From assembly GCA_965602015.1 (NCBI GenBank), contig OZ271918.1:2688001-2752000 (forward strand): 64,000 nucleotides of DNA, given 5' to 3'. The notes under the pieces were generated by a model. It worked only from the letters and a program-made list of their open reading frames with translations, did not search any database and was not told the origin of the DNA. The DNA is from Salinispira sp. GTDB taxonomy: Bacteria > Spirochaetota > Spirochaetia > DSM-27196 > Salinispiraceae. The number at the start of each line of letters is the position of its first letter. Within the stretch, counting starts at the first letter, position 1. The position numbers and the translations under genes are program-made. Below, one piece after another: positions 1 to 64,000 of the stretch.

Positions 1-247
1 GCACGTAGAGCCCCTTGAGATAGCCGCCCCTCTCGGGAAAAGACAGCTGGGATTGCCGGGTGGAAACCAGGTTGCCTACCACCCGAACACTGCGCTCAAT
101 ATCGCCCCGCTGAACTTCCACGCTTCGGTACTGGGCCTGCTGGGGTTCGACCAGGGGAGGAGGGAGCATTTCCTGCTCCCGGGGCAGGAAAAAACAGCCG
201 CTGAAGCTTATCAGAACTGCCAGGACCCCGACGGCTGCCCGTGTCAA
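1..247 (-). CDS. Efflux/ABC membrane-fusion (periplasmic adaptor, HlyD-like) lipoprotein, 5' part only; runs off the left edge
   Basis: Not in the ORF track. Manual translation from TTG at 247 (GAGG RBS, overlapping the stop of the upstream gene) gives MTRAAVGVLAVLISFSGCFFLPREQEMLPPPLVEPQQAQYRSVEVQRGDIERSVRVVGNLVSTRQSQLSFPERGGYLKGLYV: a lipobox Cys plus the typical MFP N-terminal V.RGDI...V.G....LSF...G....YV pattern. Confidence 0.7.
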   Translation of the reverse strand, partial: MTRAAVGVLAVLISFSGCFFLPREQEMLPPPLVEPQQAQYRSVEVQRGDIERSVRVVGNLVSTRQSQLSFPERGGYLKGLYV

Positions 248-1779
248 TTCGCGCCTCGGTCTGCATCGGCGGGAAGCTGCATGTCAATCTGCTCCTGAAT
301 CAGGGAGAGCATGCGGCGGGTTCCCCGGCTTTCCATAAAATCCCGGTATTCCTGAATATCCTTTTCACTGAATACTCCAGTGCGAATCTTGGACATCGGA
401 CTGTTGTCAAAGGCGAAAAACCGCGCTCTGAAGTTGTCCATAACCCCGGAAAAATCGAAGACCATGGAAAAATGGGGCGGAAAGTAGCTGTTGTCGGCGA
501 TGAAGCTGCGGTAGGTTTCGATGCTTCCGGCTTCCATATCTTCGCTGTCGCGCTCGAGTGCGATGTTGAGAAAACTGTCCTTGCCCGCAAAGGCCAGGGC
601 CCCTTCGGGCAGTTCGGCATCGGGAATAACCCTCTCGCCATCGAGACGGTAGTGCTTCCCCTCGATGCCGTACATTAACAGGTCGTAGTGTTCCTGGCTT
701 CGGTGAAACCAGTCGATAAACTGCAGCACCCGCTCGGGATGCTCGCTGCTGCTGCTCACGGCGATACCCAGATCGAGATTGTCGATTCGCTGGGCCCGCT
801 GATCGGGAAACAGGGTGAAGCTCACATAATTCCATTCTGAACCTTCGGAGCTTATGTACGAGCTGAGAAACAGATCGTTGCCCCTCTGGGTCGTGATAAC
901 CGCCCAGCGGCCGGAATTGATAATCATGTAGGGATCGAGGCCGATGGACCGGCGGTCCAGGAAGCCCCGGTCCATCCAGTCCATAATTCTCCGTATGCCC
1001 ATTTCGTACTCATCGGTGTTTTCCCAGGCGGTGATGCGCATTTCCGGATCATCGGCCCGGTACACCAGCAGCATGCCCGTGTCGAGAATATTGTACCCCG
1101 AACTGGCGGCAAAGAGGGCGGTCGGATTGGCGCTCAGCGCCAGGGGGAACACATCGGAATCAGCCTCGGCGATGTTGGCCAGCAGGGCCTCCAGCTCGGA
1201 CCAGTTGCGAATTCCCGTAATATCGAAGCGGTTTACAAAATCCTCCCTCACCATTACGGTCAGCTTCGGCGCATAGGGAAGATACCCGGTAATCAGATAC
1301 ACATCGCCCCGTCGGGCCAGGGCATGGCGCAGTTCGCCTTCAATTACTGAGGTATAGGCCGGCATGTGCTGCTGCAACAGGTCGCCCAACGGCGCTACCA
1401 GACCCTGGGAAATCAAATCCCCGATGGCTACTCCGTTGAACATCATGTCGGGAAAGTACAAAAAGGCGTCAATTTCTCCGCCGCCTTCAAGAAGTTCGGG
1501 CAGGGATTCCAGGTACTCACCGAAGGGCAGGAAGGTGACCTCGAGCTCGAGGTTCAGGTCTCTTCGGGACTGCTTTTCAATCTCGTCAAACAGCTCGGTC
1601 ACATGGGGACTCGCCTCCCCGGGAAAGTACAAATGAAGGGTTTCGCGGCTACGGGATCCCGATGAAAGTTCACGATCGAGGTCTGCGAAAGGATCGTCAT
1701 CCCGGGCGCAGGAGATCATGCCTGCGGCGAATAATACGATGAGCAATGATACAATCAGCCGTTGGATAGTGCGGTACAC
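244..1779 (-). CDS. ABC transporter extracellular solute-binding lipoprotein (family 1, carbohydrate-type, DUF3502-like C-terminus)
   Basis: Signal peptide with lipobox MISC; AVSSSSEHPERVLQFIDW and LLMYGIEGKHY motifs typical of LplA-like binding proteins. Confidence 0.8.
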   Translation of the reverse strand: MYRTIQRLIVSLLIVLFAAGMISCARDDDPFADLDRELSSGSRSRETLHLYFPGEASPHVTELFDEIEKQSRRDLNLELEVTFLPFGEYLESLPELLEGGGEIDAFLYFPDMMFNGVAIGDLISQGLVAPLGDLLQQHMPAYTSVIEGELRHALARRGDVYLITGYLPYAPKLTVMVREDFVNRFDITGIRNWSELEALLANIAEADSDVFPLALSANPTALFAASSGYNILDTGMLLVYRADDPEMRITAWENTDEYEMGIRRIMDWMDRGFLDRRSIGLDPYMIINSGRWAVITTQRGNDLFLSSYISSEGSEWNYVSFTLFPDQRAQRIDNLDLGIAVSSSSEHPERVLQFIDWFHRSQEHYDLLMYGIEGKHYRLDGERVIPDAELPEGALAFAGKDSFLNIALERDSEDMEAGSIETYRSFIADNSYFPPHFSMVFDFSGVMDNFRARFFAFDNSPMSKIRTGVFSEKDIQEYRDFMESRGTRRMLSLIQEQIDMQLPADADRGAN

Positions 1780-1869
1780 TGGGGCCTCCTGATTTCTGGA
1801 ACGTATTCCCGGGGAAAACGGAAATATTTCTGTCCATAATATCAGAAAGCCGTGAATGGTCCAGGGATT

Positions 1870-2982
1870 TTATGGCTGAGGGCGATTTTTCCTCAGTTTC
1901 CCTCGTCTCGCAGGGGGGAGACGGCCAAGCCAGCCCTTCCTCCTGAAGAGAATGAGCATAACAACGCTCAAGGCTCCCATAATGCCCAGAAGCAGCGGAT
2001 AGCCGAAGGGCCAGGCGAGTTCGGGCATGTGAGCAAAGTTCATCCCGTAGATGCCGGCCATGAAGGTCAGGGGAATAAAGATAGTGGATATGACCGTGAG
2101 GATTTTCATAACCTCCGAAAGCCGGTAATTCTGGAGTGCGGTAAACAGATTCAGCTGATCACGGAGCATGTCGCGGTATGCAGTTGCGGCGGAACTGACC
2201 ATCTCCAGGTGATCCCTCAGGTCCGTGTAAAACGGCAGAACATCCGAATCTATTTCAGGCCCATCGGCCCCGAGCATAAGCGCAAGGGCGTCGTTCAGGG
2301 GCTGGACATGGCGGCGTATTTCCGCCACCGTGGACTTGGCCTTGCGGATCTCCCCGATTACCCCCGAATCCTGACGGTCGAATATCCGGTCTTCAAAATC
2401 CTCAATGCCGCCGCCCATAAAATCCGTTACGTGTATGTAGTTGTCCACCACCGCGTCCAGCAGGGCGAACAGAAGATACTCGGCGTCGCCGGAGCGGATC
2501 CTGCCGCTTCCGTCTTCGATTCGCCGCCTGATAGGCGCGAACACGTCTCCCGGAGCTTCCTGAAAACTCATAAGCACATTATCGAACTGGACCATGCTGA
2601 TCTGCTCCGTGAGGATGGTTTCTTTTTCCATCCTGAGCATTTTGGCGATAACGAAGCGGTAGCCCGGGTAGGTCTCAATTTTCGGCCGGTGACCAAAATT
2701 GGCGATATCCTCGGCGATGAGGGGGTGGATTCCGAAACGCTGTTGAATTGTGCCAAGCAGCTCGGAGTTGCGAAAGGCGGTAATGTTTATCCAATACACC
2801 CGGCGGGGGTCGGGCTGCCAGGCGCCGAGCTCGGCATGAGACAGAGAAAACGTTTCCCAGCCCGCAGCGTCCCAGCTGTAGCCCGTAATTTCAGCCGGAC
2901 CCTCATTTACCCCGTCCAGGCTGTGGATCGAACCCGGAATGCTGTGCAGCTTTATGTGCCTGGTTGGAACGAGTTTAGACAT
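1870..2982 (-). CDS. corA: Magnesium/cobalt transporter CorA
   Basis: IHPLIAEDI, RPKIE and C-terminal TM segments with the YGMNF..MPEL signature. Confidence 0.95.
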   Translation of the reverse strand: MSKLVPTRHIKLHSIPGSIHSLDGVNEGPAEITGYSWDAAGWETFSLSHAELGAWQPDPRRVYWINITAFRNSELLGTIQQRFGIHPLIAEDIANFGHRPKIETYPGYRFVIAKMLRMEKETILTEQISMVQFDNVLMSFQEAPGDVFAPIRRRIEDGSGRIRSGDAEYLLFALLDAVVDNYIHVTDFMGGGIEDFEDRIFDRQDSGVIGEIRKAKSTVAEIRRHVQPLNDALALMLGADGPEIDSDVLPFYTDLRDHLEMVSSAATAYRDMLRDQLNLFTALQNYRLSEVMKILTVISTIFIPLTFMAGIYGMNFAHMPELAWPFGYPLLLGIMGALSVVMLILFRRKGWLGRLPPARRGKLRKNRPQP

Positions 2983-3033
2983 GTGGTGGGTTTCCTCGCA
3001 ATTCTGAAAATGCAGGCTCCGTCGCCCGGACCA

Positions 3034-3486
3034 TCAGCCTTCCATGCCGATGGACAGCTGGAAGATAATTCCTTCGGCGTCGTAATAAAATTTTTCCAGC
3101 CCGGTTTCGTCACCGAATTCCTCTTCATCAAAAACTATTTGGGGAAAGGTGATATTGTATTTAGTGTTGCCTCCGAACAAAGAATGGAGGAAGTTACCCG
3201 CCAAAACATTGAGTATTTCCAAAAGGCAGTCGTCTATTTCCCGGGCATTGAGGGAGTCCCAATTCTCCGCATGAATGGTTTCCACCACCTGGCGCTTGAG
3301 GGCCAGGGGCAGCCGCAGGAGGATGGTGCCCCGAACGGGCCTGGTTATGTCGATGACGATGAGCTGACTTACATCCGGGGAGATTTCATGACTCTCGGTG
3401 CGGATAACATCGATGAAGGCCATATTGATAAAGGTCTGCTCAACCGCGGAGGTTATGGCCGATTCAATGCTCATTACGGTATTCAT
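3034..3486 (-). CDS. cheX: CheX-family chemotaxis phosphatase
   Basis: DCLLEILNVLAGN matches the CheC/CheX E-x2-N motif; last gene of the che operon. Confidence 0.7.
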   Translation of the reverse strand: MNTVMSIESAITSAVEQTFINMAFIDVIRTESHEISPDVSQLIVIDITRPVRGTILLRLPLALKRQVVETIHAENWDSLNAREIDDCLLEILNVLAGNFLHSLFGGNTKYNITFPQIVFDEEEFGDETGLEKFYYDAEGIIFQLSIGMEG

Positions 3487-3857
3487 AGGCTGCCCTCCAG
3501 ATACTCGGTGACCTTTTCCGGCGAGAGGGGTTTTTTCATGATTCCCTCGATACCGAAGTGGCTCAGTTCATTCTCCAGGGCTTCATTTCCCAGGGAAGAA
3601 ACGACCAGGACCTTCACGGCCTTTGTCGATTCATGGCTCCTGAGCTTTTTTATAAACGTGGTACCGTCCATCTTGGGCATTTTGATGTCGGAAACCACCA
3701 GATCGACGGTTTCGCTGTCCAGTACGGAAAGGGCATCCAGTCCGTCTTCAGCCTCGAGAAACTCGACCTCCGATAAACCGGCCATCTGAAAGCAGCGCTT
3801 AATGATCATCCGGGACGTGTTTGAATCATCTACGATGAGTATTCTCGAAAGGGCCAT
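3483..3857 (-). CDS. cheY: Single-domain response regulator (CheY-like)
   Basis: ILIVDDS, phosphoacceptor in VSDIKMPKMDG, KP motif; ATG at 3857 follows GGAGG. Confidence 0.85.
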   Translation of the reverse strand: MALSRILIVDDSNTSRMIIKRCFQMAGLSEVEFLEAEDGLDALSVLDSETVDLVVSDIKMPKMDGTTFIKKLRSHESTKAVKVLVVSSLGNEALENELSHFGIEGIMKKPLSPEKVTEYLEGSL

Positions 3858-3865
3858 GGTTCCTC

Positions 3866-4342
3866 CTAAATCTTCCATTCTGTCTTGGCGTTTGACACGG
3901 TAATCTCACCGCTGTCGATGTGCAGGCTGACGGTACGGCTGATTTTACCGCCGATGTCCTCTTTGAGAACTCCCAGCCCGTTCTTCCACAAGAAGCGTTT
4001 GACGGCTACTGCGTTCCGACGGCCGATATCGAAGGTGTTGTTGTCATCCATAATGCTCGCCCCGCCGGCGATTTTGACCTTCAGACTCCGTACCGGGCAG
4101 CCGAGTTTCTGCATTTCCTCCAGCAGGACCGGCAGCCCGGTGTCGGCGAAGTAACCCGGAAGCTTCCGGGCCTTTTCGGGATTGGTGGAGGCCTCGGGAA
4201 GGGCGACGTGGATCATGCCCCCGATTTTCCGCTGGGGGTCGTACATCATCACCGCCACGCAGGAACCCAGGGCATAGGTCTTGATAATGTCGCCCGGAGT
4301 CTTGCTGGCTTTAATATCCCCTATGCCCACATCATGCCTCAT
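3866..4342 (-). CDS. cheD: Chemoreceptor glutamine deamidase CheD
   Basis: TYALGSCVAV, GMIHVALP, KIAGGA, DIGRRN and EDIGG motifs. Confidence 0.95.
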   Translation of the reverse strand: MRHDVGIGDIKASKTPGDIIKTYALGSCVAVMMYDPQRKIGGMIHVALPEASTNPEKARKLPGYFADTGLPVLLEEMQKLGCPVRSLKVKIAGGASIMDDNNTFDIGRRNAVAVKRFLWKNGLGVLKEDIGGKISRTVSLHIDSGEITVSNAKTEWKI

Positions 4343-4376
4343 GCTCACCTCGCTCAGTATCAGTGTAATGCAGCAG

Positions 4377-5414
4377 CTACAGTTTTTGCAGAACTTCGAT
4401 GATGTTGTCGGTCATCAGGTGAAGCGGCGACTGTTTTTCCACCGCTCCGATATCGAAGGCCACATGGGGCATGCCGTAAATTACCGAGGACTGTTCGTCC
4501 TGCCCCAGGGTCCGGGCTCCGGCGCTGCGCATGGCCAGCAAACCCTCCGCCCCGTCGGAGCCCATTCCCGTAAGGATTACCCCAATGGAATTTGCGCCGG
4601 CCTGCTCGGCCATCGATGAAAACAGCACATCAACTGAAGGGCGGTGACCGCTCACCTTTTCCCCGCCTGAGACGGCAACCACATAGCGGCCGCCTGAGCG
4701 CTTGACCCGCATGTGAAGATCACCGGGGGCAATCAGAACGCTGCCCCGGATAATCCGGTCTCCGTCCGCCGCCTCTCTGACCTCCACGTCGCACACCTCG
4801 TTGAGTTTGTCCGCAAAAAGCTTGGTAAAGGTGGGGGGCATGTGCTGGACCACCACGGTTCCCGGCATGTCGGCGGGAAATGTCTGGAGCATTCTCCGCA
4901 GGGCGACGGTTCCGCCGGTGCTGGCCCCGATTCCGATAATTTTGTCCGTTCCCCCGACCAGGACCCGTTTTTTCTCAATGTTCCGGATGGAGAAGTTCTG
5001 CTGCTTGTACATCGACACGTCGGCCAACGCCGCCGCCTTCACCTTTTCAATAAGCAGGCCTATGGTATCCCTCAGGCCGGCGCCGAACGACGAACTGGGC
5101 TTGAGTACAAAATCCACCGCTCCGGCCTCCAGGGCTTCCAGGGTGGTGTGGGCTCCGGGACCGGTCATGGCTGAAACCATAATGACCGGGATGGGAAACT
5201 GGGGCATGAGCCTCTTGAGAAATTCGACGCCGTCCATCCGGGGCATTTCCACGTCCAGGGTCATGACATCGGGCTTTTTGTACACGATGAGATCCCGGGC
5301 CTGGTACACATCCGAAGCGCTTCCCACCACCTCTATGTCCGGGTCGCTTTCAAGTCCGTTTTTTAGTATTTGCCGAACCAGGGATGAATCATCGACTATC
5401 AGCACCTTTATCAT
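4377..5414 (-). CDS. cheB: Chemotaxis methylesterase CheB (REC plus methylesterase)
   Basis: MIKVLIVDDS REC domain; catalytic motifs GASTGG, QHMP and GSDGA; start moved to the ATG at 5414. Confidence 0.95.
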   Translation of the reverse strand: MIKVLIVDDSSLVRQILKNGLESDPDIEVVGSASDVYQARDLIVYKKPDVMTLDVEMPRMDGVEFLKRLMPQFPIPVIMVSAMTGPGAHTTLEALEAGAVDFVLKPSSSFGAGLRDTIGLLIEKVKAAALADVSMYKQQNFSIRNIEKKRVLVGGTDKIIGIGASTGGTVALRRMLQTFPADMPGTVVVQHMPPTFTKLFADKLNEVCDVEVREAADGDRIIRGSVLIAPGDLHMRVKRSGGRYVVAVSGGEKVSGHRPSVDVLFSSMAEQAGANSIGVILTGMGSDGAEGLLAMRSAGARTLGQDEQSSVIYGMPHVAFDIGAVEKQSPLHLMTDNIIEVLQKL

Positions 5415-5418
5415 TTCG

Positions 5419-6261
5419 CTAGCCCCTGCGCTGATATGCCGCCGGCGCGATATAGGAAAACTCGTCGCTCGTCCGGGTGATCGATTCGCTGTGTCCGATA
5501 AACAGGTATCCCGCATCGTGCATAACGCCGTGGAATTTGCGGATAAGCAGATTCTTGGTTGGCTGGTCGAAGTAGATCATCACATTCCGGCAGAACACGA
5601 TGTGAAAGCGGTTTTTGAAGGGGAATCGTTCCGACATAAAATTCAGCCGCCGAAACAGAATGAGATTCTTGAGCGCCGGTTTCGCCGCCAGCCTGCCGTC
5701 GGCCAGCCGGTCGAAGTACCTGCCAATAAGCTTGGACGGCACCATTTCCAGACGCCCGGCCTCGTAGCAGCCCTGCTGGGCGTGGCTCAGGGCCTCGGTA
5801 CTGATGTCGGTAGCTAGAATCAGGGGGTGGGCGGGTTTCACCGGCAGTTCAGTAAAGTGCTCGCGCAGCACGATGGCCAGGGTATAGGCCTCTTCGCCGG
5901 TGGCGCAGCCGGCGCACCACAGGCGAAGGTTTTGAGTCTGGCCTCCCAGCAGGCGGGAGTTTACGTCGTCAAGGGCCCGTTCCTGAAGGAGTTCAAAATG
6001 CGCCGGTTCCCGGAAAAAATAGGTGTGGTTCGTCGAGATTCGGTCGATGAGTTCGGTAAGCATAATGCCGCTGGCATCGTCTTTCAGGGCCTGGAAGTAC
6101 TCGGCGAAACTGTTCATTTCCTTGCGTCGGAGCACCTTGTTCAGCCGTCCCTGCACCAGGGAAATTTTCTTGTCCGTCAGATGAATGCCGAATTTTTCAT
6201 ACACCAGTTCGGCGATCATCTGAAATTCCTTTTGGCTGATCTGTACGATGCTGTTTACCAT
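5419..6261 (-). CDS. cheR: Chemotaxis methyltransferase CheR
   Basis: TNHTYFFRE, WCAGCATGEEAY, ATDIS, FCRNVMIYF and GHSES motifs. Confidence 0.95.
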   Translation of the reverse strand: MVNSIVQISQKEFQMIAELVYEKFGIHLTDKKISLVQGRLNKVLRRKEMNSFAEYFQALKDDASGIMLTELIDRISTNHTYFFREPAHFELLQERALDDVNSRLLGGQTQNLRLWCAGCATGEEAYTLAIVLREHFTELPVKPAHPLILATDISTEALSHAQQGCYEAGRLEMVPSKLIGRYFDRLADGRLAAKPALKNLILFRRLNFMSERFPFKNRFHIVFCRNVMIYFDQPTKNLLIRKFHGVMHDAGYLFIGHSESITRTSDEFSYIAPAAYQRRG

Positions 6262-6265
6262 CGAA

Positions 6266-9034
6266 TTACTCCAGCTCCATGCTCACCAGGGTTCCGGTAT
6301 CCACCACCAGGCAGACTTCCCCCCCTCCCATAATGCTGCAGCCCGAAACCGCTTTTACCTGGCCCATGTACTCAGGCAGGGCCTTGAGAACCAGCTGATG
6401 ATTTCCGATGATATTGTCCACCTTGAGCGCCACCTGCTTTCCCCGCCCCTGGGCAATAATCACCAGGCCGCCGTGCTCATCGTCATGCGGGCCGGAGCCG
6501 GCATCCGGTTCTGCGCCCCCGGCCGACGGACCAGGATCTATGCCGTAGAAATCGGCGATATCGATAACCGGATAGAGCTTGCCGCGGACATTGAGTACGG
6601 TTTTTCCCCGTTCGGTTTCCACAAACTGCGACGGACCGGGTTTTTGGAATTCAAGGATATCGATGAGGGGCAGGGAGAGAAGCATATCCTTCACCGTGAA
6701 GACGATGGCCTCGATAATCGCCAGGGTCAGCGGGATTTTCAGAATGAACTCGGTGCCCTGACCGGGTTCTGAGTTCACGCTCACCTTGCCCCGGAGCTTT
6801 TCTATATTTTTCTTGACCACATCCATGCCGACGCCCCGGCCGGAAATTTCCGAGACCGTCTCGGCAGTCGAAAAACCCGGTTCGAATATCAGCTGAAATA
6901 TTTCCTCGTCGCTGAAATCCCGGGATGCATCGCTGACGATTCCCCGTTCGGCGGCCTTGCTGAGGATTTTACCCCGGTCAAGGCCCTTGCCGTCGTCGAC
7001 GATTGATATCCACACCTCATTGCCCTCATAACGGGCCGCCAGGGTCAGCTGACCGGCGGGTTTTTTTCCAGCGGCTTTCCGGGCCGCCGGCTCTTCGATT
7101 CCGTGGTCGATGGCGTTCCGGATTATATGAACCAGGGGGTCTGATACCTCGTCGATGACGTTCCGGTCCATTTCCGTGTCATCGCCGCTCACATCCAGGA
7201 GTATTTCCTTGCGGAATTTCCGGGAGAGGTCCCTCACAAGGCGGCGCATTTTGTTAAACAGGCCCTCCAGGGGGATCATCCGGATGGCCATGGTAATCTC
7301 CTGGATTTCCCGGGTAACCTTGCTGAGAGTGGAACTGGCCCGGCGGAAATTTTCGAGATTCAGTTTCTCTATGTCGGGATTGTTCACCACCATGGCCTCA
7401 GCGGTAATCAGTTCCCCGACCATGTTAAAAAGCATGTCCAGCCGCTCGGTATCCACCCTGATATCCTGGCGTTTGCGCTTTTTCAGGATGTTCACTTCGC
7501 TCGCGCTGGGAGTTTTTCCCTGACGCTCGAGGGCCTTTGCCACGTCGCCCGGAGATACGGCGCCGTTTTGCACCAGGAGCTCCCCGACCTTCATATGCTG
7601 CTGCTCCAGGGCCTCCTTTACCACCTCTTCATCGACTACTCCCATCTCCACGAGGATTTCACCCAGCTCATGCTGCTCGGCCCGGGCGGGACTGAGATTC
7701 CCGGCGCCCGCCGGTTTACCCGCCGACGCCCCGGGGGCGTCTCCGCCGGCCGTTGGGGAGCCGGCGGCGCTTTTACCCGATGATTCGCCGGACGCGCCAT
7801 CTCCGCTTTTCCTCTCCCCCGGCGACGACAGTTCCCCGGGAAGGACAAGTCCCGAGCGGATAGCGTCCACCGCGCTGAGAATAGTCGTTATGCTTGCGGG
7901 ATCGACTTCCCGTGAATGCTTTCTAAAGGTATCGAGAAAACTCTCCAGCCCCATGCAAAGCTGCTCCACTTCGGCGTACTGGAAAAAGCCCGCATTGCCC
8001 TTTACGGTATGGACCGAACGAAAGGCCTCGTCGACGAAGGATATATTGCCCGGGTCTTTTTCGAGGTTGAGAATGGCGTGTTCGGTCTCGTCCATGAGAT
8101 CGCTGCTTTCGGATATAAACCCCTGAATCATTTCGTCGGTGAACAAATCCCCGTATCCCTCGGGCATTCCGGGCGCCGCGGGTTTTACGATGGAAAAGCC
8201 CGGATCCACCGGGGTTTCCACCACCCGGCCTGAGCCCGCATCCGCTGGCCGGATTTCCTTCGTCGAAGTATCCCCTTCGGCAGAACCGCTCGCGGCGGCG
8301 CTTCGGCCTTCCTCTATTTTGGCGATCATGGGCTCCACATTAATGGAGGATTTGAGAAACTGCCTCACCTTGCTCCGGTCAATGCGCTCATACCAGTCCT
8401 GAAGCTCGGTGATGAGGGAGGTGAGCACGTCGGTGGCTTCGAGCAGCACATCGCAGATCGACGAATCCATTCCCATTTTCCCGTTGCGAAGATCGTCGAG
8501 CATGAATTCCATGCTGTGCGCCAGCATTCGGATTTCCGGCAGATTAAGGAAGGATGAAACGCCCTTGATGGTGTGAACCGAACGGAATATGTCATTTACC
8601 AGCACCGGGTCCGGATCATTCTCATATGCCAGAATCCGCTCTTCAATATCGTCGAGATGGCTGACAGCTTCGACCAGGAATGAAGAGAGCACTTCAAGGT
8701 CGGTAGCCATCTGCTCCCGGGTTTTGGCACTGAGTTCTTCGCTTTCCGGGGGAGCTGCCGGAGCTGCCGGCCCATCATCGGAGGCCTCATCCGCCTGGGA
8801 TTCGAGCAGACTGTCGACGCGCTTGAGAATAGCGGTTTTAGCCCGCTGGTCGTTTTTCGCCCTTCCCGAGACCAGTTCCTCAGTCTTCGCCAGGATTTCC
8901 CCTAAGAGTTTTTTATGCTTCCCGGGAGGCCCCTCCCCGGCCAGCTGTTTGATTGCATCGACGATGCCGATGCCGCTGAGGAGGTCGCCCGGTGCAAAGG
9001 CCTCAATCTCCGAACGAATTGTTGCAAGATCCAT
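6266..9034 (-). CDS. cheA: Chemotaxis histidine kinase CheA with two Hpt domains and an MshEN-like insert
   Basis: Two Hpt motifs (FRSVHTIKG, FRSVHTVKG); IRVDTERLD dimerisation domain; HIIRNAIDHG and GRGVGMDVV HATPase motifs; C-terminal CheW domain. Confidence 0.95.
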   Translation of the reverse strand: MDLATIRSEIEAFAPGDLLSGIGIVDAIKQLAGEGPPGKHKKLLGEILAKTEELVSGRAKNDQRAKTAILKRVDSLLESQADEASDDGPAAPAAPPESEELSAKTREQMATDLEVLSSFLVEAVSHLDDIEERILAYENDPDPVLVNDIFRSVHTIKGVSSFLNLPEIRMLAHSMEFMLDDLRNGKMGMDSSICDVLLEATDVLTSLITELQDWYERIDRSKVRQFLKSSINVEPMIAKIEEGRSAAASGSAEGDTSTKEIRPADAGSGRVVETPVDPGFSIVKPAAPGMPEGYGDLFTDEMIQGFISESSDLMDETEHAILNLEKDPGNISFVDEAFRSVHTVKGNAGFFQYAEVEQLCMGLESFLDTFRKHSREVDPASITTILSAVDAIRSGLVLPGELSSPGERKSGDGASGESSGKSAAGSPTAGGDAPGASAGKPAGAGNLSPARAEQHELGEILVEMGVVDEEVVKEALEQQHMKVGELLVQNGAVSPGDVAKALERQGKTPSASEVNILKKRKRQDIRVDTERLDMLFNMVGELITAEAMVVNNPDIEKLNLENFRRASSTLSKVTREIQEITMAIRMIPLEGLFNKMRRLVRDLSRKFRKEILLDVSGDDTEMDRNVIDEVSDPLVHIIRNAIDHGIEEPAARKAAGKKPAGQLTLAARYEGNEVWISIVDDGKGLDRGKILSKAAERGIVSDASRDFSDEEIFQLIFEPGFSTAETVSEISGRGVGMDVVKKNIEKLRGKVSVNSEPGQGTEFILKIPLTLAIIEAIVFTVKDMLLSLPLIDILEFQKPGPSQFVETERGKTVLNVRGKLYPVIDIADFYGIDPGPSAGGAEPDAGSGPHDDEHGGLVIIAQGRGKQVALKVDNIIGNHQLVLKALPEYMGQVKAVSGCSIMGGGEVCLVVDTGTLVSMELE

Positions 9035-9049
9035 ATCAGCTCCTGAGCT

Positions 9050-9418
9050 CTACGCCGTGAGCATCTCTACTATTTTAACCAGGGCGGGTTCCTCGAAGGG
9101 TTTGACAATCCAACCGCTGACCCCCAGGTCCTTGCCCATGGATTTCTTGTCCGCTCCAGCCTCGGTGGTCAGGAACACCACCGGCGTCTTTGCATGGGCT
9201 GCCAAGCCCTTTAACTCTTTCACAAAGGTGAATCCGTCCATTTCGGGCATATTCACATCCACGATAAAAAGGTCAGCTTTCCCGTCGGCCTGTATCTTGG
9301 CCAGCGCATCCACCCCGTGTTCAGCCTCTCGTACCTCGTAGCCCGATCCCTCGAGAGTCTTTTTTACCAGCATCCGTATGGTTGCCGAATCATCTACGCA
9401 AAAAACCGTCTTGCTCAT
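9050..9418 (-). CDS. cheY: Single-domain response regulator CheY
   Basis: VDDSATIR, DVNMPEMDG, LTTE and WIVKPF motifs; lies directly upstream of cheA. Confidence 0.9.
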   Translation of the reverse strand: MSKTVFCVDDSATIRMLVKKTLEGSGYEVREAEHGVDALAKIQADGKADLFIVDVNMPEMDGFTFVKELKGLAAHAKTPVVFLTTEAGADKKSMGKDLGVSGWIVKPFEEPALVKIVEMLTA

Positions 9419-9442
9419 CTGTTTCCCTCCAACATTGAATAC

Positions 9443-10768
9443 TCAGAACAGGGTCACATCGCCCTGTAAATCTTTATGGGAGCTGAGGTCTGCCTCACCC
9501 TTCAGTGCCTGAGGCGGCAGGTCAAAACCCAGGGCCTCGAATTCCTGCCGAACGGTTAAAATAGCCTTAACCGCGCTCCGGTATTCGGCAAGTTTTTCAT
9601 CAACCTCCGAATCGTTATCCTCCCGGTCCATACCCAGAACGCCGGCGATTTCCCTGCTTTTTTCCCGGGAAATCCGGATGGACTGAATGATGTGGCTGAG
9701 GATTTGGGAACCCGCATCCTGGAACTGGAGCTCCTTGACGATGCTCTCCAGGGAACCCGATACCGCCCTGCTCAGATCCTGGGCGACTTCCACCCCGCCG
9801 TGAATCAGTTGGTTCTGAGACCTGAGCTGCTCGATCAACCCGGACAGATTGGACTGCCCTTGTATGAGGGTATCGATGTTTCCGTTTATCACCTCATTCT
9901 GACCGTCCAAGCGCTGACTGCTGTCCTTGACGGTCGCCAGCATGATTTCATTGATCCGAGTAACGAACTCCTGACTCCGTCCGGCGAGTTTTTGAATTTC
10001 CCCGGCAATCACCGAGAATCCCCGGCCCGCCTCGCCGGCGCGGGCTGCTTCGATGGCGGTGTTTATCGCCAGGATATTCGTCTGTTCGGCGATTTCATTC
10101 ATTTCTCTGCTGAGGCCCGTCACCTGCTTCAATGCCTCGTGCATTCCCGCCACAATATCCTGCAGCTGTTTGCGGATTGCGCCGAAATCCGTCAGGACCG
10201 CGGCGATGGACTCCATTTCCCGGCCCAATTCGTCGATGTCGCTTTCAAGGCTGGTGTCCCCGCTGTACACCTTTTCAAGCAGTTCATTAATGCTGTTTCC
10301 CACTTCCTTGCTCTTGTTGCCGATTGCGAAGACCTGTTCTATTGCCGCCTGGGTGCTCTCACCGGATTTGATATCGATGAGCCGTCCCAGGCTCGTGCTA
10401 ATGTTGACCATTTCATCGTGAAGGGCAAAAAGCAGGTTGAGGTCGGACATACAGCCTGCCAGGTGGAGAACCTCCGCCGGGGCGGGAATCGAGGTTCCTT
10501 CATTACGTGATGCATGAAGCTGTGGGGGGGTATTCTCCGCCGCCGGTCTGCCTGAAGCCGAGGCCTGTCCGGGCAAGGACAGCTCTCCCCTCTCCATGGA
10601 TGCCGGAGGATCGACGGCAGCTGCAGATTTTCTCCTGAATGACAAAATAGACAAGACAATAGCCCCGGCCAGCAGCAGCGCCGCAGAACCGGACAACATA
10701 ACGGTGGGAAATACAATTGATGAGATAAGCAGAATAAGGGACGCGAGAGAAAGCACAATACTACTCAT
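9443..10768 (-). CDS. Methyl-accepting chemotaxis protein without an evident sensor domain
   Basis: Hairpin-tip motif [38 protein letters not shown]-terminal hydrophobic hairpin; LQFQD motif and C-terminal DVTLF. Confidence 0.9.
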
Positions 10769-10808
10769 AATCCATCCAGTTTGAGAAATTTCCGTGGTTT
10801 CAGAGTAA

Positions 10809-10837
10809 AGTATGAATCACCGACTCGGAGAAATCAA
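10809..10837 (-). promoter_or_regulatory. Putative sigma70-type promoter for the mcp-cheY-cheA operon
   Basis: TTGATT-17 bp-CATACT on the minus strand, about 40 bp upstream of the MCP start. Confidence 0.4.
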
Positions 10838-10838
10838 A

Positions 10839-11825
10839 CTAGATCCGCTGAACACCGGCCCCTTCCTCCCGGTAAATTTGCCGGAGCATCTCGATATCCT
10901 CATCGGCTTCGTGCAGCTTGCGCAGGCCTCCCCGACCGTCACGGATAATTCCATCGGCAATCCGGGACGCACTGTGTGCGAACGGGCTATCGGGGAAGAA
11001 GTCGGGCATGGGTTTTTTTACCAGGATCGACTTGTAGGTCTCGGTTTCATAAGGAACAAATCCGAGGTATTCCAGTGCTACGCCGACGTTTTTTACACAG
11101 ACCTCCCGAAGCCGGGCACCCAGGCGCAGATCGCTCTCGCTCCGCCCCATGTTGATAATTACCCGGGCGTAGAAGCTCTGCAGCTGGGTCTGGGCCAGCG
11201 CCTCGGATTCCCGGGAAATTCCTCCCAACTCCCTGATCAGTCCGGCAAAGCTCAGGTGGCTGCCTTCGATGCGATTGCTCAGATATTCTCGGATCAGGTG
11301 ACGCTCGGGGCTTTTGCGGGGGAAACTTCGAAGCAAAAGACGGTAACAGGCGGTTTTGACAAACACATAGGCGTTGAGTATCGCCGTTGGCTCAGCGCTT
11401 GAAACGATGATGCCCGCAGGCGAAGAGAGAAAAAAGTCGACGGTGTTGAAGGATGATCCGGCCCCCAGATCGAGAATGATGTAGTCAGCGACCTGCCTCT
11501 CCAGTTCGCGAAGCAGCCGCATTTTAAGGTAGTAGGGAAGATTGGCGCTTCCGGGAACCATCTGGTCGCCGGGTATGAGATACAGCCTGGGAAAGTCGGT
11601 AGCGACAATGAGATTCTCCAGCTGTTGTTCTTCGCCGTTGATAAATGCGTTGATTCCCGGATTGGTATTGGGAATCCCGATGCAGCTGTGCAGATTGCTG
11701 GCGCCCAGGTCAAGGTCGACCATCAGGACGGTCTTCCCTTTTTTCGCCAGAAGATAACCGAGACTGGCCGCCAGGATGGTTTTGCCCACCCCGCCTTTTC
11801 CGCTGGCTATGGGAATTATCTGCAT
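10839..11825 (-). CDS. MinD/FlhG(FleN)/ParA-family P-loop ATPase
   Basis: Deviant Walker A SGKGGVGKT, DLDLGASNL, ILDLGAG and EPTAILNAY motifs. Confidence 0.85.
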   Translation of the reverse strand: MQIIPIASGKGGVGKTILAASLGYLLAKKGKTVLMVDLDLGASNLHSCIGIPNTNPGINAFINGEEQQLENLIVATDFPRLYLIPGDQMVPGSANLPYYLKMRLLRELERQVADYIILDLGAGSSFNTVDFFLSSPAGIIVSSAEPTAILNAYVFVKTACYRLLLRSFPRKSPERHLIREYLSNRIEGSHLSFAGLIRELGGISRESEALAQTQLQSFYARVIINMGRSESDLRLGARLREVCVKNVGVALEYLGFVPYETETYKSILVKKPMPDFFPDSPFAHSASRIADGIIRDGRGGLRKLHEADEDIEMLRQIYREEGAGVQRI

Positions 11826-11844
11826 CAACGGCCTGCCCCCGGCA

Positions 11845-12648
11845 TCACAGGGGTTCCGCTATCGGGCGGGCGTAGCGACGGTTGTGCGCCGTGTGTTTTC
11901 GCAGCAGGTCGGCCATCTGATCGTTTCGGAAAATTCCCATATCGAGAAAGTACCGTCCGATGGGCATTTGAAAACGCCGCTGATAATTCAACACCCGCCT
12001 GACATCCCGGTCTTCCATGATGCCGGTTCTCAAGGCGGAGTCGCCGAGGTACTCACCCTGCCGTTTGATTCTAATCAGTTCGCCCAGCTGGTCACGGTCG
12101 AGGAATCCCATGTCCATCGCGATACTGCCGAAATTCGGTCTGCGGCTGCGCTGCCAGCACACCGCTTCGATGAGGGTATTCCAGGAAATCAGTCCGCGGT
12201 AATAGCAGTATTGGCCGAATCGCAGGCTGCATGCCGGCACCTTGCCCCGGTATCGCTTGACCGAACCTTTCCCATCCCCGGCTTGTTCGGTGAAGGGCGG
12301 ACGTCCGGCAGAATTCTTTGAGCGGAAAGCGCCTCCGGTCGCCCTGGGCTCGGATTCATTGCTGTCAGTTTGGGTATTCCTGAGGTCTCGAAATGCATGC
12401 GTCTTGGGCGGAAGAAGGTTTTCCAGATATTCGACGATGTCGTCATGGGCGCTTTTAATCCGGATAAAATCGTCGCTGCTGCCCCTGCGGAGGTCGGGAT
12501 GCAGTTCCTTGACTCGTTTGCGAAATGCGGCCTTTACCCCTCCGGGCTGCAGATACCCGATAAAACTCTCGTTTACCCTCACATCCGGTCCGAACAGTAG
12601 TTCGCAGGCCCGTAGAATTCGCTGATGTCGTACGCTGTTGGCTGTCAT
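11845..12648 (-). CDS. J-domain protein with C-terminal MshEN-like repeats
   Basis: VKAAFRKRVKELHPD J-domain with intact HPD; four FG/LG/IG-x5-G-hydrophobic repeats in the C-terminal half. Confidence 0.75.
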   Translation of the reverse strand: MTANSVRHQRILRACELLFGPDVRVNESFIGYLQPGGVKAAFRKRVKELHPDLRRGSSDDFIRIKSAHDDIVEYLENLLPPKTHAFRDLRNTQTDSNESEPRATGGAFRSKNSAGRPPFTEQAGDGKGSVKRYRGKVPACSLRFGQYCYYRGLISWNTLIEAVCWQRSRRPNFGSIAMDMGFLDRDQLGELIRIKRQGEYLGDSALRTGIMEDRDVRRVLNYQRRFQMPIGRYFLDMGIFRNDQMADLLRKHTAHNRRYARPIAEPL

Positions 12649-12693
12649 GATGGCTCCGTCGGCCTCCGATTGGAGAAATGGGCTACCAGACTA

Positions 12694-12721
12694 ATATCGG
12701 CAAAGGCCGCGCCGATCTTCA
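12694..12721 (-). promoter_or_regulatory. Putative sigma28 (FliA/SigD) promoter upstream of the J-domain/MinD genes
   Basis: TGAA-N16-GCCGATAT versus the SigD consensus TAAA-N16-GCCGATAT. Confidence 0.5.
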
Positions 12722-13252
12722 GGACTCGGCGAGCTGATTATCGTCGGGAAAGTCCGCATCGCCGACGATTTTGGAGACATCCAGAATGATCTTCACCTGA
12801 TCATTCACCTTTCCCAGGCCCCGGATGTAGCGCTCTTTTTGCGATGTGGATTTGAAACTGGGCGGAGAATCTATCTGATTCTCGGTAATATCCTGCACCT
12901 CGCTCACCGTATCGACAATGAAACCGATGGAGCCCTGCTCCAGGCCGACAATAATGATGCAGGTCCTGTCGTCATACTCCCGGGCTTCCATGCCAAAGCG
13001 CAGGCGCAAATCCATCACCGGAATCACCCGCCCCCGAAGATTGATAACGCCTTTGATATGGGCCGGCAGATCGGGTACCTTGGTAATCTTTTGAAGCTCG
13101 ATAATATCCGTGACAGTCATGATGTTAAGACCGTAGGCCTCATTTCCGAGCTGGAAAAGCAGATACTTGTTGTGCTGGGTGTTTTCATCGTCGTCATCAA
13201 CCAGGAACATCTCATCATCAGCGCTTTCGACTCTTTGCTGGACATCGGACAT
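12719..13252 (-). CDS. cheW: Chemotaxis adaptor CheW
   Basis: YLLFQLGNEAYG, ITKVPDLP..IKGVINLRGRVIPVMDLR and GFIVDTVSEV motifs. Confidence 0.95.
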   Translation of the reverse strand: MSDVQQRVESADDEMFLVDDDDENTQHNKYLLFQLGNEAYGLNIMTVTDIIELQKITKVPDLPAHIKGVINLRGRVIPVMDLRLRFGMEAREYDDRTCIIIVGLEQGSIGFIVDTVSEVQDITENQIDSPPSFKSTSQKERYIRGLGKVNDQVKIILDVSKIVGDADFPDDNQLAES

Positions 13253-13322
13253 TTCAGCCTCCTGGTATCAACTATTGTTCAATTCTCCATCGAAATCAAG
13301 TTCATCCGGATATATTACCGGC

Positions 13323-13817
13323 TCACCAGGACAGCTCTTCGGCAAGCAACCTGCAGAATTGCTCCAGGCCCGTTTGATCTGCCTGTTCAAATCGCCCGGC
13401 GCGCGGGCTGTCGATGTCCAAAACCGCCAAAACCTTTCCGCTGACGGATACAGGAACGACGATTTCAGATTTGCTGGCGGCGTCGCAGGCGATGTGTCCC
13501 GGAAAAGCATGAACATCGGCTACCCGTTGGGTTTTTCCGCTGGCAAACGCGGCGCCGCAAACCCCGCTGCCCGAGGCGATGGTTACGCAGGCCGGGCGGC
13601 CCTGAAACGGTCCGAGAACCAGGGCCTGCCGGTCCTCCCTCCACAGGTAAAACCCCGCCCAGTTAATGTCTTGGAGACTCGCATACAGGAGGGCGGCAAT
13701 ATTGGCCAGATTGGCGATCAAATCGCTCTCGCCTTCGATGAGGGATCGGGCCTGTGATGCCAGAAGGGAATAATCGGGCTTTCCGGGGGTTGGGGGAAGA
13801 TCAAGACTGTCGAACAT
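13323..13817 (-). CDS. msrC: GAF-domain free methionine-R-sulfoxide reductase (fRMsr/MsrC-like)
   Basis: NWAGFY, LGPFQGRPAC, GVCG and HIACDAASKSEIVVP with the three conserved Cys; ATG at 13817 follows GGAG. Confidence 0.85.
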   Translation of the reverse strand: MFDSLDLPPTPGKPDYSLLASQARSLIEGESDLIANLANIAALLYASLQDINWAGFYLWREDRQALVLGPFQGRPACVTIASGSGVCGAAFASGKTQRVADVHAFPGHIACDAASKSEIVVPVSVSGKVLAVLDIDSPRAGRFEQADQTGLEQFCRLLAEELSW

Positions 13818-13940
13818 AGGGTTACTCCGTATATGGTTGCAGATGTAATGGTACAATTATTTCGTTCACATATGTGCTTTCCGGTTTCTGCGTTCGTTTT
13901 GTGCGTTCCGGTTACTGCGTCGGATGCCGGGACGCCGGGC

Positions 13941-15134
13941 TTACAGGGCCTCGAGGCCCCGGCGCAGGTCTTCGATGATGTCCTCCGGATCCTCCAGCCC
14001 CACCGATAGCCGAATGGTTCCCTCACTGATTCCCTGGGCGGCCAACTCTTCCCGGCTCTGTCCGCGATGGCTGGTGGTAGCCGGATGGCTCAGGGTGGTT
14101 TGTACCCCTGCCAGCGACGGGGCGAACTGAATCATCGTGCAGGCCCCGATGAAGTCTGCGGCCCGCTCCCTGGTCTCCAGATCGAAGCTAAGCATTCCGC
14201 CGCAACCCCGGGGGAACAGCCGGCGGTTTTCTTCGTGCCGGGGATTACCGGCAGACAGGGGGTAATTTACCGCAAGCCCCGGAGCTTCTCCGGCGGAGCC
14301 CAGATATTCGGCGACCCGTTCGGCGTTGGCGCTGTGCCGCTCCATACGCAGGGCGAGGGTCTGGATGCCCCGAAGGGTCAGCCAGGCTTCGAAGGGGTTG
14401 AGATGGCTTCCGAGGGTGGAGATCCGCCGGCGGATTTTTCCGATCCGCTCCTTGCCGCCGCATACTACTCCGCCGGTGGCGTCGCTGTGGCCGTTGATGT
14501 ACTTGGTGCTCGAGTGAACCACCAGGTCGGCGCCGTATTCAAGGGGACGAAACAGCGCGGGGCTCAGGAAGGTGTTGTCCAGCATCAGCCGGGAGCCGCT
14601 GCCCTTGACCAAATCCGCAAGGGATTCGATGGGGGCGACGGTCATTGCGGGATTGCTGACAGTCTCCCCGTAGACCAGGGCGGGCCCTTGGGACAAGCTT
14701 TTTTCCAGATTCTTTCTGTTATCCAGGTCCGCATACTCGACTTCTATTTGCGATGCGCCGAGTTCGCTGTGGAGCAATGCCCGGGTTCCGCCGTAGAGCC
14801 GCCGGGGGACAATGAGACGAGGCTGCTCAAGCTCCTCGCAGAGCACCAGTATTCCCGCATAAATCGCGGCCATTCCGCTGGCGGCGGCTGTGCAGTCCTC
14901 CGCCCCCTCTATTGAGGCGACCCTCAGTTCAAGATCGCGGACATTCGGATTCCCCAAGCGGGTATACATATACAGGTCCGGATCACCCTCCAGGTAGCGC
15001 TCCACTTCCGGAAGCCCGTCGAAGGCAAATACCGAAGACTGAAAAATCGGCGGGGTTTTGCTGTGATTAGCCATGGCCCGGGAGGCCTTTCCGCCACCAT
15101 GGAGACTCAGGGTATGATATCGTGTTTTTTTCAT
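13941..15134 (-). CDS. PLP-dependent Cys/Met metabolism enzyme (cystathionine gamma-synthase/lyase or methionine gamma-lyase family)
   Basis: YTRLGNP, SGMAAI, DNTF, HSSTKYINGHSD (PLP Lys) and RLSVGLED motifs. Confidence 0.9.
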   Translation of the reverse strand: MKKTRYHTLSLHGGGKASRAMANHSKTPPIFQSSVFAFDGLPEVERYLEGDPDLYMYTRLGNPNVRDLELRVASIEGAEDCTAAASGMAAIYAGILVLCEELEQPRLIVPRRLYGGTRALLHSELGASQIEVEYADLDNRKNLEKSLSQGPALVYGETVSNPAMTVAPIESLADLVKGSGSRLMLDNTFLSPALFRPLEYGADLVVHSSTKYINGHSDATGGVVCGGKERIGKIRRRISTLGSHLNPFEAWLTLRGIQTLALRMERHSANAERVAEYLGSAGEAPGLAVNYPLSAGNPRHEENRRLFPRGCGGMLSFDLETRERAADFIGACTMIQFAPSLAGVQTTLSHPATTSHRGQSREELAAQGISEGTIRLSVGLEDPEDIIEDLRRGLEAL

Positions 15135-15151
15135 GTTTTGTTGTATCCCGT

Positions 15152-18100
15152 TCAGGCCAGATATATGCGGTGCTTGCCAAGCAGCTTCGCCTGGTACAGC
15201 GCTTTGTCGGCGATATTGAGAAAACTGTCCACATCCGCGGCGGCGTCCCCGAGCCTGGTGCTGGCGGCAATGCCGATTGAACAGGACAATCGCTTATCAT
15301 CGGGCACGACGATGCTTCGTCCGAGGACCTCTTCAAGGACCGCCCGGTAGGAATCGCATTCTTCGATTTCCCTGATAAGCCTCTGGCCGAGTTCCCCGGC
15401 TCCGTCTTCATCGGTTTCCGGTAATATAACGACAAATTCGTCTCCGCCATAGCGGAAAGCCGTATCGATGTGCCGCACCACTTTTTTTATGGTGCGGGAA
15501 ACCTGAATCAGCAGGGTATCGCCGGCTGCATGACCGTAGGTATCATTAAAGAACTTGAAGTTATCCAGATCAATGAACAGCAGGGCCAGTTGCTTCTCTC
15601 CACCCCGGTTATAGCGCTGGAGCCGTGACAGCTCGTAATCGAGCACGTCGTACAGCGAGGCCCGGTTGCCCAGATTCGTGAGATAGTCTGTGGTGGAGGA
15701 CTGCTTGAGCAGGTCGTTTTTTTGCTTCAGCTCCTGATTTTGAATCATTATCGTCTGCTGCTGATGCAGTTTTTGCATGGCAAGCCCGAATTGCTGCCCG
15801 ATGAGGCTGAAAAGCTGAAGGGATTCGGGCCGCACATTGGCTTCGCCCAGGCGGCTAAAACAGAGAATCAGTCCTCCGGGATCGGTTTTGGGGTTAACCT
15901 TGATGCTGAGCACGCCGCCGTAGCTCTCCATAACTCCGGAAAAATCCCTCAGTTCCCCGGCTGGAGTAAAGCGGACCATTTCATTGAGGTTGGCCAGATG
16001 GCGTATAAGGAGGGAAAACTCCTCGTTTTTGGGTATGGGGGTTTTTTCCCGAATGGCCATCTGCTGGTAATCCCGGCGCCTGCGGCTCAGGTATATAATC
16101 ACGTCGAAATCGAGCTCGAAGTAACTGTAGATCAGGTCAAGGGTGTTTTCCGCTAGATCTTTCTGGTTATCCTCCTCTGCGATTATGGAAAAAAGCATGT
16201 TCAGCTGGTTTATATCGTCAAGGCGCTTGCGAAGGGAAACCAGGCTGCTTTTCATTCGGGCGCCGTGCAGGGCCCAGCCGGTATCCAGTCGGGAAATCCG
16301 GGGATAGGGCTTAGGCGCATCGAGCTTCCGGTATCGTTTCCGCTTCTCGAGGATTTCACCATAATAGCTGTTTCCCATTTCCCGACAGGCATTCAAGCCA
16401 CGCTCGAAGCTCACCTGAGCATCGTCTTTTTTGCTCTGCAGCAGGTAGAAGTCGCCGAATTCGAGGAAAAAAACCGGATACAGATAGTAGTTGCTGTTCG
16501 GCTCCCTTACCAAGGCTTCCTCCGCCCGGCAATACTCCCGGTAGGCTGACGGATAGTCCCCCTCGTCCTGATAGGTCAAGGCGCTAGCCAGGCAGTACAT
16601 AAACACTTCCTCGGACTTTTGCGCAAAGACCTTTCGGTCTTCAAGCTCGGCCTGCATTTTTACCTGCCAAGCCCTGAGACGGTTGCCGGATTTTAGGAGA
16701 TTCAGCACCTGGAGCAGCATTATGGCTGCCCGTGAGTGAAAGGAAAGGGTATCTAGTTGGAGGACCTTGAGAATATTAAGACAGGAGTCGGCATAACCGA
16801 CGCCGTCCTCGAATCGCCGGGAGAGGAAAGCGTTGAGTGCCAGGTTGTACAGGGTCATGGCGACCTCGTGAAACTGACTGTTGTTCCTCAGAATATCAAG
16901 GGAGGCCGCAAAGCTGTTCTGGGCCTTCCGGTACTCGCCCTGATAAAAGTAGTAAAAGCCGATGCCGTTGTTGGTACTGGCTTGTTCGCTCAGGTCCGGC
17001 AGCTGGGATTTCAGTTTTTTCGATTTGCGGTAATACTGCAGCACCTTCTCATAGTTTCCCGTACCGATGTAGGCCATGCCGATGATGTGATACAGATTAC
17101 CCAGGCGCTGCAGATTGTCCCGTTTCCGGGCGATTTTTACCGAGGGATAGTCTTTTTCCGAGAAGCTGCCGGAGTTCAAGGCCCGGGAAACCACATAGAT
17201 ACTGGAAATCAGGTAGGTATAGCTGTTTTCCATGCCAAGCTCTTCAGCCATTGCTATGGCCTTGTCCAGCTTTTTACGCTCGGTAATCAGGTCGTCGGGA
17301 TGGGTGAGGTTGTCAATCTGGCTGTATAAAAAAAGCGCTTGAAACTGCCGGTCCCGGTCGCCGGAGTCAACGGCATTCCGATAGGCCAGTTTGGCAAGCT
17401 TCAGGGAATACCCGGACAGCCCAAGCCCGAGATAGGCCGAGCCCAGAAGCTGATAGGCCTCGGACAGAAGCTGTTCTTCATCTATTTGCTGGGCGATGGT
17501 CAGGGCATTCTCAAAATGCTGACGGGCGGTTTCATGAAAGTTCCGGTGCAGGTCAATGAGCCCGAGGTACTTCCACACCTGGTATTTCACGTGAGGAAGG
17601 GCCCGGTGGTACAGTTGGAGATCGATGAAAGATTGAAAAATTCTCGCGCTGTCGTCAAGGGCAAGCAAGTAATAGGCGTTGATTCCGTCGTAAAACTGCG
17701 GGTCGTCGAGGATCTGGCGGTCGGGCTGGAAGGCCCCGGGACTCAGAGGTTTCCGGTCGGATTGGTGAAAATTCAATACCAGTCCCCGTTGGTCCGCCAG
17801 TTCGAGCAGGCGGCTCCAGGGAGAATCCTCGGCATCGGTGATGTTCTGAACAATTTCAGGGGCGCAGAGCACGCAGAGGAAGGGCAGCTTCAAGGAGGAC
17901 TTGAGAACAAGTTTGAGCAGGCGCAGGGTTGACCGGGGAAGGTAGTGGGCGTTTTCGATGAGGAATACCGCGGGCCGGCCGGTAAACATTCCCGAAAGTA
18001 TATTCCAGATTGATCGCTGCATCCGATAGGACTCGTAATCCAGTTCCCCGGGAACCAGGCTCTCGCGGCGAAACACCGTCCCGCTGGACAGGTACTCGGC

Positions 18101-18415
18101 GAGCACTCCGGCGTGATAGTAATACACATCGTACTCATCTATCTGCCTGAGGATATCGCCGGCGCTTTCTCCGGCGAGTTGATCCTTGCAGGTGTCGAGG
18201 AAGGGGGCATAGGGTTTCGGATTGTAGCCCGGGAATGAGAAATGAAAAATCTGGGGCTTTTCCCCGTCTCCCATGCTCTCGAGCTGGCTTAGTATGCTGT
18301 CGGCCAATGCTTCCTGATCGTCGGCCTGGCAAAACAGCATGGAGCCGCCTCCCTTGCGGGCTTCAGACCACAGGGTTCTCAACAATGGCGACAGGGATTT
18401 AAACTCATTGTGCAT
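15152..18415 (-). CDS. TPR-containing diguanylate cyclase (GGDEF)
   Basis: C-terminal DLDNFK.FND.YGH..GD and RYGGDEF with RxxD I-site (RHID); central TPR repeats. Confidence 0.9.
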   Translation of the reverse strand: MHNEFKSLSPLLRTLWSEARKGGGSMLFCQADDQEALADSILSQLESMGDGEKPQIFHFSFPGYNPKPYAPFLDTCKDQLAGESAGDILRQIDEYDVYYYHAGVLAEYLSSGTVFRRESLVPGELDYESYRMQRSIWNILSGMFTGRPAVFLIENAHYLPRSTLRLLKLVLKSSLKLPFLCVLCAPEIVQNITDAEDSPWSRLLELADQRGLVLNFHQSDRKPLSPGAFQPDRQILDDPQFYDGINAYYLLALDDSARIFQSFIDLQLYHRALPHVKYQVWKYLGLIDLHRNFHETARQHFENALTIAQQIDEEQLLSEAYQLLGSAYLGLGLSGYSLKLAKLAYRNAVDSGDRDRQFQALFLYSQIDNLTHPDDLITERKKLDKAIAMAEELGMENSYTYLISSIYVVSRALNSGSFSEKDYPSVKIARKRDNLQRLGNLYHIIGMAYIGTGNYEKVLQYYRKSKKLKSQLPDLSEQASTNNGIGFYYFYQGEYRKAQNSFAASLDILRNNSQFHEVAMTLYNLALNAFLSRRFEDGVGYADSCLNILKVLQLDTLSFHSRAAIMLLQVLNLLKSGNRLRAWQVKMQAELEDRKVFAQKSEEVFMYCLASALTYQDEGDYPSAYREYCRAEEALVREPNSNYYLYPVFFLEFGDFYLLQSKKDDAQVSFERGLNACREMGNSYYGEILEKRKRYRKLDAPKPYPRISRLDTGWALHGARMKSSLVSLRKRLDDINQLNMLFSIIAEEDNQKDLAENTLDLIYSYFELDFDVIIYLSRRRRDYQQMAIREKTPIPKNEEFSLLIRHLANLNEMVRFTPAGELRDFSGVMESYGGVLSIKVNPKTDPGGLILCFSRLGEANVRPESLQLFSLIGQQFGLAMQKLHQQQTIMIQNQELKQKNDLLKQSSTTDYLTNLGNRASLYDVLDYELSRLQRYNRGGEKQLALLFIDLDNFKFFNDTYGHAAGDTLLIQVSRTIKKVVRHIDTAFRYGGDEFVVILPETDEDGAGELGQRLIREIEECDSYRAVLEEVLGRSIVVPDDKRLSCSIGIAASTRLGDAAADVDSFLNIADKALYQAKLLGKHRIYLA

Positions 18416-18435
18416 GGATGGCGGCTCCCCGATTA

Positions 18436-18473
18436 ATTATATCCTTTCGGGGGCATTGGAACAATGTCCCCGA
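18436..18473 (-). promoter_or_regulatory. Putative sigma70 promoter overlapped by a 12-bp inverted repeat
   Basis: TTGTTC-17 bp-TATAAT on the minus strand; inverted repeat tcgggggcattg (18447-18458) / caatgtccccga (18462-18473) with one mismatch. Confidence 0.45.
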
Positions 18474-18515
18474 GTGCCAAGCCTCCATCATAAAAACGCG
18501 GAGCACACGGGCACA

Positions 18516-19889
18516 CTAATCGCCATCGGGAGAGGCCGAGACATCGGCATCCCGGCGGAGAATTTCCCGCTCGCGGTAGCGGAGAAACACCACCAGACTC
18601 AGGGTCATAAGAACCGCGGCGGTAACCGCCGTCATCCGGATGCCGAGACTGTTCGCGCTGGTCTTTCCCAGTAACAGGAGGCTGTTAAACAGGAGGAGGG
18701 CAACGGCCTGTCCGAGTTTTTGAACGAAGGTGCGGGACCCGAAAAACATGCCTTCCCGGTACACACCGCTCTTATGGGCATCGAACTCCGCCACATCGGC
18801 GATTATCGCATTTGGAAGGATTCCGAAAATCGCCAAGGGCAGGCCCAGGAGGGGCACGAGAAGGTAGTACTGGAATGCCCCCGAAAGGGGTAAAAGACCG
18901 AGCATCGACGTAATGATGTAGGAGCAGATAAAAATCCCGTACCCGATAATCATCAGGGTCTTTTTCCCGATTTTCTTTGCAATGAGGTTCACCGCCGGAT
19001 AGGTGAGAAAGCTGAGAACCCCGGCCAAAACCGTGAGAAACGACGCGTCCTGTTCGCTGCGCAACAGGAGAATGGTGACATAGTAAATGGTGCCGGTCTG
19101 CCAGGTGGTAATGCCGAACCAATAGAAGAAGTCGGAAATGATAAAGGGCCGGAACCAGCGGTTTGACAGCACGGACTTGAGGCTTTCTATCATCGGTACC
19201 GGGCTGGGACTGGCCTGGGAGTACTTCTTTTCGTCGATGAGAAACGCCGGCAGCAGCATAAACACCGTACCGATTAGTGAAAGTACGCCGAAGGTGAGTC
19301 TCATGGCGCTCACCTTGTCCATTCCCATCCCTTCGAAAACCGGCCAGATAAAAGAGGCCATGGTGGATATGGCAAAACCGAGGAACCAGGTAAGGGATAT
19401 ATAGGTGGAAAGATCCAGTTTTTCCTCGGGAGTATGGCCGAACTCCGCAATGAGGGTGAAATACGGGGTCACGTACGCGGTGTAAAAGAGATAGAAGAGC
19501 AGGAGCATGAGGGTGAGAAACAACACATTCCAGCCGCTTACTCCCTGCACCGGCGAAACAAAGACCAGGGCCATACTGAGCCCCGCCGGAATTGCGGCAA
19601 AACGCATGAAGGAAATCCGCCGTCCCTTCGGATGTTTGGAACGGTCGCTCAGGGTGGCAATCCAGGGATCGGTTATGGCATCCACCACCCGCCCGGCCAT
19701 GCTGATAATTCCGAGCACCGTCAGGAATCCGAAGAGGGCGATTTGGGGTATCAGCACCGGTATGCCGGAAATGTCCGTCGGATTGTAAAAAAAGGTCAGC
19801 CAGGTTGAGTTTAACCCGAACAGCAGGCTCCAGCCGAGCTGTCCCAGGGCATAGACAAATGCCATTCTCTTGGGCAACGATTCAGCCAT
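18516..19889 (-). CDS. MFS transporter, glycoside-pentoside-hexuronide (MelB-like) family
   Basis: About 12 hydrophobic segments; DAITDPWIATLSDR...GRR and ADVAEFD....G..REG motifs. Confidence 0.85.
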   Translation of the reverse strand: MAESLPKRMAFVYALGQLGWSLLFGLNSTWLTFFYNPTDISGIPVLIPQIALFGFLTVLGIISMAGRVVDAITDPWIATLSDRSKHPKGRRISFMRFAAIPAGLSMALVFVSPVQGVSGWNVLFLTLMLLLFYLFYTAYVTPYFTLIAEFGHTPEEKLDLSTYISLTWFLGFAISTMASFIWPVFEGMGMDKVSAMRLTFGVLSLIGTVFMLLPAFLIDEKKYSQASPSPVPMIESLKSVLSNRWFRPFIISDFFYWFGITTWQTGTIYYVTILLLRSEQDASFLTVLAGVLSFLTYPAVNLIAKKIGKKTLMIIGYGIFICSYIITSMLGLLPLSGAFQYYLLVPLLGLPLAIFGILPNAIIADVAEFDAHKSGVYREGMFFGSRTFVQKLGQAVALLLFNSLLLLGKTSANSLGIRMTAVTAAVLMTLSLVVFLRYREREILRRDADVSASPDGD

Positions 19890-19969
19890 GAAAGCTCCTC
19901 ACAGGGGAATACCGCTATAATATCACGGCTTTCCCCTCTTCGGAGGCTGTTTATCTCGGCTGATCGCAG

Positions 19970-20626
19970 TTAGTTCAGGTCAATATGATTTCCGGTTTTG
20001 GTGAAGTAGACCCATTCGCAGAGATTGGTCACATGGTCGCCCAGGCGCTCCATAAAGCGGTTGAGAAAAAGCAGGGCCGCTCCTTCTTCCACGTTATCCG
20101 GCGAGGCTTTCATAAATGCGAGAATTTTCTCCGTCAGGTCTTTTTTCATGCGGTCAATCCGCTCATCCATGGCGGCGACCTCCCGGGCAAGGGCCTCATC
20201 GCCGGAAGCAAAGGCTTCGAGGGCTTTTTGGAGCATCGCTATGCCCCGCTCGGCCATCTCCCGGATAACCGGGAGATGTTCCCTGGCGCCGGAACCGGAA
20301 ATCCGCCGTGCACCCTTGGCCAGATGCTTCGCGTGGTCGGCTATGCGCTCAATGCTGGAGACAATTTTTATGGCGCTCACGATATCCCGCAACTCCCCGG
20401 CAACCGGCTGTTCCATGGCGATGAGCTTGGCCCCGAGATCTTCAATCTCTATTTGAAGGGCATCGACTTTTTTGTCGCCTTCGATGACCCGGGCCGCCAG
20501 GTCTTCATCGCCGGATTCGACGGCCTCGAGACCGGCGTGGAGCTGATCGACGGTGATGGTCCCCATCTGCTGAACCTTTTGATGGAGGGAATTCAATTCC
20601 TGATGATATTTTTCACGCCATTCCAT
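19970..20626 (-). CDS. phoU: Phosphate signalling protein PhoU
   Basis: EQPVAGELR, ERIADHA and ERLGDHVTNLCE motifs; downstream of pstB. Confidence 0.95.
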   Translation of the reverse strand: MEWREKYHQELNSLHQKVQQMGTITVDQLHAGLEAVESGDEDLAARVIEGDKKVDALQIEIEDLGAKLIAMEQPVAGELRDIVSAIKIVSSIERIADHAKHLAKGARRISGSGAREHLPVIREMAERGIAMLQKALEAFASGDEALAREVAAMDERIDRMKKDLTEKILAFMKASPDNVEEGAALLFLNRFMERLGDHVTNLCEWVYFTKTGNHIDLN

Positions 20627-20755
20627 ATAAACATCCTCGGCCGGCGGTATCCGGCCCTGTTATCATAAGTTAAGTATAGCACGGGGAACTCAAACCCTCT
20701 TCCACCGCCGCCGGGCGGAATGCCCAAGCCCACGCGGCCTCAACCGCGGGCAGAC

Positions 20756-21538
20756 TCAGCCGAAGCGGCCGGAAATATAATCTTCGGTTTCCTTATTCTT
20801 CGGATTGAAGAAAATCTCATCGGTCTTTCCATATTCAACGAGATACCCGGAGCGATTCTCATCGACCAGGAAGAATGCCGTCCGGTCTGAAACCCGCGCG
20901 GCCTGCTGCATATTGTGGGTAACAATGATGATTGTATAATCCTTCTTTAATTCGTTGATCAGATCCTCGATTTTTGTCGTAGAAATGGGATCAAGGGCGG
21001 ACGCCGGTTCATCCATCAGAATGATATGCGGCTTAATGGCAACCGCCCGGGCAATACACAGACGCTGCTGCTGACCCCCGGAAAGACGGAGAGCATTCTG
21101 TTTCAGCTTGTCCTTAACCTCACCCCACAATGCGGCCTGCCTCAGGCTGGTCTCCACCAGCTCATCCATATCGCCCTTGTACCCGTTAATCTTTGCGCCC
21201 CAGGCGATATTGTCGTAGATGCTTTTGGGAAAGGGGTTGGGTTTCTGGAACACCATGCCTATGTGGCGCCGGACTTCCACCGGATCGACCTTTTCGTTGT
21301 AGATGTCCACTCCGCGGAAATGGATGGTGCCCTCTGTCCTGGTGCCGGGAATCAGTTCGTTCATCCGGTTGATGCTGCGCAGCACCGTCGATTTTCCGCA
21401 TCCCGAGGGGCCGATAAAGGCGGTAACCTGATTTCGAGGGATTTCGATATTGATGTTTTTTACTGCCTGAAAACTGTCGTAGAAGAAATCCAGGTTTTCT
21501 ATTTTGATTTCGGTTTCATTGGCCATGGCGTTGCTCAT
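20756..21538 (-). CDS. pstB: Phosphate ABC transporter ATP-binding protein
   Basis: [33 protein letters not shown] and YISGRFG motifs. Confidence 0.97.
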
Positions 21539-22830
21539 TTGCCCAATCTCCTTTTTTTCGCGATACGGTCGCGCATAATAATCGCAGATGCGTTGAGGGA
21601 CAGCAGGACCACCAGCAGAACTATGATGGCGGCCGCCGCAAGGTTACGGAATTCCGCCTGGGGATAGGCGGTCCAGCGGTAAATCATAATCGGCAGGGTG
21701 GTGAACTTGTCGAACACCGACGTCGGCGCGTTGGTCAGGAAGGCCGAGGCGCCGACCACCACAAGGGGCGCAGTCTCGCCCAGGGCCCGGCTGACGGCGA
21801 TAATGGTTCCTGTCAGGATTCTGTCCATTGAGGCGGGCAGAACATGATGCCAGACGGTCTGCCAGCGGGTGGCGCCCAGCCCAAATGCCGAATCCCTCAG
21901 GCTCTGAGGCACCGCCCGGATGGCTTCCTGGGCATTGATGATGATTATCGGGAGGATGAGCAGGCCCAGGGTCAGCCCGGCGGAGATAATGGTCCTGCCG
22001 TTGGCGCTGGAGTGATCCTCAATGGCTCCGAACACAAAGCCCGAGGTCAAAGGCTCAAGGATTCGGACAAAAACCGCCAAGCCCAGCAAGCCGTAGATAA
22101 TCGACGGCACCCCGGAGAGGTTGTAAATGTTTATCTGAATAAAGCGGTTTAGCCGGTTATCCGGCGCGAATTCTTCAAGGTAGAGCGCAGCGCCGACTCC
22201 AACGGGAAAGGAAAAGAGTATGGTTATCAGGATAACCATGACCGAGCCCCGAATGGGAATCCGCAGTCCCGCGTTTTCCGGGATGTTGGACAGGTCCTTG
22301 GTGAGAAACTCGAAGCTCACCCAGGAGCGGAACTGAACCCATGAACCGGGAATATTTTCTTCAGCGAAGCGGAAGATTTCTTCCCGCTGGCTGATGGACT
22401 CCCACAGCCGCCAGCTTCGCTCAACCCGGGGAATTACCACCCGGTCGACGGTCAGGCGGACAAGCTCCTGCTGACTTCGGTCCGCCAGGGGCTGCTCGGC
22501 GTTCATTGCCCGTATCAGTCCCCGCCGAACATTTTCATTTAATATGGTCAGCAGTTCGTCCCTCTCGAGATCGGCGAGTTCGACTTGTGACCCCGGCCGC
22601 ACCTGCTCGACCAATACCTCTGGTTCCACGGTGTTAACAATGGCCACATAGCCGAAGGCGCTGTTGAAAATATTCAGCAAAAGGGTAATCAACGCAATTA
22701 TGGCGATGGTCATGGAAATGTAAAACACAACCTGCCAAATCATTCCGGCCCGACGGCGGTCCGTCAGGTTTTTATCATTGTCCCGGTTTTCCGCTGCGAT
22801 GTCCCGGGGAGTAGAAAACATGTTACTCAT
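21535..22830 (-). CDS. pstA: Phosphate ABC transporter permease PstA with a large N-terminal extracytoplasmic insert
   Basis: [21 protein letters not shown] and RALGETAPL motifs. Confidence 0.93.
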
Positions 22831-23780
22831 TAATCGTATACCTCCCGATATCGCTTTACGATCTGCCGGGAAATGATGTTGAGCACCAGGGTGAACAGAA
22901 AGAGCAGAAGACCCAGGGCGAAAATACTGTTGTAGTCAACAGTGTTATAGCTCACATCACCTCCGCTTATCCGCACGATGTACCCTGTGAGGGTTTCCGC
23001 GGCTTCGAAGGGGTTAAAGGTGAAATTCGGTCCCGCACCGGCGGCCAGGGCGACAATCATGGTCTCTCCTATTGCCCGGGATATCCCGACGATAAACGCC
23101 GCGCCGATTCCCGAAAACGCCGCGGGAAGGACTATCTGCATCGAGGTTTCCATTTTGGTGGCTCCCAGACCGTGGGCAGCCTGACGGAGGCTGTCGGGAA
23201 CCGCGTTGAGGGCGTCCTCCGCCATGGAAGCGAAATACGGGAGAATGAGTATACCCATGACAATTCCCGCCGACGCAGTGTTGTAAATATCCACCACATC
23301 GGGACCAAAAATCGCCTTCAGAAGGGGCGTCATAAAGGTCAGGGCGAAGTAGCCGTAGACCACCGTAGGGATACCTGCCAGGACTTCGAGAATCGGCTTC
23401 AGCACCGACCTCACCTTGGGGGCGGCGTACTCGCTGAGGTAGATAGCCACAAAAAGCCCCAGGGGCATGGCCACGAGCATGGCGATGCTGCTGGTCATGA
23501 GGGTGGCATTTAACAGCGGGAGCACTCCGATGCGCCCAAGCATGGGCTGCCAGACCGTGCCCGTGAAGAACTCCCATACGCTCACTTCATTCCAGAAGAG
23601 AAATGAGTCCCGGGTGAGGATAATGACGATTCCCGCTGTTACCAGGACCGACAGGCTGGCCATAAAGAACAGTATCCCCTGGATAAGCTGCTCATGGGGC
23701 CGCCGTTTCTTCGCAAACGATATACCGCTGGCGATGTCATCCGGTTCGGCGGAGAGTGCGTGTTTTGTCGCATCAGACAT
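22830..23780 (-). CDS. pstC: Phosphate ABC transporter permease PstC
   Basis: LAGIPTVVYG and RAIGETMIV motifs; ATG at 23780 follows GGAG (the ORF could extend to 23846). Confidence 0.93.
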   Translation of the reverse strand: MSDATKHALSAEPDDIASGISFAKKRRPHEQLIQGILFFMASLSVLVTAGIVIILTRDSFLFWNEVSVWEFFTGTVWQPMLGRIGVLPLLNATLMTSSIAMLVAMPLGLFVAIYLSEYAAPKVRSVLKPILEVLAGIPTVVYGYFALTFMTPLLKAIFGPDVVDIYNTASAGIVMGILILPYFASMAEDALNAVPDSLRQAAHGLGATKMETSMQIVLPAAFSGIGAAFIVGISRAIGETMIVALAAGAGPNFTFNPFEAAETLTGYIVRISGGDVSYNTVDYNSIFALGLLLFLFTLVLNIISRQIVKRYREVYD

Positions 23781-23854
23781 GCTTCGCTCCGATTTTACAT
23801 AGTCTCCCGCAGGGGAAGTTCCCCGAAGAGCGGGATTCGCGGGCACAATAGACT

Positions 23855-23876
23855 AGTAATATTAAAGTTTGGTTAA
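23855..23876 (-). promoter_or_regulatory. PHO-box-like direct repeat upstream of pstC
   Basis: TTAACC and TTAATA with an 11-bp period on the minus strand. Confidence 0.35.
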
Positions 23877-23905
23877 ACCCGCGTTTTTGAAGGGGTTTTC
23901 GTCAC

Positions 23906-23934
23906 AAAAAAAGGCGCGCCACAAAGGGCGCGCC
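23906..23934 (-). terminator. Rho-independent terminator after pstS
   Basis: GGCGCGCC-ctttgt-GGCGCGCC stem-loop followed by a T7 tract on the minus strand. Confidence 0.8.
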
Positions 23935-23958
23935 GAGGGGTAGAACGCTGATTCTTTA

Positions 23959-24984
23959 TTAGAATGCGCCTTCCATTGCTTCGAGCCAGGCTTCCTTGGC
24001 GGAATCGATGTTCGCCGGGAAGTAACCGACTTCGTCGATAACGTCGTTGACGTTGTTCAGGAAGTAGGCGATGTAAGCCGCAACCTGGGGCTTGCTGCGC
24101 ATGATTTCCGCGTCGGAGTAGATGAACAGCGGGCGGGCGATGGGGTATCCGCCGAGGGCGACGTTGCCCGAGATGCTGTCGGAGTTCGCCTTTTCTACGG
24201 TCTCGAGGGAAGGAGTGATGCCTTCGATGGAGAGGATGTTCAGGATATCCTGGTTTTCCACATAGAACGCATATCCGAAGAACGCAACGGCATAGGGGCT
24301 GCCGGATACGCCCTGCACGAGGATGTTGTCGTCTTCGCTGAACTGGGTGTTATCAGCCGAGAGAATTACCGAGGGGTCCTCATCGTACACCAGTTCGACA
24401 AAGAAGTCGAAGGTGCCGGAGTCGGTTCCGGGAACGTAGCGCTGGATGGGCTCAGCGGGGAATGAGGGGTTCACTTCGCTCCAGAGGTTTGCGCCTCCGA
24501 AAATCAGGGCCAGTTCCTCGGCGGTGGCATTGGTGAGGAAATCGTTTTCAGCGGAAACTACGACGGAGAGGGCATCGGTGCCGACCCGGAAGGGGATGGG
24601 TGTGCGGCCGATGGCAGCGGCATTCTCAACTTCGCTGTCCTTGATTGCCCGGGATGCGTTGGATACGTCGGTTTCGCCGGCAACGGTGAACCGCTCGAAT
24701 CCGGCGCCGGAGCCGATAACGTCAATGGTAACGTCTCCCCGGAGGCCGTCTTCCTTGTAGCGCTCGACAATTACCGAAGCCAGGGGGCCGACGGTGGAGC
24801 TACCCGCGGTAACCACGTTGCCCTGTACGAGCAGGGGATTAACCTGGGGAAAGGCTTCTCCGGAGTCCTCGACCCATGCAAAGGCATCGTTGGCAGAGCT
24901 GCTGCCTTCTTCAGTACCACCGGCGGCGAATACTGCACCGGCAATTACAAACAGAATCATAAGTGCGGCAATGATTTTTTTCAT
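23959..24984 (-). CDS. pstS: Phosphate ABC transporter substrate-binding protein
   Basis: GSSTVGP, GSGAG, NASR, DSGTFDFF and YPIARPLFIY motifs; signal peptide. Confidence 0.93.
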   Translation of the reverse strand: MKKIIAALMILFVIAGAVFAAGGTEEGSSSANDAFAWVEDSGEAFPQVNPLLVQGNVVTAGSSTVGPLASVIVERYKEDGLRGDVTIDVIGSGAGFERFTVAGETDVSNASRAIKDSEVENAAAIGRTPIPFRVGTDALSVVVSAENDFLTNATAEELALIFGGANLWSEVNPSFPAEPIQRYVPGTDSGTFDFFVELVYDEDPSVILSADNTQFSEDDNILVQGVSGSPYAVAFFGYAFYVENQDILNILSIEGITPSLETVEKANSDSISGNVALGGYPIARPLFIYSDAEIMRSKPQVAAYIAYFLNNVNDVIDEVGYFPANIDSAKEAWLEAMEGAF

Positions 24985-25024
24985 AACTTCCTCCTTAGGA
25001 AATGTATGGCCAGATAATGCCTGC

Positions 25025-25068
25025 TTTTGTGTTAGAAAAGCGTGAGGAAGTTTTAAGAATTGTATGAA
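25025..25068 (-). promoter_or_regulatory. Putative PHO-box array upstream of pstS
   Basis: Four units at an exact 11-bp period: TTCATA, CTTAAA, CTCACG, CTAACA (compare PhoP TT[ATC]ACA). Confidence 0.45.
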
Positions 25069-25077
25069 TTGGCCGTG

Positions 25078-26628
25078 CTACTCCCGGTAGAGCTCGAGGA
25101 TCTGAAGCATTCGCTCTTTGTTCGCCATAAAAATGTCCACGACCTTCGGATCAAACTGGGTTCCCGAATGCTCTTTGATGTACGCAATCGCCTCATCCAC
25201 GTCCCAGGCGGGCTTGTATACCCGGTCGTGCACCAATGCGTCGAACACATCGACAATCGCCACTATGCGGCCGGTCATGGGAATGTCATCGGCCTTCAGG
25301 TTCTTCGGGTACCCGCTGCCGTCCCAGCGCTCGTGGTGGCTCAGGGCAATTTCGGCGGCGAGCTTTAATACCCCCCTGTTGCCGGTTTTCAGGATTTCAT
25401 TGCCGATGAGGGTGTGCTTTCTCATGTCGATGAGTTCCGTATCGTTTAATTTACCGGGTTTTTGCAGGATCCTGTCATCAATGCCGATTTTGCCGATATC
25501 GTGCATGGGAGCCGCCAGCCGGATCAGTTCAGTGTCGGTTTCACTGAATCCCAGCTGGGAAGCCAGCAAGGCCGCCATTTCTCCGACCCGCCGAACATGA
25601 TTGCCGGTTTCTTTCGAGCGGGACTCCACAACTTCTCCCAGGGTGAAAATGATTTCCTTCTGGGTGTTTTCCATTTGCAGATTCAAAAAGAGATTGGTGA
25701 AGGCGATGGCCACATTGGTGGAAAACACGGTTATCAGCTCACGGTCAACCTCCGACAGCCGGTCGTTGGTCTTCAGGAGGATGATATTTTCCGTGCCCTC
25801 GTCCACTTCAAAGTACCCCACATAGGCCCCGTCCTCAAAAAACGATCGGCGATGTTCAATGGCCCGTTCGATCAGTTCAACGACCTGGGAATCGCGGAAC
25901 TCATCGAGGCGCACACCGGTGGCATCGGCATAGGAACCGGTTCCCGCGAGAATGCGGTATTCATCCCGGGTCCGGCGCACCGCAATGCCTTCGGCCCTGA
26001 GGTAGAGGCTGTCGTCGTCCATTTTTAACAGAGATGTCAGCTGGAGGAGGACGCCCGAGTAAAAATTCGTGAACGAACGGTTGCGAAACAGCTCCCCGCT
26101 GGCGGCGACTATCTTCTCGAACCCTTCCTTGCTTCTTCGGATGCGTTTTAAGTCTCTGTACCCCCGCAAGGCGACGGTAATCGCCGTGTAGAGTTTGATA
26201 TCGGTAATTTCGGTCTTTGATTTGTAATCGTTGATTTCATAGTCGGTGATGACTTTCTTTTCAGGCGCAGCCCCTGGCTGGCCGGTGCGAAGAATGATGC
26301 GAACCTGGCTGTTGCTGAGGTCCTCCCGGATCCACTTGGCTAGTTTGAGACCCGCATCATCGGTCTCCATGACCACGTCGAGAAGAATTACTGCGATGTC
26401 GTTCTCCCGGCTGAGCACCTCTCTGGCCTCTTTGGCAGAGTACGCAGAGAGCAGTTCGATTTTGCGGTTGTCGAGTTCATAATCCCGGAGAACGAGTTTG
26501 GTAATGACATGAACTTCCTCGTCATCATCGACGACCAGTACGAGCCAGGGTTTCAAACCCCGCTGGAGAGAAGCTTTTTCCGGCTCGTCGGCGAAGATGA
26601 GCAGGTCATCATTTTTTTCTGCTGCCAC
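25078..26628 (-). CDS. Response regulator with REC, DUF3369-like and HD-GYP c-di-GMP phosphodiesterase domains
   Basis: VLVVDDD and LLDVVME REC motifs; ETGNHV.RV, HDIGK and HHERWDGSGYP HD-GYP motifs. Confidence 0.9.
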   Translation of the reverse strand: MAAEKNDDLLIFADEPEKASLQRGLKPWLVLVVDDDEEVHVITKLVLRDYELDNRKIELLSAYSAKEAREVLSRENDIAVILLDVVMETDDAGLKLAKWIREDLSNSQVRIILRTGQPGAAPEKKVITDYEINDYKSKTEITDIKLYTAITVALRGYRDLKRIRRSKEGFEKIVAASGELFRNRSFTNFYSGVLLQLTSLLKMDDDSLYLRAEGIAVRRTRDEYRILAGTGSYADATGVRLDEFRDSQVVELIERAIEHRRSFFEDGAYVGYFEVDEGTENIILLKTNDRLSEVDRELITVFSTNVAIAFTNLFLNLQMENTQKEIIFTLGEVVESRSKETGNHVRRVGEMAALLASQLGFSETDTELIRLAAPMHDIGKIGIDDRILQKPGKLNDTELIDMRKHTLIGNEILKTGNRGVLKLAAEIALSHHERWDGSGYPKNLKADDIPMTGRIVAIVDVFDALVHDRVYKPAWDVDEAIAYIKEHSGTQFDPKVVDIFMANKERMLQILELYRE

Positions 26629-26717
26629 ACATTCCTACCTTTATTTTATAAGCATAGATGATGCTTTATGCCCATTTCAAATTTCTCCGGGGAAAATTAA
26701 TGCATTTCCCTTTCCTA

Positions 26718-27536
26718 TCACCCCTGATGCTGGATGAGATTCAGATATCTCCCGGGCAGCGGGTCGAATGGGGCTTTTTCAAGAGCGTCGAAGAACAGCT
26801 TCCGTGATTCAGCCAGAAGCCCGGCGTGAAACGCCGAGATGCCCCGGTCGGTTAATCGGCGGTTTACCCTGAGAATCCTTCCCTCGTATTCGGGATAGGT
26901 ATGCAAATCCTCGTATATGCCCCGGGCGCCGTACTCGTCCCCGGCGGATCGCATGCCTATCAGTCGGCAGTCTGCATTGAGCAGCGCATCCCCGGCGCAG
27001 CGCTCGCCGAGAATCAGCCTTGCCCGGCAGGCTCTGCCCTCCTCCAAAAGAGCCTGCAGATAATCAGGGCAGGAAGGAAGGCAGAGGGCGGCACCCCGGT
27101 TTGCAAAACTCACTATCCGCACCGGTTGGATGCTCGACGCAATGCGCGGATTGAGGGAGCCGCGCGTGTCCGCAGATGAAACGGCCTGTGACATATGGGC
27201 AAAAAGCGATCTGGCGACGCCGGCCAGGGAACCGGCTTCGCCGTCGACCAGGAATAGAAAATCTTCTCCCATTCGGGACAGCTCGCAGACCAGTTCACCG
27301 GAAAATGCGTTCTCCAAGGCACTGTGCACGGTTTCCAGCAGCGGCAAAAGCCCGGATTCCCCGGTCTCGAGGAGGGAATCGTACAAACCGGGCAGCTGCA
27401 GCATGATGAGCCCCGCTTCAATTTTGATATGGCGCCGAGACTCCAACTCTCCGGCAATACCCTTTGCTGCGCTCCATTGCAGAAGATCGGAACTAATGCC
27501 CGGGCCTTCGGGATTATTGTGTTCATTCCCGTTCAT
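26718..27536 (-). CDS. Degenerate class III nucleotide-cyclase-like protein (probable pseudoenzyme)
   Basis: Colinear with the cyclase fold plus C-terminal TPR-like helix pair (CRLIG...IYE...GISAF...FFDALEKAPFD..PGRYL), but the catalytic residues are absent. Confidence 0.5.
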   Translation of the reverse strand: MNGNEHNNPEGPGISSDLLQWSAAKGIAGELESRRHIKIEAGLIMLQLPGLYDSLLETGESGLLPLLETVHSALENAFSGELVCELSRMGEDFLFLVDGEAGSLAGVARSLFAHMSQAVSSADTRGSLNPRIASSIQPVRIVSFANRGAALCLPSCPDYLQALLEEGRACRARLILGERCAGDALLNADCRLIGMRSAGDEYGARGIYEDLHTYPEYEGRILRVNRRLTDRGISAFHAGLLAESRKLFFDALEKAPFDPLPGRYLNLIQHQG

Positions 27537-27589
27537 ATTGTATATGCTACTTCATCGCCGGAGAGACTGCATGGTTTTCTTCGGTTTTT

Positions 27590-27618
27590 TTGACAAGCTA
27601 AGCCCATACTGCTATGGT
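27590..27618 (+). promoter_or_regulatory. Sigma70 promoter for the hypothetical-proA-proB transcript
   Basis: Perfect TTGACA, 17-bp spacer, TGn extended -10, TATGGT. Confidence 0.6.
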
Positions 27619-27647
27619 AATGGCATCTTGAAAAGGCAGGCTGCGCA

Positions 27648-28193
27648 ATGGCTGTACAGTGGATCAGCAACACGATTTTTATCTCAAAAATCAAGGATGC
27701 GGGACCTATTTATGACCTGCTTCACGAGCTGATCGCCTTAATCCGTTCCCGGGAAGAGCGCTACTTCAGCGTTCGCAGCAGCATAGACTTGGAATTTCTT
27801 CATATAAATCTGTGCTTCGTCGACAAGGAGTTCAAGGTAATCCTCCATATTCTCTCAAGCGAAAGCATTATCGATCCGGTGTCGTCCTATCTTTCTGCTT
27901 CATACGATAATTTGAACATCAAATGCGTTGAAATCAATTCAGCTGAGGACCGGGTCAACCTTCTTGTCCACGAGAAGGGCGAACTGCAAAGCGAGAAAAC
28001 CGTACCAAAGGGACTCAGCCGTCATCTCATCGAAGAACTTGAGAAAACCCCTTCCCAGGGACGCTGCTTTTCCCTCACCGTGCCCGAACTGTTCAACCAG
28101 ACCCAGGCCCGCTTTATTGAAAGCCTCTCGGAACTAAAATACAATAGGAAAACTGAGCCCCAGCTCGACCCCGATGACGATCTTGCCTTTTAG
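27648..28193 (+). CDS. Hypothetical protein
   Basis: 181-aa ORF filling the gap between the promoter and proA; no motif recognised. Confidence 0.7.
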   Translation: MAVQWISNTIFISKIKDAGPIYDLLHELIALIRSREERYFSVRSSIDLEFLHINLCFVDKEFKVILHILSSESIIDPVSSYLSASYDNLNIKCVEINSAEDRVNLLVHEKGELQSEKTVPKGLSRHLIEELEKTPSQGRCFSLTVPELFNQTQARFIESLSELKYNRKTEPQLDPDDDLAF

Positions 28194-28226
28194 GCCGGTC
28201 GGACGGGGTAATCCGGGAGAAGAACT

Positions 28227-29543
28227 ATGCACAGTAGCGATATCGCTCATAAAGCACATACTGCGGCAATACGCCTTGCCGGTCTGGATTCAGCGGTAAA
28301 AAACCGCGCGCTTAGCAATATAATAGACGGCCTGGAAAAACGCCGTGATGAAATTGCCGCGGCAAACCGGGCCGATTTACTGCGCAGCGAAAAAGAGCAG
28401 CTTGCCGCTCCGCTTTTAAAACGATTGCGATTCAACGCAGAAAAACTCGAAGAGGTTGTCACGGGAATCCGGGCCCTCATCGAACTACCAGACCCCATCG
28501 GAGAAGTGCTCGAGGCCCGGGAGCTGTCTGAGGGCCTGAACCTCTACAAGGTCCGTTGCCCAATCGGCGTCATCGCCATGATATTCGAATCCCGGCCCGA
28601 CGCGGCAGTTCAAATCGCCACCCTTGCCCTGAAAAGCGGAAACGCCGTCCTGCTTAAAGGCGGGCGCGAAGCCCGGGAAACCGTGAATGTCCTGTGCTCC
28701 ATTATCCACGACGAGGCGGTACGCGCCGGGTTTCCCGAAGGCTGGGTCGGCGTCCTGGAGACCCGGGAAGAGGTTTCTGAAATCCTCACCCTGGACCAGT
28801 ATATAAACCTGATTATTCCCCGGGGATCAAACGAGTTCGTTCAGCATATCATGCGCAACAGCAATATTCCCGTGCTGGGTCATGCCGATGGAATTTGCCA
28901 TCAATACATTCACTCGGATGCGGACACGCAGATGGCCGTCGAGCTGGCCGTTGATTCCAAGACCCAATACGTCGCGGTGTGCAACGCCATGGAAACCCTG
29001 CTGATTCATTCCGATGCGGCGCAGCGCATTCTGCCGGTCATCGCGGAAAAAATGGCGGAAAAGTCTGTGGAACTGCGAGGATGCCCCAGGACCGGAGAAA
29101 TCCTGCGGCAAATCACCCCGGCTGCGGAAGAAGATTGGTCCACCGAATACCTCGACTATATTTTATCAATCAAGGTCGTCGACAGTCTTGAGGACGCCGT
29201 CGAGCATATAAACCGATACGGGTCCGGACACACCGACGGCATCATCACCGCAGACCCCGGGGCTGCCCGGCGCTTTATCTCGTCTGTGGACAGCGCCAGC
29301 GCCTTATGGAATTGCTCCACCCGGTTCGCAGACGGATTCCGCTACGGTCTTGGAGCCGAAGTAGGCATCAGCACCCATAAAATTCACGCCAGGGGGCCGG
29401 TGGGCATGGACGGCCTGACAATTTATCAGTGGCAGGCAATGGGCCAGGGGCAGACCGTAGGAGAATTTTCTGACGGACGCCGCAGCTATACCCACAAACC
29501 CATCGATACCGCTGGGTATCCCTTTCACGGCAAAGGGAAATAA
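28227..29543 (+). CDS. proA: Gamma-glutamyl phosphate reductase
   Basis: PIGVIAMIFESRP, AVCNAMETLL (catalytic Cys) and GAEVGIST.KIHARGP motifs. Confidence 0.97.
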   Translation: MHSSDIAHKAHTAAIRLAGLDSAVKNRALSNIIDGLEKRRDEIAAANRADLLRSEKEQLAAPLLKRLRFNAEKLEEVVTGIRALIELPDPIGEVLEARELSEGLNLYKVRCPIGVIAMIFESRPDAAVQIATLALKSGNAVLLKGGREARETVNVLCSIIHDEAVRAGFPEGWVGVLETREEVSEILTLDQYINLIIPRGSNEFVQHIMRNSNIPVLGHADGICHQYIHSDADTQMAVELAVDSKTQYVAVCNAMETLLIHSDAAQRILPVIAEKMAEKSVELRGCPRTGEILRQITPAAEEDWSTEYLDYILSIKVVDSLEDAVEHINRYGSGHTDGIITADPGAARRFISSVDSASALWNCSTRFADGFRYGLGAEVGISTHKIHARGPVGMDGLTIYQWQAMGQGQTVGEFSDGRRSYTHKPIDTAGYPFHGKGK

Positions 29544-29545
29544 GC

Positions 29546-30733
29546 GTGGCTTCACAAAGTCGGAACTCTTCAGCTGATGTGATGCAGAGCGGCAGCGAGG
29601 AGCAGGAGAGCCGCCGACGCCTTGCCGGGGCAAGGCGGGTTGTCATCAAAATCGGTACGGCGACCATCAGCTCCGCCGACGGTCCGGGAATCGATGTGCC
29701 GTATCTCACGTCGCTGGCCGCATCGGTAGCCGGGCTGCGGGAGAGGGGCATTCAGCCACTGATCGTCAGCTCCGGCGCCATCGGCATGGGGGCCCGGGCC
29801 CTGGGCCTCACACAGCGCAGTCAGAGCGTGAGCATGCGCCAGGCCTGCGCCTCCATAGGCCAGCCCGTGCTCATGCAGCATTACCGTGAAGCATTTCTCA
29901 GCTACGGCATCATCACTTCGCAAATACTGGTTACCAGGGATCTGTTCAATCAGCGCGACCGATTCAACAATTTGAAGAACACCGTCGAAAAGCTGCTCAA
30001 ACTGGGCACCGTGCCGATATTTAATGAAAACGACAGTATCAGCACCGAAGAAATCGGCTCGAATTTCGGCGATAATGATCAGCTGTCAGCCCACGTCGCC
30101 AGTAAAATCGATGCGGAGCTGCTCATCCTTTTGAGCGACATAGACGGACTGTATGACAGCAATCCCCGGCAGAACAGCGACGCCCGGTTTATCTCCTACG
30201 TTCCCGAGTTGCAGGACCGCCATCACCGTTCCGCCCGGGGCAAGGGAAGCGCCCACTCCACCGGCGGCATGGCCACCAAACTCAAAGCGGTCGAAATCGC
30301 CCGTGATGCGGGCTGCAGGGTGTTGCTGGCCAACGGCCGCGAGCCGGAAATACTCGAATCGATTATCGACGGCCGGCAGGTCGGCACCCTTTTTGAATCG
30401 AGCAAGGCGATTCGCCAGCGAAGCCGTTGGATAAAAAACGCCGCTCCCGCCGGGAGCATTACGGTGGACAGCGGCGCCCTCGACGCAATCCTCAAGCACC
30501 GGAGCCTTCTGCCTAGAGGCATCGTGGCGGTGGACGGGGTGTTCCCCCGCGGGTCGGTAGTGACGGTAAACGAAAAGGTTAAACTGATCAGCGCCTTCGA
30601 CAGCGGCGAGCTGGAAAAAATCATCGGCAAATTCAGCACCGAGATTTCCGATATCCTGGGTCCCGGTAGCCCGGAAGTGATAGCCCGCCCTGAAGACATG
30701 TTTATACCTGACAGTACTTCGCAGGGCGGGTGA
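29546..30733 (+). CDS. proB: Glutamate 5-kinase with PUA domain
   Basis: VVIKIGT, VSSGA, NENDS, FGDND and TGGMATK motifs; C-terminal PUA-like region. Confidence 0.95.
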   Translation: MASQSRNSSADVMQSGSEEQESRRRLAGARRVVIKIGTATISSADGPGIDVPYLTSLAASVAGLRERGIQPLIVSSGAIGMGARALGLTQRSQSVSMRQACASIGQPVLMQHYREAFLSYGIITSQILVTRDLFNQRDRFNNLKNTVEKLLKLGTVPIFNENDSISTEEIGSNFGDNDQLSAHVASKIDAELLILLSDIDGLYDSNPRQNSDARFISYVPELQDRHHRSARGKGSAHSTGGMATKLKAVEIARDAGCRVLLANGREPEILESIIDGRQVGTLFESSKAIRQRSRWIKNAAPAGSITVDSGALDAILKHRSLLPRGIVAVDGVFPRGSVVTVNEKVKLISAFDSGELEKIIGKFSTEISDILGPGSPEVIARPEDMFIPDSTSQGG

Positions 30734-30899
30734 TACCCGCCCTGAAGACATGTTTATACCTGACAGTACTTCGCAGGGCGGGTGATACCCGCCATAAAGA
30801 CATGTCTATACCTGACAGTACTTCGCAGGGCGGGTGATACCCGCCCTGAAGACATGTTTATACCTGACAGTACTTCGCAGGGCGGGTGATACCCGCCCT
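30684..30899. repeat. 52-bp tandem repeat, four copies plus an 8-bp partial copy
   Basis: Unit cccgccctgaagacatgtttatacctgacagtacttcgcagggcgggtgata starts at 30684, 30736, 30788 (3 substitutions) and 30840. Confidence 0.97.
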
Positions 30900-30902
30900 T
30901 TT
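30879..30902 (+). terminator. Probable terminator hairpin between convergent proB and the IMPase gene
   Basis: AGGGCGGGT-gat-ACCCGCCCT followed by TTT. Confidence 0.6.
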
Positions 30903-31743
30903 ACTCCGGGACCCGGCTGTCGGCCATGATGGATTCGAATGTATCCCGGTCCCGGCAGAAAATGGCGTGGCGCTTCATGCGCCAGTGCCTCCTTGGTTCA
31001 ACCGGGGGGATGTCCCAAAACTCATCATGCACCTCGGTGGTGAACTCCCTTCCGTCGTCGAAATACGCCCGCATTCCCAGTTTTTGCAGGATGGGCATTC
31101 CCGCCGCCAGGTCCCAAAGTCGGGTCCGGGTGAGGTATCCGATGCTTCCTCCGGTGGCTAAGTAGAACATGGCTGATACGCAGGATCCTGTAGAAAGGGC
31201 GGAGAATCGACCGTTATATCTCCCCCATTTAACGACGGTCTGACTCACGGTAATTACCGGACTGCTTTTTCTCGGTTCCGGCGGTTCGAGGGGTGATAGA
31301 TCATTGAGTGAGGGGAAGCCCTCGTGGCTTTTTCCGTAAAGAACCGCGCTTGCATCGCTCATTATCAGTTCGCCGGTAGAGGGGAACAGTATTGCTCCCT
31401 CGCTCAGCCGTCCGTGGTCCATATAGCCAAGGGAGATCCCCCAGCCCGGCAGGTCGTTTGAGTACAACACCGTTCCGTCCACAGGATCGGTAATGAAACA
31501 CTCTCCGTTTAATGCTTTTCGGTGATATTCATCGCCCTGCTTCTTTGACGTTTCTTCTCCGATAAAATAGCTATTTTTATGTCCGGATAGCCGTTTTACA
31601 ATGAGATCTTCGATGCGGGTGTCGGCTTCGGTGACAATGGTATTATCGCTTTTGATGCTGCGTTTTGCAGAATGTTGTATATCGAGGGCGAGGCGTCCGC
31701 ACTCGCCCAACAGGCCTGCAATTTCAGCGGGCTTCCAAGGCAT
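30901..31743 (-). CDS. Inositol monophosphatase family protein
   Basis: VTEAD, IGEE, DPVDGT and WDLAAG motifs. Confidence 0.9.
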   Translation of the reverse strand: MPWKPAEIAGLLGECGRLALDIQHSAKRSIKSDNTIVTEADTRIEDLIVKRLSGHKNSYFIGEETSKKQGDEYHRKALNGECFITDPVDGTVLYSNDLPGWGISLGYMDHGRLSEGAILFPSTGELIMSDASAVLYGKSHEGFPSLNDLSPLEPPEPRKSSPVITVSQTVVKWGRYNGRFSALSTGSCVSAMFYLATGGSIGYLTRTRLWDLAAGMPILQKLGMRAYFDDGREFTTEVHDEFWDIPPVEPRRHWRMKRHAIFCRDRDTFESIMADSRVPE

Positions 31744-31841
31744 ACTTCCTCCCGTATATAATCAAAGAGTACCAGAAGCCGCCCCGGCTTACAATTAAGC
31801 GCCCAAGCCGAGGGCTCTACCACATACCCAGGAGACATGCG

Positions 31842-32285
31842 ATGAATACCCGGATACTCGCCTGCATCGACTTTTCACCCCTTACAGAAAGAATCGCCGA
31901 GGAAGCAAAAAAAATGGCAGCGGCGACCGGCGGATCGGTCATGCTCGTCAGCGTGATCGGGGAAAAACCGTCGATGCCCCAGTCGGTGGTCCACGACAAC
32001 ACCCTCGAGGAAGAGGGTACTAAACGAAGGAAACTCATAAAGCGGCTCATGGATCTTCGGGACGATATGCAGGACGCGGATATTCCCTGCAGCGTTTCAA
32101 CCCCAAGCGGAAGCGTAGCCGAAGCCATAGCCCGGGAAGCCGTTGATTTTTCGGCGGATTATATCCTGATGGGGAGTCACGGGAACGGTGCCATGTACCA
32201 CCTTGTAGTGGGATCGGTGGCCGAGGGAGTTCTCAAACGGACCGGCAAACCGGTCATCCTCGTCCCTTCGAAGGACGGTCAGTAG
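31842..32285 (+). CDS. Universal stress protein (USP)
   Basis: RILACIDFS and ILMGSHG......VGSVAEGVL....PVILVP motifs; ATG at 31842 follows GGAG. Confidence 0.9.
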   Translation: MNTRILACIDFSPLTERIAEEAKKMAAATGGSVMLVSVIGEKPSMPQSVVHDNTLEEEGTKRRKLIKRLMDLRDDMQDADIPCSVSTPSGSVAEAIAREAVDFSADYILMGSHGNGAMYHLVVGSVAEGVLKRTGKPVILVPSKDGQ

Positions 32286-32295
32286 GAGCCTGTGA

Positions 32296-33501
32296 TTACC
32301 GGAGGTTGTAGAGCATGGCTTTGAGCGCTTCGCTTTGCAGCTTCCGGGGGTTATTCCGGGCCTGGCGGGGATTGAACCCTCCGTCTACCAGCCGATGGAT
32401 GTCATCCCTGGTGCTCACCCCAAGGTCATGCAGACTCCCCGGAAGTCCGAAATCATTCCTCATCTGGCTCAGGCGAATCGCCGCTTCGTGGGGAGTCTCC
32501 TCTCCCATGGCCCGGCATATTTCCAGAATGCTTTGGCGGACCCACATCGCCCCATTGGGATGCTGACAGTCGCCGTCGTCAAGCTGATAATTGTATTCGA
32601 TAAATCCCGGCAGCAGCACGGCCAAACCCATGCCGTGGGGCACTTTGAACAAGCTGGTTAGATAAAATGCCAGGGCGTGGGGTCCCGTGAGGCCTGACTG
32701 ATCCAGGCTCCGGGCTGCACGAATAGAGCTGTTGGCCAGGGAAAGCAGGGCTTCCTCGCTTCCCGCAACCGCTTCGGGAAGGGCCCGATAGAGTTCTTCC
32801 AGGGCGGACAGACTCTCGTCATGGGCATCCGCATCGGCTTTCGCCGACCATATTCCCTCGATGGCATGGGCGATGCTGTCAAAACCCTCCCCGGCAATCT
32901 GGTTCGGACTTTGCATGATGCTGAAAAAGGGGTCGAAACAGGCGAGGTCCGGCACCAGCCGGTCATCCTGCAACTCGCAGGTTTTCCGGCCGCGCAGATA
33001 GTAGGCCCTCGAACTTACCGCCGAGCCGCTGCCAAAACCGCTTGAAACCGCGAATACTTTTGGTCTGGCATCCCGGCTCGCCCGGAATCTCATGATTTTT
33101 TTCGTGAGTATGTCGTCTTCAGCGTCGGGATGAAGAAATGATTCGAACAGGTAAATCTCATCTTCGTCGGCATCATAGAGGTAATGCCTGAGCATCTTGC
33201 CCAGATCAATGGCCCCTTCCCTGCCGAGACAAATAATCGAATCAAAATCCCTGTCCATGTAGTAATGAAGGGCATCGCCGATTTCTGCATTGGAAAGGGG
33301 ATACGTGAATGAAGAATACAGCCGATAGTGCTGTTTCCTGATTTTGCTATTTGAAAGTACCTGGGTGAAGGGAACAATATCCCAGGCTTTTTTCGAAGCC
33401 AGGATCAGCGGTTTGCCGATCTGCCAGTGCTCCAGAACCTCGACCAAATGCGAGGTCCCTTGATTGCCAACGTACACATCTTGAAGTATCCCAGCTCGCA
33501 T
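32296..33501 (-). CDS. Iron-containing alcohol dehydrogenase family protein, divergent
   Basis: Metal-ligand motifs DSIAHAIE, PHAL and VPHG; C-terminal NNPR; GGGS motif replaced by GREG. Confidence 0.75.
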   Translation of the reverse strand: MRAGILQDVYVGNQGTSHLVEVLEHWQIGKPLILASKKAWDIVPFTQVLSNSKIRKQHYRLYSSFTYPLSNAEIGDALHYYMDRDFDSIICLGREGAIDLGKMLRHYLYDADEDEIYLFESFLHPDAEDDILTKKIMRFRASRDARPKVFAVSSGFGSGSAVSSRAYYLRGRKTCELQDDRLVPDLACFDPFFSIMQSPNQIAGEGFDSIAHAIEGIWSAKADADAHDESLSALEELYRALPEAVAGSEEALLSLANSSIRAARSLDQSGLTGPHALAFYLTSLFKVPHGMGLAVLLPGFIEYNYQLDDGDCQHPNGAMWVRQSILEICRAMGEETPHEAAIRLSQMRNDFGLPGSLHDLGVSTRDDIHRLVDGGFNPRQARNNPRKLQSEALKAMLYNLR

Positions 33502-33621
33502 ACGATAACTATATACCGATATTATGAGAATTGGGTTATAAATTTCGAAAAAATGCGTTTTTTTCTGTATTTTTTTACATTTCTGCTACATTCCTGTCTA
33601 GTAAGAAGTTAGAATGCAGCA

Positions 33622-34422
33622 ATGACAAAAACCGGATTCGGCACGCATATCGCATGGCTTTCAGACATTCATATCGGCGCTGAAGGGGAGCTTCCCCACG
33701 GCGTGGATGTCAGGAATAACTTCATCAGGCTGATCCGCGATATCGCCGTCTTCGAGCCGGAGGTCCTCGTCCTGGGCGGCGACTTATGCCGCTGGGAGGG
33801 CGATGCCCGGGTATACCGCTGGATATCCGGCATCCTGAATGAGATTTCAGCGGATTGCAGAATCTGGGTTCTTCCGGGAAATCACGACGATCCCGCTCTG
33901 ATGAAGCAGACAGACGGACCGGTGAGTGTAGCCGGTCAGCTGCCCCGGATTGAACTGGTTTCCAGCCCTGCCGGAGATGTACGCTGCTTTCTCCTTGACA
34001 GTTCTCCCGGTGACCTGGACAGCAGTCAGCTCCGTTGGCTAGCCGCAGAGATGGATAAGGCGGAGGATGCGGCCCAATCCGGCACTGTGGCCGAACAGCT
34101 CCCGCCACTGGTATTCATCCACCATCCCCCTGCCCTGATGGGTGTCCCGTTTATGGATCGGAACTATCCTCTGAAAAACCACCGCGAACTGTCGGCCCTG
34201 CTTGAGACCCGGTGCTGTTGGGTTTTCAGCGGCCATTACCATTGCGATGTTCAGCGGAATATCGGTCTCAGCACGGCGTTTGCCAGTCCGTCGGCATTTA
34301 CGGCCATCAGCCCCCTCGCCGAGACCCATGTGCCCGACGCGGTGCCGCCGGGCTGGCGGCTGATCCGCATTGATGAGCAGGGGCTGCACACCTACCCCCG
34401 CTACCTTTATCCGATGCCCTGA
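33622..34422 (+). CDS. Metallophosphoesterase, CpdA/Icc-like cyclic nucleotide phosphodiesterase
   Basis: SDIH, GGDL, PGNHD, HHPP and GHYH motifs. Confidence 0.85.
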   Translation: MTKTGFGTHIAWLSDIHIGAEGELPHGVDVRNNFIRLIRDIAVFEPEVLVLGGDLCRWEGDARVYRWISGILNEISADCRIWVLPGNHDDPALMKQTDGPVSVAGQLPRIELVSSPAGDVRCFLLDSSPGDLDSSQLRWLAAEMDKAEDAAQSGTVAEQLPPLVFIHHPPALMGVPFMDRNYPLKNHRELSALLETRCCWVFSGHYHCDVQRNIGLSTAFASPSAFTAISPLAETHVPDAVPPGWRLIRIDEQGLHTYPRYLYPMP

Positions 34423-34979
34423 AACCCCATAAAGGCCAGGGCCAGCAGTCCGGCGGTAACCAGGGAAATGGGAGCCCCCTTCATGGCCTTGGGCAAATTC
34501 GCAAACTCCAGGCGTTCGCGGATTCCGGCGAAGATAAAAAGCGCAAGGGTGAATCCGATGGCGCTTGCAACGGCGAACACAACCCCTTCTCCGAGATTGT
34601 AATTATTGCGAACGACCAGGAGGGCAACGCCGAGAATAGCGCAGTTCGTGGTTATGAGCGGCAGGAAAACGCCGAGGGCCTGATAGAGCACCGGCGATAC
34701 CTTTTTGATAATCAGTTCGACCATCTGAACCAGACCGGCGATGACCAGAATAAAGGCGACGGTTTGGAGGAAGGTGATTTGCAGCGGCACGAGTATCAGA
34801 TTCTGAATGAGAAAGGTGACGATGCTCGCCAGGGTCATGACGAACATTACCGCCGCCCCCATTCCCAGAGCGGTGGAAATCCGGGAGCTCACCCCGAGAA
34901 AAGGGCAAATCCCCAAAAACTGAACGAGTACGATGTTATTTACCAGTGCCGCACTTATAAACAGGCTGAACAAATTCAT
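34407..34979 (-). CDS. rnfA: Rnf complex subunit A
   Basis: FLGICPFLGVS and LPLITTNCAILG motifs. Confidence 0.95.
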   Translation of the reverse strand: MNLFSLFISAALVNNIVLVQFLGICPFLGVSSRISTALGMGAAVMFVMTLASIVTFLIQNLILVPLQITFLQTVAFILVIAGLVQMVELIIKKVSPVLYQALGVFLPLITTNCAILGVALLVVRNNYNLGEGVVFAVASAIGFTLALFIFAGIRERLEFANLPKAMKGAPISLVTAGLLALAFMGFQGIG

Positions 34980-34989
34980 ATAGACCCTC

Positions 34990-35595
34990 CTAGCTCCGGG
35001 CACCCGCCGAGCGGGCCTTTACGGCATTTACCGAAGCAATAATCAACCCCAGCGCAATAAATGCTCCGGGCGGCATGATAAACAGAAGCATGGTGGTGGC
35101 ATTCTCCCCGACGAAACTGAAGCCGAACAGCGAACCGTTGCCGAGGATTTCCCGCACTGAACCGAGCATGGTCAGCGCCATGGCGAAACCGAGGCCCATT
35201 CCGAGCCCGTCGAAGAGGGACGACAGCACGCCGTTTTTCCCGGCAAAAGCCTCCGCCCGTCCGAGGATTATGCAGTTGACGACTATGAGGGGAATAAACA
35301 GTCCGAGCTGCTCGTGGAGGCTGGGTAGCCGGGCGGCCATCATCAAGTCAATTACCGTAACAAAGCTGGCGATAACGACGATGTAGGCGGGAATCCGCAC
35401 CTTGTCGGGGATGAAATTCTTGATGGCGGCGATGACCATATTCGAACCCAGCAACACCGAAGTGGTGGCCAGCCCCATGGCCAGGCCGTTCATCGCCGAG
35501 TTGGTAACGCCCAGGGTGGGACACATTCCCAGAAGCAGGACAAATACCGGGTTTTCCCGGAAGAATCCCTTGCTGAAGGTCTTAGTCAGACTCAT
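34990..35595 (-). CDS. rnfE: Rnf complex subunit E
   Basis: ENPVFVLLLGMCPTL and IPLIVVNCIILGRAE motifs. Confidence 0.95.
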   Translation of the reverse strand: MSLTKTFSKGFFRENPVFVLLLGMCPTLGVTNSAMNGLAMGLATTSVLLGSNMVIAAIKNFIPDKVRIPAYIVVIASFVTVIDLMMAARLPSLHEQLGLFIPLIVVNCIILGRAEAFAGKNGVLSSLFDGLGMGLGFAMALTMLGSVREILGNGSLFGFSFVGENATTMLLFIMPPGAFIALGLIIASVNAVKARSAGARS

Positions 35596-36161
35596 TGAAC
35601 ACCTCCGAAATAGCCTTCTGCGGACTTCCATGCGCGATTAACCGCATCGACATACGCCCTGGAGCTGATGGTAGCCGCGGTAACCGAATCTATAGCGCCC
35701 CCGTCCTTTCCCACCGCCAGGGACTGATCGGCTCCCAGCGACAGCCCGCGGAACTGCCGGGCAAAGGCCTCATCGTTGACCTTGCTTCCCAGTCCCGGGG
35801 TTTCCGCGTGGCGGACTGCGGTGGCGTTTATCAGCTCTCCCGCCGGAGTGAAGCCCGCCATAACCTGCATTTCTCCGCTGAACGCCTGATCGGTGATGCC
35901 GAGGACGGCGACAGCCACCAGATCGCCGTCGCGGTATGCCGGGTAAAGCCGATACCCCCCGGCTTCGGTCTGGTCTGCCAGGAGATCGTTATCGTAATCC
36001 GGGAGAACCGCTTCCAGGGCCGACAACTGCTTCGCCAGCTGATGGGCGGCGATAGCTTCCCGGGTGTATTCGAATGTGGCCGCCAACAGGCCGGCGGAAA
36101 TCAGGGCGATGGCCAGGAGCACCACCAGCATGTTCGCGAAGCTCGACTCGAGTTTTTTCAT
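35592..36161 (-). CDS. rnfG: Rnf complex subunit G
   Basis: N-terminal TM helix, ETPGLG and the FMN-attachment motif DSVTAATISS. Confidence 0.93.
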   Translation of the reverse strand: MKKLESSFANMLVVLLAIALISAGLLAATFEYTREAIAAHQLAKQLSALEAVLPDYDNDLLADQTEAGGYRLYPAYRDGDLVAVAVLGITDQAFSGEMQVMAGFTPAGELINATAVRHAETPGLGSKVNDEAFARQFRGLSLGADQSLAVGKDGGAIDSVTAATISSRAYVDAVNRAWKSAEGYFGGVQ

Positions 36162-37189
36162 GTACCGGCCTCCTTTTTTTGGGATTTCTGCGCTGCGGGT
36201 GCCTGTCCGGGCCGGGCGCCGAATCGCTTGGGGAGCACGTACTTGTCGATAACCGGGACGAATGCATTCATGATGAGAATGGCGTAGCTCACCCCTTCGG
36301 GATACGCGCCGAACAGCCTGATCAATCCCGTCAGGGTTCCCGCAGATGCGGCGTAAATAACCCTGCCTTTGAAGGTCATGGGACTGGTGACCATGTCGGT
36401 GGCCATAAACCATGCGCCGAGCATTGCGCCGCCTGCCAGCAGATGGAACAGCGGGTCTGCATAGCTCGCCGGATCGATGAGCCAGAATATTCCGGTAAAC
36501 AGACCGAGGCTGCCGAGGAACAGCAGGGGAACTTCCCAGCTGATGACCTTTTTATAGAGCAGGAACAGCCCTCCGATGAGTATCGCCAGGGCCGAGATTT
36601 CCCCGGCAGATCCGCTTATCCGTCCGAGAAAAAGATCCATATAGCCCGGGAGATCGGCTGTTGCGCCGCCCTCCGCAAGCCGGGCGAGGGGGGTGGAACT
36701 GCTCACCGCATCGATGTTCCAGGTCAACAAGCCCTGCCCTCTCTGCGGCCAGGTGGCCATATGGCCTGGAAAGGAAGCCAGCATAAATGCCCGTCCGACC
36801 AGCGCCGGATTAAAGGGATTGTGTCCAAGCCCGCCGAATGCCATTTTGCCCAGGCCGAGGGCGAATACCGCGCCGGCGGCCACCATCCACAGGGGGATTC
36901 CCGCCGGAACATTAACGCTCAAAAGCAGTCCTGTCAGCAGTGCAGAGCCGTCGGATATGCGGCTTTCCCTCTTGAGCAGGAACCGGGTCACCGCCCATTC
37001 GGTGACCAGCGACGTCACCACGGCTACCGCCACAATGGCCAGAACCCGAATCCCGAATGACCAGACGCTGACTGCCAGAGCCGGCAGCAGGGCGAGGTTT
37101 ACCGCCCACATTACCGAGGAAACCGAATCCCTGCTTTGCACATGGGGCGAGAGTGAAATGGTAAACCTGTGCGCTGTTGTGTTTGCCAT
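36158..37189 (-). CDS. rnfD: Rnf complex subunit D
   Basis: FGGLGHNPFNPALVGR, SSSTPL (FMN Thr) and FMATDMVTSP motifs. Confidence 0.95.
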   Translation of the reverse strand: MANTTAHRFTISLSPHVQSRDSVSSVMWAVNLALLPALAVSVWSFGIRVLAIVAVAVVTSLVTEWAVTRFLLKRESRISDGSALLTGLLLSVNVPAGIPLWMVAAGAVFALGLGKMAFGGLGHNPFNPALVGRAFMLASFPGHMATWPQRGQGLLTWNIDAVSSSTPLARLAEGGATADLPGYMDLFLGRISGSAGEISALAILIGGLFLLYKKVISWEVPLLFLGSLGLFTGIFWLIDPASYADPLFHLLAGGAMLGAWFMATDMVTSPMTFKGRVIYAASAGTLTGLIRLFGAYPEGVSYAILIMNAFVPVIDKYVLPKRFGARPGQAPAAQKSQKKEAGT

Positions 37190-37191
37190 GA

Positions 37192-38529
37192 TTATTTCCC
37201 CTTCCTCTTGGCGGCGATAACCGCCGCCTTGCCGAGGCGGATATAGTCCACCAGCGGACGGTGCGAAGGACAGGTGTAGGAGCAGCTGCCGCATTCCACG
37301 CAGTCCAGGATGTTTCGCTTTTCCGCGTCGCCGTAGCGCTTCATTTCGCTGAGCTGCTGCAGAAGATAGGGTTCCAAACCCATGGGACAGGCATGTACGC
37401 AGCGGCCGCATCGAATGCAGTCCTCGACCTTGCTCCGGGCAGCTTCTTCCGCGGTCAGCACCAGAATGCCGCCGGTTCCTTTGGTGACCGGGATGTCCAG
37501 CCTTTGGGCTGCCTTGCCCATCATCGGCCCCCCGAGGATGACCTTGCCCGCTTGTTCACTGAGCCCGCCGGCGGCATTAATTACATCCTGCAGGGGCGTG
37601 CCGATACGCACGAGAAAGTTCCCGGGGCGTTTGACCCCCCGGCCGGTGACCGTAACAACCCGGCGCACCAGGGGGATGTTCCGCATGTAGGCGTCATAGG
37701 CGGCCTTGGCGGTGGCCACATTGTTCACTACGCATCCCACCTCTATCGGAAGGGTTCCCGAGGGGACCTCCCTGCCGGTAACCGCACGGATAAGCTGCTT
37801 TTCGGCGCCTTGGGGGTACTTAACCTTCAGGGGCTGCACCGCTATACCCACGCCGAGACGGGCGACCCGTTCGGCCATGTGCTCGAGGGCATCGGGCTTA
37901 TTGGCCTCGATGCCCATCACAACCCGATCAACCGAGAGATTACGCCTCAGGAGCTCGGTGCCCAGGATGATTTCATCGGCGTACTCGAGCATTATCCGGT
38001 GGTCTGAAGTCAGATAGGGTTCGCACTCGACGGCATTAATAAGGAGGGTGTCCGCTTTTTTGCCCGGGGGAAGGGAGTATTTAACATTGCTGGGGAAGGT
38101 GGCTCCCCCCAGCCCCACAACGCCCATTTCCAGCAGCTTTTCGTTTATACCCGGGGTTTCTTCCGGGAGGGCCGGGATTTCCGCTGAGAACGCATCAATG
38201 CCTTCCTCCCATTCGTCTCCGTCGACGGAAATTATTATCGCCTGCCGGGGGAAACCGGCCACATCGTAGGCGCTGGCCAATCGTTTGACCGTGCCTGATA
38301 CGGGAGAATGGACATTTGCGGAGATGAAGCCTTCGGCCTTGGCGATAAGGGTGCCGGTTTTTACCGCATCACCGGGCTTTACCAGCGGGCTGGCGGGCTT
38401 TCCGAGGTGCTGGCTCAAAAGCACCGTTACTTCTTTTGGGAGGGGCAGCTCGTAGATAGGGATGCCCGCTGTGAGTTTTTCCTCGGGTGGATGTATTCCG
38501 CCCATGGGGAAGGTCTTGAAAGCCGTCAT
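37192..38529 (-). CDS. rnfC: Rnf complex subunit C
   Basis: GGIHP, GLGGATFP, ECEPYLT.D, GGPMMG motifs; two CxxCxxCxxxCP clusters. Confidence 0.95.
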   Translation of the reverse strand: MTAFKTFPMGGIHPPEEKLTAGIPIYELPLPKEVTVLLSQHLGKPASPLVKPGDAVKTGTLIAKAEGFISANVHSPVSGTVKRLASAYDVAGFPRQAIIISVDGDEWEEGIDAFSAEIPALPEETPGINEKLLEMGVVGLGGATFPSNVKYSLPPGKKADTLLINAVECEPYLTSDHRIMLEYADEIILGTELLRRNLSVDRVVMGIEANKPDALEHMAERVARLGVGIAVQPLKVKYPQGAEKQLIRAVTGREVPSGTLPIEVGCVVNNVATAKAAYDAYMRNIPLVRRVVTVTGRGVKRPGNFLVRIGTPLQDVINAAGGLSEQAGKVILGGPMMGKAAQRLDIPVTKGTGGILVLTAEEAARSKVEDCIRCGRCVHACPMGLEPYLLQQLSEMKRYGDAEKRNILDCVECGSCSYTCPSHRPLVDYIRLGKAAVIAAKRKGK

Positions 38530-39398
38530 GCGTTGGCCTCCTCGGATTCTGCTTGCTTTGCTTTCGGCGGCTTGACTTCAAACGTCGCCTGAATGGCCCC
38601 GGTGGGGCATACGGGAACGCATTTTCCGCATATAATGCATTTTTCCGGATCGATGTATGCCAGATTGTTTTCCATGCTAATGGCCTGGACCTTCTCCGGA
38701 CAGGTTTTCACGCATATTCCGCAGCCGATACAGGCATTCGAACAGTGTTTTTTTGCCTGGGCGCCTTTCTCCCTGCTTTGACAATTGACCCAGACCCGCC
38801 GTTCTTTCCGGCCCACAGGACGCAGCTCAAACAGGTCGCGGGGGCAGGCGACGACGCATGCGTTACATGCGGTGCACTTCTCGGGATCGACCTCCGGCAG
38901 TCCGGTTTCTTTATTCATGTGGAGGGCATCGAATTCACAGACCGCCTGGCAGTCACCCTGCCCCAGGCAGCCGAAGGGGCAGCCCGATTCGCCGGAATGC
39001 AGCATTGCCTGTATGCTGCAGCTCGACGGTCCGTCGTACTGTGATTTCGCCGGAGCGGCCTGGCAGCTTCCGCCGCAGCGCAGCACCGCAACTTTCTGAT
39101 CGATTACTCCGGCCTCGAGACCGAAATAGGAGCTAATTTCCTCCATAGTGCTTGGGCCGCCGGGAGGACAGCTGAGATGGGAAATATCGCCTTCTTCCGA
39201 CGCCTTGACCAGGGCTTCGGCCATTCCCGGACAACCGGGAAAGCCGCAGGCTCCGCAGTTAATGCCCGGGAGCAGCGCTTCAACTTCGGCGACCCGGGGA
39301 TCTTCCTGAACATGGAAGCGGCGGGCGACGACGAAAAGCAGGACGGCGAACAGCGCGGCTATTCCGCCCAGACTTATCAGTGAGTACAATATTGTCAT
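38526..39398 (-). CDS. rnfB: Rnf complex subunit B (polyferredoxin)
   Basis: LPGINCGACGFPGC and several 4Fe-4S motifs. Confidence 0.93.
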   Translation of the reverse strand: MTILYSLISLGGIAALFAVLLFVVARRFHVQEDPRVAEVEALLPGINCGACGFPGCPGMAEALVKASEEGDISHLSCPPGGPSTMEEISSYFGLEAGVIDQKVAVLRCGGSCQAAPAKSQYDGPSSCSIQAMLHSGESGCPFGCLGQGDCQAVCEFDALHMNKETGLPEVDPEKCTACNACVVACPRDLFELRPVGRKERRVWVNCQSREKGAQAKKHCSNACIGCGICVKTCPEKVQAISMENNLAYIDPEKCIICGKCVPVCPTGAIQATFEVKPPKAKQAESEEANA

Positions 39399-39432
39399 AC
39401 AACACCCCTCAGGTGGTTTCTGTATCTACTGC

Positions 39433-39915
39433 CTAGTGCAGCTCACAAGCTTCGGTAACAGAATCGTTGAGAAGGGTGGCGGTGAAGCTGATGCGGGCTT
39501 TTAACGCCTTTCGGAAGAGGCTCAACACCGTATAGTACAGGGCGATCGAGCCGAGAGCCATTGCGGCCAGTAACTCTTCCGACATTCCCCGGGATTGAAA
39601 TGACAGGATGATGGTAAAAACTAAAGCCAGCGGCATCACGAAGGAAAGCAGCACCGACAAAATGCCGTCGGCGGTCTTCATTCGCAAATCGACGGCAGAA
39701 CCGACGCCTACGCCGTCCTCGGCGACGGCTTCTACCAGGCGGCCGGTACTGCCGCCCAGGGACTTGCTGCCGCAGCCCCCCTGCAGATGACAACTGCCGC
39801 AGGCTGAGTCTTGATATATACGGACAAATGCCCGGTTACCCTCCACGCTCTCGACAACGCCTCTTTGGCTGACTGTCCGAGCCTGGGAACCGGAGCTGGT
39901 ATAATGTTGAGTCAT
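39433..39915 (-). CDS. rseC: RseC/MucC (SoxR-reducing system) family protein
   Basis: SACGSC....GC motif plus two C-terminal TM helices; upstream of rnfB. Confidence 0.85.
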   Translation of the reverse strand: MTQHYTSSGSQARTVSQRGVVESVEGNRAFVRIYQDSACGSCHLQGGCGSKSLGGSTGRLVEAVAEDGVGVGSAVDLRMKTADGILSVLLSFVMPLALVFTIILSFQSRGMSEELLAAMALGSIALYYTVLSLFRKALKARISFTATLLNDSVTEACELH

Positions 39916-39957
39916 GTAAATCCCCGAAAACTCCCGGTATGATTCTGGTACCGGCGT

Positions 39958-39986
39958 ATTATACACCGGTCTAGGATTCTGAACAA
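39958..39986 (-). promoter_or_regulatory. Putative sigma70 promoter of the rseC-rnf operon
   Basis: TTGTTC-17 bp-TATAAT preceded by an AT-rich tract. Confidence 0.5.
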
Positions 39987-40015
39987 CATTATAAAAACAA
40001 TATATTGAACAGGGC

Positions 40016-42079
40016 TCAATCTCCGGTGCCGCAGCTGAACTCAATTACCGCGCTTTCCATGGGGGGAATAACGATTTCACAACCGTCAAGCTGTCCCGAG
40101 CCGATTATCCAGCGCAGCGGGCAGTCGCAGTTTTGAACCGATGAGAGCGAGGTTCGCAGGGCGCTGTGTTCGAGATTTACCATGATAAGCAGTCCCCGGT
40201 GCCCGTCATCAAGGGCATAGGCCAGGGTCCAGGGGCCTTCAGTGTCGATTATGCGCTTGCGATTGTGGATTTCACCGTGATCGCCCAGATGAAGCAAATT
40301 TTCCCGTTTTCGGAACGCGAGCAGCAGCTTCACATGTTCGAGGATTTCCCTGGACATATCGTCATCCTGCCAGGGGAAAGCGTTTATACTGTCGCCGGAA
40401 TTATAGGAGTTATGGACGTAGGGGCCTATGGTTTCCCGGGCAGAATTCGACAGGTTCGGCTTGGTTCGGCCCCTCTCCTGGCCGGCGTGAAGAAACACAA
40501 CTCCCTGGCTGGTGGCGAGCATGAGGTTCGCCGCCTTGATGCGCTGAATAAGCTCCCGCCGGTCTGCGGGGTTCTCAGGATCGAGCCCGCCATTATAGGC
40601 CAGCGAGTCCCGAAGGGTGAGCCCGTCGTGACACACCAGGTAGTTTACCACCTGACGGGGAGAAAACGTCCGAAAATTATGCTGCGGGTTGCCCAGCAGG
40701 TTGTGGAGAAGGTGGTGTTTGTCCACCTCGAGACCGCTGACAAACCCGGGGCTGGCCTCATTGAGCCCTCCACCTTTCAGGAGGTCCCGAATTTCGTCGG
40801 AAAACATGGCCACGGGGATATTGTCCGATGCCCGATCCTGATCCATTCCAGAGGTACCCTCGGCCCCGTTGTACATCCTCCAGCCCTCGCCGAGCATAAC
40901 GATGTCCGGATTGATTTCCCTGAGCATTGCATCGACTTCCAGAACGGTCCGGTCGTCGATCAGGCCCATCAGATCAAAGCGGAAGCCGTCGACGCAGAAT
41001 TCCTCGAGGAAATAGCGGAGGCTGTCGTGCACCAGCCGTCGGGCCATGGGGCGCTCACTGGCGAAATCATTGCCGCAGCCGGAGTTCGACGTAAAATTGC
41101 CCTCGTGATTTCGCCGGAACCAATAACCCGGGCAGCTCGCTTCGAGGCTGTGTGTCCTGGCCATATGATTGTACACGACGTCGAGAATTATCCCCAGCCC
41201 GCGGCGGTGCGCTTCCTTTATGAGGGTTTTAAGTTCACGAATCCGGGCGTAAGGGTCCTCGGGGTCGGCGGAAAACCAGCCCTCGGGAACGAAATAGCTC
41301 AGAGGATCATAGCCCCAGTTGTAATTACCCCCGGTGGTGTCGCCGTTTCCGTCGTGTTCCCTCTTTCGTTCGTCGGCGGAATACGCCTTCATTACCGGCA
41401 GCAGCTGAATATGGGTTACCCCGAGGGATGCGATGTAGTCGAGCTTCCGGGCCATGCCGAGGTAGGTTCCCCTTATCTCCGGCGGGACCCCGGAGTCGGG
41501 ATGAATGGTGAAGTCCCTGACCATGGCTTCGTAAATGACGATATTGCCGCTACTGTCCCCGGAGGCTTTGCTCTCTGCGCCTTCATCCTGTTCCAGGTTT
41601 ACCCTTCGGTGATTCTCCCACCCTCCCGGGGGATCCAATAGTCTATGGGCCATCGGGCCTTCCGGGGGAGTAAGCACGGCCCAGCCATGGAGCTCACCTT
41701 CCTCCTTTTCGGCCCGTACCCCGGGAAAGGGCAAGAGCGCCCGGGCATAGGGGTCGCAAAAAGGATATTCTTTCCCGCCGCGGACGATGATGTAACGGTA
41801 ACCCAGGCTTTCAGGGCTGCCGGGAATGTCTGCGGTTATACTCCAGCTTCCGTCCGCCGGGTCCGGGACAAGCCGCCCCGCGGGATATACATCCTCCGGG
41901 CTGTTATATGACCTGGCAACCTTCGCCGCCTCGGCAAAAATGAGGCGCACTTCGTCGGCACCCGGAGCCCAGAGGCAGAAGCTGCCCCGGAAGCCTTCTT
42001 CGGGGCTGCCGCTCAGCGAAGCGCCCAGGTGCTTTGTGCTGACAAATTCACTCTGATCAAAGGTAAGGACCTGTTTCAT
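40016..42079 (-). CDS. pulA: GH13 pullulanase-type debranching enzyme, apparently cytoplasmic
   Basis: YNWGYDP, DVVYNH, DGFRFDLMG, GEGW and CHDG motifs; no signal peptide. Confidence 0.85.
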   Translation of the reverse strand: MKQVLTFDQSEFVSTKHLGASLSGSPEEGFRGSFCLWAPGADEVRLIFAEAAKVARSYNSPEDVYPAGRLVPDPADGSWSITADIPGSPESLGYRYIIVRGGKEYPFCDPYARALLPFPGVRAEKEEGELHGWAVLTPPEGPMAHRLLDPPGGWENHRRVNLEQDEGAESKASGDSSGNIVIYEAMVRDFTIHPDSGVPPEIRGTYLGMARKLDYIASLGVTHIQLLPVMKAYSADERKREHDGNGDTTGGNYNWGYDPLSYFVPEGWFSADPEDPYARIRELKTLIKEAHRRGLGIILDVVYNHMARTHSLEASCPGYWFRRNHEGNFTSNSGCGNDFASERPMARRLVHDSLRYFLEEFCVDGFRFDLMGLIDDRTVLEVDAMLREINPDIVMLGEGWRMYNGAEGTSGMDQDRASDNIPVAMFSDEIRDLLKGGGLNEASPGFVSGLEVDKHHLLHNLLGNPQHNFRTFSPRQVVNYLVCHDGLTLRDSLAYNGGLDPENPADRRELIQRIKAANLMLATSQGVVFLHAGQERGRTKPNLSNSARETIGPYVHNSYNSGDSINAFPWQDDDMSREILEHVKLLLAFRKRENLLHLGDHGEIHNRKRIIDTEGPWTLAYALDDGHRGLLIMVNLEHSALRTSLSSVQNCDCPLRWIIGSGQLDGCEIVIPPMESAVIEFSCGTGD

Positions 42080-42417
42080 TAATTTCCTCGGTATTTTCGG
42101 CGCAGGGCCGCATCGGGTCGGTAGTATTTTCGCGTGGATGAGACCGGCCCGGTTCCGCTGAGCCGGTTTATCATTATGGAGATTGCCGAATCGACCTGTT
42201 CGTCCCGGATTTTTACCTGTTCCAGGCGGCCGAGCTGCAGGTTGACCCGGCGGGCCTTGCTCTCAGCAATATAACTGAGAACAAGCGCCCGGTCAGGCGC
42301 AGCCAGATAATACATGGCCAGCGCCAGATCAAGGTCGTCCATGCGCATAAGGGCATTTTGCACCTGAACAAAGGGCTGGCGCTGGATTTCATCTAAAATA
42401 CGCTTGTTTCTGTCCAT
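42079..42417 (-). CDS. Small protein resembling a stand-alone FliG C-terminal domain
   Basis: VQNALMRMDDLDLALAM......RALVLSYIAESKARRV resembles the FliG_C pattern. Confidence 0.5.
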   Translation of the reverse strand: MDRNKRILDEIQRQPFVQVQNALMRMDDLDLALAMYYLAAPDRALVLSYIAESKARRVNLQLGRLEQVKIRDEQVDSAISIMINRLSGTGPVSSTRKYYRPDAALRRKYRGN

Positions 42418-42442
42418 TCTATCGCCGGGGCAGGAACCGGTG

Positions 42443-43684
42443 TTATTCCCGGATCCACCTGAAAATTTCCCCCAGACTCGCCTTTTTTCCCGTCATGAGA
42501 ATGCCGGTTCGAAATATCCTCGCGGCCATAAGACCGACCAGAACGATGGATGCCATCAGTATACCAGCAGAAAGCAGAATCTGGTACCAGGGAATCGCTG
42601 CGGAAGTAGAGCGCATTACCATGACGAGCGGGCTGGTCATGGGAAAGAGGCTGAGTCCCACCGCAAGGTTGCTTTGAGGATTCATGGCAATGGGCACGAA
42701 CATCATCAAGGGTACGATGAGGAATATTATGAGGGGCATGCCCAGCTGACCGACCTGCTGCTCGTCCCGGCTGGCCGCCCCTATAGCTGAGTAGAAGGAT
42801 GCATACAGCAGGAAACCCAGGAGGAAAAATAGCAGCAAGATTCCCAAGCTGCCCAGGCCGACACCCGCAGGGAGCCCGATACCAAAAAGCTGATTAACCG
42901 CGCCGCCCAACAGGAGAACCGCGGATATCCATAAAAGATACTGGAAGATGCCTGCCGCCCCGATTCCCAGTATTTTTCCCAGCATCAGCTCGTCGGCGTT
43001 AACCGAACTCATCATGAGTTCAACGGTCTTGCTGGTTTTTTCGAGCACCACCGACCGGCCGATTATCTGACCGTAGAACAGGATGGTCATGTACAGGAGC
43101 ATGGAAAGGGTAATCACCAGGAAGATGGTATCGTCCGGACTGGCATCGCTGGCGGTCTCCTCCCCGCCCTGGCCCATGGTGCTGACGGACAAGGCCGGCT
43201 GAGCTGTCAGATCGGCGGCGATCTCCCGGGATATACCGTAGCGCTCAAGCTTTTCTTCGTATGCCAGGCTTCCCACCGCCGAACGAACGGCCTGATGGAT
43301 GTGGTACTGGGTGTCGGTGGTGCCCAGATAGGAGATGGCATCGAGATCGGCATTAACCCGGATCACTCCGTCAACTTCATCTTCCGCCAAAAGCCCCCGG
43401 CCTGTTTCCTGGCTCCCCACCGGGATGAGATCGATATACCCCCCCTGGAGATTCAGTTGATCCTGTATGCGATTCGGGAGCTCGGAGCCCGGCGGGCTCA
43501 CCATGGCCAGAACGGTGTTATCGTCGAGGCTGAACGGATCGCTGGCGATGACGCTGGGAAGCACCGAGACTGCCACGATAAACAGCGGACCAAGGACGGT
43601 GCTGAGCCAAAATGCCTTGGTAAATGCGGTGCTGCGGAAATGCTGCGCGGCTATTATGCGGATTTTATTAAGCGTGGTTTTCAT
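42443..43684 (-). CDS. ABC-2 type exporter permease (NatB/YhaP-like)
   Basis: EKTSKTVELMMSS...LMLGKILG motif; N-terminal TM, large loop, then five TMs. Confidence 0.88.
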   Translation of the reverse strand: MKTTLNKIRIIAAQHFRSTAFTKAFWLSTVLGPLFIVAVSVLPSVIASDPFSLDDNTVLAMVSPPGSELPNRIQDQLNLQGGYIDLIPVGSQETGRGLLAEDEVDGVIRVNADLDAISYLGTTDTQYHIHQAVRSAVGSLAYEEKLERYGISREIAADLTAQPALSVSTMGQGGEETASDASPDDTIFLVITLSMLLYMTILFYGQIIGRSVVLEKTSKTVELMMSSVNADELMLGKILGIGAAGIFQYLLWISAVLLLGGAVNQLFGIGLPAGVGLGSLGILLLFFLLGFLLYASFYSAIGAASRDEQQVGQLGMPLIIFLIVPLMMFVPIAMNPQSNLAVGLSLFPMTSPLVMVMRSTSAAIPWYQILLSAGILMASIVLVGLMAARIFRTGILMTGKKASLGEIFRWIRE

Positions 43685-44588
43685 GCTCTTCTCCCTTCTT
43701 CTCCCCGAGGAGGTCTGAGTAAATTGCGTGGAGCGACGGGCTTTTTTGCTCGAAGCGGCGAATATTCAATGTCTTCATAAGTTTGGCGAGAATGGCATTG
43801 CTGTCGGCTCCGGGCTCAAGAGTCAGTTCTCGGGATTTGGGGAAACTGATCACCGATTGTACCCCCGGCAGTTCGCCGGCGGGCGGGAACTCTCCGTCGG
43901 CCTCAACGTAGAGGGTGTTGTTTCCCAATTCCCGTTTTATCGATGAGAGCTCGCCGTTCACCAGCTGATTGCCCTTATTGAGAATACAGATATCGTCGCA
44001 GATTTTTTCAGCGTGATCCATGATGTGGGTGGAAAAGAGGACTGTCCGGCCTTCGCGTTTCATTTCCGACAAGATCTCGAGCATGAGGTTCTGACTTATG
44101 GGGTCCAAACCGCTGAACGGCTCATCCAGGATTATCAGATCGGGCTTGTGGATAAGCGAGATAATAAATTGCAGTTTTTGGGCCATGCCCTTGCTGAGAT
44201 CTTCAATTTTACGGCCGGCATATTCCTCGAGACCAAAGCGACTGAGCCATTCCCGGATGTCCCGGCTTAACTCCTCGCTTTTCCCCCGGCCTTTCAGGCT
44301 GGCGAAATACTCCAGGGCTTCGGCGCATTTCATTTTCGGATACAGCCCCCGCTCTTCGGGTAGATAGCCTATGCGCTCCCGGTCCTCCCGTTGAAGCCGG
44401 CGGCCGAGAAAGCGCACCTCGCCGCTGTCCGGCGCGATGATGTTAAGAATCATCCGAATGGTTGTGGACTTGCCGGCTCCGTTGGGTCCGAGAAGCCCAA
44501 AAATTCGCCCTTTTTCAAGTTTTATGCTGAGCCCGTCGACGGCCCGGACGTCTCCAAATTCCTTGGTGACCTCTAACAAGTCAATCAC
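43668..44588 (-). CDS. ABC exporter ATP-binding protein (YhaQ-like)
   Basis: GPNGAGKST, GYLPEERGLY, LSKGMAQK and LDEPFSGLDP motifs; GTG start at 44588 follows GGAGG. Confidence 0.92.
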   Translation of the reverse strand: MIDLLEVTKEFGDVRAVDGLSIKLEKGRIFGLLGPNGAGKSTTIRMILNIIAPDSGEVRFLGRRLQREDRERIGYLPEERGLYPKMKCAEALEYFASLKGRGKSEELSRDIREWLSRFGLEEYAGRKIEDLSKGMAQKLQFIISLIHKPDLIILDEPFSGLDPISQNLMLEILSEMKREGRTVLFSTHIMDHAEKICDDICILNKGNQLVNGELSSIKRELGNNTLYVEADGEFPPAGELPGVQSVISFPKSRELTLEPGADSNAILAKLMKTLNIRRFEQKSPSLHAIYSDLLGEKKGEEHENHA

Positions 44589-44699
44589 ATGTCCTCCTGC
44601 ACTTCTTTCTTCGTATGCGCTGTTGTACCCGCCGCCGCGGGAAATATTCGAAGGCCCTTGAACGCCCGCAATCCAACACCTATTATTAGGCCAGCATAT

Positions 44700-46217
44700 A
44701 TGGAACAGACGATACTCTGGTACGACCTCGAAACATTCGGCAGAAACCCTTATCACGACCGCATTGCTCAATTCGCCGCGCTGCGCACGGATTACTCCTT
44801 CGCACCAGTGGGCGAACCGTTGGTTCTCTACGCCAAGCCCGCTGACGACTACCTGCCGGACCCCGAAGCCTGCCTGGTCACCGGCATAACGCCCGGAGTC
44901 TGCCGGGAAAAGGGAATTCCCGAGTACCAGTTCGCCCTCCGCATCTTCGAAGAGATGATGGTACCGGGAACCACCGTTGCCGGGTACAACAGCATTCAAT
45001 TCGACGATGAGTTTATCAGGAATCTGTTTTACCGCAACCTGCTTGATCCGTATCTGCGGGAATACAGCCAGGGAAACAGCCGATGGGACCTGATAAACCT
45101 GATGCGGGCCACCCGTGACCTTCGCCCCCAGGGCATCGAATGGCCCGAGGACAAGGACGGGAGGCCCCTGTTCAAACTCGAGCAGCTTACAGAAGCCAAC
45201 GGCATCGGTCATCAAAATGCCCACGATGCCCTGGCAGATGTGTACGCCACCATCGACATGGCCCGTCTTGTTAAGGAAAAACAACCCCGGCTGTTCCACT
45301 GGGCATTCAAAACCCGCTACAAAACCGAACTGCGAAAACTGTTCGACCTGAACAGTCGGCCGGCCCTGGTGCACAGCGCGGCCTATCTCACGCGGGAGGA
45401 AGGCACCACTACGCTGATCTGCCCGCTGGGGGTACCGGGGGAACGGGCGCGCCAGGGACGGGACACCCTGGTCTGCGCCGACCTGCGCTACAATCCCGAA
45501 GAACTGGTCAAGCTATCGGTTGAAGAGATTCGGGACAGGGTTTTCCTGCCGTCGGCCCGGGAGGACAAACGTCATCGCCGCTTCCCCCTCTATCAGATAA
45601 AAATAAACAAGGGCCCCTTCATCGCCCCGTTAAACACCCTGAGCGACAAACGGGCCTCGGCCCTTGGCATCGACGTCGACGCCTGCCTGAGACACCGGGA
45701 AATACTTCTGGCCAACCGGGATTTAAGCGCACGGATCCGCGAAGTCTTTAATGAACCGCCGAAATCAACCCTCCCGAATGATCCGGATTACCAGATTTAC
45801 AGCGGCGGCTTCATAAGCGACAAAGACAGGGAAACCCTGAGCTACGTCAGAAGCGGACTTGAAGACATACTCCTGGCTTCGGATTCCGACAAGCCCTCCC
45901 TGGTTCGCTCATTTCTGGCTGACCGGGAGCGTCTGCCCCTTGAAGACCGGGACAGGATAACCAAGCTCATCAGCCGGGTTCTTGGCCGGAGCTTTAGCCC
46001 CTGGCTGCCCGAGCGCAGCGCCCAGAGCTGGCGTGAATTCTGTCAGAACCGCATCCTGTTTCCCCTGCTGGATGAAGCCATGGATATGCAGAAGGTTCAG
46101 CGGGAAATACAGCGTAAAATCGATGATCCGGCCACCGGAGTGCGGGGCAAGATAGTGCTCAAGGAGCTGCGGGAATATATCGATGAAGTAAAGAGACGTA
46201 CCCTGGAGGTAACATGA
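44700..46217 (+). CDS. sbcB: Exodeoxyribonuclease I
   Basis: WYDLETFG, QFAALRTD, GYNSIQFDDE, FKLEQLTEANGI and HDALADV (DEDDh) motifs. Confidence 0.93.
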   Translation: MEQTILWYDLETFGRNPYHDRIAQFAALRTDYSFAPVGEPLVLYAKPADDYLPDPEACLVTGITPGVCREKGIPEYQFALRIFEEMMVPGTTVAGYNSIQFDDEFIRNLFYRNLLDPYLREYSQGNSRWDLINLMRATRDLRPQGIEWPEDKDGRPLFKLEQLTEANGIGHQNAHDALADVYATIDMARLVKEKQPRLFHWAFKTRYKTELRKLFDLNSRPALVHSAAYLTREEGTTTLICPLGVPGERARQGRDTLVCADLRYNPEELVKLSVEEIRDRVFLPSAREDKRHRRFPLYQIKINKGPFIAPLNTLSDKRASALGIDVDACLRHREILLANRDLSARIREVFNEPPKSTLPNDPDYQIYSGGFISDKDRETLSYVRSGLEDILLASDSDKPSLVRSFLADRERLPLEDRDRITKLISRVLGRSFSPWLPERSAQSWREFCQNRILFPLLDEAMDMQKVQREIQRKIDDPATGVRGKIVLKELREYIDEVKRRTLEVT

Positions 46218-48958
46218 CGGGGCTTCTCTCCCGCGCGAAGGAACTCCGCAGACAACTCGGCTTATCCGTACCCGTCGATCAGGCCCGATCCGGCGGCGAC
46301 GGGCTTGAAGGGGTGTCTGAGGAAGAACTCGAGAGCATAAACAGGAAAATAGACCAGGTAGCCTCCGCCAACAGGATAAACGTCTCTGGCGACACTTTCC
46401 GCATCGCCGCCGCAAAAAAAGGCCTGGCACTGCCGGTGCTGGTCAATCTGGGCAGCCTACTGGTGCTGGCCGCCGGCGTAGGCCTCATGCTCCTGTTCTT
46501 CCAGCAATCGGAAACAAACCTCGAACGGGAAATCCGTAGTCTGAGCTCGACGGAAGGCCGATTGCTTGAAGTTCTCCGTCAGGAAGCGGAGGCGAACCTT
46601 GCGGCCAAAGAAGCGGAAATCGCCGCCATTCAGGGACAGCTGGCCCGAATTCAAACAGAACGCGACAGTCTTGCCAGGGATTTCGAGCAGCGCATCGCGG
46701 ACCGGGAGACCCAGCTGCGCTCGGCTTTGGAGGCCGAACTGGAGGTCGAGCGCCAGAGGCTTCGGGAACAGGGCTTGAGCCCCGCCGAGGTTGAAGCGGA
46801 GATCGCCCGTTTGCGGGCCGAGAAAGAGACCGCCCTGGCCCAGGCCCTGGCCCAATACCGCAGCGATCTTCAAACTGAACGCGAGCAGGCCGAGGCAGCC
46901 CTCGCCCAGGTCGAAGCCGAAGCCGCGGCCGAACTGGCCGCCGCCAATGCGATACGAACCGAACTTCAAGCCGAGGCCCGTCAGCGGGAAGCCGAACTCC
47001 AGGCTCAGCTCGAAGAAGCGCGGCGGGAAAACCGAGCCGAACTCGAACAGGCCAGCGAGCAGGTCCGGGAGGCCCAGGCGGCCCTGGAACAGCTCAATGC
47101 CCGCCGGGAGCAGGAGCAGGCGCTGGGCTCCCAACTCAGCGGCTTGTACAACCAAATTCGAACCCAGGTCAACGGAGAAAACTATGAGCAGGCCGAAGCC
47201 ACCATCGGCCAGCTTAAGAATTTCCTGAATTCCCCCCAGTTCCTTTCATCCGAGAACCTCGCCCAGCGCCGGGAAACCGAGGTGTTCCTGGCCAACGCCC
47301 TGTCGGAACTGATAACCACCAGCCGCAGAAGGTCGGGAGAAACCGCTTCGCTGGCCCAGACCGCATCCTTGGTTACCCAGATTCGGGAAATGTACGGCGA
47401 AGCCCGGAATCTGGACAGCGCCGGTCAACGGGAGCAGGCCCTCGAACTCTATCGGGAAGCCATCAGCCTGGTCCCGGAAATCTCCCGGGCGTACGAGGAA
47501 GTCCAACTGGAAAACCGGCGGGAGTTCGAGAGCGAAATATCTGAAGCGGTGGCGCAGCGGGAATCCGAGACCTCCCGGAATCTCGAAGAGCAATATCTCG
47601 ATCAATTGAGGCAGCTGGAAGCCCGCCTCACTCAGGAAATCGAACTTGGGCGGCAACGAATTGCCGAGCAGGAAGCGCTTATCAGCCTTCAGAGCACTCA
47701 GCTTTCCGAGAGCCGTGAAACCATTGACGGTCAAATTTCAACAATAGAATCCCAGAACGCCAGCATAACCGGACTTCAGAACCGGGTTGGCAGTCTCGGC
47801 CAGCGGATCGCCGAACTGGAGGGAGAGCTGGAAACCCGGACGGATGATTTACTCGCTCTCCAGGAAGATTATCGCGAACTCGAAGCCCTGGGGAGGGCCA
47901 TCGATAACCAGGCGGAAAACCTGAGCAATGACGTGGCTACCCTGCAGACTCAAATTCTCGCCCGAAATCAGCAGATCGCCGGACAGAACGAAGAAATATC
48001 CGCCCTCGAAGAACAAGTGCGCAGCCTTCAGGCCAGCCTGGATAGCAGCAGGGAAGAACTGTCAGCGGCACAGGCAAATCTTCAGGAGCTCGAGACTGAC
48101 GGAGAGGATGATGAACAGATCATTGCAGAGCTTCGCAGCCTGCTCGGTGCAGCCCGGGATGAGCTCGCCGCCCTCCGGCCGCAAAATCAGGAAAACCTCG
48201 GGCGAATCGCCGACCTTGAAAGCCGGATTGCCGAGCTGGAGTCCGCCGCAGCGGAGGGGGACGCCGCTGCCGACCAGGCGGGGCTCACTGAACTCCAGGA
48301 AGCCGAGCTGGAATCCCTGAGAACCAGAGTTGCCGAGCTTGAAAACCTGGAAAACCAGGTGAGCGCCATCCAGAGCCAGCGCGACGCCGCTCAACAGGAT
48401 CTCGACGAGATAAGAACTCTCCGCGACGATCTGGAGGAACGAATAGCCGCCCTGGAACAGCAGAACCGTGACCTGGATTCCCAGCTCGACGCGGCTACCA
48501 CCGCAGGCTCCAGGATATCCCGGGCGGCTTCCCAGCAGATAGCCGAACTCGAAACCCGCATCGATGTTCTGCAGCGCATCGCCGACAGTTATGATGAGAT
48601 GGTCGCTTCCTACCGGAATTTTCGCAGTGAAGAAGAAAGGCTTCTGGGGGATTCAGGACAGGCCGGAAGCCTGTCGCTGCTCCAGGCCCGAATCGCCCTG
48701 GACCGCTTCCTCGGGCAGGAAGATGTACAGGCGGCGTTTCCCGGAATCTACCAGCGCATCGAAGCGTACAATCAGGCCTTCCAGACTGCCGGGGAGGCTG
48801 AAGTCCTCTTTCTCATGATTGACGAACTGGCGGCGGTGCAGTCATATCCCAGCCCCCGGGCTCAGGCCGAATATGTAAGAGAGCAAATATCTGAAAGCGA
48901 TGATCCCGCCCGGACTGAGCTCTATCAGATTCTCCTGGATATCATCGAGAACCGCTGA
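46214..48958 (+). CDS. Large membrane-anchored coiled-coil protein
   Basis: One TM segment (LPVLVNLGSLLVLAAGVGLMLLFF) followed by about 800 aa of E/Q/A/L/R-rich heptads; ATGA overlap with sbcB. Confidence 0.85.
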   Translation: MTGLLSRAKELRRQLGLSVPVDQARSGGDGLEGVSEEELESINRKIDQVASANRINVSGDTFRIAAAKKGLALPVLVNLGSLLVLAAGVGLMLLFFQQSETNLEREIRSLSSTEGRLLEVLRQEAEANLAAKEAEIAAIQGQLARIQTERDSLARDFEQRIADRETQLRSALEAELEVERQRLREQGLSPAEVEAEIARLRAEKETALAQALAQYRSDLQTEREQAEAALAQVEAEAAAELAAANAIRTELQAEARQREAELQAQLEEARRENRAELEQASEQVREAQAALEQLNARREQEQALGSQLSGLYNQIRTQVNGENYEQAEATIGQLKNFLNSPQFLSSENLAQRRETEVFLANALSELITTSRRRSGETASLAQTASLVTQIREMYGEARNLDSAGQREQALELYREAISLVPEISRAYEEVQLENRREFESEISEAVAQRESETSRNLEEQYLDQLRQLEARLTQEIELGRQRIAEQEALISLQSTQLSESRETIDGQISTIESQNASITGLQNRVGSLGQRIAELEGELETRTDDLLALQEDYRELEALGRAIDNQAENLSNDVATLQTQILARNQQIAGQNEEISALEEQVRSLQASLDSSREELSAAQANLQELETDGEDDEQIIAELRSLLGAARDELAALRPQNQENLGRIADLESRIAELESAAAEGDAAADQAGLTELQEAELESLRTRVAELENLENQVSAIQSQRDAAQQDLDEIRTLRDDLEERIAALEQQNRDLDSQLDAATTAGSRISRAASQQIAELETRIDVLQRIADSYDEMVASYRNFRSEEERLLGDSGQAGSLSLLQARIALDRFLGQEDVQAAFPGIYQRIEAYNQAFQTAGEAEVLFLMIDELAAVQSYPSPRAQAEYVREQISESDDPARTELYQILLDIIENR

Positions 48959-48970
48959 CAACCTTCAGAA

Positions 48971-50326
48971 TCAGTATCCCATTATCTCGAGAAAATCCGC
49001 CGTGGGAATGCTGTAATTGCGGGACTGCAGAACCAGATTGTCTTCATCGCCCCCGGAGAACAGGGCCCGGAAGCTCAGCATGTATATGCCGTCCCGCACA
49101 TCCCGATACTCCCGGAGGAACTCTAACAGGCCTGGGTTCTGTACCAGTCTGGAGGCATCGCCCTCTCGGTAGAACACCCACATTCCCTCGTCGGTGAGGA
49201 ACCACAGGGTGCCGTCGCTTAACACCGTCAGCAGGCGGCCGGGAATCGGGCCTTCATCGTCGGCGATTGCCTCCAAGGAGCTTTCGATCATGCCCCCCGG
49301 GGCTGCCTGCCCGCGGTCCCAGCCGAACGTGGCGTATTCTGCCCTCTCCAGTTCCACTACCGACAGATAACTTCTGGGGACATCGCCGTCGGGTCCCCGG
49401 TGGTACAGTCCCTCCCGGGAATACCGCGGGTTCGTTCCGTCGAACTCATCGAGGCTGAATTCGATCTTGGTTTCGAGAAAGGGCGGGTCCAGGGCAAAGG
49501 ATGCGGCGGCGGGAACCGAAAAATCGAAAGTATACTGTTGCAGGGCTTCGTAGACCGCGCCGTTTCGATAGTAAAACATTAGATAGCCGAAAGAGCCGCT
49601 TTCGGGATCTTCGGCATCGACACCGAGGAGGGCGGCGGAGCTGCCGTCGAATCCTTCCCCGGGATATTCGGCGGCGAATGGAAGAAGGGGCTGGAAAAAC
49701 GTCCAGCGCTGAGCGCCGGCGGGGACGAAGGGCCTCAGGGGTTGATACTGGTCCCCGGAAACAGACGCATCGGAAGCCACCACCGGGGAAACCGCCCATC
49801 CGCCGGTTTCTCCGTCGAAATTACGGCGCACCAGCAGTAAACCGTCTCCCAGTCCCTCCCGTGAAATAGGCACGGCCCCGGTGAATCGCAGACCAAAATC
49901 ACTGCCCTCGCCGGTAATGCCGAAAAAATCCCATTGAGCTCCAAGCCCGCCGTCCAGGAACCCCTGCTCCAGGGTCTGTTCAAACTCATTGATATCATAG
50001 CTGATTTCGAATGGATCTTCCCCGGTGACTTGAAGATTGGCATTGCTCCCGTCGGCTTGAACTATGCGGACCCAGTCAAAACCCTGGGGTATGGTGAGAA
50101 ACAGCTGATTATATCCGGAATACGGCGAATGATAGGTATAAAACGGCTGGTAACCCCGGTTCAAAACTCCCGAGTCCACCCCTCGAAGCACAAAGTTCGA
50201 TTCCAGACTCATTGTATCAATTAAACGGGCCGCATAGCTGACGTCCGGCAGGAAGGGGGGCAGGGAACATGCGGCAAGGGTGAAAAACAGAAGGACCAGG
50301 AAGATACTCCGAATAGTAGTTCTCAT
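48971..50326 (-). CDS. Hypothetical lipoprotein
   Basis: MRTTIRSIFLVLLFFTLAAC lipobox; acidic and aromatic-rich; ATGA overlap with the upstream gene. Confidence 0.75.
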   Translation of the reverse strand: MRTTIRSIFLVLLFFTLAACSLPPFLPDVSYAARLIDTMSLESNFVLRGVDSGVLNRGYQPFYTYHSPYSGYNQLFLTIPQGFDWVRIVQADGSNANLQVTGEDPFEISYDINEFEQTLEQGFLDGGLGAQWDFFGITGEGSDFGLRFTGAVPISREGLGDGLLLVRRNFDGETGGWAVSPVVASDASVSGDQYQPLRPFVPAGAQRWTFFQPLLPFAAEYPGEGFDGSSAALLGVDAEDPESGSFGYLMFYYRNGAVYEALQQYTFDFSVPAAASFALDPPFLETKIEFSLDEFDGTNPRYSREGLYHRGPDGDVPRSYLSVVELERAEYATFGWDRGQAAPGGMIESSLEAIADDEGPIPGRLLTVLSDGTLWFLTDEGMWVFYREGDASRLVQNPGLLEFLREYRDVRDGIYMLSFRALFSGGDEDNLVLQSRNYSIPTADFLEIMGY

Positions 50327-51549
50327 AATCCAAACCTCATGCCCAGGGTCAGAAACGGCGGGCTCAGATACAGCAGTTGCGAAAGGGGAATGACATTCGA
50401 ACCACCGCCGCGGGTGAGAAACTCGCTGAGCTGGGGATCGAATAAAACGAGAAAAGGGAACGCCAGGGCGACATTGAGTTCGCTGTGCCTCCCGATTCGC
50501 CACACAAGTCCGTTTTCCAGCCGGATTTCAAGGGGGAACAGGGGGTCCACCAGCCAGGACTCTTCGGTAAGGATCCGGATAGATCCGTTGAGATCAAGAA
50601 CCGGCTGAATATCCAGGGGCCAAGGGAGGATATCCAGCCGCAGCCCCGCCTGTACCCCCGCACTAAGAAGCGGAATGCTGACAAGCAGGGCATCATCACC
50701 ATCCCTGCGGTCGCCGCTATCATAGGCCTGAATTCCCAGCTGATACGCGACCACATCCAGTCCCAGTCTCAGCCGGTCCTGCAAAAGGAGAACTCCTGCC
50801 CCGAATCGGGGAAATGAAATCATGTGAAGACCGGCGTACAGATACATGACATCCAGAGGCTCCTGGCGGGAGGACAAGTCGATTTGAGCGCTGTTCTGGA
50901 GGAAGAGCTCGGTTTCCTCCGGGAAGTACCCGCTTTTCTCCGCAAAAATGCTGTATGAGGCCGGAACCGCCAACTCGACAATCGCGAAGCCCTCAGCTCC
51001 GATGTCCAGCTTGAGTTCGCTGCCGTCGGGATTCGCAAAGGGTATTCGCAGATTGCTGCCCTCCTGCGCGATGATTCTCAGCCGGGCAGAATCCGTAATG
51101 GGATTGAGCCGGGCATCCAGCTCCTGAATTGCCTCATACCAGAAGCCCGCGAAAAGGTTCCGGTATTGGGGATCAACTTCGCCGTTCACCCTGAACCGTG
51201 ATATTTCGCTGCCCAGCAGGGCATCAAACAGGGTGAAATCCGCGGATAGATCCTGCATCTCACCGGAAAACCTCACCTCGAGAACCGAATCCGCTCCGTT
51301 AAGAACAGCCCGTTGGAACGAATCCAGCTCTCCGGCGGATTCAAGCCGGCGGTCCAGAATAAAATCAACGGACTCCACCTCATTCTGCATGCGCAATAAG
51401 AGGCTTTCCCGAATGACCTGCTGCTGTTCTTCGCTAAAGGATGAATCCCCGTCGAATTCCGAAAGGTAGAGACTGCGCCGGGCTTCCTGTGAGTAGGCGA
51501 AGGCAGCGGCAAAAAGCATGAATACAAAGAACATTCTCCGCACAATCAT
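50323..51549 (-). CDS. Hypothetical exported protein, possible PEGA-like domain plus C-terminal beta-barrel
   Basis: Signal peptide (AFAYSQ); AEKSGYFP PEGA-like motif; alternating hydrophobic strands ending LTLGMRFGL. Confidence 0.7.
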   Translation of the reverse strand: MIVRRMFFVFMLFAAAFAYSQEARRSLYLSEFDGDSSFSEEQQQVIRESLLLRMQNEVESVDFILDRRLESAGELDSFQRAVLNGADSVLEVRFSGEMQDLSADFTLFDALLGSEISRFRVNGEVDPQYRNLFAGFWYEAIQELDARLNPITDSARLRIIAQEGSNLRIPFANPDGSELKLDIGAEGFAIVELAVPASYSIFAEKSGYFPEETELFLQNSAQIDLSSRQEPLDVMYLYAGLHMISFPRFGAGVLLLQDRLRLGLDVVAYQLGIQAYDSGDRRDGDDALLVSIPLLSAGVQAGLRLDILPWPLDIQPVLDLNGSIRILTEESWLVDPLFPLEIRLENGLVWRIGRHSELNVALAFPFLVLFDPQLSEFLTRGGGSNVIPLSQLLYLSPPFLTLGMRFGL

Positions 51550-52934
51550 TCCCACTCCCCTGCACCTATTCCGAGCTGATAGATGCTGTGAGCTGCCCGG
51601 TTGTAGACATACCAGCGGCCGGCGGCCTCGGCGAAGGTGAGAGAGTAATCGCGCAGGAAATCCGGACTGTGAAACATATCCCAGAGCGAGAAAGACGAGA
51701 TTGCATCGATTCCGGTATTTTCGCTGCTCAGAGGCTGGATACCTCCGGGATTCAGACGATAGAGCTCAAGCCGGGCATTAAGGGGCGATAACCAGCCGTT
51801 GTCATCAGCCGGCCAGTTTTGCACGGCAAACAGCTCTCCGTCGAACTGGAATACCGGCAGGTCGCTGTCGATGTCTTGACGGGCGGGGATGACGATGTAC
51901 TCGTATCGATTAATTATGCCGCCGGGCAGATCCCCGGAAACATCATCAGGAAGGCTGTCGGCGGCCTGAAAGGGGAACAGCCCCTGATCCGCCAAATCTC
52001 CGTAGGGGAGAAAAAACATCAGATAGAACAGTTGCTGTCCGCCGGTCGACACGGCTATGACCGGCATAATGCGGTCATTAGCCCGATCGGTAATGACCTC
52101 GGCCAGACGGAAGTCGAAATCAAATCGATCCTCAAAGCCCTCCCATCCCAGCTTGTTAATTTCCAGTTGAGTTACCTGGAGGGGACTGGTAATAAGATGC
52201 ACGCTTCTGGCATCGAAGTCGGCATAATCATCGTAGAGGAAGTTGCTGTCTCCACCGGTTCCGTCGGGAAGCCGGTCTCCGTTCTCGTCCTCGCTGTACA
52301 ACAGGATGAGGCGCAGTTCCTCCTCGGGACCGACCACATGGGGATGGGAGGCCGGCAGCCGTCCGGCAACCACGACGTAGTCCCGATAGCGGGCCTCCGC
52401 GTCGGAATATACCGTCGCATATTGAAAATTTCTGTCCCAACGGCCGGAGAAGCGGTATTCGGGTTCAGCGGCGCCTTCGGTAAATCCCAGGGCGTTGCGG
52501 CCGAGGTCGAGGAAACCGCCGCCGAGTATCCGAAATTCGAAATTTCCCCCGGAGTACACCCAGCTGTCATAGCGGCCGAACACATCGTCCAGGGAGCGGC
52601 TGTCATAAATCAGCTCCAAATCCGGAGTGAAAACCAGTGCTCTTTCGGGTTCGATGGGGCCGCTTTGGTAACTGAGAACAAGGAGCTCGGTATAGCGATC
52701 GGTATTGCGATTAAGAAGGTAGCGGGCAAACCCATCCTCGGGCTGTACGGAGCGGAGTACGACTGACGATTCCTCATATACCTCCGGCAGCCCCTCAATT
52801 CTGCCAAGTTCCGCGCTGCGCTGAACGTAATTTAAGTATCCCGGCATTCCGCCCCGAAGGTTGAAATAGCCGCCGCATGCGGGAACCAGCAGCACAATCA
52901 AAATTACCAAGGCTGACTTATGCAAATTTACCAT
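51546..52934 (-). CDS. Hypothetical lipoprotein
   Basis: MVNLHKSALVILIVLLVPAC lipobox; acidic and aromatic-rich. Confidence 0.75.
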   Translation of the reverse strand: MVNLHKSALVILIVLLVPACGGYFNLRGGMPGYLNYVQRSAELGRIEGLPEVYEESSVVLRSVQPEDGFARYLLNRNTDRYTELLVLSYQSGPIEPERALVFTPDLELIYDSRSLDDVFGRYDSWVYSGGNFEFRILGGGFLDLGRNALGFTEGAAEPEYRFSGRWDRNFQYATVYSDAEARYRDYVVVAGRLPASHPHVVGPEEELRLILLYSEDENGDRLPDGTGGDSNFLYDDYADFDARSVHLITSPLQVTQLEINKLGWEGFEDRFDFDFRLAEVITDRANDRIMPVIAVSTGGQQLFYLMFFLPYGDLADQGLFPFQAADSLPDDVSGDLPGGIINRYEYIVIPARQDIDSDLPVFQFDGELFAVQNWPADDNGWLSPLNARLELYRLNPGGIQPLSSENTGIDAISSFSLWDMFHSPDFLRDYSLTFAEAAGRWYVYNRAAHSIYQLGIGAGEWE

Positions 52935-54265
52935 TTTACCATCACTCCCAGGGTCAGCGGGACCAGCTCGGGCGTCATGCCGAGCCCGTTACTCCAAATG
53001 CGGGGAGAAAACAGAGGCAGATTATAGCGAAGCTCCTGGCGGAGAAAAAATGCGAAATGCGGGTAATTCAGTTCATGGTGCAGGACGATGAGATTGATAT
53101 AACTGTCGACGGCGGTGGCTCCCGTGCTGACCGGGGAAAAGGCAAGGCCGAAGCCCGCGGCATAAGCCAGCCGGTATCGGGATTCCGGGGGGAAAAACAG
53201 GTAATTGCCGTACTCGAGACTGACTTCATCGTGAACCAGGGTGCGCCCCCCCTCGGGCAAATCATCCCTGGGCAAATTGAAGTAGAACTGGTTGGCCAGC
53301 CGCAGATACATTGTGTCGCTTAAAAGATACATCCGCAAAGCGCTTTGAAGGCCCAGGAAAAACCACGGATTATAGGCGAACTCCGTGGCAAAACTGCTTT
53401 TGGGATAGAGGGGACTGAGGGTGACCTGATTAGTCCGGCCGGTAAGGGCGAAGGCCTGGGTGGCGCTATAGTACCCATCGAGGCTTTTCTCAACCTCAAG
53501 CTGCTGGCCTAATGCCAGCGGCTGATAAGGAAGTCTGGCATTGCCGTTTTCAATCCTTCCGATGACGCCGAAACCGGGCATGCTCAGTACCGTCCCTTCG
53601 TCAGTTGAGGCAAAGTCCACGGTGGCCGCGGAGGTCCCCACCAGTATTCCGGGATTCTGCTTCATAAAAAGAATCTGTCCGGCAGCATCGCCGATCTGAT
53701 CCATAATCTCGGTCATCAGCTCCTTCATGCTGGTAAGAAGCAGCAGACCGCTGCGGGCGATCCTCACATCGCCGGCGATGATGCGGTCCGAACGGATATC
53801 GTAGGCCTTCACCATGAGAAATACCCGCCGTTCCTCCAGACGGAAATACACGCTCAAGGCCACATCCCGGTCATCTGCGGCGGCAATATCCACGGGCAGC
53901 CGGGTAAATACATCGTCCCTCCCGCTGCGCTGCATATAGCCGGCCCAGGAATCCGAAGGAACGGCGGTAAAACCCCGTCCGATTACCTCGTTCACCACGA
54001 TATCGTCTATTATTCTCCGGTACTCTTTACTTTCCGCATCGAGGGCGGAATCCGCGTTTTCTCCGCCGTTTTCCCCGTCCATAGGCTCACCGTCGAGATT
54101 CCAGGCGGGGAATACCAGGACTTCAATGTCCCGGGTGTCGGGTTCCGCCGGCGCTTCCAACGGAGCATCGACATCCTGGGCCCACAGTGAGCCGGAAATG
54201 AGAAGCAGAGTCTGGATGAGCAGAAATATCTGCGGAGCTGGGCGTTTGGGAGACATCACTGCCAT
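52928..54265 (-). CDS. Hypothetical exported protein, probable paralogue of 50323-51549
   Basis: Signal peptide (SLWAQ); EKSLDGYY motif; C-terminal strand LTLGVMVKW; start at 54265 or 54256. Confidence 0.7.
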   Translation of the reverse strand: MAVMSPKRPAPQIFLLIQTLLLISGSLWAQDVDAPLEAPAEPDTRDIEVLVFPAWNLDGEPMDGENGGENADSALDAESKEYRRIIDDIVVNEVIGRGFTAVPSDSWAGYMQRSGRDDVFTRLPVDIAAADDRDVALSVYFRLEERRVFLMVKAYDIRSDRIIAGDVRIARSGLLLLTSMKELMTEIMDQIGDAAGQILFMKQNPGILVGTSAATVDFASTDEGTVLSMPGFGVIGRIENGNARLPYQPLALGQQLEVEKSLDGYYSATQAFALTGRTNQVTLSPLYPKSSFATEFAYNPWFFLGLQSALRMYLLSDTMYLRLANQFYFNLPRDDLPEGGRTLVHDEVSLEYGNYLFFPPESRYRLAYAAGFGLAFSPVSTGATAVDSYINLIVLHHELNYPHFAFFLRQELRYNLPLFSPRIWSNGLGMTPELVPLTLGVMVKW

Positions 54266-54279
54266 AGTATAGCGTGAAT

Positions 54280-55938
54280 TTACTTGGTCTTCATGATTTT
54301 TACCCCGTCCCATTGATCGGGAGGCGGGTCTTTTTGAAAGTCGCGGCAGCGCTGTATCATTTCCACGGCGATGTGATCCTCCGGAAGGACGGATCGCACG
54401 GACTCAAAGCCTTCGATGGCCTGGGAGAAATCCTGGGCGTAATAGGCGTCCATCGCCCGGTGATGCAGGTTCCAGGCCCGCTCAGTGGCGGAATCAAGTT
54501 CGCGTTCAACCCCGTAAATGCGAATCCCGCGTTTTTTACCCTTAACCGCGACGGTATCGAGGAGTCTGGTGGGAAAGTTTTCGGATATTTTACGCTGAAG
54601 GCTCTCGGAAATTATCAAATCCTGCCGGTACTCTTTGGTAAGGCCCTCAAGGCGGCTGGCCAGGTTCACCATGTCGCCGATTACCGTATAATCCATTTTT
54701 TTCTCTGCGCCTATATTGCCGACGGTAACAATGCCGTAATTTATTCCGATCCCCGTTAAAAACGGCGGATATCCTTTAGCCTGCTGTTTTGCGTTGAAGG
54801 ACCTCATGGCTTCCACCATATCCAGGCCGGCGCTCACTGACTGGTAAGCATCGTCATCGTGTTTCACCGGAGCGCCGAATATCGCCATAATGGCGTCGCC
54901 GATATATTTATCGACGATTCCCTGATGGTCCATGATGATGTCGACCATCATGGTGAAATAGGTGTTGAGCTGATTCACCAGTTCGCTGGGGTGCATGGAT
55001 TCGGAAATGGTGGTAAACGAACGGATATCCGAGAAAAGGATAGCCAGAACCCGGTCCTCTCCGACCAGCATCGACTCGGGGCTCTGAAAGAACCGGTCTA
55101 TCAGCTCCTGGGGTACGTATTTTTGGAAAATCTGCCGCACCTTTTTCTCTTTGTGCTCCGCAAGGGCTGCATCCCGGGCAAAGCGCTTGATTTCCGTATA
55201 TGCCCGGTCGAGCTCGCCGGTCATGATGTTAAAGGTGTGCGCCAGTGCTCCGGTTTCGTCATCGTATTCTACCGGAACTTTTTTACTCAGGTCGCTGGTG
55301 GTGATAATATCCCTCATGGTGTCCACGACGGTATTTAAGGGCCGAATGAGCCTGGTGGTCACTGTATAAAGTATGACGCTGGTCAGTACGAGCGATGCGA
55401 TGAGCAGATAAATGGTCCGCGTCGTGATCTGATTTATATCCTGAAAGAATGTGGCTCGGCTCTCGGTGACCAGCAGGAACCACTGGAAGGGCTCGAACAC
55501 AAAACCCTTGGCAACCCGGGGAACTCCGGCGATAGTTATCTCGAACAGGGCGTTGTCTTCGGTACCGTAGATATCCGCCAGCCGCTGACTGTCTCCTTCG
55601 GTCAGCAATAGCTCTCCGCTGGTCATCTGGAGCCTGCCTTGGGGATCAACGGCAAAAATCAGTTCAGTGTCGCTGCGAATGATGGAGTCAGCATAGACGC
55701 CTATGCTGCCCTTGGTTGCCTGGATATAGTCATCGGAACGCTGAAGGTCATTTTCCACCAGGAGCTGATACTGGCTGAGCGCATACTTCTCAAGTTCGGC
55801 GACTTTAAAGCCCAGGAAGTCCCTGGCAAGGCGGTTTATTCCCGCAGATGCGAGGAAAAAACTGGAAGCGCCGACTAACAGCACCGACACCGAGATGATT
55901 GGGAAGACGACTGCGATGATTTTTGCCCGAAATTTCAT
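54280..55938 (-). CDS. Membrane-bound class III adenylate cyclase (TM, periplasmic domain, TM, HAMP, cyclase, TPR-like tail)
   Basis: FSDIRSFT, DKYIGDAIM, YTVIGDMVNLASRLE and VKGK motifs; Lys/Thr specificity residues point to ATP. Confidence 0.92.
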   Translation of the reverse strand: MKFRAKIIAVVFPIISVSVLLVGASSFFLASAGINRLARDFLGFKVAELEKYALSQYQLLVENDLQRSDDYIQATKGSIGVYADSIIRSDTELIFAVDPQGRLQMTSGELLLTEGDSQRLADIYGTEDNALFEITIAGVPRVAKGFVFEPFQWFLLVTESRATFFQDINQITTRTIYLLIASLVLTSVILYTVTTRLIRPLNTVVDTMRDIITTSDLSKKVPVEYDDETGALAHTFNIMTGELDRAYTEIKRFARDAALAEHKEKKVRQIFQKYVPQELIDRFFQSPESMLVGEDRVLAILFSDIRSFTTISESMHPSELVNQLNTYFTMMVDIIMDHQGIVDKYIGDAIMAIFGAPVKHDDDAYQSVSAGLDMVEAMRSFNAKQQAKGYPPFLTGIGINYGIVTVGNIGAEKKMDYTVIGDMVNLASRLEGLTKEYRQDLIISESLQRKISENFPTRLLDTVAVKGKKRGIRIYGVERELDSATERAWNLHHRAMDAYYAQDFSQAIEGFESVRSVLPEDHIAVEMIQRCRDFQKDPPPDQWDGVKIMKTK

Positions 55939-55962
55939 TGTGAACCCATGCCCTTCGTTACA

Positions 55963-55989
55963 GTATCGGCGGTGCGCGGAAGATTTTCA
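55963..55989 (-). promoter_or_regulatory. Putative sigma28 promoter upstream of the adenylate cyclase operon
   Basis: TGAA-N15-GCCGATAC, 25 bp upstream of the ATG. Confidence 0.4.
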
Positions 55990-55994
55990 GGGAT

Positions 55995-57149
55995 TTATGA
56001 TAGCCGTCTGCGGTTTTCACCCTGGAACTGCCGGCGAAGGCTGCTTTCCCGCAAATCCTCCATTTCCGGGGTTCGCCGGGCCAGGCGGCCCCACAAATTA
56101 CGCAGGTCTTCCGGCGCTTCATCATCGGGGAAAATAACACTCCACATATTAATTATTTGGGGCTTGGTCGCCTGATGGATGAAGCTCCGGATTTTCCTGA
56201 TTATCCGCTCACTGTCATTGTCAAAGCTAAAGCGAAATAAGGGATGTGGTTTTTGTGGGTAACGCCCCGCGTCGAGGTCGCGGATAAAAGCGGCGAGCCG
56301 GGTCTTGAGAGTTCGTATGCTTGAGTAGCTGCCCCAGCCCGAGGCCGCGAGCATGCGGGCATTGAGGCGCTGTTCGTACTGACCCCTCTGGGGGATGGCA
56401 AAAACCGGCTTTTTGAGATACATGGCCTCGCTGAGGGTCTGGTGGCCTGCGCTGGTAATTATTGCTCGGCAACCGGCCACAGCCTCGGCATAGGATTCCC
56501 GGGGATCGGGAAAAAGCCGGTAGTTGTGTATTCCCATCTGATGAAGCCGTTTGAGAACCGCGGGCCGGTAACTGTCTTTCAAACTCACGAGAAAATAATC
56601 CCCTTGCCGCGTGCGAACCTCAGTCAATTCCCGGCGGATCATGGGCCCCACATCGCCGTTGTAAAACGAACAGAAAATCCGCTTGTCAAACACCGGCATC
56701 ATAAACCGGGCGGCGGCCTTAACCGCAAGGGCGTCGGGGGAAAAAGACGGACTGGTAATTACGATTCCCGGGTGATTAAACTGCAGCACCGGAATTCCAA
56801 TCCTTTTTGCAGCCACCGCGCTGAAGGGTTCATAGTCGTTTATCAGCACCGAAATATTATGGTCCTTTAGCATGCGGCTCATCCTCACGATTTTTGTTCT
56901 TAAGGTGAGCAGGGTCGGCAGGTTTTCAGTGAAGGTTCGGTAGTAGTCGATGCGGTCGGTGATCTTCACCAGATGCATATGGGGAACGGGGAGGACCAGG
57001 GCGTCGGGGGCCTTTTGGGATAGAAACCCGTGAACCGTCGGGGGCGCCAGAATTGCCACCTGGTAATCCCCGCAAAGAGCCTCGTAAAACGCCACTGTGC
57101 GGGAAACATGTCCGAATCCCTCTCCGTTGCAGGCAAGTCCGATCTTCAT
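55995..57149 (-). CDS. GT-B glycosyltransferase (MJ1255/GT28-like)
   Basis: GEGFGHVSR, NDYEP and SAGHQTLSEA..L.KP...IP..GQYEQ..NA motifs. Confidence 0.85.
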   Translation of the reverse strand: MKIGLACNGEGFGHVSRTVAFYEALCGDYQVAILAPPTVHGFLSQKAPDALVLPVPHMHLVKITDRIDYYRTFTENLPTLLTLRTKIVRMSRMLKDHNISVLINDYEPFSAVAAKRIGIPVLQFNHPGIVITSPSFSPDALAVKAAARFMMPVFDKRIFCSFYNGDVGPMIRRELTEVRTRQGDYFLVSLKDSYRPAVLKRLHQMGIHNYRLFPDPRESYAEAVAGCRAIITSAGHQTLSEAMYLKKPVFAIPQRGQYEQRLNARMLAASGWGSYSSIRTLKTRLAAFIRDLDAGRYPQKPHPLFRFSFDNDSERIIRKIRSFIHQATKPQIINMWSVIFPDDEAPEDLRNLWGRLARRTPEMEDLRESSLRRQFQGENRRRLS

Positions 57150-57335
57150 ATTCACCTCGGTTCGGCTAAGCGTTCGATTTATCTTTGCCTACCCGCTCGA
57201 CAGCCTAGAAGGATTCTGTCAGTATTGGATGAGTTCCGAGTTAAAAATCCATCATCGGCTCCGGCTCCCCGGAAAACTCCGGGCCCATTGGGCGTGCCGG
57301 GCGCAGTTCAACAACACAGCCAGAGGTGACCTTCG

Positions 57336-58238
57336 GTGTTTTTTTATGATCGCGATATTGACAACTCCATCATCGACGAATACCAGCTCGACGGCCCTAA
57401 GGGGCGGCAACTATTCCTCAAGGAAATCGCCGATGAACTCCAGGTTTTTCCCGAGGACTACCGGCTGTTCGGTCCGTATTGGTGGTTTATAAAGGATCAG
57501 CTCAGACGGGCAGGAATTGCCCGAAACGCATGGTTCCACCTTTCGCCGGCGGACGGCGAAACCCTGGAGGCCTTGTCGGACAAACCGAAGGCCCTGGTGC
57601 TTGCGGCGGCGCTTCAGTACCTGCGGATGCTTCAGGAGGATCCCCAACCCCTCACAGAAGATGAAAAAGCCCAGCATTTTTGGGAATCCGGCCGGGAAGG
57701 CCGGATCATCACCATCGAGGACAGCGGATTATCGCTGCAACCGGATCTTTTCGCCGATTTGGAAAAGCACGAGATCAGAACCCGGGATTTCCTCAACATG
57801 CCGGATAACTACATTCCAAGAATCTGGAAGGAGCGGGGCCTGCTGCGCAAAGAAGAGGGGAAGCCCTTTTCCGCATACCGATGTTTCCTCAGGTACCTGG
57901 GCACCGCGGCAGACGAACAGGCGAAGGCCGATGCCTGGCTTCTCATCGGCATCCTGTTCTTCGAACAGGGTCACTTCCCCAAGGCGGTTTTTGCATTTTC
58001 GAATGCCTACGACCGGGACACCCAGGATTGGATATTGGCCCACCTGGCGGAGGCCCGGGTCTCAAATGGCGAACTTCGGGACGGGCTCCAGCTTTTCGAA
58101 CAGCTGGTGCAGCGGATGCCCGGCAATCCCGAATACCGCCAACGCCTGGAGGAACTCAGGAGACGGGCGGATCAGCCCGTGGAGCTGGAAGAAATCAACG
58201 AACTACCCTTCCATGCGTTTAAGCGAAGCACCGGATAA
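57336..58238 (+). CDS. TPR-containing hypothetical protein
   Basis: GTG start after GAGGTG; C-terminal TPR repeats (AWLLIGILFFEQGHFPKAVFAF). Confidence 0.75.
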   Translation: MFFYDRDIDNSIIDEYQLDGPKGRQLFLKEIADELQVFPEDYRLFGPYWWFIKDQLRRAGIARNAWFHLSPADGETLEALSDKPKALVLAAALQYLRMLQEDPQPLTEDEKAQHFWESGREGRIITIEDSGLSLQPDLFADLEKHEIRTRDFLNMPDNYIPRIWKERGLLRKEEGKPFSAYRCFLRYLGTAADEQAKADAWLLIGILFFEQGHFPKAVFAFSNAYDRDTQDWILAHLAEARVSNGELRDGLQLFEQLVQRMPGNPEYRQRLEELRRRADQPVELEEINELPFHAFKRSTG

Positions 58239-59261
58239 CTCCTCCAGGAGCGCTTCGCTGTCTTCCCAACCAAGGCAGGCGTCTGTGATGCTCTGACCGT
58301 ATTTCAGCTGGTCGAGCACCGCGAGGGGCTGCTTCCCCTCGACGAGATTACTTTCAATCATTAGTCCGAAGATCTCGCTGCCGCCGCCGGCGATCTGTTC
58401 AGCCAGATTCCGGCCAACGTCCATCTGACGGCAATGGTCCTTCATGGAATTGCCGTGACTGCAGTCGATCATGAGTCTGGGGCGAAGCCCCTCTCTCCGG
58501 AGGGACGCACAGTGCGTTGCAATAGACTCCCGATCAAAATTGGTGGCCCCTCCGCCCCCCCGGAGAATCAGATGGGCATAATCATTGCCGCTGGTCTCGA
58601 CGATTGCTGCGACGCTCTGTTTAGTGACTGAGAGGAAGTGGTGGGAACCCGCGCTGGCGTGTATGGCATCTATTGCCGTTGTCACCGAGCCGTCGGTGCC
58701 GTTTTTGAAACCAACGGGCATACTCAATCCCGATGCCAGTTCGCGGTGTATCTGGCTCTCGGTCGTGCGGGCGCCGATGGCTCCCCAGCTAACCGCGTCG
58801 GCAATGAACTGCGGAGTTATGGTATCGAGAAACTCGCAGCCGCAGGGCATGCCCATCTCACCGAGATCGACCAAAAGCTGCCTGGCCAGATGCAGCCCCT
58901 TGTTGATCTCGAAACTATCGTCGAGATAGGGGTCGTTGATCAGACCCTTCCACCCTTTTCGGGTCCTGGGTTTCTCGAAGTACACCCGCATGACGATTTC
59001 CAGGGTATCCCGGTAGCGATGCCGAAGATCGCTGAGACGCCTCCCGTACTCCCTTGCAGCCCGGGTATCATGAATCGAACAGGGCCCGATGACCACCAGC
59101 AGCCTGCGGTCGCGTTCATCCATGATATTTTCGATGGCCTTTCGGGTTTCCGAAACCGTCCGCTCGCCGGTTTCGCTGAGGGGAATTTCCTCCATCAGTA
59201 TTGCCGGGGGAATGAGGGGCTTCAGCTGTTTGATTCTCAGGTCGTCTACGGGGAAATGCAC
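58203..59261 (-). CDS. aroG: 3-deoxy-7-phosphoheptulonate (DAHP) synthase, class I-alpha; isoform uncertain
   Basis: GPCSIHD, RVYFEKPRT, GARTTESQ and DCSHGNS motifs. Confidence 0.93.
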   Translation of the reverse strand: MHFPVDDLRIKQLKPLIPPAILMEEIPLSETGERTVSETRKAIENIMDERDRRLLVVIGPCSIHDTRAAREYGRRLSDLRHRYRDTLEIVMRVYFEKPRTRKGWKGLINDPYLDDSFEINKGLHLARQLLVDLGEMGMPCGCEFLDTITPQFIADAVSWGAIGARTTESQIHRELASGLSMPVGFKNGTDGSVTTAIDAIHASAGSHHFLSVTKQSVAAIVETSGNDYAHLILRGGGGATNFDRESIATHCASLRREGLRPRLMIDCSHGNSMKDHCRQMDVGRNLAEQIAGGGSEIFGLMIESNLVEGKQPLAVLDQLKYGQSITDACLGWEDSEALLEELSGASLKRMEG

Positions 59262-59305
59262 TGTGGGTACTCCTGGGTACCGGCCGCAGCGGCCGGGGTT
59301 GAGGG

Positions 59306-61432
59306 TCAGGCGTTCTGGCGTTCCCGGGCGAATTCCAGGAAGTGATCGCCGCTCAAGGGTTTGCTGTGATAAAACCCCTGGATAATATCACAATTATTGT
59401 TGAGCAGGAAGTTCAACTGTTCGGCATTATCCACGCCTTCGGCCACGACCCGGTACCCCATTCCCTGCACCATTGAAATAATGGCCTGCACCAGGGCGCT
59501 GTTCTGGCTGTCGAAGGGAAGGTCTATGACAAACGAGCGGTCGATTTTCACCGCCGCAATGGGAAGGCGCTTGAGGTATGAAAGACTTGAATAGCCCGTG
59601 CCGAAATCATCAATGGAAAATTTGAGGCCGATGTCCGCCATGTTCTGAAGTTTGCTGATCAGACCGTCCTGATCCTCAACCAGGGAGTTTTCCGTTATTT
59701 CAAGGTGGAGCGACCGGGGGTCGAGACTGTTCATCCTCAGGTTCGAAATAAGAGTGCGCTGGAGCTTACCGTCCCGCAGCTGCCGGGGGCTCAGATTAAT
59801 GCTCACCGGAATGCTCAACCCCCTCGAACGCCAAAGCACCAGGGTTTTGCAGGCCTCTTCGATGACCCAGGTACCGATGGGGATAATCAGTCCGGTTTCC
59901 TCGGCTACGGGGATAAACTCCGCGGGGCTAACGGACCCCAAAACCCCATGGTTCCAGCGCAGCAGTGCTTCGGCTCCGACAAGATTGCCGGCACCGTCCA
60001 GCTGCGGCTGATAATGAAGGCTGAGCTCTCTGCGATCGACCGCCTGACGCAGGTAATTAATCATCTGGATCTTGCCCACCGCCCGCTCCTGCATTGCCGG
60101 AGTGTAAAAACGGTAGGTGTTGCGGTCGAGTTTCGCTTCCTGGAGAGCTTGATCGGCGTGACTGGTAATATCCGCAATTGAAAGGCCGTCCCGGGGGAAC
60201 ATGGAAATACCAATGCTGGCGCTGAGATAGACGCTGTGCCAATCCCATTCGAATTGCTTCTGAAAAACTTCAAGCAGCCGTTCACTTATCATCGCCACAT
60301 CAAGTTCACTGCCGACCTCGGAAATGAGAATTCCGAACTCGTCGCCTCCGGTGCGGTACAACCGTCCCTGATTCCCCAGGGAAGCGGAAAAGCGCTTCGC
60401 GATGGCATTAAGAATTTCATTTCCCGCGTCATTGCCGAGGCTTTCGTTGATATTTCCGAAATAATCAATGTCTATCTGAAGAACGGCGTGAAGCGGTGTT
60501 TGCCCCCCAATAGCGCCCTGGTTACGGCATATTTCATTCAGTGCGCTGAAAAACTGACGCCGGTTTTCCAGTCTGGTCAAGGGGTCATGGGTTTCCAGAT
60601 AGGCAAGTTCAGACTCGATATTTCTCGTACGGCTCGCCCGGTCCAGGTACTCCCTCACCAGAATGAAGGCCATCATGATGGTCAGCAGGGTGAAGGCTGC
60701 GCCGAGGAAACTCTGTTCCAGCCCTCTCACGGGGAACATGTCCAGAATATAGACGGTCAAAAGGAGGGCCAGGCCGACGCTGATGCTGATGCGCAGCAGG
60801 AGGTCCCTTTTCAAGCCCTTGCGGAACAGGCTTATGGCCATGTAGTAGCCGGCGCCTGAAACAAGCAGGGCGTCGCGAATCCAGGCAAGGACTCCCCGTG
60901 ATGCCACACCCTCAGGGCCAATCGTCACGATACCACGGGGAAACGCCGCCCCGGCGCCGATGAGGACGGCGGACGCGATCATTACGGTCACCAGAACCAG
61001 CTTGTCTAATCCGGTCATGACGGTCTGCGTCGCGGAGCTGATCAGGGAGCCTGTTTGCGCTACCTGTAATTCGGCGGTAAACAGATCCTCCCGACGGAGA
61101 TACACCAGCAGCGCGAACAGTAGAAGCATGGAATTAATGAGCAGGTGCTCCAGATTGTGAAGCCGCAATGACGAATAGGGAGTGCCGCCGGCGGCCTGAA
61201 ACAGGTTGTACATTTTAATCAATGGAAATGCGCCGGCCAGAGTGCTGATAAGCACAGCGACGAAATGGAACCACTTGCGGGATTTATACAGCAGGTAGCT
61301 GAAGAACGCCGTGGTGAAGAGGAGAAGCCCAATCTGTATGGACAGCCTGATTATGGCACCGATGCCGCCCGAGGAGAAAAAAGTATATATATTCACGAAA
61401 AAACGTTCCGATGAAGTACGCTGCCACCGCAT
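59306..61432 (-). CDS. Membrane-bound GGDEF-EAL protein
   Basis: About 7 N-terminal TM segments; RTGGDEF, EALLRW, DDFGTGYSS and EGVD motifs; start uncertain. Confidence 0.9.
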   Translation of the reverse strand: MRWQRTSSERFFVNIYTFFSSGGIGAIIRLSIQIGLLLFTTAFFSYLLYKSRKWFHFVAVLISTLAGAFPLIKMYNLFQAAGGTPYSSLRLHNLEHLLINSMLLLFALLVYLRREDLFTAELQVAQTGSLISSATQTVMTGLDKLVLVTVMIASAVLIGAGAAFPRGIVTIGPEGVASRGVLAWIRDALLVSGAGYYMAISLFRKGLKRDLLLRISISVGLALLLTVYILDMFPVRGLEQSFLGAAFTLLTIMMAFILVREYLDRASRTRNIESELAYLETHDPLTRLENRRQFFSALNEICRNQGAIGGQTPLHAVLQIDIDYFGNINESLGNDAGNEILNAIAKRFSASLGNQGRLYRTGGDEFGILISEVGSELDVAMISERLLEVFQKQFEWDWHSVYLSASIGISMFPRDGLSIADITSHADQALQEAKLDRNTYRFYTPAMQERAVGKIQMINYLRQAVDRRELSLHYQPQLDGAGNLVGAEALLRWNHGVLGSVSPAEFIPVAEETGLIIPIGTWVIEEACKTLVLWRSRGLSIPVSINLSPRQLRDGKLQRTLISNLRMNSLDPRSLHLEITENSLVEDQDGLISKLQNMADIGLKFSIDDFGTGYSSLSYLKRLPIAAVKIDRSFVIDLPFDSQNSALVQAIISMVQGMGYRVVAEGVDNAEQLNFLLNNNCDIIQGFYHSKPLSGDHFLEFARERQNA

Positions 61433-61506
61433 CTCGCAGCGAAGGTATTTCCCACCGGCCTCCGCTACAAGTATCGGCAGCTATCCGGCAGAATGGCCGA
61501 ATAATA

Positions 61507-64000
61507 TCAGATTTCTATTTCGATGTCACCGTTCGGATAGGAGCAGCAGCTCAGTATGGTTCCCGAATCAGCGCTCCGTCGGTCGAGAATATTCGGTTCA
61601 TCCATTATTACCCGGCCGGACACCAATGTGCAGCGGCATTCGCCGCATCGTCCGACCAGGCAGTTGCCGCGCAGCCTCCGGCCGGCCTTTGTGAGTCCGT
61701 CCAATACGCTCTCTCCGGGATTTATGGTCACGAACGAATTGTCGGGCAAAAGCCGCATTTCAGCCCTGTGAGCCGGACGCCGGGAGCGGCTGTGCGCCGG
61801 GGTGAATGCTTCCCGGTGAATGGCGAGATCGCTGCCCGCTGCGGACAGTCCCGCGCTCATGATTTCGACGAAATCCGCTCCGCCGCATATATACGCCGTG
61901 GACAAGTCTCCGCTGAGATCCTGCACATCGGAAACATCGATTCGCCGTTGGTGAACACCTACTCTTCCTGCCTCAAACGCAGACAGCCAGACGGGACTCC
62001 CGCCGGCCGGGGCTGCGGTGCTCGGGCTCCCGGCGCTCGGGGCAGCAGCGTCCGGGGCAGCATAGCCCGGAGCTGTGGCGCCCGGGCTCCCGGCGCCGAC
62101 AAACAGGTCGATCTTTAGCCGAGGCAGTCGTTTGGCGATGGTTTCCAATCCGGAGTAAAACGGCCAGTATGCCAGATCGCCGGTGGCGACCAATAATCTG
62201 CCTCCCTTCTGAGGGACAGCCTCCAAGCTTCTGGCGTGCAGCATGGACAATACGGGAGCGAATCCCGCTCCCGCTGCGATAAACAGTTCTCCGGAAATCG
62301 AATTTTCTCCGAGGGTAAAATCGCCGTGAGCCGGTCCTCCCCGAAGCTTTTGGCCAACCCGGGCGTCCTCGGCAAAGAACTCCCATGCAAGCCCACCTTC
62401 CCTCCGTTGGATGACGATTGCGTCCCGGGGACAGGTCTCGACGGAATAGGCGCGAAGGAACGAACGGCCCCGGTGGGTAATGCGGAAGGTTATGCATTGT
62501 CCCGGTTTGGCAATCACCGCAGAACCGTCTGACCGGGAAATGCCGACCCGCAGGAACTCGTCGCCAAATCGCTCTATGTAATCTATTCGATAGAGCACGG
62601 GCACATCGGATGATCCTGATTTTTTTCGGAAGTACCAGGCTGCACCAAGAAATAACAACTCTCCGCCCACGCCCAGCGCCAAAATGCCCCCAGCCCTGGG
62701 ATCCCAGCCGTAGCTATGAAGACCTGTAGCCATCAGATTGACGCCGAACCAGGAAAACAATAGCACAATCAAGGATGCGGCCGAGCTCAGTGATAGGGCA
62801 TACTCGCTTAATTTTTCCCCGGGGCGGGCATGAAGAAGGAGCGAGAGCCAGATGATAAGAAGAAGTGCGGCATTCTCTTTCGGATCCCAACCCCAGAAGC
62901 GTCCCCAGCTTTGGTCGGCCCAAATTCCGCCGAGCATGGTGCCGACGAACATAAACAGCAGGGCCAGGCGGAGACTGAGCAGAAGACCGCGATATCTGGC
63001 AGCGGCGTTTCCCGGACCGTCGGGAGATCTGATAATGGAAACCGCATGGACATGCCCGATGGCCGAGGCAAGGAAAACCAGGGCATAACCGGTGATAATT
63101 ACCAGTACATGGACGCTGAGCCAGAAATTGCTGTCGAGAACGGCCTGGACAACTGCCAGGTCATCTCCGCCGGAAATAAATCCCGGTGAAACAAGAAGGA
63201 CAAGAGAAGCGCACAAAAGTACCGCCGCCTGCTGCCTCGAATTACGTACCCCCAACACGATCCCTGCTACGGGCATGAGAAAACCGACCAACAGCAGGCT
63301 GGAGTAAAGACTGGTGACCGGCGGCCTTCCGGTAATAAAAATGCGCAGCAGCAGTCCGGACAAGCTGAGCAGCACCCCAAGGGCGACCCCGGCAGGAGCC
63401 GCAGATTGCACTGCCCTCACCAACCATCGGCTTCCGGAGGTATATGCCGCGGGAGCCCTGTTGCGGGAAGCCAGGTAGATGTACATCAGCGCCGAGGCGG
63501 CAAATAGCAAACCCGCAAGCCGGTATGGCCGCAGATTTCGATACCATCCCTCGGCCCGCAGCCTGGCTGATGAGAGGTCGGTACTGTCTGCCTGAAGCGT
63601 TATTATGCGGGAAATATAGTCGGGGGATAAAATCCCTGAGGACTGGAGGATTGAGTCTCTATCGCTGGGAGGCAGGGAGGGATCGAGGGGATGATACCAC
63701 AGACCGTCTCCGCCGGGCATTACCCGGAGGGGATGCCCCCGGTAAAAATCCGGCTCAATCGATTCCGGATTATCGATCCTGAGAAACTCGAGACTCCCCG
63801 CCAATCGCAAAACAGTTTCGAGCCGGGCATCCAAAAGCAACAGTTCATCGGAAAGAGGATCCTCTCCCGGAGCTAGCCCAGCAGCCAGCGCGGCAATGTT
63901 CTCGATTGCCGGAAGAAAGTCCGCCGCCGAGTAACGCCCGGTCGGCCGATCCGGAAGGCCGATAAGGGTAAACAAGTCCGGATGATTGACCTTGATCACA
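61507..64000 (-). CDS. ccsA: Cytochrome c biogenesis protein CcsA fused to an FAD/NAD(P)-binding reductase and a 2Fe-2S ferredoxin; 5' end outside the window
   Basis: WADQSWGRFWGWDPKE WWD domain; His in WLSVHV, LLHAR and GLHSYG; then PGQ, RAYS, AAGAGFAP, YICG, EAF and C-x4-C-x2-C...C motifs, all in one frame. Confidence 0.85.
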   Translation of the reverse strand, partial: VIKVNHPDLFTLIGLPDRPTGRYSAADFLPAIENIAALAAGLAPGEDPLSDELLLLDARLETVLRLAGSLEFLRIDNPESIEPDFYRGHPLRVMPGGDGLWYHPLDPSLPPSDRDSILQSSGILSPDYISRIITLQADSTDLSSARLRAEGWYRNLRPYRLAGLLFAASALMYIYLASRNRAPAAYTSGSRWLVRAVQSAAPAGVALGVLLSLSGLLLRIFITGRPPVTSLYSSLLLVGFLMPVAGIVLGVRNSRQQAAVLLCASLVLLVSPGFISGGDDLAVVQAVLDSNFWLSVHVLVIITGYALVFLASAIGHVHAVSIIRSPDGPGNAAARYRGLLLSLRLALLFMFVGTMLGGIWADQSWGRFWGWDPKENAALLLIIWLSLLLHARPGEKLSEYALSLSSAASLIVLLFSWFGVNLMATGLHSYGWDPRAGGILALGVGGELLFLGAAWYFRKKSGSSDVPVLYRIDYIERFGDEFLRVGISRSDGSAVIAKPGQCITFRITHRGRSFLRAYSVETCPRDAIVIQRREGGLAWEFFAEDARVGQKLRGGPAHGDFTLGENSISGELFIAAGAGFAPVLSMLHARSLEAVPQKGGRLLVATGDLAYWPFYSGLETIAKRLPRLKIDLFVGAGSPGATAPGYAAPDAAAPSAGSPSTAAPAGGSPVWLSAFEAGRVGVHQRRIDVSDVQDLSGDLSTAYICGGADFVEIMSAGLSAAGSDLAIHREAFTPAHSRSRRPAHRAEMRLLPDNSFVTINPGESVLDGLTKAGRRLRGNCLVGRCGECRCTLVSGRVIMDEPNILDRRSADSGTILSCCSYPNGDIEIEI
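61990..62094 (-). repeat. Degenerate 15-bp coding minisatellite (7 x 5 aa)
   Basis: Encodes AGSPG-ATAPG-YAAPD-AAAPS-AGSPS-TAAPA-GGSPV. Confidence 0.75.

Follow-up and report, generated by a model that had tools for sequence, protein, structure and literature searches.

A probable CcsBA cytochrome c synthase of Salinispira fused to a predicted reductase-ferredoxin module

Introduction

Fused CcsBA proteins of System II have been described from Helicobacter hepaticus (7s9y, 7s9z) and Bacteroides thetaiotaomicron (25vk), and they share a ResB-CcsA layout, a large periplasmic domain, the WWD motif and pairs of TM-His and P-His residues. CcsBA attaches ferrous haem, and the fused CcsBAs modelled in the same article were reported not to exhibit any distinguishing cytoplasmic domain (PMC10663686). 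The haem of CcsBA was reported at -115 mV (PMC6299221), the in vitro reaction of CcsBA was started with DTT (PMC8112865), and a structural study from 2026 counts the reduction of haem and the transfer of electrons among the questions that CcsBA still poses (PMC13645880). CcmF of System I (6zmq), which takes haem from CcmE, has been proposed to reduce its substrate haem from an inner haem, the reductant being unknown (PMC10663686).

In this study, a gene at the edge of a window of a Salinispira genome (the window being the whole stretch of 64,000 nucleotides that was analysed) is described, the product of which differs from the CcsBAs of H. hepaticus and B. thetaiotaomicron by approximately 370 extra cytoplasmic residues, made up of FNR-type domains and a ferredoxin. 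Its WWD motif moreover ends in ENA/ENG rather than ETW, as is the case in 109 of 110 unfused close relatives. The additional part exhibits the same order of flavin, NAD and [2Fe-2S] domains and the same predicted fold as reductases of the phthalate dioxygenase reductase/PaaE/Hcr type (2pia, 7ylr) and the reductase part of CYP116B46 (6laa), but identity to this family amounts to 18-20% and the NCBIfam matches are far below their cut-off. In the self-sufficient CYP116B46 a like module is fused to a haem enzyme, whereas here it is fused to a haem-exporting membrane protein. The membrane core is the same as that of CcmF (Z 21.7); however, the Salinispira chain possesses a ResB/CcsB part, which supplies the likely first TM-His, while CcmF, which is marked by two membrane Trp relay residues between the haem sites, has neither CcsB nor a fused reductase. 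Like NOX and ferric reductases (SpNOX, 8qt6), the protein has FAD and NAD(P)H domains on the cytoplasmic side behind a membrane domain that contains haem, yet this membrane domain is CcsA (PF01578), a ferredoxin follows, and the fit over the whole chain is poor (rmsd 13-16 Å). PF01794, the membrane domain of NOX, gave no match in the Salinispira chain at E<=0.1. A literature search by titles and starts of abstracts, the coverage of which mostly excludes subscription papers, yielded no paper on a fusion of CcsBA with a reductase. The fusion is real and constitutes a new variant of System II, which makes the question of haem reduction left open in the structural study testable.

Results

The reading frame on the minus strand is unbroken, ends at position 61507 and overruns the edge of the window. 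The full gene (G000:C1:2749507-2753502(-), in the closed, 3.87 Mb source genome G000) encodes 1331 aa, of which the last 830 (residues 502-1331, followed by the stop codon) lie in the window; no second copy was found in G000. The single chain is composed of CcsB, CcsA, FNR-type FAD and NAD domains and a [2Fe-2S] ferredoxin, in this order. An earlier note on this DNA had claimed CcsA, FNR-type FAD/NAD domains and a ferredoxin in one frame, and this was borne out with every quoted motif being present. The description as CcsA alone had to be corrected to a fused CcsBA, as the N-terminal ResB/CcsB part sits beyond the window edge, and the ccsB/resB that was to be looked for upstream is found within the same chain. 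Pfam matches were obtained for ResB (78-325), Cytochrom_C_asm (731-929) and Fer2 (1257-1323); PF05140 and PF01578 exceed their cut-off, and TIGR03144 reaches 105 bits, under its cut-off of 187.6. Among the four Pfam families expected in the earlier note, Cytochrom_C_asm and Fer2 could thus be confirmed, but FAD_binding_6 and NAD_binding_1 gave no match in the Salinispira copy at E<=0.1. The FAD and NAD domains were assigned from NCBIfam matches far under cut-off (PaaE 6e-21, MmoC 2e-19, BenC 9e-16), from the fold and from the fused relatives, 19 of 23 of which have PF00970, PF00175 or both recorded. The features are as follows.

61507..64000, minus strand: part of the CcsBA-FNR-ferredoxin gene inside the window (residues 502-1331 and stop; frame and motifs)
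G000:C1:2752000-2753502, minus strand: CcsB/ResB part outside the window (residues 1-501, three N-terminal helices; ResB Pfam match)
63538..63999, minus strand: distal part of the large periplasmic domain (residues 502-655; aligns to the fused CcsBA structures 25vk and 7s9y)
62632..63387, minus strand: CcsA membrane core (residues 706-957; PF01578 E 6e-17, 7s9y E 1e-18, 25vk E 2e-21)
63109..63111, minus strand: His798, P-His1 (H761 of H. hepaticus CcsBA; alignment, 24/24 fused rows)
62875..62922, minus strand: WWD haem-handling motif W861-E876 (matches of the essential W828, A829, W833, K842 and E843 all present)
62830..62832, minus strand: His891, TM-His2 (H858 of H. hepaticus; alignment, 24/24 fused rows)
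62716..62718, minus strand: His929, P-His2 (H897), in the periplasmic loop ahead of the last helix (alignment; fused rows)
62620..62694, minus strand: final transmembrane helix (937-957), followed by a basic RKK exit, which contains a 7-base run (contigs without indel)
62299..62595, minus strand: FAD-binding barrel of the FNR type (970-1068); S1020 of RAYS is retained and GxxS reads GLAW (profile matches, model, fold)
61798..62289, minus strand: NAD(P)-binding domain (1072-1235), G1080, P1083, C1206, G1207, E1231 and F1233 kept (profile matches, fold, alignment)
61990..62085, minus strand: insertion rich in Ala, Pro and Ser within the NAD domain (about 1140-1171), which is longer than in relatives and predicted to be disordered (pLDDT <50)
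61510..61755, minus strand: plant-type [2Fe-2S] ferredoxin (1250-1331) with C1281, C1286, C1289 and C1319 (PF00111 E 9e-9; four Cys in 23/23 rows)

In the synthase part, the alignment to 7s9y pairs H798 with H761, H891 with H858 and H929 with H897. His86 is kept in all seven fused rows that include CcsB and is likely to represent TM-His1, the alignment to known CcsBA being weak in this region. The five WWD residues which are essential in H. hepaticus CcsBA (W828, A829, W833, K842, E843; PMC6299221) map to W861, A862, W866, K875 and E876, all of which are kept, while N830 is replaced by Asp and T844/W845 by Asn/Ala. A comparison of 24 fused with 110 unfused rows did not reveal any fusion-specific, relay-like aromatic residue in the membrane core. 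As four His and five WWD residues are intact and ccsBA co-occurs with CXXCH substrates, the protein is, judged from its residues and gene content, most likely still a cytochrome c synthase. The idea that CcsA was repurposed as an electron conduit is thereby weakened, the gene coming and going together with its CXXCH substrates.

The last 830 residues, which include the module, were modelled with AlphaFold2 from a 23-row alignment (mean pLDDT 77.8, pTM 0.61). The top Foldseek matches of this model were 7ylr, the reductase parts of CYP116 and phthalate dioxygenase reductase. With VIA-align, the reductase part of CYP116B46 (6laa) scored best (Z 26.2, rmsd 4.2 Å, 305 residues), followed by H. hepaticus CcsBA (7s9y; Z 25.5, rmsd 11.3, 423 residues), benzoate dioxygenase reductase (Z 25.0, rmsd 2.4 Å, 226 residues) and CcmF (6zmq). 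P-His2 is located in a periplasmic loop (PMC10663686). Behind it, one helix (937-957) and then, in nearly all rows, basic residues follow. Since the module sits past this last helix, it is predicted to lie in the cytoplasm, where the inner haem is closest, and the location proposed earlier from the sequence alone is thus supported by homology.

Motifs were counted over 23 fused rows, with P0018, the end of which is out of frame, left out. No row departs from S1020, G1080, G1207, E1231, F1233 or any of the four cluster Cys (23/23), and P1083 is kept in 22 and C1206 in 20 of these rows. GxxS is the flavin-phosphate motif of reductases of the phthalate dioxygenase reductase/PaaE type; their motifs RxYS, GxGxxP, CG and ExF are retained in the Salinispira copy together with the four cluster Cys. 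The NAD motifs, which the earlier note had regarded as degenerate, turned out to be near normal for the family: the Pro of GxGxAP is present in 22/23 rows, and the residue after CG is Ser in 14, Pro in six and Gly in three. The actual deviation is the lost Ser of GxxS, which is kept in 18 of 23 rows and replaced by Trp in three, namely the Salinispira copy and two close relatives. Mean identity amounts to 28% in the FAD domain, 29% in the NAD domain and 36% in the ferredoxin, compared with 49% in the CcsA core and 28% in the periplasmic domain, so that the module is conserved to the same degree as the periplasmic domain. Going by homology, the module would bind FAD and a [2Fe-2S] cluster and would transfer electrons from NAD(P)H to FAD and on to [2Fe-2S]. 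Its activity may possibly be altered or reduced in the Salinispira branch, given the Trp at the GxxS Ser, the Ala/Pro insertion and the long branch.

The 7-base run at the junction (62620-62626) corresponds to the last base of R959 and K960-K961. Contigs from three of four sequencing runs span the junction without any indel, all four runs stemming from one sample, which is possibly the source of the genome. With residues 780-1331 as the query, 7999 candidates were scored, of which 2400 passed. Among the best 120 of these 2400, at least 23 other clusters combine CcsA and reductase/ferredoxin in one chain (29-52% identity), and the remaining 96 contain CcsA only. A second search, starting from P0006, added one more fused cluster, which brings the total to at least 24 other clusters from four sources, a census that is a lower bound. 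CcsA and the module also share a single frame in four other genomes. A reading of the fusion as an indel artefact, which had been considered beforehand, is ruled out by this recurrent architecture. CcsB is included in seven of the 24 rows of the fused alignment, the others beginning at the periplasmic domain; in G034, ccsB is a separate gene upstream of the fusion. The copy in G097 contains a TAA in its periplasmic part, which is probably an assembly error, and a near-identical database relative (P0121) does not contain it.

Within the order, a CcsA match was found in 21 of 99 genomes, five of which carry the fusion (G000, G097, G098, G023 and G034). Three genomes (G079, G094 and G095) possess the same long CcsA without the module and 13 a short, ordinary CcsA; G023 carries both kinds, as it has a second, ordinary ccsB-ccsA pair beside its fusion. 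The fusion is kept in one frame across three families of the order (f1, f3 and f7). No extension into a module was observed in any of the 29 CcsA-bearing genomes among 400 others sampled from the phylum, and neither a reductase nor a ferredoxin was matched in the regions flanking any of 80 loci of unfused ccsA from other lineages (3/64 of the genome-contig collection scanned). A pattern scan of metagenomes returned three loci, one of them fused (the same as P0021) and two unfused.

A tree was built from 152 CcsA cores. The fused rows, 28 in number, all fall into one clade of spirochaetes (SH-aLRT 98, quick search), inside which the three long unfused rows of G079, G094 and G095 are nested. Forcing the fused rows together without these three was rejected (p-AU 5e-5; 42 rows, with the group defined after seeing the tree). 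The simplest account, based on this nesting and the rejection, is therefore one gain of the fusion and two losses, one in G079 and one in G094 and G095. The module is kept and co-inherited with the CcsA core: 25 fused modules form one side of a tree against 10 other FNR-ferredoxin modules (83/90), and module distances follow those of the CcsA cores (Spearman 0.69, 23 rows). Free FNR-ferredoxin genes of G079 and G017 were considered as detached modules and rejected, as they exhibit 21-29% identity over long alignments, another gene context and a position outside the fused clade.

A six-frame translation of G000 contains 38 CXXCH-bearing ORFs, of which two look exported and coding. One encodes a haem-c sensor kinase, a membrane protein of 747 aa in which HAMP, Hpt and HATPase accompany a CXXCH domain on the periplasmic side, and the other, adjoining gene a P460-family lipoprotein; both are located approximately 42 kb from the fusion, behind cheY and cheX. 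The sensor weakly resembles GSU0582 (E 0.48), and its relatives gave sub-cut-off matches to Tll0287 and Mcp40H. NO-sensor properties have been described for domains of this kind (PMC12889525). Genes for a ResA-like protein and CcdA are adjacent at 2.21 Mb in G000, and CcdA is present in all five fused genomes. Across the 99 genomes, in which kin are not independent, CcsA was found in 21, P460 in 20, both in 19 and neither in 77; the two thus coincide in 19 of the 22 genomes having either, and the three mismatching genomes are 53%, 63% and 71% complete. In the closed genome G096, of the same genus, the flanking genes are joined without ccsBA, and P460 and the sensor domain are missing as well. 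The draft genome G092 contains neither ccsA nor P460, and its sensor copy, which reads CXXCD, is split, possibly by an error. Unfused relatives retain the same sensor-P460 pairs. It therefore appears likely from gene content that the clients of the fused CcsBA are the P460-family lipoprotein and the haem-c sensor kinase, two mono-haem proteins instead of the multihaem cytochromes that were to be looked for upstream. A repurposing of CcsBA for want of any cytochrome c substrate was likewise considered and rejected, two exported CXXCH genes having been found in G000.

In G000, no match was obtained for HemC, HemH (ferrochelatase) or UroD, so its haem would have to come from outside. HemC and HemH are missing in four of the five fused genomes; the exception, G034, encodes both on the same contig as the fusion gene. 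HemC is also missing in all 16 unfused CcsA carriers, and haem auxotrophy was accordingly rejected as a discriminating cause of the fusion. No clear haem importer and no match to a TonB receptor could be detected in G000, which does contain three iron/cobalamin-type ABC binding proteins without an assignment.

Discussion

On balance, we lean towards a role of the module in reducing haem at the inner haem site of CcsBA, along the path NAD(P)H, FAD, [2Fe-2S], haem. Scavenged haem is commonly ferric, and NAD(P)H has a potential of about -320 mV. This reading is favoured because the haem at -115 mV lies downhill from NAD(P)H, because ferrous haem is needed and because haem appears to be imported. 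It is also favoured by the intact synthase residues, by the candidate substrates, by the retention and co-inheritance of the module and by its best fold match, which is the reductase part of a self-sufficient haem enzyme. Haem would arrive in its ferric form by import, the module would reduce it on its way into the inner haem site or once it is bound there, and ferrous haem would then be exported and attached to CXXCH, the thiols of which, in the sensor kinase and the P460 lipoprotein, would be reduced by ResA/CcdA. As two branches have lost it, the module would rather help when haem is scarce or conditions are oxidising than be an essential component.

Several observations count against haem reduction by the module. 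The electron-transfer steps are all deduced, the module was lost twice, G034 makes its own haem and characterised CcsBAs function without such a domain. The His pairs of CcsBA have themselves been credited with keeping the haem reduced (PMC6299221). Unfused carriers lack HemC just as most fused genomes do, and no clear haem importer was detected in G000. The Salinispira copy, in addition, is long-branched, carries Trp at the position of the GxxS Ser and gives no Pfam match for the flavin and NAD domains.

It is unlikely that the protein is both a synthase and a conduit, in which electrons from the module would pass first the inner and then the outer haem site before reaching an acceptor in the periplasm and would, for example, reset the P460 or sensor haem, in the way proposed for CcmF or demonstrated for NOX-type proteins. 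In such a dual role, to which we attach an equally small probability, CcsBA would build the haem-c sensor and P460, after which an NAD(P)H-fed wire would keep both reduced; if true, a haem exporter would at the same time serve as a transmembrane reductase resembling NOX and geared to a gas- or redox-sensing circuit. With two haem sites in the membrane and an FNR domain in the cytoplasm, the protein is built like NOX, and the FNR part has SpNOX among its fold matches. The second, ordinary ccsB-ccsA pair of G023 is a further point in favour. A parallel is CcmF, which has been proposed to pass electrons outward from an inner haem with the reductant being unknown (PMC10663686). As an acceptor, an MsrB with a signal peptide could come into question, as its gene is divergent from the fusion in G000, G097 and G098 (one family). 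However, msrB is not adjacent to the fusion in G023 or G034, close MsrB relatives occur in 81 of the 99 genomes and the closed G096 keeps msrB at the locus without ccsBA, so that the conduit loses its obvious acceptor and an MsrPQ-like service to the neighbouring MsrB was rejected. Thiol reduction is, furthermore, already served by CcdA in each fused genome, sensor-P460 pairs persist in unfused relatives, and no fusion-specific relay-like aromatic emerged in the core from the 24 fused and 110 unfused rows.

A supply-side role, in which the module would reduce haem on a soluble carrier, an importer or another cytoplasmic partner and the fusion would only tether it near the entry vestibule, is improbable to the same extent. 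A cytoplasmic vestibule and delivery domains have been proposed for CcsB/A (PMC10663686). The absence of HemC and HemH from most fused genomes would fit with this role. A terminal ferredoxin can reach soluble partners. Yet no conserved gene for a carrier or importer was found beside the fusion at six loci (G000, G097, G098, G023, G034 and L203), and G034 has its own ferrochelatase.

Quite improbable, and slightly more so, is a passenger or fading module that is uncoupled from the synthase, at least in the Salinispira branch. Its twofold loss, the long branches and altered motifs of P0001-3, P0012-13 and P0024, and the lack of approximately 35 residues of the FAD barrel in P0019 point in this direction, but 23/23 rows agree at nine positions that are catalytic or bind ligands, at a mean identity of about 28-36%, and a module that is as well conserved as the periplasmic domain and stays in a single frame in three families argues against it. 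That an assembly artefact joined two genes, for which the 7-base run at the junction and the read support from a single sample might be cited, has next to no probability and is refuted by the independent homologues, that is, at least 24 fused clusters from four sources and the single frame in four other genomes.

If haem reduction by the module holds true, the tethered reductase would let NAD(P)H replace DTT for haem, and it permits a clean deletion test. A working module would also name the kind of soluble partner that should be sought where CcsBA is plain, and it would offer a self-reducing synthase. The reach of these considerations is limited to one clade, given 5/99 genomes of one order and 0/29 of the other CcsA-bearing genomes sampled from the phylum.

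Some minor observations may be added. H-NOX was not matched in any of nine genomes, nor was cytochrome bd in G000; no Rfam match occurs in 20 kb, and a promoter scan returned consensus matches only. The automatic protein name given by JGI already records the two-part architecture.

Candidate substrates of CcsBA

The candidate substrates of CcsBA in the Salinispira sp. genome (G000), a haem-c sensor kinase and a P460-family lipoprotein, are encoded together, and a copy of the sensor kinase was also found in the draft genome G092:

L002:9871-13615 = G000:C1:2794871-2798615, cheY-cheX-haem-c sensor kinase-P460 lipoprotein operon
L238 = G092:C1:277568-282328, sensor kinase copy

Across the order, the P460 gene is usually preceded by a CXXCH sensor with a fused cyclase or Hpt/HATPase. 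Among P460 copies matched by pattern, 19 of 20 have Lys five residues past the conserved Gly, which PMC6427953 describes as the cross-link position. In G092 the sensor kinase copy is broken into two frames and carries CXXCD in place of CXXCH, the P460 gene has disappeared, and ccsA is also missing from this genome. This locus apparently represents the decay of a substrate once the synthase was lost.

Fused and unfused synthases in other genomes

The fused module and related genes were found in further settings:

L033 and L041 (G023), fused CcsBA-reductase and ordinary ccsB-ccsA pair
L034:160-16000 (G034:C17), split ccsB and ccsA-FNR-ferredoxin within a redox island
L201:6860-14053 and L202 (metagenome contigs), unfused ccsB-ccsA
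L193:1474-2667 and L194:1486-2703 (G079 and G017), free FNR-ferredoxin genes

G023 contains two P460 genes alongside both CcsBA kinds, and substrates may be divided between these kinds; this genome also yielded 34 UroD-family matches. The G034 island includes a divergent P460 gene and genes for a flavodiiron protein, a cupredoxin, ferrochelatase, HemL/HemB-like proteins, HemC, cytochrome b5-DUF2231 and UbiA; its contig also gave two matches to cytochrome bd subunit I. In both metagenome loci ccsB-ccsA adjoins a globin-like gene and two mono-haem cytochromes, in L201 additionally a protein with ten CXXCH. The free FNR-ferredoxin genes, each immediately preceded by a FAD-oxidoreductase-like gene, were rejected as descendants of the fused module.

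Genes flanking the fusion

Downstream of the fusion lies a further gene:

window 59306-61432, (-), membrane GGDEF-EAL gene, start 74 bases past the fusion stop

It is preceded by a promoter-like match (10/12) at the end of the fusion gene, and a similar gene adjoins msrB in G096, a closed genome of the same genus. Beyond the window (G000:C1:2753723-2772750), MsrB with a signal peptide is followed by an Asp/Asn-type hydroxylase and by a phosphopantetheinyl transferase. Next comes a gene cluster of fatty-acid/polyketide-like type, in which ketosynthases and genes resembling HMG-CoA synthase and enoyl-CoA hydratase were named by eye. This run is broken up by IS elements and partially syntenic with G096 and the fusion carrier G098.
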